From Sinorhizobium meliloti (lineage in GTDB: Bacteria > Pseudomonadota > Alphaproteobacteria > Rhizobiales > Rhizobiaceae): a DNA stretch of 32,000 nucleotides. The translations under genes and the position numbers were made by a program. Below, piece after piece: positions 1-32,000 of the stretch. The notes beneath the pieces were generated by a model. The model had not been told where the DNA came from. It saw only the letters and a program-made list of their open reading frames with translations, and did no database searches. The stretch covers positions 1,500,001-1,532,000 of the forward strand of contig NZ_JAGIOS010000003.1 of assembly GCF_017876815.1 (NCBI RefSeq), read 5' to 3'. Numbering within the stretch: the stretch's first letter is position 1; each line of letters starts with the position of its first letter.

Positions 1-176
1 GCGTATCCGGAATCGGCGGCCTGAAACTGGATGCGATTTATCGTGCCACCGGGCGCACCACGGGCCTCGTTGCCGGCGAGCATGGCCAGCATGTAATAGG
101 CGCCAAGTTCCCCCTCGATGTAGGTGCCGGCTCCCCCTCGAGCGGCAGGCGCTCCGGAATATCTTGCTTCGTTCAT
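1..176 (-). CDS. Hypothetical protein, N-terminal 58 codons only (gene runs off the left edge)
   Basis: Reverse-strand ATG at 176-174 with GAGGG (183-187) 6 nt upstream, open to the window edge. Translation is MNEARYSGAPAARGGAGTYIEGELGAYYMLAMLAGNEARGAPGGTINRIQFQAADSGY. It is missing from the ORF track because it is open-ended. Family not recognised with confidence. Confidence 0.5.
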   Translation of the reverse strand, partial: MNEARYSGAPAARGGAGTYIEGELGAYYMLAMLAGNEARGAPGGTINRIQFQAADSGY

Positions 177-261
177 AACCTGCCCTCTTTCGAGCAGATA
201 ACTTACGAAATACTCGCGTTAGCTTCAACTTGGGTTCGGTCCAGAGCGGTCATGGTCGCCG

Positions 262-279
262 AGAATTCAAGGGAATTCT
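262..279. promoter_or_regulatory. Perfect 7-bp inverted repeat AGAATTC-AAGG-GAATTCT in the leader of the left-edge gene
   Basis: Read directly from the sequence. Lies 86-103 nt upstream of the ATG at 176. Could be a hairpin or an operator; function unknown. Confidence 0.25.
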
Positions 280-352
280 ACGCAGATCTCTAGCGTCGTG
301 AATTCCGCTGTGATCGACGTCCGCTTCCAGGCGTCGGTGTGGTTGCTCCAAC

Positions 353-541
353 GACCGAAATGGGCGCACACCCGCCGTCCGTGCTAACGAATTTATTGTC
401 CGCTTCGGGTTACTAAATCGCGTCGGTAGCCAAAGTGCACGGTGTTTGAAGGGAGCCGTTCTTCACGAGCGGCGAACGGCTTGTTGCTAGGATGTTCACG
501 TTCTGGGCCAAGAAGATCGCATAATGTATCGTCAGGAACAC
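353..541. repeat. Copy 1 of a ~190-bp non-coding repeat (conserved arm plus dif-like core)
   Basis: Hand alignment to 20227-20410 plus 21604-21613 gives about 85% identity with five 1-2 nt indels. Outer flanks are unrelated. No reading frame is conserved between the copies. Confidence 0.85.
514..541 (+). other. dif/cer-like candidate Xer recombination core (copy 1)
   Basis: Reads agatCGCATAA-TGTATC-gtcaggaacac. Positions 518-529 (CGCATAATGTAT) are identical to 12 consecutive nt of E. coli dif (GGTGCGCATAA-TGTATA-TTATGTTAAAT). The right arm is diverged. Confidence 0.5.
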
Positions 542-615
542 TCGGGGCTCAACGAACCACCAAACTGGATAGTAACATAGCATTTCAGCCGGCGGGGTCC
601 GCAGTTCGAGTCCTT

Positions 616-708
616 TCAAGACCCAGAAGGCTCGACGAGCAGTCCACGCATCATAGCATCGGTGATGGCACCGGTTCTGATGAAGCCAACCTTCTCAGGT
701 AGTGGCAT
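616..708 (-). pseudogene. Truncated remnant (30 codons) of a ProC-like / NAD(P)-binding oxidoreductase gene
   Basis: ORF MPLPEKVGFIRTGAITDAMMRGLLVEPSGS* starts 2 nt after the GntR stop. It resembles the N-terminal Rossmann segment (IGFIGTGAI...) of pyrroline-5-carboxylate-reductase-like proteins, with G to R inside the glycine motif. It ends where the repeat-associated DNA begins. Confidence 0.45.
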
Positions 709-710
709 GA

Positions 711-1430
711 TTACTCCGCCGCGGCTCGCGAACCAAGGGAAACGTCGGTCGTGTAGTTTTCGCGCAGGAATGCGATGAAATTGTCTTGGAACTGCCGCGT
801 GTGGGCGTGCGCCAGTTCGTCAGCGCGCTCGACGTCCTTGGCCCTGATGGCTTCGAGCATCAGTTCGTGCTCGTCGGTCAGAAGATAACCGTCGCCGGTG
901 CGCTCCAGGTATTCGAAATGCAGATGCAGCATGCGCTGCCCCTGGTTCAAAAGCCGCTCGTAGAACGAGGCGAGATAGGGATTCTTGCCTGCATAGGCGA
1001 TGGCCATATGAAACTGCTTGTTGGCTTCCGACATCTTCAGATGCACGTTGGTTTTCACCGCGGCCTCGAATTCCTTCTGCCGTTTGGCGATGATCTTCAG
1101 GTCCGCGTCAGTGCGTAAGGCCGCGGCAAGGCGTGTGTTCATGCGCTGGGCGACGTCGAGGGCCTCGACGTATTTCGGGAAGCTCGCCACCTCTATTGGC
1201 GCGACGATGGTGCTGCGGTTGGAGAGCGTCACCACGAGGTCTTCGCCGGCCAGCCGGATCAGCGCCTCACGCACCGGTGAGCGCGACATGTCGAAGCGTT
1301 CCGCGAGTGTGGTCTCGTCGAGCAGTTGGCCCGGCGGCAGGCTCAGCGCTAGGATCTCGCCCCGGAGCGTCTCGTAGACATTTTTCCAACCGGTGCCGCG
1401 CACCCGTTTCGATTCAAGTTCCTCAGACAC
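711..1430 (-). CDS. GntR-family (FadR/FCD subfamily) transcriptional regulator, divergent from the transporter/catabolic operon
   Basis: 239-aa ORF with an N-terminal winged-HTH (LDETTLAERFDMSRSPVREALIRL) and a C-terminal all-helical FCD-like domain. GTG start at 1430 with AAGGGA 5 nt upstream. Confidence 0.9.
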   Translation of the reverse strand: MSEELESKRVRGTGWKNVYETLRGEILALSLPPGQLLDETTLAERFDMSRSPVREALIRLAGEDLVVTLSNRSTIVAPIEVASFPKYVEALDVAQRMNTRLAAALRTDADLKIIAKRQKEFEAAVKTNVHLKMSEANKQFHMAIAYAGKNPYLASFYERLLNQGQRMLHLHFEYLERTGDGYLLTDEHELMLEAIRAKDVERADELAHAHTRQFQDNFIAFLRENYTTDVSLGSRAAAE

Positions 1431-1500
1431 TTACGTCCCTTTTCGTCAGCGGCGGGCATTGGGCCAGAAAATCAGGCCGTCATCAATCGTAAAATTTCTG

Positions 1501-1546
1501 CTTGACTTTGTCGACAGCGAGACGACATATTTTTACCAGTCGACAC
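1501..1546 (+). promoter_or_regulatory. Candidate promoter (CTTGAC-N18-ACATAT) with two GTCGAC palindromes (1510-1515, 1539-1544), likely GntR operator(s)
   Basis: Lies in the divergent intergenic region 1431-1621. ttGTCGACag and caGTCGACac fit the short GT..AC dyads used by FadR-type GntR regulators. No experimental support. Confidence 0.35.
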
Positions 1547-1621
1547 GGAGCCGACAAAAAACGACCGCAAGAACGGCCGAAGCCGACGGGTGGAACGCGC
1601 TTACAGCGCTTAAAATGGGGA

Positions 1622-2461
1622 ATGCACATGCTTTCAAAGATGATGACGTCCGCTCTGCGGGCGACGGCGGCGCTCGCCCTGACGTTGGGTGTTTCGACTG
1701 CGACTGCCTCGGCTCAGACGGCAGAAGGCTATTGGCAGGGCGTTCAGAAATCCGGCACGCTGCGCTGCGGCGCCGCGGTTGCCCCGCCCTATGTGATGCG
1801 TGATCCGGCCAGCGGTGAGTATTCCGGCTTCTTCGCCGATCTCTGCCGCGAATTCGCTGAAGTGCTGCAGGTGAAGCCAGAATTCGTCGATACGACTTGG
1901 GACAACATTGTCGCGGGGCTTCAGGCCGGCAAATGGGATCTCTCCCTGGCGCTGAATCGCACGCCGGCGCGCGCCATGGCGGTGCAGTTTTCGATCCCGG
2001 CGATGGAGTACCAGATCTCTCTCGCGTACAACAAGGACAATCCGAAGATTCCGGCGGGCGCCACCTCGGTTGCCGACATCGACAAGGCCGATGTTACGCT
2101 CGCCGTCATGTCCGGCACGGCCCAGGACAAGGCGATTTCAGCCGCAGTCAAAACCGCGACGATCCTGCGTCTTCCGACTAATGACGAAACGCGTCTCGCC
2201 GTGGTCTCCCGTCGGGCCGACGTTCTCGTCGATGCCTCAGATACCAACCAGTTGTTCACCCAATCGAACCCGGATTGGGCGGTTGCGATGAACCCGACGC
2301 CGGCCCTCGCAAAGCAGGGCGTTGCCTTTGGCCTGCCGCATCAACTCTCCGCCGCGGATGTTGAAGTGGTCAATATCTTCCTCGAAGAGCGGGTCGCGAC
2401 CGGCCACGTCGAGGAACTGATCCGCAAGGCCGTCGACCAGGTCCTGAAGGCCAGCAACTGA
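1622..2461 (+). CDS. Polar amino-acid ABC transporter substrate-binding protein (family 3 SBP), signal peptide
   Basis: I trimmed the track ORF 1502..2461 to ATG 1622 (or 1628), which gives MHMLSKMMTSALRATAALALTLGVSTATASAQ as a signal peptide. SBP_bac_3-like body. Confidence 0.85.
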   Translation: MHMLSKMMTSALRATAALALTLGVSTATASAQTAEGYWQGVQKSGTLRCGAAVAPPYVMRDPASGEYSGFFADLCREFAEVLQVKPEFVDTTWDNIVAGLQAGKWDLSLALNRTPARAMAVQFSIPAMEYQISLAYNKDNPKIPAGATSVADIDKADVTLAVMSGTAQDKAISAAVKTATILRLPTNDETRLAVVSRRADVLVDASDTNQLFTQSNPDWAVAMNPTPALAKQGVAFGLPHQLSAADVEVVNIFLEERVATGHVEELIRKAVDQVLKASN

Positions 2462-2468
2462 ACCGTGC

Positions 2469-2492
2469 CGGGGCCGCCTCCCGGCGGCTCCG
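2469..2492 (+). promoter_or_regulatory. Intercistronic GC-rich stem-loop after the SBP gene
   Basis: cggggccgcc-tccc-ggcggctccg forms a 10-bp stem with one G-U pair. No clear U-tract. This is the usual position for SBP/membrane-component stoichiometry control. Confidence 0.45.
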
Positions 2493-2522
2493 CTCCCTGT
2501 CTTAAGGAGGAGAGTTGGGACG

Positions 2523-3293
2523 ATGTCGGACACAGCTGCGCTGGTCAAAATCGAGGGACTGCACAAGAGCTATGGCGGCGTCATACAGGTGCTGCAAGGC
2601 CTGGATATCGAGATGAAGGCCGGCGACCGTGTCGTCGTCATCGGCCCCTCCGGCGGTGGCAAGTCGACTCTTCTTCGGGTGTTAATGGGGCTCGAGCAAA
2701 TCGATAGCGGCTCGATCCTCTTCGGCGGTAAGCCCTACATCTCCGCAAACGGCTCCGGCAAGACCGTCATCGATGCCAAGGTGCGACGCTCGATCGGCAT
2801 GGTGTTCCAGCACTACACGCTGTTTCCGCATCTCGACGTGATCAGTAACCTGATCCTAGCACCGACGAAGGTGAGGGGCGAAAACAAGGCGGTAGCTCGC
2901 GAACGGGCGATGGCGCTGCTCACCCGCTTTGGACTGGCGGCCAAGGCCAATGCCTATCCGGCCCAGCTATCAGGCGGCCAGAAACAGCGCGTGGCGATCG
3001 CCCGTGCCCTGATGCTCGATCCAAGGCTGATGTTGTTCGATGAGGTGACCTCGGCGCTCGATCCCGAGCTCGTCGCCGAAGTCGAGCAGGTGATCATGCA
3101 GCTCGCCCAGCAGCAGATGCCGATGGTCATCGTTACTCACGACATGTGGTTCGCCAAGAACATTGCCTCCCGCGTGATCTTCTGCGCCGGTGGCGTGGTC
3201 GTCGAGGATGGTCCGCCGGAACAGGTGCTGGGGGCGCCGAAAGAGGAACGCACCCGCGAATTTATCGAGCGCGTCTTCCACATCAAACACTGA
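2523..3293 (+). CDS. Amino-acid ABC transporter ATP-binding protein
   Basis: Walker [10 protein letters not shown], signature LSGGQKQR, Walker [22 protein letters not shown] upstream. Confidence 0.95.
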
Positions 3294-3304
3294 GGAGCGA
3301 CGTC

Positions 3305-3973
3305 ATGAATTACAGTTTCGACTTCGCGTCCGTGTTTCGCAATTTCGGACCGCTCTGGGAAGGCCTCTGGGTTACGGTTCAACTCACGATCGCGGCCAAC
3401 GTCATTGGGCTGACGCTCGGTTTCCTGCTTGCACTGCTCGTCATGAGCCGCTGGGCAGTGATACGGCTCCCTGTCACCCTCTTCATCGAATTCTTCCGCT
3501 GCACGCCGGCGATCATCCAGATCGTCTGGTTCTTCTATTGCGTCCCGATGCTGTTCAATGTTTTCCTCGGCTCGGTGACGATGGGCATCATGGCGCTTGG
3601 CCTCAATCTCGCGGCCTTCAATGCCGAGGCCTATCGCGCCTCGATCCAGGCTGTTCCCCGAGAGCAGCTGGATGCGGGTATAGCGCTCGGCCTCAACCCG
3701 TTCCAACGGATCCTCTACATTGTCCTGCCGACGGCGGTCCGCAGTTCAATCCCGGTCCTGCTCACCAACGGGATCGGCATCTTCCAACAATCCGCACTGG
3801 TCGCGATCGTGGCCGTTCAGGACCTAATGTATCAGGGCAAGACACTCGCAACGCAGACCTATCGTCCGATCGAAACCTTCACCATCGTCGCGCTCGTCTA
3901 TTTTGCCCTGTCGTTTCCGGTCTCGCAGATCGTCGGCTATCTGGAACGCCGCCGCGAAGCCATGGCAAGCTGA
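3305..3973 (+). CDS. Amino-acid ABC transporter permease (His/Glu/Gln/Arg/opine family)
   Basis: I trimmed the track ORF 3146..3973 to ATG 3305, which has GAGGAG upstream. 222 aa, multiple TM segments, EAA-like motif region. Confidence 0.9.
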   Translation: MNYSFDFASVFRNFGPLWEGLWVTVQLTIAANVIGLTLGFLLALLVMSRWAVIRLPVTLFIEFFRCTPAIIQIVWFFYCVPMLFNVFLGSVTMGIMALGLNLAAFNAEAYRASIQAVPREQLDAGIALGLNPFQRILYIVLPTAVRSSIPVLLTNGIGIFQQSALVAIVAVQDLMYQGKTLATQTYRPIETFTIVALVYFALSFPVSQIVGYLERRREAMAS

Positions 3974-3984
3974 GGAGACCAACG

Positions 3985-4653
3985 ATGATGAGCTTCAACT
4001 TCGCGATCGTGCTCAAGTTCCAGGAGGCTCTCCTTCTCGGCCTCTGGACCACACTCAAGCTCACCCTGATCTGCATCGTGCTCGGCTGCGTTCTCGGCTT
4101 CCTGCTGGCGCTTGCCCGCACATCGAAAAGAGCCATGCTGCGGGGCGTTTCCGGCATCTACGTAGAATTCTTCCGCGGCACACCCGTGCTCGTGCAGTTG
4201 TTCTGGATCTTCTTCTGCCTGCCGCTGATCCTCGGCGTTGAACTCTCCAACATGGCGTCGGGCATCATTGCCCTTACGCTCTACATGGGCGCGATCAGCA
4301 GCGAGACGTTCCGGGCATCGCTCAAATCCGTTGGCCGTGAGCAACTGGACGCATGTGTGGCGCTGGGGCTTTCTCCTTGGGTCCGGACGACGAGCGTCGT
4401 TCTCCCGCAGGCGGTGCTGCGCGCGGCACCCACGCTGCTTTCCAATTGCGTCAGCCTCTTCAAGGAAAGCGCGCTCGTCTCGGCCGTCGGCATGGCGGAC
4501 CTGATGTTCGTTGGCCAGAACATCTCCAACAACACGGCGCGGCCGGTCGAGGTGCTGACCGTCGTCGCGCTGATCTACTTCGTCATCGCCTTTCCGCTAA
4601 CGCGTGCCGTCACGGTTGTCGAACAACGCATTCTCAAGCGGCTGGCCGTCTGA
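3985..4653 (+). CDS. Amino-acid ABC transporter permease (second subunit)
   Basis: ATG 3985 with GAGGAG upstream. 222 aa, paralogous to 3305-3973. The N-terminal part of track ORF 3190..4653 is an out-of-frame overlap. Confidence 0.9.
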   Translation: MMSFNFAIVLKFQEALLLGLWTTLKLTLICIVLGCVLGFLLALARTSKRAMLRGVSGIYVEFFRGTPVLVQLFWIFFCLPLILGVELSNMASGIIALTLYMGAISSETFRASLKSVGREQLDACVALGLSPWVRTTSVVLPQAVLRAAPTLLSNCVSLFKESALVSAVGMADLMFVGQNISNNTARPVEVLTVVALIYFVIAFPLTRAVTVVEQRILKRLAV

Positions 4654-4689
4654 ACGCGCCAACCGCCTGGACCCAAAATGGAGACCCTC

Positions 4690-5568
4690 ATGAAACTCTC
4701 AGGCGTCATGCCCGCACTCGTCACCCCCTTCGATGCCAAGGGCAAGATCGACTTCAAGGCATTGGAAAAGCTGCTTGTCCACCTGCGCGACGCGGGGGTT
4801 ACAGGCTGGGTGCCGAACGGCTCGACCGGGGAATATTTCAGCCAGTCGACGGCGGAGCGTCGGGAAGTTCTCCAGGTCGTCAAGGACTTCGCCAAGCCGG
4901 GTGAAATTTTGATCGCCGGCACGAACGCACCTGCCACGCGCGAAGTCATTGAACAGACCGCGATGGCAAAGGAGATCGGCTACGACACGGTCCTGCTCGC
5001 GCCTCCCTTCTACACACGCCCGACCCAGGAAGAGCTCATCAAGCATTACGAGACCGTGCTTTCCGCAGTCGATGTCAATCTCGTGCTCTACAGCTACCCC
5101 GCAAAGGATGGCTCGGACATCAGCTTCGAACTGATGGATCATTTCGCGGACAATCCGCGCGTTATCGGCATCAAGGAAAGCTCCGGCGTCTTGCAGCGCG
5201 CGATCGACATCGCAAGCCGCTATGAGGGTAAGATCCAGCTCGTCAGCGGGTCGGACGACATCGCGCTCGATTTCATGTTCTGGGGTGCGGACAGCTGGAT
5301 CTGCGGCCCGTCCAACTGCATGGCCAAGGCCTGCTGCGATCTCGACCGAACCTACAAGTCGGGGGATTTGGACAAGGGCCGCGAGATGATGAAGACGCTC
5401 TACCGCGCGATGAATATCCTCGAGTCCGGCAAGTTCGTCCAGAAGATCAAATATGGCTGCGAATTGCAGGACCTGCCGGTCGGCGAGTGCCGCGCGCCGC
5501 TTGGGCCCCTCACGGATGACGAAAAGGCCGAGTTCCGCGCCGCTATGGAACCGATCCTGAACTGGTGA
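4690..5568 (+). CDS. DapA/NAL-family class I aldolase-type enzyme; in context likely 1-pyrroline-4-hydroxy-2-carboxylate deaminase
   Basis: MKLSGVMPALVTPF... is a typical DHDPS-family N-terminus, with GSTGE and IKES (Schiff-base Lys) motifs. GGAGA lies 5 nt before ATG 4690; the alternative ATG 4678 lacks an SD. The function is inferred from neighbours. Confidence 0.85.
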   Translation: MKLSGVMPALVTPFDAKGKIDFKALEKLLVHLRDAGVTGWVPNGSTGEYFSQSTAERREVLQVVKDFAKPGEILIAGTNAPATREVIEQTAMAKEIGYDTVLLAPPFYTRPTQEELIKHYETVLSAVDVNLVLYSYPAKDGSDISFELMDHFADNPRVIGIKESSGVLQRAIDIASRYEGKIQLVSGSDDIALDFMFWGADSWICGPSNCMAKACCDLDRTYKSGDLDKGREMMKTLYRAMNILESGKFVQKIKYGCELQDLPVGECRAPLGPLTDDEKAEFRAAMEPILNW

Positions 5569-5576
5569 GCCGCCAT

Positions 5577-5599
5577 GGCCGGGCGGCTCGCGCCCGGCC
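5577..5599 (+). promoter_or_regulatory. Intercistronic GC hairpin (ggccgggcg-gctcg-cgcccggcc)
   Basis: 9-bp perfect stem between 5568 and 5629. No U-tract. Confidence 0.35.
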
Positions 5600-5628
5600 G
5601 ATCTTGAAGCCTGACGGGAGAGCGCAGC

Positions 5629-6861
5629 ATGACCACCGTCGTTATCGGCGCGGGCATTATCGGTACGACCATCGCCTACGAACTGCAAAAGCGTGGGCGG
5701 CGGGTCGTCCTGCTCGACAAGGGCGAGGTCGGATGTGGCGCGTCCTACGGCAACATGGCGTCGATCGCCGTGACGGAGTTCATGCCGGCCTCGCGCCCGT
5801 CGATCTGGAAACAGATCCCGGGCTGGATGCTTGATCCGGAAGGACCGGTTCGGGTCCGCCCCGGTTACATGCCGAAACTACTTCCCTGGTTCGCTCGCTT
5901 CGTTGCGGCGTCTCGGCCCAGCAAGCTGCGTCAACTTGAGGCCCAGGGGGCGGTTCTTTGTAAGCGCGTCTATGAGGACCTGCTGCCGCTGCTGCGCGAG
6001 ACGGGACTGGAGGGTGAGCTGACGGAGGAGGGCTGCCTCTCGCTCTATAGCAGCGAGGCGGAGTTCCGCGCCGACCGCGAGCATATCGAAATACTGGAGC
6101 ATTTCGACTTACCGCACCGGCGGCTGACGGGCACTCAAGCGCGGGAACTGGAGCCGGAACTCTCCGAGAGCATTGGTATCGCCGTGCTCTTGCCACAAAA
6201 CCGGAGCCTTCGCGACCCGTTTCGCCTTGTGCAGAGCCTTGCGCAGCGCTTCACCGCGCTCGGCGGCGAGTTTCGGCGCGGTGCGGTGGGCGGTTTCGAC
6301 CGCTCCGACCGCATCTCCGCCGTCCGGCTTGTCGGCGGCGATCCTATTGCCGCCGATGAGGTGGTGATCTGCGCTGGGGCTCATAGCGGCTTGCTGTCGA
6401 AGATGCTGGGCGAACCGATGCCGCTCGAAACCGAGCGCGGCTATCACACGCAGATCATGTCGCCCGGCATTTCCATGCGTCACTCAATCATCTGGCCTGC
6501 CCGGGCCTTCATGGTCACACCGACGGCGGGCGGCATCCGCGTCGGCGGAACGGTCGAGATGGCGGGTCTCGATGCCGCACCCGACTATCGGCGTTCAAAG
6601 ATTACCGTTCGGCGGGCGCAGACGGCGTTGCCCAACCTGCGCTGTGAGGACTTTTCCGAGTGGATGGGCCATCGCCCGGCCTTCCCGGATACCGTTCCAG
6701 TCATTTCGGCATCGGCGAAGACACCAGGTGTCTTCTACGCCACCGGTCACGGTCACCTGGGCGTCACCTATGCGGCAACCACCGCGCGGCTGATGGGCGA
6801 TCTGATCACCGGCGCGACACCGCCCGTCGATATACGTCCCTATCGCATCGACCGGTTTTGA
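5629..6861 (+). CDS. FAD-dependent oxidoreductase (DAO / D-amino-acid dehydrogenase family); likely D-hydroxyproline dehydrogenase
   Basis: N-terminal VVIGAGIIGTTIAYEL dinucleotide-binding motif, 410 aa. The context is a hydroxyproline-type pathway. Confidence 0.85.
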   Translation: MTTVVIGAGIIGTTIAYELQKRGRRVVLLDKGEVGCGASYGNMASIAVTEFMPASRPSIWKQIPGWMLDPEGPVRVRPGYMPKLLPWFARFVAASRPSKLRQLEAQGAVLCKRVYEDLLPLLRETGLEGELTEEGCLSLYSSEAEFRADREHIEILEHFDLPHRRLTGTQARELEPELSESIGIAVLLPQNRSLRDPFRLVQSLAQRFTALGGEFRRGAVGGFDRSDRISAVRLVGGDPIAADEVVICAGAHSGLLSKMLGEPMPLETERGYHTQIMSPGISMRHSIIWPARAFMVTPTAGGIRVGGTVEMAGLDAAPDYRRSKITVRRAQTALPNLRCEDFSEWMGHRPAFPDTVPVISASAKTPGVFYATGHGHLGVTYAATTARLMGDLITGATPPVDIRPYRIDRF

Positions 6862-6873
6862 AAGGAGTTCTCG

Positions 6874-7572
6874 ATGACCGATAAGGTTTGCCTGATCACC
6901 GGTGGCGGCAGAGGCATGGGCGCGGCGGTGGCGCGTGAGATGCACGCGCGCGGCTACAAGCTCGTCCTGATGTCGCCTTCGGAAAATTGCGAAACGCTGG
7001 CCGCAGAGCTCGGCGGCATCGCCCGCCGTGGCGTGGCGCAAAGCGCTGCTGATCTCAAGGGCATCGCCGATCTCGCCATGTCCACTTATGGCAGGATCGA
7101 CGCGGTACTGAACCATACCGGCCATCCCCCAAAAGGCGACCTTCTCGAGATCACCGACGAAAACTGGGATCTCGCCAATGACATGATCGCCAAGTCGGTC
7201 ATCAGAATGGCACGGCTGGTGACACCGGTGATGGAGGCGCAGGGCGGTGGTTCGATCGTCAACATCACGACTTATGCGGCGTTCGAGCCGTCACTTTGGT
7301 TTCCTGCGTCCTGTGTCTATCGCGCCGGGGTCTCCTCCTTCACCAAGCTCTATTCGGACCGCTACGGTCCGAAGAACATCCGCATGAACTGCCTTCTCCC
7401 AGGCTTCACCGACAGTCTCGATGTCGGCAAATTTGCAGATCTGACAGCGCTCAAGAGGATCGGCCGGGTTGAAGAACAGGCCAAGGCTGCGGCTTTCCTG
7501 CTCAGCGACGATTCCAGCTACATCACCGGCCAGAGCCTTCGAGTCGATGGCGGGCTGACGCGTCACATGTGA
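6874..7572 (+). CDS. Short-chain dehydrogenase/reductase family protein (atypical active-site spacing)
   Basis: TGGGRGMG cofactor motif and Rossmann fold. The expected YxxxK reads YRAGV, with no Lys at +4. Confidence 0.8.
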   Translation: MTDKVCLITGGGRGMGAAVAREMHARGYKLVLMSPSENCETLAAELGGIARRGVAQSAADLKGIADLAMSTYGRIDAVLNHTGHPPKGDLLEITDENWDLANDMIAKSVIRMARLVTPVMEAQGGGSIVNITTYAAFEPSLWFPASCVYRAGVSSFTKLYSDRYGPKNIRMNCLLPGFTDSLDVGKFADLTALKRIGRVEEQAKAAAFLLSDDSSYITGQSLRVDGGLTRHM

Positions 7573-7579
7573 GGACACC

Positions 7580-16003: not shown

Positions 16004-16440
16004 TCACTGGATGCGCTCGATGCGCAGCGGGAATTCCCCAGGGACGTGAAGCGCTTCATAGCCGTCTTCGAAGCGACCGAGGCGGACGAGGCCCGGATGC
16101 TTGTAGTCGGCGTAGAACATCACGAGATTTCCCCAGGGCATGTAGTAGCAGAGGTCGTATGGCCGCTCGTCGGAGAAGGGTCCGTGTCCTTCGACCGTCA
16201 GTTTGCGTGGCAGGTATGCGATCTTCTCGTTCGATCCGAAGCCCTTGATCTCGAGATCGAGTGGAAGCAGGAGGCGAAGTCACGGGCGGACGGATTGTCG
16301 TAAAGTGTCGCCGTCATCGTGTGGTGGCCGAAGGTAAGCCTTATCTTCACGTCAGTCGGCTCCTGTTGTTGGGTTCGGTGCGACCCAGGCCTGGCAGTTG
16401 CAAGGACGGCAGCAACTAGCACCAGGGTCCGGCGCGACAT
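16004..16440 (-). pseudogene. Cyclophilin-like-fold small protein gene with a 1-nt frameshift
   Basis: Frame A gives MSRRTLVLVAAVLATA...VKIRLTFGHHTMTATLYDNPSARDFAS. Frame B continues LLPLDLEIKGFGSNEKIAYLPRKLTVEGHGPFSDERPYDLCYYMPWGNLVMFYADYKHPGLVRLGRFEDGYEALHVPGEFPLRIERIQ*. The switch is at 16263-16275, inside a C run. Confidence 0.65.
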
Positions 16441-16457
16441 GAAGGGCGGCCGATAGC

Positions 16458-17645
16458 TCATGAGGCTCTCCTGACGGTGTACCAGGCGGCGATCGACGCG
16501 AGAGACGAGCCGACAAGCAAGGCTGCGCTGAGGGCAAAGGCGGACCACCAACCGACCGTGTCGAAGAGGAGGCCGCCGATCGATGCTCCTGCCGTGATCG
16601 CGAGCTGGATGACCGCGACCTGCAACCCTCCTCCCGCCTCGGCGTCATCGGCGAGATATCGGCTGAGCCAGGTTCCCCACCCGACAGGAGCGGCAGTCCC
16701 GAAGAGGCCCCAGCCAACGAGTGCGGCGAACACGGGAAGCTCCCTGTCTCCAAAAGCGATCAGGAACAAGGCGATTCCTGCCATCACCAAGGGTATGACA
16801 ACAAGGATGCTGAACAGACGCTGCCTCAGCAGTCTACCGATCAACCAGGTGCCACCCGCCCCAGCGAGGCCCATCACGAGCAGGCTGAGCGAAAGCGTCT
16901 CGATGCCGAGATCAGTTACCTGCTCCAGGAAAGGACGCAGATAGGTGAAGAGCGCGAACTGTCCCATGAACAGGAGCAGGATCGCCATCATCCCCGCGAT
17001 GACAGGGGGTTGCCGGAGCAACCTCAACACGTTCGGCGAAGACTGGCCGGCCCGGACAGGCAGCGAAGGAAGGCTGATAAACTGCCAGAGGATCGCAAGA
17101 AGGCTCACCGGAACAACGAGGAAGAACGCGCCTCTCCAGCCGACGTATGCGCCCAGGAGGCTGCCGGCCGGAGCCGAGATGGTCGCGGCGATCGCATTCC
17201 CGGCGTTGAGCAGGGCCAGCGCTGCAGGCACCTGGCTCCCTGATACAAGCCGCATGACGATCGCTGTCGACATGGACCAGAAGCCTCCGATCGAGATGCC
17301 AAGCAGCGCGCGGCCGATCATGAGGACGGGATATGTTGGCGCGCACGTCACGATAATGCCGGAGACCGTCAGAAGAGCGGTCAGTCCGAGAACCACGATC
17401 CTCCGGTCGAGCCGACGGGTGATCGTCGCGATGAAGAGGCTTGTGATGACTGCGAAGACGCCGGAGATCGAGATTGCCTGCCCGGCCTGTCCCTCGGAGA
17501 TGCTCAGGCTCGACGCAATGGGTGTCAGAAGACTGACCGGCATGAACTCGGAGGCGATCAGAACGAAGACGCAAAGCGTCATGGAGAATACTGCTCCCCA
17601 AGCGGCCTTCTGGCTCTCGATGCCATCTTGAAAGGTTATGCTCAT
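16458..17645 (-). CDS. MFS transporter
   Basis: I trimmed to ATG 17645 (MSITFQDG...). 395 aa with about 12 hydrophobic segments. Divergent from the LysR gene. Confidence 0.85.
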   Translation of the reverse strand: MSITFQDGIESQKAAWGAVFSMTLCVFVLIASEFMPVSLLTPIASSLSISEGQAGQAISISGVFAVITSLFIATITRRLDRRIVVLGLTALLTVSGIIVTCAPTYPVLMIGRALLGISIGGFWSMSTAIVMRLVSGSQVPAALALLNAGNAIAATISAPAGSLLGAYVGWRGAFFLVVPVSLLAILWQFISLPSLPVRAGQSSPNVLRLLRQPPVIAGMMAILLLFMGQFALFTYLRPFLEQVTDLGIETLSLSLLVMGLAGAGGTWLIGRLLRQRLFSILVVIPLVMAGIALFLIAFGDRELPVFAALVGWGLFGTAAPVGWGTWLSRYLADDAEAGGGLQVAVIQLAITAGASIGGLLFDTVGWWSAFALSAALLVGSSLASIAAWYTVRRAS

Positions 17646-17775
17646 GTCATGGATCCTTGCGTGCTCGCGTTTCGCGACTTGCAGGAGAAAGATATTGCCG
17701 AGGGACTTTGCCAACAATCCGTGCTAATCCGCATGAAGTTATCGATACGGAACATCAATAGGAGCCTAGCTGGTC

Positions 17776-18669
17776 ATGCTGCGGGAGGATGTGAAGGATC
17801 TGTTGTGGTTCATCGAGGTGGCGAGGGAGCAGAGCTTCACCAAGGCCGCGGCCACGCTCGGCACCTCCCAGTCGACCCTCAGCCATACGATCAAGCAGTT
17901 GGAGGCGCGGCTGGGCGTCCGCCTGCTGACGCGGACGACCCGCAGCGTGGCAACAACGGAGGCTGGCGAACGCCTGCTACAGTCGCTTGCTCCAAGATTC
18001 GAGGGGATCGAGGCAGATCTTGCAGATCTGGTGGCTTTCCGGGAGAAGCCGTCAGGCACTGTGCGCCTGACGCTATCAGATCATGCTCTCCAGACAACGG
18101 TCTGGCCTAAGCTCAGCCGCATCCTGGCCGATAATCCCGACGTCAAGGTCGAGCTCTACAGCGACAACGGGATGCGCAACATCGTTGAGGAGCGTTTCGA
18201 CGCCGGCGTCCGGCTCGGCGAGAGCGTCGACAAGGACATGATCGCCGTGCGTATCGGCCCCGATTGGCGGCTGCGCGCCGTAGCCTCCCCGGAATATCTC
18301 GCCAGGCACGGGATCCCCGAGACCCCGCAGGACCTCGTCAGCCATGTCTGCATCAACACGCGCCAAGCCACTTGGGGCGGATTCTATGCCTGGGAGTTCG
18401 AGAAGGACGGGAGGGAGCTTCGGGTCCGGGTCGAGGGGCAGCTCAGCTTCAATTCCTCGATCTCCCAGATCGACGCCGCCGCCAAAGGATACGGGATCGC
18501 CTACATTCCGGAGGACCTCGTGGAAGAACACATCCAGGTGGGAGCGCTGCAGGCTGTCCTCGACGATTGGAGTGAGCCGTTCGCGGGATACCATCTCTAT
18601 TATCCCAGCCGACGCCAGATGTCCCCCGCGATGGCACTGATCGTCGATGCTCTGAGACATCGGAGCTGA
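17776..18669 (+). CDS. LysR-family transcriptional regulator
   Basis: N-terminal HTH (FIEVAREQSFTKAAATLGTSQSTLSHTIKQLEARLGVRLLTRTTR) plus a LysR substrate-binding domain. 297 aa. Confidence 0.92.
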   Translation: MLREDVKDLLWFIEVAREQSFTKAAATLGTSQSTLSHTIKQLEARLGVRLLTRTTRSVATTEAGERLLQSLAPRFEGIEADLADLVAFREKPSGTVRLTLSDHALQTTVWPKLSRILADNPDVKVELYSDNGMRNIVEERFDAGVRLGESVDKDMIAVRIGPDWRLRAVASPEYLARHGIPETPQDLVSHVCINTRQATWGGFYAWEFEKDGRELRVRVEGQLSFNSSISQIDAAAKGYGIAYIPEDLVEEHIQVGALQAVLDDWSEPFAGYHLYYPSRRQMSPAMALIVDALRHRS

Positions 18670-18744
18670 ACACGCGCCGCTTGCTTGTGTGAGCCTTCCA
18701 CGGCAGAAGCCCTATCTGCCGCTCCGGCTAGTTCGTCTCGGAGA

Positions 18745-19239
18745 TCAGGTGTAGGCTAGAAGCCGTCCGGCGAAGATGATGCCCGTCCATGCGGTCAATG
18801 ATATTGCTGCCCCGAGGCGGGCGGCGACGGGAGGCACCGCAACATCCGTCCAGTTATCCACGCTCCGGTAGATGCCGCCGTGGAAGACAGCTACATTGAC
18901 GCCGGCAAGAACTAGCAGACCGAACTTCCATGGTGCGGCTCCGGCGCTGGCGATCACAGTCGCCTGCGCACTCATCAGTGCGACGCCAGTTGTAGCGGCG
19001 ATGGCCAGGCCCGCGTGGGAGACCGGGAGCAGATAGCGCGCCGTTGTGGTGACGGAAACGGTACGGTGTCCCAAACCCAGAAGGCGGAAGTCGAAGGTGA
19101 AAGCGGGACCGACCAGAAGAGCGATCCCAATGATGTGGATGGCCTCAAGCACGGGATAGAGGTAACGGGCATTCCGTACCACATCGCCGAGGGCCGAACT
19201 CTGCAACATCATCAGCAGAGAGCTGAGCAGATCAAGCAT
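18745..19239 (-). CDS. Integral membrane protein of unknown function (about 4 TM helices)
   Basis: 164 aa and strongly hydrophobic. It lies downstream of 19349-19906 on the same strand, so they are probably one operon. Confidence 0.65.
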   Translation of the reverse strand: MLDLLSSLLMMLQSSALGDVVRNARYLYPVLEAIHIIGIALLVGPAFTFDFRLLGLGHRTVSVTTTARYLLPVSHAGLAIAATTGVALMSAQATVIASAGAAPWKFGLLVLAGVNVAVFHGGIYRSVDNWTDVAVPPVAARLGAAISLTAWTGIIFAGRLLAYT

Positions 19240-19348
19240 ATCCGTTCACGTCCATTCCGAGGGTGATGGCGCAGGTGAAAGGATCTTCCCACGCCTGCTG
19301 AGATGACGGCGAGCAGGATCGCCTCACGCCGTCTGTAGCGGCCGAAGC

Positions 19349-19906
19349 CTACTTCGGAAGGGGGGCTCGTACCGGAAGCGTGTTGCCCAGCACTTGGTTC
19401 ACCGGCACATTGTCATCGCCGTACCAGAACACGACCGGACGAAACAGGCCGTCGTTCGTCCGATTGATGTAGCCGACGGCCCGGAAGCGCTCGCCGATCT
19501 TCAGCGCACGGCCCAGGCCCCACCTGCCCGACCACGCAGGAGGAGCAATGATGATTTCCAGCTCCTTATGGGGACCTTTATATGAGCGAGCAGCATCGAC
19601 TCGGCTGCTATCCTCAGGATCTTGCAACTCCTCCGGAATCCTCAGATCAGGAGTGTCGGCAGGCATGCTGCTGTCCAGTGTGACGTCGAACTGGGAGTGC
19701 GGGTTCCCCCAGACGCCGTCCGAAGAAACCGTTCCCGAGATATAAATGAGGCGATCGGTCTCGAAGCCAGGCCATCCATGATGCGCGGCAGCAGGAGACA
19801 CCGGACCCAGAACGGCTCCAAGCGCGATCAAGCCGGCAATCCCTGACGTGGTTAGCTGCCGTAGTCCCCTAATGACACTAGGCGTATTAAAGATCATGCT
19901 TTTCAT
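19349..19906 (-). CDS. Secreted protein of unknown function (DUF6152-like; mature N-terminus HHGW)
   Basis: I trimmed to ATG 19906, which has AGGAG upstream. The signal peptide ends ...PVSPAAA before HHGWPGFETD. The family assignment is from memory and tentative. Confidence 0.6.
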   Translation of the reverse strand: MKSMIFNTPSVIRGLRQLTTSGIAGLIALGAVLGPVSPAAAHHGWPGFETDRLIYISGTVSSDGVWGNPHSQFDVTLDSSMPADTPDLRIPEELQDPEDSSRVDAARSYKGPHKELEIIIAPPAWSGRWGLGRALKIGERFRAVGYINRTNDGLFRPVVFWYGDDNVPVNQVLGNTLPVRAPLPK

Positions 19907-20226
19907 CTGGCGCTCCTTCCTTGCTGCACGCGTCATCGCGCTGCGCGGCATCGGATGCGAAAGGAGATATCACTGCGTGGCGCGCCCGATTAGCTGCCGT
20001 AGATCGCATGTGCTTATTGGAACGGGACATAAATGGGCGCGAACACATGCGAGGTGTAATCGGCGTCGGGCGACCTTAGCTGTCACCCGCCCTTTGCTTC
20101 CACTCTGAAACATCGTGAGCAACGGCCCTCGGAGGCAGTATCGCCCTTTAACAATGCCGGACCGGTTGAGAGAAAGTCGATCAGCACCGAATGCTCCTGT
20201 CGGGCGGGCGCGATAATGGCGTCTAT

Positions 20227-20410
20227 GACCGACATGGGGCGCAAACCCGCCGTCCCTGCGTAACGAATTGATTGTCCGCTTCGGATTACCAAATCGTGTC
20301 CGAAGCCAAAGTGCACAGTGATTGAAGGGATCCGTTCTTCACGAGCGCGTTGGACGGCTGGTTGCTAGGATGTTCACGTTCTGGGCCCAACGAGACCGCA
20401 TAATGTATCA
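20227..20410. repeat. Copy 2 of the ~190-bp repeat (arm, left core arm and spacer); the remainder is at 21604-21613 beyond the IS
   Basis: See the alignment to 353-541. The core reads agacCGCATAA-TGTATC-a[IS]atgggaacac. Confidence 0.85.
20403..20410. repeat. 8-bp target-site duplication ATGTATCA (left copy; right copy at 21596-21603)
   Basis: Identical octamers lie immediately outside both inverted repeats. Confidence 0.9.
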
Positions 20411-21595
20411 GGCCCTTATCAACCAAAGACAGCGACTGCTGATTTGACGATGATCCCACCATCCGGACTTCTGCAGTTGACGGCCGGTCGCGGCGCGAAA
20501 GATTTGCAGCAATTGCAGCGCCGGCGGCACTCGCGACCACAGGGTTTCATGCGTTCCCTGCCATTTCGGGTTTTCCGAACTGCCTGGCCCGTCACAATGC
20601 GCTGTGACCAGCGGAAACCGATCTCGTGGAAATACAGGTCGGCGTGCTGCGGGCTGATATGATGAAAGACACCGGCAATTGTGCGGCGGACGCGGGCATT
20701 GAAACCTTCGACCGAATTGACATGAACGGCGTCACGAACGTATTCGCGGCTGGAGTGCTTCACGGTGTCATGCCTGGCATAGTTCTCGCCAAGGGCCATG
20801 AACGCTGTCGCCTCATCGCTCATCAAATAGGCGTCGGGGTCGATCTGCGCTTCGGCCGCGCGCGCCGCTGCACGGAGCGAAAGACCAGTCACCACCGCAG
20901 CACGCGCGTCACCGGCCGGAGTGCCGGGCGTGACGTCATCTGGCCGTTGAACGATCACCATGACAGGCGTCTTCTGCGTATTCGGCAGACCTTTTCGGCC
21001 TCGTCCAGGCGGTGGATCGTTCGGATTTATTCTTGCTCGCCCACCGAGGTAAAAATGGTCGATCTCCACCGTGCCATCGAGCATGTGCTCGCGCGCCGCC
21101 ATGAGGCGCAGCGCGTGTCCCATCCGCCAGGCCGTCGGTTGGCTTACCCCCAGAGCCTCGGCCAGACGCACCGAGGACAAACCTTTATCCGACTGCAGCA
21201 TCAGCCACATGCCCTTCAGCCAGACACTCAAAGGAAGCTTTGTGGAATGCAGCGGCGTGTGTGTCGTCACCGTAAACTGGAACCGGCAATCGCTGCTGGA
21301 GCATTGATAGAGACCGGGACGCGCACGCCGCATGCCCATATCGCGCCCGGCGATCGCGATCGAGCGTTTGTAACCACAGGCAGGGCAAACTCTCCCACCC
21401 GGCCACACCATGCTTTCCAGCAACCGCCGACACTGCTCCTCATCGCGAAACGCCACGACCATATCTTCCGCGGTCCGAATGTTGGTAAGCGCTGCAAGCA
21501 TCTCCGACATTCTCATCTCCTTCGGATCATGCCCGAAGAATCGCACGATAGCCCTTGAGCATCAAGCTTTTTGCTGTCTTTGGTTGATAAAGGCC
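20411..21595 (-). mobile_element. IS1595-family insertion sequence, 1185 bp
   Basis: 23-bp terminal inverted repeats, 22/23 matching: ggcccttatcaaccaaagacagc at 20411-20433, and its complement at 21573-21595. 8-bp TSD. A single transposase ORF with a Zn-ribbon and an ISXO2-like DDE region. Confidence 0.9.
20419..21510 (-). CDS. IS1595-family transposase (possibly frameshifted near the C-terminus)
   Basis: Start MSEMLAAL at 21510 with AAGGAG 6 nt upstream. Contains CPACG...CSSSDCRFQFTVTTHTPLHSTKLPLSVWL, the transposase Zn-ribbon. The stop codon lies inside the left IR. Confidence 0.85.
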   Translation of the reverse strand: MSEMLAALTNIRTAEDMVVAFRDEEQCRRLLESMVWPGGRVCPACGYKRSIAIAGRDMGMRRARPGLYQCSSSDCRFQFTVTTHTPLHSTKLPLSVWLKGMWLMLQSDKGLSSVRLAEALGVSQPTAWRMGHALRLMAAREHMLDGTVEIDHFYLGGRARINPNDPPPGRGRKGLPNTQKTPVMVIVQRPDDVTPGTPAGDARAAVVTGLSLRAAARAAEAQIDPDAYLMSDEATAFMALGENYARHDTVKHSSREYVRDAVHVNSVEGFNARVRRTIAGVFHHISPQHADLYFHEIGFRWSQRIVTGQAVRKTRNGRERMKPCGRECRRRCNCCKSFAPRPAVNCRSPDGGIIVKSAVAVFG

Positions 21596-21792
21596 ATGTA
21601 TCAATGGGAACACAGCGTCGGCCTTGGCCGGGGTCCCTACGCCCGCCTGTTGCTTACCATTGGGAGAACGCTGTCACCAGCCTAACCCGACGTCGCGCGA
21701 AGGCCCTCTAGCTCGCAAGTTGCAAAAGAGCAGTGCGCGACGGGGCACACGAATGAAACTGATCGTTCCCGCGTTCGCATGGCGCCAGCCCA

Positions 21793-22509
21793 TTACGTAC
21801 CCTCGTCGACATCCTTCACATGTGTCAGGAGACCCTGGCCGCCGCGCTCGATATCCTCACGGATGGCATCACGCGCGCCTTCTCCGTCGCCGGCCTGTAG
21901 CGCCGCGATTACGCGTAAGTGTGGGTGCGGCTCCCAGTCCGGCAGTCCGGCGTCGTAGAGATGCGACAGGATCGGCCCGCAGCGCACCCAAAGCCCTTCG
22001 ACGATATCGTAGACGATCGGCATGCGTCCGAGGCGGCACAGGCCCAGGTGGAACTCGGTATTGAGGTCGACCGCCTTTTCGAACTGTTGCGAAAGATGGC
22101 ACTGTGAGATCTGCCGATGGATAGCCTCCAGCCCGTCGATTTCCTGCTTGGACGCAAATCTGGCCGCGGCCGCGGCCGCGCGCCCCTCCAGATCGGTCCG
22201 AACCGCGCGGATCTCGAGCAACTGGTCAAGCGTGAGGGTGGGGACAACCACGGTTCCGCGTGCGTCGAGGGTCAACGCCTTCTCGCTCACGAGCCGCAGC
22301 AGCGCCTCGCGCATCGGCGTCGCGCTGATCCCGAATCGTGCCGACATCGGCCGTAGGCGCAGGAGCGCGCCCGGTCGCAACTGCCCGCGCATCAGCGCTT
22401 GGCGCAGGTCGGAATAGGCGCGATCGCTGAGGTTCTCCTTGACGATCGGCTGCACCCAGTCGGCCTCTTCCAGGGTCTTCGCACTATTTTCTTGCAGGCT
22501 TCTTGACAC
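21793..22509 (-). CDS. GntR-family (FCD) transcriptional regulator
   Basis: 238 aa with HTH region AYSDLRQALMRGQLRPGALLRLRPMSARFGISATPMREALLRL. GTG start at 22509. Divergent from the ADH operon. Confidence 0.88.
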   Translation of the reverse strand: MSRSLQENSAKTLEEADWVQPIVKENLSDRAYSDLRQALMRGQLRPGALLRLRPMSARFGISATPMREALLRLVSEKALTLDARGTVVVPTLTLDQLLEIRAVRTDLEGRAAAAAARFASKQEIDGLEAIHRQISQCHLSQQFEKAVDLNTEFHLGLCRLGRMPIVYDIVEGLWVRCGPILSHLYDAGLPDWEPHPHLRVIAALQAGDGEGARDAIREDIERGGQGLLTHVKDVDEGT

Positions 22510-22531
22510 GCGTCACCTTCTTCGCGGATAG

Positions 22532-22541
22532 TGTTATAACA
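22532..22541. promoter_or_regulatory. Perfect 10-bp palindrome TGTTATAACA, candidate GntR operator
   Basis: It is the only AT-rich patch in the divergent intergenic region 22510-22637. It fits the GT-N-AC dyad type used by GntR regulators. Confidence 0.4.
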
Positions 22542-22637
22542 AATTACATATATCACAAACTTCGGCTTGTGCGAGCGGAAATCGTACACAGGGACGGGCG
22601 AGGAGGCCAGTCGCCGGAGCAAAAGCGGAGGACAAGC

Positions 22638-23702
22638 ATGATCGCGCTGCGCAAAACCGTGGCCGCGTTCGGCGCCGAACTCGTATCGCTCGGCGTTGCG
22701 CAGGCGCCCGGCTATGGCGAACTGGCCATCGAGGTAGCGGCCGCCGGCATCTGCGGCAGCGATATCCATGCCTATGAGTGGACAGCTGGGTACGAGTTCA
22801 TGACCGCAGTCATGCCGGTCACGATCGGACACGAGTTCTCCGGCGTGGTGCAATCCGTCGGGGAGGGGGTAAGCGGCTTTCGAGCCGGCGATCGCGTCAC
22901 CTGCTGGCCGACAAAGACCTGCGGCAAATGTCATGCCTGCAGCGCCGGGCGGCCGCAGGACTGCGGCCACCGCAGCATCATAGGTCTTCACTGCGACGGC
23001 GGCTTTGCGGAGAGAGTCACGGTGCCGGCTTCCAACTGCCGCCGCATTCCTGACGGGCTGGATCTCGAGATTGCCGCCCTGACCGAGCCGCTGTCGATTG
23101 CTGTCAACGCCCTCGATGTCGCCGAGGTGGCGCCCGGCGACTGTACCGTCGTGCTCGGGCCGGGACCGATCGGCCTCGGTGTTGCCTGGGTTGCCGCCAA
23201 TCGCGGTGCCGATGTCCTGCTGGCCGGCTTCAACGACGCGGTTCGCCTCTCCCTCGCCCGTGAGATGGGCATTCCTCACATCGCCGATCTCGCCGAAACC
23301 AGTCTTGCCGACGCTGTGACCGAGGCCTTCGGTCAGCCGGCCGATCGAGTGATCGAAGCCACGGGTGTCGCGCAATCTGTCGCCGACGGTCTTATGGTGT
23401 TGCGCTCCAGCGGCATTCTGGTTGCCGCCGGCATCCACTCGTCGCCGCTCCAGCTCGACCTCACCCGCTTCGTTCGCGAGAAGAAGCAGTTACGTGCGGC
23501 CCATGACACGACATCGAAGGCGCTCGAGGAGGCGATCCGACTGCTTGCAGAGAATGCCGAGACGCTCTCGTGTCTCATCACCCATCGGCGCCCGCTTTCC
23601 CAAGCCGTCGAAGCCTTCGAACTCGCCCGCAGCCGACAGGCGGTGAAAGTGCTACTGCTGCCGGGTGCTTTGCCCAGCCAGTTCAACGGAGAAGAGGCAT
23701 GA
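22638..23702 (+). CDS. Zn-dependent alcohol dehydrogenase (MDR family)
   Basis: I trimmed to ATG 22638, which has GGAG upstream. Contains GICGSDIH, GHEFSG, the structural-Zn Cys cluster CGKCHACSAGRPQDC, and GPGPIG. Confidence 0.9.
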   Translation: MIALRKTVAAFGAELVSLGVAQAPGYGELAIEVAAAGICGSDIHAYEWTAGYEFMTAVMPVTIGHEFSGVVQSVGEGVSGFRAGDRVTCWPTKTCGKCHACSAGRPQDCGHRSIIGLHCDGGFAERVTVPASNCRRIPDGLDLEIAALTEPLSIAVNALDVAEVAPGDCTVVLGPGPIGLGVAWVAANRGADVLLAGFNDAVRLSLAREMGIPHIADLAETSLADAVTEAFGQPADRVIEATGVAQSVADGLMVLRSSGILVAAGIHSSPLQLDLTRFVREKKQLRAAHDTTSKALEEAIRLLAENAETLSCLITHRRPLSQAVEAFELARSRQAVKVLLLPGALPSQFNGEEA

Positions 23703-24699
23703 GCGCCACCACCCGTGCCGTAATCGCATCCAGGCCCGGCGGCCCCGAGGTTCTCCAGATCGTGGAGCGACTCCGCCCCGTTCCGGGTGAAGGCGAGATG
23801 CTCGTGCGCGTCAGCGCCGCCGGCATCAACCGACCGGACGTGATGCAGCGTCAGGGCAACTATCCTCCGCCGCCCGGTGCCTCCGACATACTCGGGCTGG
23901 AACTCGCGGGTGTGGTCGAGAGCCTGGGGTCCGGAGTACGCCGCTTCAAACCCGGCAACCGGGTGATGGCTCTGGTCCATAGCGGCGCTTATGCCGAGTG
24001 GGCGGTCGTGCAGGAGGCCTCCGCGCTGCCGGTGCCCGACGGCATGTCCTTGGTGGAGGCCGGCGCCTTTCCCGAAACCTATTTCACGGTGTGGAGCAAT
24101 GTCTTCGAGCGGGCGGGCCTAAAGCCGGGCGAGACGCTGCTTATCCATGGTGGCACGTCAGGCATCGGCACCACGGCACTGATGCTCGCGAAGGCCATCG
24201 GCGCCAAGGTAATTGTCACCGCCGGATCGCCCGAGAAATGCGAGGCATGCCTGAAACTCGCGCCGATGGCGCGATCGATTACCGCCGCCAGGACTTCGTG
24301 GCCGTTTCGAAGGAGCTTACAGGCGGTCGCGGTCCCGATGTCATCCTCGACATGGTCGGCGGCGACTATATCGCCCGCAACCTCGAAGCCGTCGCCGTCG
24401 ACGGCCGCATCGCCCAGATCGCATTCCAGAAGGGCTCGAAGGCGGAGGTCGATTTCCTGCCGCTCCTGATGAAGCGGATCACACTAACCGGTTCGACGCT
24501 GCGCGCCCGTCCGCTAGCCATGAAGGCGAAGCTGGCTGCGTCGCTCCAGGAGCACGTGCTGCCGGTTCTCGCGCGCGGCGAGGCACGGCCGCTGATCGAC
24601 TCCACCTATCCCTTTGAACAGGTCGCCGATGCCCATGCCCGCATGGATAGCGGCAGCCATACCGGCAAGATCGTTCTCGTTATGGACACGCAGGCATAG
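23699..24699 (+). pseudogene. NAD(P)H:quinone oxidoreductase (Qor/PIG3-like MDR) with a 1-nt frameshift
   Basis: Frame A runs MSATTRAVIASRPGGPEVL...VIVTAGSPEKCEACLKL. Frame B continues ADGAIDYRRQDFVAVSKELTGGRGPDVILDMVGG...GKIVLVMDTQA*. The switch is at about 24259-24262 (ctcg-cgcc where ctcggcgcc is expected). The 1001-nt length is not a multiple of 3. Confidence 0.75.
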
Positions 24700-24734
24700 G
24701 CCTGCCCTCCGAAAGGCCAGGAAAGGAAATTAGC

Positions 24735-32000: not shown

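Follow-up and report, generated by a model that had tools for sequence, protein, structure and literature searches.

The window analysed here, a stretch of 32,000 nucleotides from Sinorhizobium meliloti, carries two directly repeated non-coding elements, and each of them is probably a Xer-type site-specific recombination site by which gene blocks are shuffled on symbiotic megaplasmids, the recombinase being inferred. We hold with considerable confidence that the elements serve site-specific recombination, whichever enzyme acts on them; their dependence on Xer specifically is favoured more modestly. The strongest evidence for the site-specific reading comes from natural recombinants, in which the DNA on either side of the element has been exchanged between strains.

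The repeat pair in the window

The sequences at 353-541 (copy 1) and at 20227-20410 plus 21604-21613 (copy 2) had been proposed to be paralogous, and the pair is real. Between 353-~541 and 20227-20410 the identity amounts to 86.9% over 183 columns (MAFFT, blastn), with four or five indels of 1-2 nt, and the same pair was found independently, at 90% identity, by a repeat search of the window. The outer flanks are unrelated, as had been stated, with no alignment to the left or right of the block. A larger duplication that would include the neighbouring GntR genes was ruled out: the proteins encoded to the right of each copy share only 25% identity and their DNA does not align, so the pair is not part of such a duplication. 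On the right, the block ends precisely at 541, a terminus common to every family member (see below). On the left, weaker family conservation extends ~40 nt further out, to ~317 in copy 1 and ~20186 in copy 2; this is the long form of the element, ~225 nt, to which both window copies belong. The features are as follows.

317..513, + strand: upstream ("accessory") region of copy 1, long form, from family alignments; 353-513 clearly conserved, 317-352 weakly
514..524, + strand: XerC-like arm of copy 1, AGATCGCATAA, from comparison with dif and the PWM
525..530, + strand: central (putative crossover) region of copy 1, TGTATC, 6 bp, where the parental type switches
531..541, + strand: degenerate XerD-like arm of copy 1, GTCAGGAACAC, the sharp right end of the family
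542..20185, no strand: segment between the direct sites, ~19.6 kb, candidate exchangeable block
20186..20392, + strand: upstream ("accessory") region of copy 2, long form, from family alignments
20393-20403, + strand: XerC-like arm of copy 2, AGACCGCATAA
20404-20409, + strand: central region of copy 2, TGTATC, followed at 20410 by the first base of the XerD-like arm
20411..21595, - strand: insertion sequence of the IS1595 family, 1185 bp; its ORF matches DDE_Tnp_IS1595 (1.5e-33)
21604..21613, + strand: remainder of the XerD-like arm of copy 2, (A)ATGGGAACAC

The split of copy 2 by an insertion sequence, with the repeat resuming at 21604-21613, is correct as first described. The element has the terminal inverted repeats GGCCCTTATCAACCAAAGACAGC and is bordered by an 8-bp target duplication, ATGTATCA, at 20403-20410 and 21596-21603. 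Most strains are without it, and in these single-piece matches run across the copy 2 site. After removal of the insertion the core of copy 2 reads AGACCGCATAA-TGTATC-AATGGGAACAC; the uninterrupted orthologue in R14 (L028 24865-24889) reads GACCGCATAA TGTATC AATGGGAAC. The insertion lies between the central region and the XerD-like arm, and because it parts the one from the other, copy 2 in the window is certainly inactive.

The segment 542..20185 is constant across 22 pSymA records; the DNA to the left of copy 1 varies among strains. According to the annotation of the orthologous stretch in R14, the segment holds GntR and amino-acid ABC transporter genes, catabolic genes (including those of DapA-like, proline-racemase and aldehyde-dehydrogenase types), an MFS transporter gene and two hypothetical genes.

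A plasmid family with a common right end

The possibility of further copies had been raised from the window alone. In a collection of plasmids, blastn finds the element at 914 places in 235 Rhizobiaceae plasmid records, which belong to Sinorhizobium (129), Rhizobium (93) and Ensifer (13) and to no other genus. Replicons of the S. meliloti pSymA type hold 9-18 places each and most other plasmids 1-3, many rhizobial plasmids of 150-800 kb among them. A scan with the exact pattern in one genome per species gives 21 loci, again in these genera only and none of them from S. meliloti itself. All copies stop at the same point, ...GGAAC, beyond which their flanks are unrelated; a common end point had been expected for the family and is now observed directly. 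Neither of the conditions set for refuting the preliminary description holds: the block does not belong to any known IS, MITE or gene, and its places are more than two.

The extent of conservation to the left differs among the copies. Distant ones retain only the right-hand ~63-95 nt, which corresponds to window 448/477-539; the distant Rhizobium copies in the plasmid BLAST keep only positions 138-200 of the query, i.e. window 477-539. Conservation is widest at ~445-513, above all at 477-513; it peaks at the core end and then stops. The 70-225 nt of sequence shared by the family lie exclusively on the XerC side, where the long form has ~195 nt ahead of the XerC-like arm, and nothing is conserved past the other arm.

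The core resembles one half of dif

The 28-bp block with which the family ends (514-541) is AGATCGCATAA-TGTATC-GTCAGGAACAC. The dif site of the S. meliloti chromosome is GGATCACATAA-GATAGA-TTATGGAACTA, and that of pSymA consists of the XerC arm AAATCAGATAA, the spacer TCAACA and the XerD arm TTATGGAACTA (PMC13342612, Suppl. Data 2c). The pSymA site, AAATCAGATAATCAACATTATGGAACTA, lies at 546 kb, and the central regions of dif on the chromosome, pSymA and pSymB are GATAGA, TCAACA and CGCATG, respectively (PMC13342612). The site of A. tumefaciens is TAATCGCATAA-GATATA-TTATGGAACTT (PMC2731167), a plasmid site of R. etli is ATATCGCATAA-TCTAAT-TTATGGAACCG (PMC10132070, Table 8), and the XerD arm of dif in Rhizobiales is TTATGGAAC (PMC13342612, PMC10132070). 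The XerC-like arm of copy 1, AGATCGCATAA, is identical to the S. meliloti chromosomal arm GGATCACATAA at 9 of 11 positions, and ATCGCATAA within it recurs unchanged in the dif arms of A. tumefaciens and of the R. etli plasmid.

The family consensus comprises the XerC-like arm (A/G)ATCGCATAA, the central region TGTATC and the degenerate XerD-side arm NNNNGGAAC. Almost every Sinorhizobium and Ensifer copy has TGTATC, and the Rhizobium copies have TGGATC. None of the three S. meliloti dif sites has this shared central region, and therefore the family should be compatible with itself and not with dif. The right arm does not match the consensus of the XerD-binding arm, TTATG(G/T)NAA.., of which only the outer GGAAC is kept. 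This motif stands in the dif register (the outer half of a XerD arm, 6+4 bp away), which makes the spacer exactly 6 bp. Among the ~38 copies taken into the core listing, some at overlapping loci, the outer GGAAC is conserved and the four inner positions are variable (GACT, GTCA, AATG, ACCC and others).

A dif PWM was built from 15 reference Rhizobiales sites. The core of copy 1 is its top match in the 32-kb window, with 15.4 bits in total, 16.4 bits for the XerC half-site and -1.0 bits for the XerD half-site. The latter value is low because the inner TTAT(G), invariant in 15 of 15 reference sites, is absent from the XerD-side arm, its TTAT having given way to the four variable positions. On the same matrix true dif sites obtain 27.7-38.3 bits; shuffled windows give a mean of 9.4 bits and a maximum of 18, reached by 1 of 30. 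With up to 3 mismatches allowed, a degenerate dif pattern has a single match in the window, namely the copy 1 core (0.01 expected by chance). Judged by sequence alone, the site would be only half a dif. Unlike a match from a free scan of 32 kb, the position of this core is fixed in advance by the sharp boundary of the family.

The poor right arm, which at -1.0 bits does not resemble a XerD arm, leaves some room for a dedicated tyrosine recombinase other than Xer, whose gene would lie at another place on the plasmids or on mobile blocks; the resemblance to XerC arms would then stem from common ancestry of the recombinases or from chance. Rhizobial plasmids do carry recombinases of their own, such as the plasmid-borne IntA of R. 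etli with its sites attA and attD. We nevertheless find such an enzyme rather doubtful: the left arm is nearly identical to the XerC arms specific to this lineage, GGAAC keeps the dif register, and no recombinase gene is consistently adjacent to the copies in the annotations and ORFs of the loci examined. This absence fits an enzyme encoded by the host. The IntA site itself was rejected as a candidate, its 23-bp palindromic att, TCCGATAAGCATTACTTATCGGA, having no resemblance to the core.

Natural recombinants across strains

Both window copies had been noted to sit at breaks in gene content. A comparison of strains bears this out: the flanks of both copies differ between strains, and synteny breaks in or at the element. 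As can be seen from marker mapping, copy 1 is a chimera. On its left side, as far as the final base of the XerC arm, 24 of 24 markers follow SM11-285k; on its right side, where the XerD-like arm begins, 34 of 34 follow R14-c1 (R14/SM11-348k). The switch between the parents is hence confined to the 6-bp central region TGTATC. Window positions 1-352 are 100% identical to the left flank of the copy at 285.9 kb in pSmeSM11c of SM11, and the element of copy 1 through ...CGCATAA-TGTATC is of the type of this copy as well. The following GTCAGGAAC, together with the flank and 19.5 kb, corresponds to the copy at 348.3 kb in SM11, found also in R14, 1021 and other strains. The two parental copies are direct repeats in SM11, and therefore the window strain has the appearance of an SM11 that has lost the ~62 kb lying between the two.

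In SM11 itself an identical segment of 1.96 kb ends in the element at 285.9 kb and at 90.7 kb, the latter copy of the segment being interrupted by an insertion of ~2.8 kb. The duplicates part directly after TGTATC, into AACAGGGAC... and ACCCGGAAC....

In AK76 the sequences of copy 2 are found at two places. At 205.8 kb its left flank, upstream sequence and XerC arm are followed by a new arm, AAAAGGAAC, and by a relB-type antitoxin gene; at 276.0 kb its arm AATGGGAAC and right flank stand behind a different, short-form member of the family. This structure is the signature of ~70 kb integrated between two direct hybrid sites. The switch point is bounded here only to 14 bp, CGCATAA+TGTATC. Strain ml59 and strains of the GR4 type show further left or right partners at copies 1 and 2, the switch not being resolved in GR4 and ml59. 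In all cases the right flank keeps its XerD-like arm, and the left flank keeps its upstream region and XerC arm. Mosaic upstream regions were not seen among the recombinants compared. One rearrangement, in RRI128, has its breakpoint at the left margin of the long form instead of the core and remains unexplained.

These products bear on the possibility that the family is an ordinary dispersed intergenic repeat, similar to RIME or Sm repeats, at which RecA-dependent homologous recombination takes place and whose likeness to dif is coincidental. S. meliloti holds hundreds of intergenic repeats of unknown function (RIME, MOTIF, Sm-1 to Sm-5), and chance could yield the 15.4 bits of the whole site in a 32-kb scan for dif. 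However, homologous exchange between repeats of 85-90% identity would be expected anywhere in the 95-225 bp and would leave mosaic upstream regions, whereas the sole fully mapped switch is narrowed to 6 bp, and in no case does either side mix the two types. Conservation that peaks and stops at the core end, the lack of palindromic structure and the 16.4 bits of the XerC half alone, at a position preset by the family boundary, also speak against an inert repeat, which we regard as unlikely. It should be kept in mind that both parents were identified for one chimera only (copy 1), that the independent events are few (about five) and come from related strains, and that homologous recombination cannot be excluded for each event taken singly. 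The location of strand exchange within the central region is an inference from natural products and has no biochemical test behind it.

Conservation at the level of DNA

The block had been taken to be non-coding and to be conserved at the DNA or RNA level. The former is confirmed: the best frame is open for only ~27 codons and is shifted by indels in copy 1, variable sites show no excess at the third codon position, and the ORFs overlapping the element have no match in Pfam. On these grounds a protein-coding remnant (the frame ending ...MFTFWAKKIA*) was ruled out. Of the latter only the DNA part can be kept. Rfam 15 gives no match at the gathering threshold and no meaningful one at E<=10 (best E-value 1.3), and neither strand folds more stably than shuffled sequences do (z-scores of -0.3 and +1.3). 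RNAalifold applied to 17 core and 8 long copies on both strands finds no compensatory pairs, with energies of -5.3 and -3.6 kcal/mol. An RNA element was thus ruled out by Rfam, by single-sequence folds and by alignment folds of the core and long forms. A scan for sigma-70 promoters and terminators yields nothing inside the element; sigma-54, NifA UAS, RpoE2, FixK, nod-box and parS motifs were compared by eye and none fitted. Neither copy has terminal inverted repeats, the flanks are without target duplication, and the phage collection contains no match to the element, by which a phage origin was ruled out. Since there is no RNA family or fold, reading frame, promoter or terminator, inverted repeat or phage relative, conservation must be at the level of DNA.

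Some observations in strain 1021 could be taken in favour of an RNA gene, a cis-regulatory RNA or a small peptide (from the frame ...ARLVARMFTFWAKKIA*). A mapped transcription start lies ~78 nt upstream of one copy on the + strand, the annotated hypothetical ORF SMa0575 overlaps this copy, and in many copies of the family the frame ending in TAA is open for ~27 codons. The supplements of sRNA surveys hold nothing for the 1021 copy. With no Rfam match, covarying pairs or terminator, with folding at the level of shuffles, and with the frame shifted in copy 1 and devoid of third-position bias and Pfam matches, such a function seems extremely improbable to us.

The right boundary is sharp and constant and the left extent varies between long and short forms, as might be found if the block were the terminal piece of a mobile element (the end of an IS or transposon, or a MITE) that inserts beside GGAAC-type targets and has its terminus at the right end. 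The element of SM11 moreover closes a repeated segment of 1.96 kb. Nevertheless, terminal inverted repeats, target duplications and an associated transposase are all missing, and the 579-aa ORF of the SM11 repeat is a fragment of a NACHT/STAND-type NTPase and not a transposase, by which the end of a 2-kb mobile element was ruled out. Furthermore, everything to the left of both window copies is exchanged between strains, unlike an insertion between contiguous flanks. A mobile-element end is therefore considered very unlikely.

Proposed mechanism

If the copies are Xer-type sites, as we suppose, the chromosomally encoded XerC and XerD, or a close paralogue, would bind two copies at their cores. 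Assembly of the synapse would be aided by the upstream sequences, probably together with accessory proteins, and strand exchange would take place inside the central region. From directly repeated copies the block between them would be excised as a circle carrying one hybrid site; in the reverse reaction such a circle, or another plasmid, could integrate at any compatible copy. The copies would form a private set that recombines with each other and not with dif. By analogy with cer, psi and CTXphi, the combination of a strong XerC arm, an accessory sequence upstream and a poor XerD arm would be in keeping with an FtsK-independent pathway, with XerC exchanging the first strands. The sequences themselves show the family, its boundary, its dif-like core and layout, and the recombinant junctions; XerC and XerD as the enzymes and activity of the sites at the present day are inferred. 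A replicon with 9-18 active sites should be destabilised, and therefore many of the copies may be relics.

The observed layout, with conserved sequence on the XerC side only, is that of the accessory sequences of cer and psi; an accessory role, i.e. the binding of accessory factors by the upstream region, is inferred from this analogy. In FtsK-independent plasmid Xer sites (cer, psi), ~200 bp of accessory sequence flank the XerC-binding site (preprint). No binding motif for accessory proteins (PepA with ArgR or ArcA) was recognised in the upstream region by eye, only short direct repeats. In the copy 1 region GTCCGCTTC occurs twice, at 319 and 398, and TTCACG was seen twice in the upstream region by eye in the family alignment.

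Comparison with known Xer systems and repeats

The closest layout is that of cer (ColE1) and psi (pSC101), which likewise combine a Xer core having one good and one poor arm with an accessory sequence of ~200 bp by the XerC-binding arm; the rhizobial long form has ~195 nt there. In cer and psi this sequence is required, and both sites, when directly repeated, recombine without FtsK. The 6-bp spacer is shared with psi. Many of the smaller rhizobial plasmids hold just 1-3 copies. In contrast, the weak arm of cer is that of XerC and in the rhizobial sites it is on the XerD side; the accessory regions have no sequence similarity to the rhizobial upstream region; and pSymA has 9-18 dispersed copies instead of one site. 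The rhizobial products are exchanges of unrelated flanks and not merely monomerisation.

Like the pdif sites of Acinetobacter, the rhizobial elements are multiple dif-like plasmid sites bounding gene blocks that recur in differing surroundings. Both kinds of site can have toxin-antitoxin genes beside them (parDE and relB-like genes in rhizobia). Insertion sequences target the XerC side of pdif, and they are found on this side in rhizobia too, where one is an element of the IS110 family. However, pdif are bare 28-bp sites with canonical XerD arms, whereas the rhizobial sites have a long upstream sequence and a degenerate XerD arm. The orientation of pdif alternates as inverted sites (C/D ... 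D/C), unlike the pairs of the window, SM11 and AK76, which are all direct repeats, and the blocks measure 1-5 kb on small plasmids as against tens of kb on megaplasmids.

IMEX (CTXphi, TLCphi and the gonococcal genetic island) use the recombinase of the host and a dif-like site and have no integrase of their own; the rhizobial sites are taken to be alike. In TLCphi, too, attP is without a proper XerD arm. What is found in AK76 and SM11 resembles the integration of large segments between two direct sites. The difference is that IMEX enter the dif of the replicon itself, whereas the rhizobial sites are scattered, their central TGTATC differs from dif and no phage relative is found.

The annotated intergenic repeats of S. 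meliloti are RIME, MOTIF A/B/C and Sm-1 to Sm-5. They resemble the present family in being dispersed, non-coding and of unknown function, and some of them are transcribed. Those described in the literature consulted are palindromic, REP-like and mainly chromosomal; in contrast, the rhizobial plasmid family forms no stable palindrome, is most abundant on pSymA and has a dif-like core at its end.

Implications

Literature searches for dif-like and Xer sites in rhizobial plasmids brought up only single canonical dif sites per replicon, besides work on Acinetobacter, IMEX and cer/psi, and no account of dispersed sites of this kind. The dispersed, probably Xer-type sites of rhizobia therefore appear to be undescribed; that the family bears one of the labels Sm-1 to Sm-5 is not ruled out.

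Few parts of rhizobial genomes vary as much as symbiotic megaplasmids such as pSymA, whose mosaicism is usually put down to insertion sequences and homologous recombination. It is possible, and we offer it only tentatively, that rhizobia possess a Xer-driven system of gene-block exchange through private half-dif sites, a megaplasmid counterpart of the Acinetobacter dif modules, in which circles of tens of kb and plasmids are integrated, excised and swapped, and that megaplasmids of the pSymA type were largely assembled, and are still remodelled, at such sites. If this were true, blocks of catabolic, defence and symbiosis-related genes could be gained, lost and exchanged precisely by a recombinase, and there would be an additional route for the fusion of plasmids. 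To our knowledge, dif modules have so far been essentially a story of antibiotic resistance in Acinetobacter; the idea would be extended to plant symbionts and to much larger blocks of DNA. The elements would also be natural Xer sites that join cer-like upstream sequences with a degenerate XerD arm. The sites predict where variants of pSymA should break and could serve as landing pads in engineering.

Genes and insertions next to the copies

Several further observations concern the immediate surroundings of individual copies. In ml59 a large serine recombinase is encoded 2.7 kb from a copy and probably belongs to an unrelated island. In E. adhaerens the IS110-family element directly abuts the XerC-like arm on its outer side, and in 1021 and R14 the end of a related insertion sequence occupies the same position. 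Toxin-antitoxin genes (parDE, relB-like) adjoin the XerD-like side in two cases.

Insertion sequences at the family sites

Copy 2 of the repeat family (window ~20186-20410 plus 21604-21613) is interrupted by a complete insertion sequence:

20411-21595, IS1595-family insertion sequence, 1185 bp, with a transposase of 375 aa on the minus strand

The element is bounded by terminal inverted repeats GGCCCTTATCAACCAAAGACAGC and flanked by an 8-bp target duplication ATGTATCA (20403-20410 and 21596-21603). At this site it is found in SM11, RU11/001 and one further strain, and it is missing from most pSymA records.

Insertion sequences of another kind are located at the XerC-like arm of the dif-like core. 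On E. adhaerens p1 an IS110-family element (L006 3169-5010; Pfam matches DEDD_Tnp_IS110 and Transposase_20) sits precisely at the outer edge of this arm. A related IS end adjoins the same position of another family copy in 1021 (L001 2246-2270) and in R14 (L028 3152-3176). The shared position of these ends suggests that family sites are specifically targeted by an IS110-type insertion sequence.

Flanks of the family sites

Toxin-antitoxin genes directly adjoin the XerD-like side of a family site in R14 (parD/parE, L028 3245-3840) and in AK76 (gene of a RelB-family antitoxin, L036 1793-2098). Toxin-antitoxin modules are likewise typical cargo of Acinetobacter dif modules.

In S. meliloti RRI128 (L035 ~2540-2560) the left flank of copy 2 is replaced, with copy 2 itself and the flank to its right both intact. 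The replacement begins at the left boundary of the ~225-nt conserved variant, the long form (~window 20186-20215), and not in the dif-like core. This breakpoint is not explained by the model in which the family represents Xer-type recombination sites.

Genes around copy 1

Copy 1 (window ~317-541) is neighbored by the following reading frames:

1-177, minus strand, NACHT/STAND-type NTPase ORF, 579 aa (the window begins inside it; L030 385-2124 in SM11)
616-708, minus strand, short ORF MPLPEKVGFIRTGAITDAMMRGLLVEPSGS followed by its stop codon, adjoining the stop of the GntR gene

The 579-aa ORF weakly matches PDC-M54A (8e-12), a candidate defence protein of PADLOC, as well as Avs4. Part of this ORF, along with the element, makes up a 1.96-kb segment that apparently occurs three times on SM11 pSmeSM11c (two copies were examined, the third place being derived from BLAST of window 1-352); one of the copies is split by an insertion of ~2.8 kb.

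The short ORF, which is also kept in R14 and ml59, resembles by eye a ProC-type gene (pyrroline-5-carboxylate reductase) reduced to an N-terminal stub.

On ml59 pSymA the core at the copy 1 site is preceded only by a strongly diverged family member, and ~2.7 kb to the left of this site lies a recombinase gene:

L029 419-2488, large serine recombinase, 689 aa, domains Resolvase, Recombinase and Zn_ribbon_recom

Its region may be a separate integrated island.

Upstream region and transcription

The region on the XerC-arm side of copy 1 contains GTCCGCTTC twice, 79 nt apart (window 319-327 and 398-406), as well as an 8-bp inverted repeat AGCCGTTC/GAACGGCT (454-461 / 474-481). It is possible that these repeats are protein-binding sites.

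The published transcription-start map of 1021 pSymA places a plus-strand start at 305867, ~78 nt upstream of the family copy 305945-306039 (region 305867-306179; L001 ~3923-4235). The same copy is overlapped by SMa0575 (305892-306179), a hypothetical and probably spurious ORF.

Follow-up and report, generated by a model that had tools for sequence, protein, structure and literature searches.

A family of dif-like sites on megaplasmids of Sinorhizobium, Ensifer and Rhizobium, rejoined between strains within a 6-bp centre

The window (the whole stretch of 32,000 nucleotides of Sinorhizobium meliloti DNA analysed here, to which coordinates refer unless a strain or locus is named) carries two copies of a repeat in direct orientation, both on the plus strand. 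Copy 1 begins with a conserved 'type A' region (353–513), a candidate accessory sequence that aligns with copy 2 and borders on the XerC-like arm. It is followed by the XerC-like arm AGATCGCATAA (514–524), the central (crossover) region TGTATC (525–530), which is a natural recombinant junction relative to strain SM11, and the XerD-like arm GTCAGGAACAC (531–541), whose outer GGAAC occupies 535–539. In copy 2, the type A region, as aligned with copy 1, lies at 20227–20392, the XerC-like arm AGACCGCATAA at 20393–20403 and the centre TGTATC at 20404–20409; the XerD-like arm AATGGGAACAC (21603–21613) resumes after an insertion sequence (IS). About 160 nt to the left of the core are kept between the copies, and nothing is kept to the right of GGAACAC. 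The first-pass annotation had given the same two core sequences, which we re-read from the window, and had placed the conserved stretch of about 165 nt on the XerC side only; both the alignment of the copies and the conservation profile of the family show this one-sided layout.

In both cases a GntR/FCD regulator gene on the minus strand (711–1430 and 21793–22509) has its 3′ end shortly before the copy in the direction of transcription, and the next gene on that strand starts beyond it; this arrangement may be a coincidence or a rule of module boundaries. The gene to the left of copy 1 (1–176, minus strand) continues in SM11 as L136 2–1624. Its protein is more than 540 amino acids long with weak matches to NACHT and AAA_16, and it may be a STAND-type defence NTPase. 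Three places in SM11 match the stretch 1–340, and the duplication at the 90-kb locus covers just 156–530, comprising the upstream leader, the gene start and the v1 repeat.

The IS that splits copy 2 (20411–21595, minus strand) is 1185 bp long, with a transposase ORF at 20419–21546. Pfam domains DDE_Tnp_IS1595 (1.5e-33) and Zn_ribbon_IS1595 were identified, and the element is flanked by an 8-bp target duplication, ATGTATCA, at 20403–20410 and 21596–21603. Empty sites with the 8-bp overlap are present at loci L128 and L129. Removal of the IS and of one duplication had been used in the first pass to reconstruct copy 2, and strains RCAM1750, ml21 and Rm41 carry exactly that IS-free sequence, ...GACCGCATAATGTATCAATGGGAACAC.

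The first comparison of the core had been with E. coli dif, and in the form quoted there the 12 nt of CGCATAATGTAT are indeed identical to it. Set against the dif sites of Rhizobiales, the resemblance is closer than had been held. The dif sites of S. meliloti are GGATCACATAA-GATAGA-TTATGGAACTA on the chromosome, AAATCAGATAA-CGCATG-TTATGGAACAT on pSymB and AAATCAGATAA-TCAACA-TTATGGAACTA on pSymA (PMC13342612, Supplementary Data 2c). That of A. tumefaciens is TAATCGCATAA-GATATA-TTATGGAACTT, and the sites of Brucella and M. loti have the same arms, in the form (A/G)TCGCATAA-N6-TTATGGAAC (PMC2731167). Comparison of these published sites gives ATC(G/A)(C/G)ATAA-N6-TTATGGAAC for Rhizobiales dif, with TTATGGAAC(T/A) as the host XerD arm. 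Of the 11 positions in the XerC-like arm of copy 1, 9 agree with GGATCACATAA, the chromosomal dif arm of S. meliloti, and ATCGCATAA in the core shares all nine of its bases with the dif arm of A. tumefaciens and Brucella. The arms of the core are spaced by exactly 6 bp. On the XerD side, the core matches the outer (T)GGAAC of dif and has a variable GACT-like tetranucleotide in place of the inner TTAT. Judged by these matches, ATCGCATAA reads as the canonical XerC arm of Rhizobiales and GGAAC as the outer part of the canonical XerD arm in the correct 6-bp spacing, with just the inner four bases differing. The arms of host dif and the CGCATAA and GGAAC of the core are thus related; the XerD arm, described earlier as diverged, differs in its inner four nucleotides, but its outer GGAAC equals the host XerD arm and is kept throughout the family. 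A search pattern built solely from the published Rhizobiales sites (ATCRSATAA-N6-TTATGGAAC, at most three mismatches) found a single match in the 32-kb window, at 516–539, with 0.01 expected. The centre TGTATC is unlike all three S. meliloti dif centres (GATAGA, CGCATG and TCAACA).

By blastn, the repeat was found at 914 places in 235 plasmid records. The S. meliloti megaplasmids (records of 1.2–1.8 Mb) have 10–18 places each, in both orientations, and copies also occur in Ensifer and Rhizobium. The site pair proposed around one 20-kb module exists as two direct copies in the window, but these belong to a family of many members on the same replicon. An exact scan for the 18-nt AAGATCGCATAATGKATC in one genome per species gave at least 120 loci; among the matches listed, Sinorhizobium, Ensifer and Rhizobium together account for about 105, and a further 13, in other phyla, are chance matches. 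The logo of 125 distinct rhizobial copies is AAGATCGCATAA-TG(T/G)ATC-(G)(A)(C)N-GGAAC, and conservation drops abruptly after GGAAC. The XerC-like arm is near-invariant in the 125 copies, although the conservation of left arm and centre is partly imposed, since most copies were gathered with the exact 18-nt pattern. Copies found through the upstream region alone, independently of that pattern, have the same core with single changes. The GGAAC (positions +5 to +9) is kept at four or more of its five positions in 114 of the 125 copies, and it is absent from all 13 chance matches in other phyla among the matches listed. The inner four nucleotides of the right arm are variable, with GACT as the consensus. 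From the alignment, each site would consist of a XerC arm, AGATCGCATAA, a shared centre (TGTATC, or TGGATC in Rhizobium) and a right arm, NNNNGGAAC. The TGGATC centre accounts for 19% of the copies and is found in Rhizobium (for example L003, L004, L026 and L047), and TGTATC, in Sinorhizobium and Ensifer, accounts for 79%; a difference at the level of the genus is expected if the sites within a genome must match each other.

In the comparison of plasmid records, none was identical to the window, and the closest derivation is from pSmeSM11c of strain SM11 by loss of one segment. Window 1–530 is 100% identical to SM11 285448–285977, and this match ends at the last base of TGTATC. Window 448–25000 corresponds to SM11 348276–372831 with 99.9% identity, so that the window from 531 onwards follows SM11 from about 348.36 kb. 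At the first place, SM11 reads v1...CGCATAA-TGTATC followed by AACAGGGAC, and at the second, in the same orientation, v2...CGCATAT-TGTATC followed by GTCAGGAAC. The window junction reads v1...CGCATAA-TGTATC followed by GTCAGGAAC, and the window is without the approximately 62.4 kb that SM11 has between the two direct sites. The markers that flank TGTATC are base 524 on the left (CATAA versus CATAT) and base 531 on the right (G versus A), 7 nt apart, which confines the exchange to the interval between them. The six bases shared there do not suffice for homologous recombination, nor for an assembly mis-join.

Junctions of this kind were observed in other strains as well. Left halves (the stretch of about 165 nt, the arm and TGTATC) and right halves (NNNNGGAAC and the flank) re-assort between strains, and the junction is always TGTATC. 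Before the relBE/formate dehydrogenase flank (AAAAGGAAC; AACAGGAAC in SM11), five different left halves occur in AK76, SM11, AK21, ml21 and Rm41; the GTCAGGAAC flank has four across strains and the AATGGGAAC flank two. Conversely, the left half of copy 2 is joined to AATGGGAAC in the window, RCAM1750, ml21 and Rm41 and to AAAAGGAAC in AK76, and its diverged (94%) ortholog in GR4, ...GATCCCATAATGTATC, continues into ACCGGGAAC. AK76 has about 70 kb between the copy 2 left half (site b) and its usual right flank, with TGTATC at both junctions in direct orientation, and another left half, A′, stands before the right arm and flank of copy 2 there. In Rm41, a stretch of 35 kb holds three sites, all direct. 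The right flank always keeps its own four variable bases and GGAAC, and the left half keeps markers such as CATAT or CCCAACGAGACC. In every case, the upstream context changes for kilobases along with the left half, which indicates exchanges between pre-existing sites rather than insertions of small elements. The breakpoints between strains, proposed as a check of the site, coincide with TGTATC for the window and SM11, AK76, AK21, ml21 and Rm41. Taken together, the resemblance to host dif and the rejoinings exactly within the 6-bp centre show that the core is no chance match but a genuine site-specific recombination site, present in many copies. The junctions indicate that strand exchange between two sites takes place inside the 6-bp centre; one site contributes its left half to the product and the other its right half, and the DNA between them (14–70 kb in the cases seen) is thereby deleted, inserted or inverted.

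The variation between strains that is bounded at the cores had been expected for the interval of 20 kb between the two window copies. It was found next to this interval instead, in the approximately 62.4 kb upstream of copy 1 and the approximately 70 kb at copy 2 in AK76. The 20-kb interval itself is present in all strains that have both sites, and it was never seen present or absent as a unit in the strains compared, nor was the excision proposed for it observed among them. Within it, the hydroxyproline-type catabolic and ABC transporter block (1631–12873) is absent from RCAM1750 and AK76, with the junction in L128 and L127, and the halved coverage of the window suggests that it is also absent from AK21. 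This junction is plain (...GGGGAATGCACATG followed by ACGACGACGTGG...) and unrelated to the cores, the indel being an ordinary deletion away from any core. Two further candidates were rejected. A cut-and-paste transfer of the block from copy 1 to copy 2 between AK21 and AK76 does not account for AK21, which has two copies of the v2 left half, and the supposed new integration of a 'module 2' in AK76 proved to be the common SM11-type junction. A composite empty site, with A′ joined to GACCGGAAC, was searched for and none was found.

The site is also a recurrent target of IS elements. Members of three families (IS1595, IS110/IS1111 and IS21) are located within or beside the same 30 bp, and IS1595-type and IS110-type elements each insert repeatedly at one position. 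An IS1595-type element lies one base after TGTATC in the window, L077 and L098; the left halves are unrelated, so the three insertions are independent. For a DDE transposase, such specificity (the same core base in at least three copies) is unusual. This IS, which has the inverted repeat GGCCYTTATCAACCAAAGACAGC and makes an 8-bp duplication, is also present in L125, to the left of AAGATCGC. Two apparent alternatives to the conserved left arm turned out to be IS elements. 'Family B' is an IS110/IS1111-type IS within the site. It is 1.4 kb long, has the domains of a DEDD transposase and is located between ...GGCCAAGAAGAT and AAGATCGCATAA, always in one orientation. It is present at L017 (3722–5126) and at about 20 other loci (L010, L011, L014, L028, L083, L096 and others), where ...AAGAT precedes the IS and AAGATCGCATAA follows it. 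In the 3′ non-coding region of this element are TATGCGATC, which is complementary to the XerC-like arm, and AAGATTGGCC; both look like seekRNA guide segments that would be aimed at the core site. An arm complement of the TATGCGATC type is expected in an RNA-guided IS of the IS110/IS1111 family (PMC11187229). 'Family C' is the end of an IS, 12 nt upstream of AAGATCGC, and this end is IS21-type in L077, the sole locus where it could be checked. Homing of IS elements to Xer sites is known for Acinetobacter pdif, and ISRel26 has been reported adjoining Xer sites in Rhizobium. In L122, at about 1400–2512 of the 4-kb left-flank extract and just upstream of the core, the last 94 nt or so of the IS110-type element are repeated in tandem about 13 times with a period of 85 nt.

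No recombinase is annotated in the ml21 region colinear with the window, which holds just regulators, transporters and catabolic enzymes; this agrees with the first-pass reading of the window itself. We also clustered the ORFs within 3.5 kb of 127 sites. The IS110-type transposase recurs, but no other transposase and no recognisable family of recombinases does, and the remaining recurrent families are generic, most clusters being judged from N-terminal sequence and not by Pfam. With no linked recombinase, a trans-acting enzyme is needed, and from both arms we infer host XerCD as the obvious candidate. The sites are of the Xer type and probably used by host XerCD, through which 14–70 kb modules would be deleted, inserted and reshuffled. 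The best explanation, which we hold to be somewhat better than an even prospect, is a family of dif-like sites on the megaplasmids of Sinorhizobium, Ensifer and Rhizobium with exchange within the centre and host XerC/XerD as the presumed enzymes.

For such a system, the host XerC/XerD pair would act in trans on the sites. The common centre would make the members of the family compatible with each other and not with the three replicon dif sites (GATAGA, CGCATG and TCAACA), and recombination within the family could thus proceed without fusing replicons at dif. The inner TTAT is found in every Rhizobiales dif, and XerD would bind less well where a GACT-like tetranucleotide takes its place. This variability of the inner right arm points to weak binding of XerD and to an exchange that may be led by XerC, or to another recombinase. 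The stretch of about 165 nt could serve as an accessory region, as in cer/psi. In 50 rhizobial copies, its conservation rises toward the core, being strongest over about 60 nt (CGGCTTGTTGC...GTTCACGTTCTGGGCCAAG) and fading over about 165 nt. D-type sites have only about 20–30 nt of conserved left sequence and look active, and hence the full stretch is not required for the exchanges seen.

Other readings of the sites have to be weighed against the use of host XerCD. The sites could be real, with a dedicated tyrosine recombinase encoded elsewhere (shufflon/Rci-like or integrase-like) and the likeness to dif incidental. The inner right arm does depart from every Rhizobiales dif, and a conserved left arm and centre with one loose arm is also the pattern of the R64 sfx sites. 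The family, moreover, is limited among the matches listed to Sinorhizobium, Ensifer and Rhizobium, whereas XerCD is universal. Yet no such recombinase recurs beside the sites or occurs in the window region, the left arm matches the Rhizobiales XerC arm perfectly, and in the right arm the outer bases specific to XerD are retained in the exact 6-bp spacing; a chance likeness of two arms is improbable, and we consider a dedicated enzyme unlikely. An ordinary family of dispersed repeats, recombined by RecA through homology and resembling dif by coincidence, would be suggested by the up to about 85 nt that copies share at high identity and by a published survey that links the movement of genes within S. 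meliloti replicons to repeat elements generally. This is very hard to reconcile with the 6 nt of identity between the markers flanking the window/SM11 junction, with the diagnostic bases (CCCAACGAGACC, CATAT) that lie 6–17 nt from the junction in AK76 and AK21, and with the D-type and type A left halves, which share too little for homologous recombination and yet swap right flanks.

The sharp right end of the conserved sequence, the unrelated flanks beyond it and the short conserved motif 4 nt outside this end could also be taken for a transposable element, for which the stretch of about 165 nt and ...CGCATAATGTATC would form an end that inserts next to NNNNGGAAC targets (a one-ended, rolling-circle or target-specific transposon). 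We regard this as improbable, since no transposase is associated with the sites except in the IS elements that interrupt them, kilobases of upstream context change with the left half as in a rearrangement between two pre-existing sites, and the window and SM11 differ by a simple deletion between two direct sites. Least credible of all is a role of the repeat as a small RNA gene, as a leader or as the 3′ part of a small ORF, in which case the core would belong to a transcript or provide stop-codon context. The repeat is intergenic, a frame in copy 1 (...MFTFWAKKIA*) ends at the TAA of CGCATAA, and several substitutions fall on third positions. This frame is shifted in copy 2, however, and several Rhizobium copies, with the flanks read by eye, have an in-frame TAG (TTT TAG GCC), and a coding 3′ end was rejected for these reasons. 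An RNA gene was rejected as well: an Rfam search of the repeat gave no match at the gathering threshold or at E = 1, no tRNAs were found in the sequence searched, and the single-strand DNA fold of the repeat has no excess structure, being weaker than that of shuffles (z = +1.68). The junctions at TGTATC would in any case be left unexplained by an RNA or coding function. The spacings, judged by eye, do not fit a sigma-54 or sigma-70 promoter.

Several known recombination systems share features with the rhizobial sites. As with the Acinetobacter pdif (xrs) modules, there are many dif-like sites per plasmid, the modules are bounded by sites and their contexts differ between strains, toxin–antitoxin genes adjoin the sites, IS elements insert specifically beside the XerC arm, and no recombinase is linked to the sites. 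The Acinetobacter modules are small with alternating (C/D then D/C) sites, whereas the rhizobial arrays are direct with segments of 14–70 kb; the inverse orientation typical of pdif was not seen in the two window copies or in the three Rm41 sites, which are all direct. The pdif sites have variable centres and good XerD arms, and the rhizobial sites one shared centre, a degenerate inner XerD arm and, unlike pdif, a conserved region of about 165 nt on the XerC side. In this last respect, they resemble cer of ColE1 and psi of pSC101, which comprise a XerC arm, a short centre and a XerD arm and are flanked, on the XerC side alone, by a further 160–180 bp or so of conserved sequence. The first pass had pointed to this layout, and for the type A copies, with a core and about 160 nt conserved on the XerC side only, it holds. 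The function does not carry over. The sites cer and psi occur once per small plasmid and serve multimer resolution through a topological filter that allows deletion only. Here, there are at least 10–18 places per megaplasmid, pSymA and pSymB each have their own published dif, and a 70-kb insertion was found; a topological filter of this kind does not fit, as it would forbid the insertions and inversions observed, and a multimer-resolution function of the cer/psi type is not supported. At cer/psi-type sites, accessory proteins (PepA together with ArgR or ArcA) bind the accessory sequence. No conserved ARG-box-like motif stands out in the consensus of 50 rhizobial copies, and an ARG-box-like half site noted by eye in copy 1 falls in a poorly conserved stretch of it.

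The IMEX elements (CTXphi, TLCphi and the gonococcal genetic island) use the host recombinase, have no integrase and a defective XerD side, and are probably recombined by XerC-led exchange. The rhizobial sites likewise have no integrase of their own and a defective XerD side, and a host enzyme and XerC-led exchange are predicted for them. IMEX integrate at chromosomal dif, whereas the rhizobial sites are dispersed on megaplasmids and not located at a replicon dif, have a centre unlike that of the resident dif and recombine with each other. Integron attC and Vibrio VCR arrays also have a species-specific repeat at the end of each unit, direct arrays, a fixed exchange point and targeting by the IS1111 family. 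They depend on imperfect palindromes folded as single strands and on a linked intI; the rhizobial sites show no excess folding and no recurrent integrase nearby, and their units are tens of kilobases long.

Structural variation of rhizobial symbiotic megaplasmids is usually ascribed to IS elements and homologous recombination. Full-text literature searches, including those on S. meliloti repeat families, returned no description of the site family, of the core sequence or of pdif/dif modules in rhizobia, which agrees with the first-pass remark that no description of such an architecture around rhizobial catabolic modules was known; the nearest report is the passing note in an IS paper that ISRel26 abuts Xer sites in Rhizobium. 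A wider proposal is that the megaplasmids of Rhizobiaceae undergo genus-wide, host-Xer-driven module exchange through dozens of compatible dif-like sites with one crossover sequence, and that this would be a main engine of pSymA-type plasticity. We put this forward tentatively, with the chances judged slightly against it. Blocks (14–70 kb seen) with catabolic, defence and toxin–antitoxin genes would then be excised as circles and re-inserted or inverted, and the accessory genome of pSymA-type replicons would have an engine of plasticity distinct from IS- or homology-driven rearrangement. Already as observed, a defined 28-bp site accounts for the precise breakpoints of the 14–70 kb differences among S. 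meliloti strains. If host XerCD is responsible, the 'dif module' principle would extend from small Acinetobacter resistance plasmids to megabase symbiont replicons, in a different architecture, with sites in direct orientation, one common centre, a conserved region beside the XerC arm and degeneracy in the inner part of the XerD arm. The site also offers a simple predictor of mobile pSymA blocks and a natural target for engineered deletions and insertions, and it gives a reason for the homing of at least two IS families (IS1595-type and IS110/IS1111-type) to one 30-bp stretch, next to which an IS21-type end is located.

Two smaller observations concern the neighbourhood of the sites. Toxin–antitoxin pairs (RelB/RelE, CopG/RelE and ParD/ParE) lie approximately 0.1–1.1 kb from several of them (L133 1608–2206, L002 2841–3376 and L128 2340–2935), recalling the toxin–antitoxin modules of Acinetobacter pdif and integron arrays. 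At L127 15099–15176, L132 3888–3965 and L133 3898–3975, near a formate dehydrogenase gene in three strains, the type A left region (...GTTGACGTTCCGGGCTAAAG) runs directly into AACCGGGAC without arm or centre, as though the 18-bp core had been lost.
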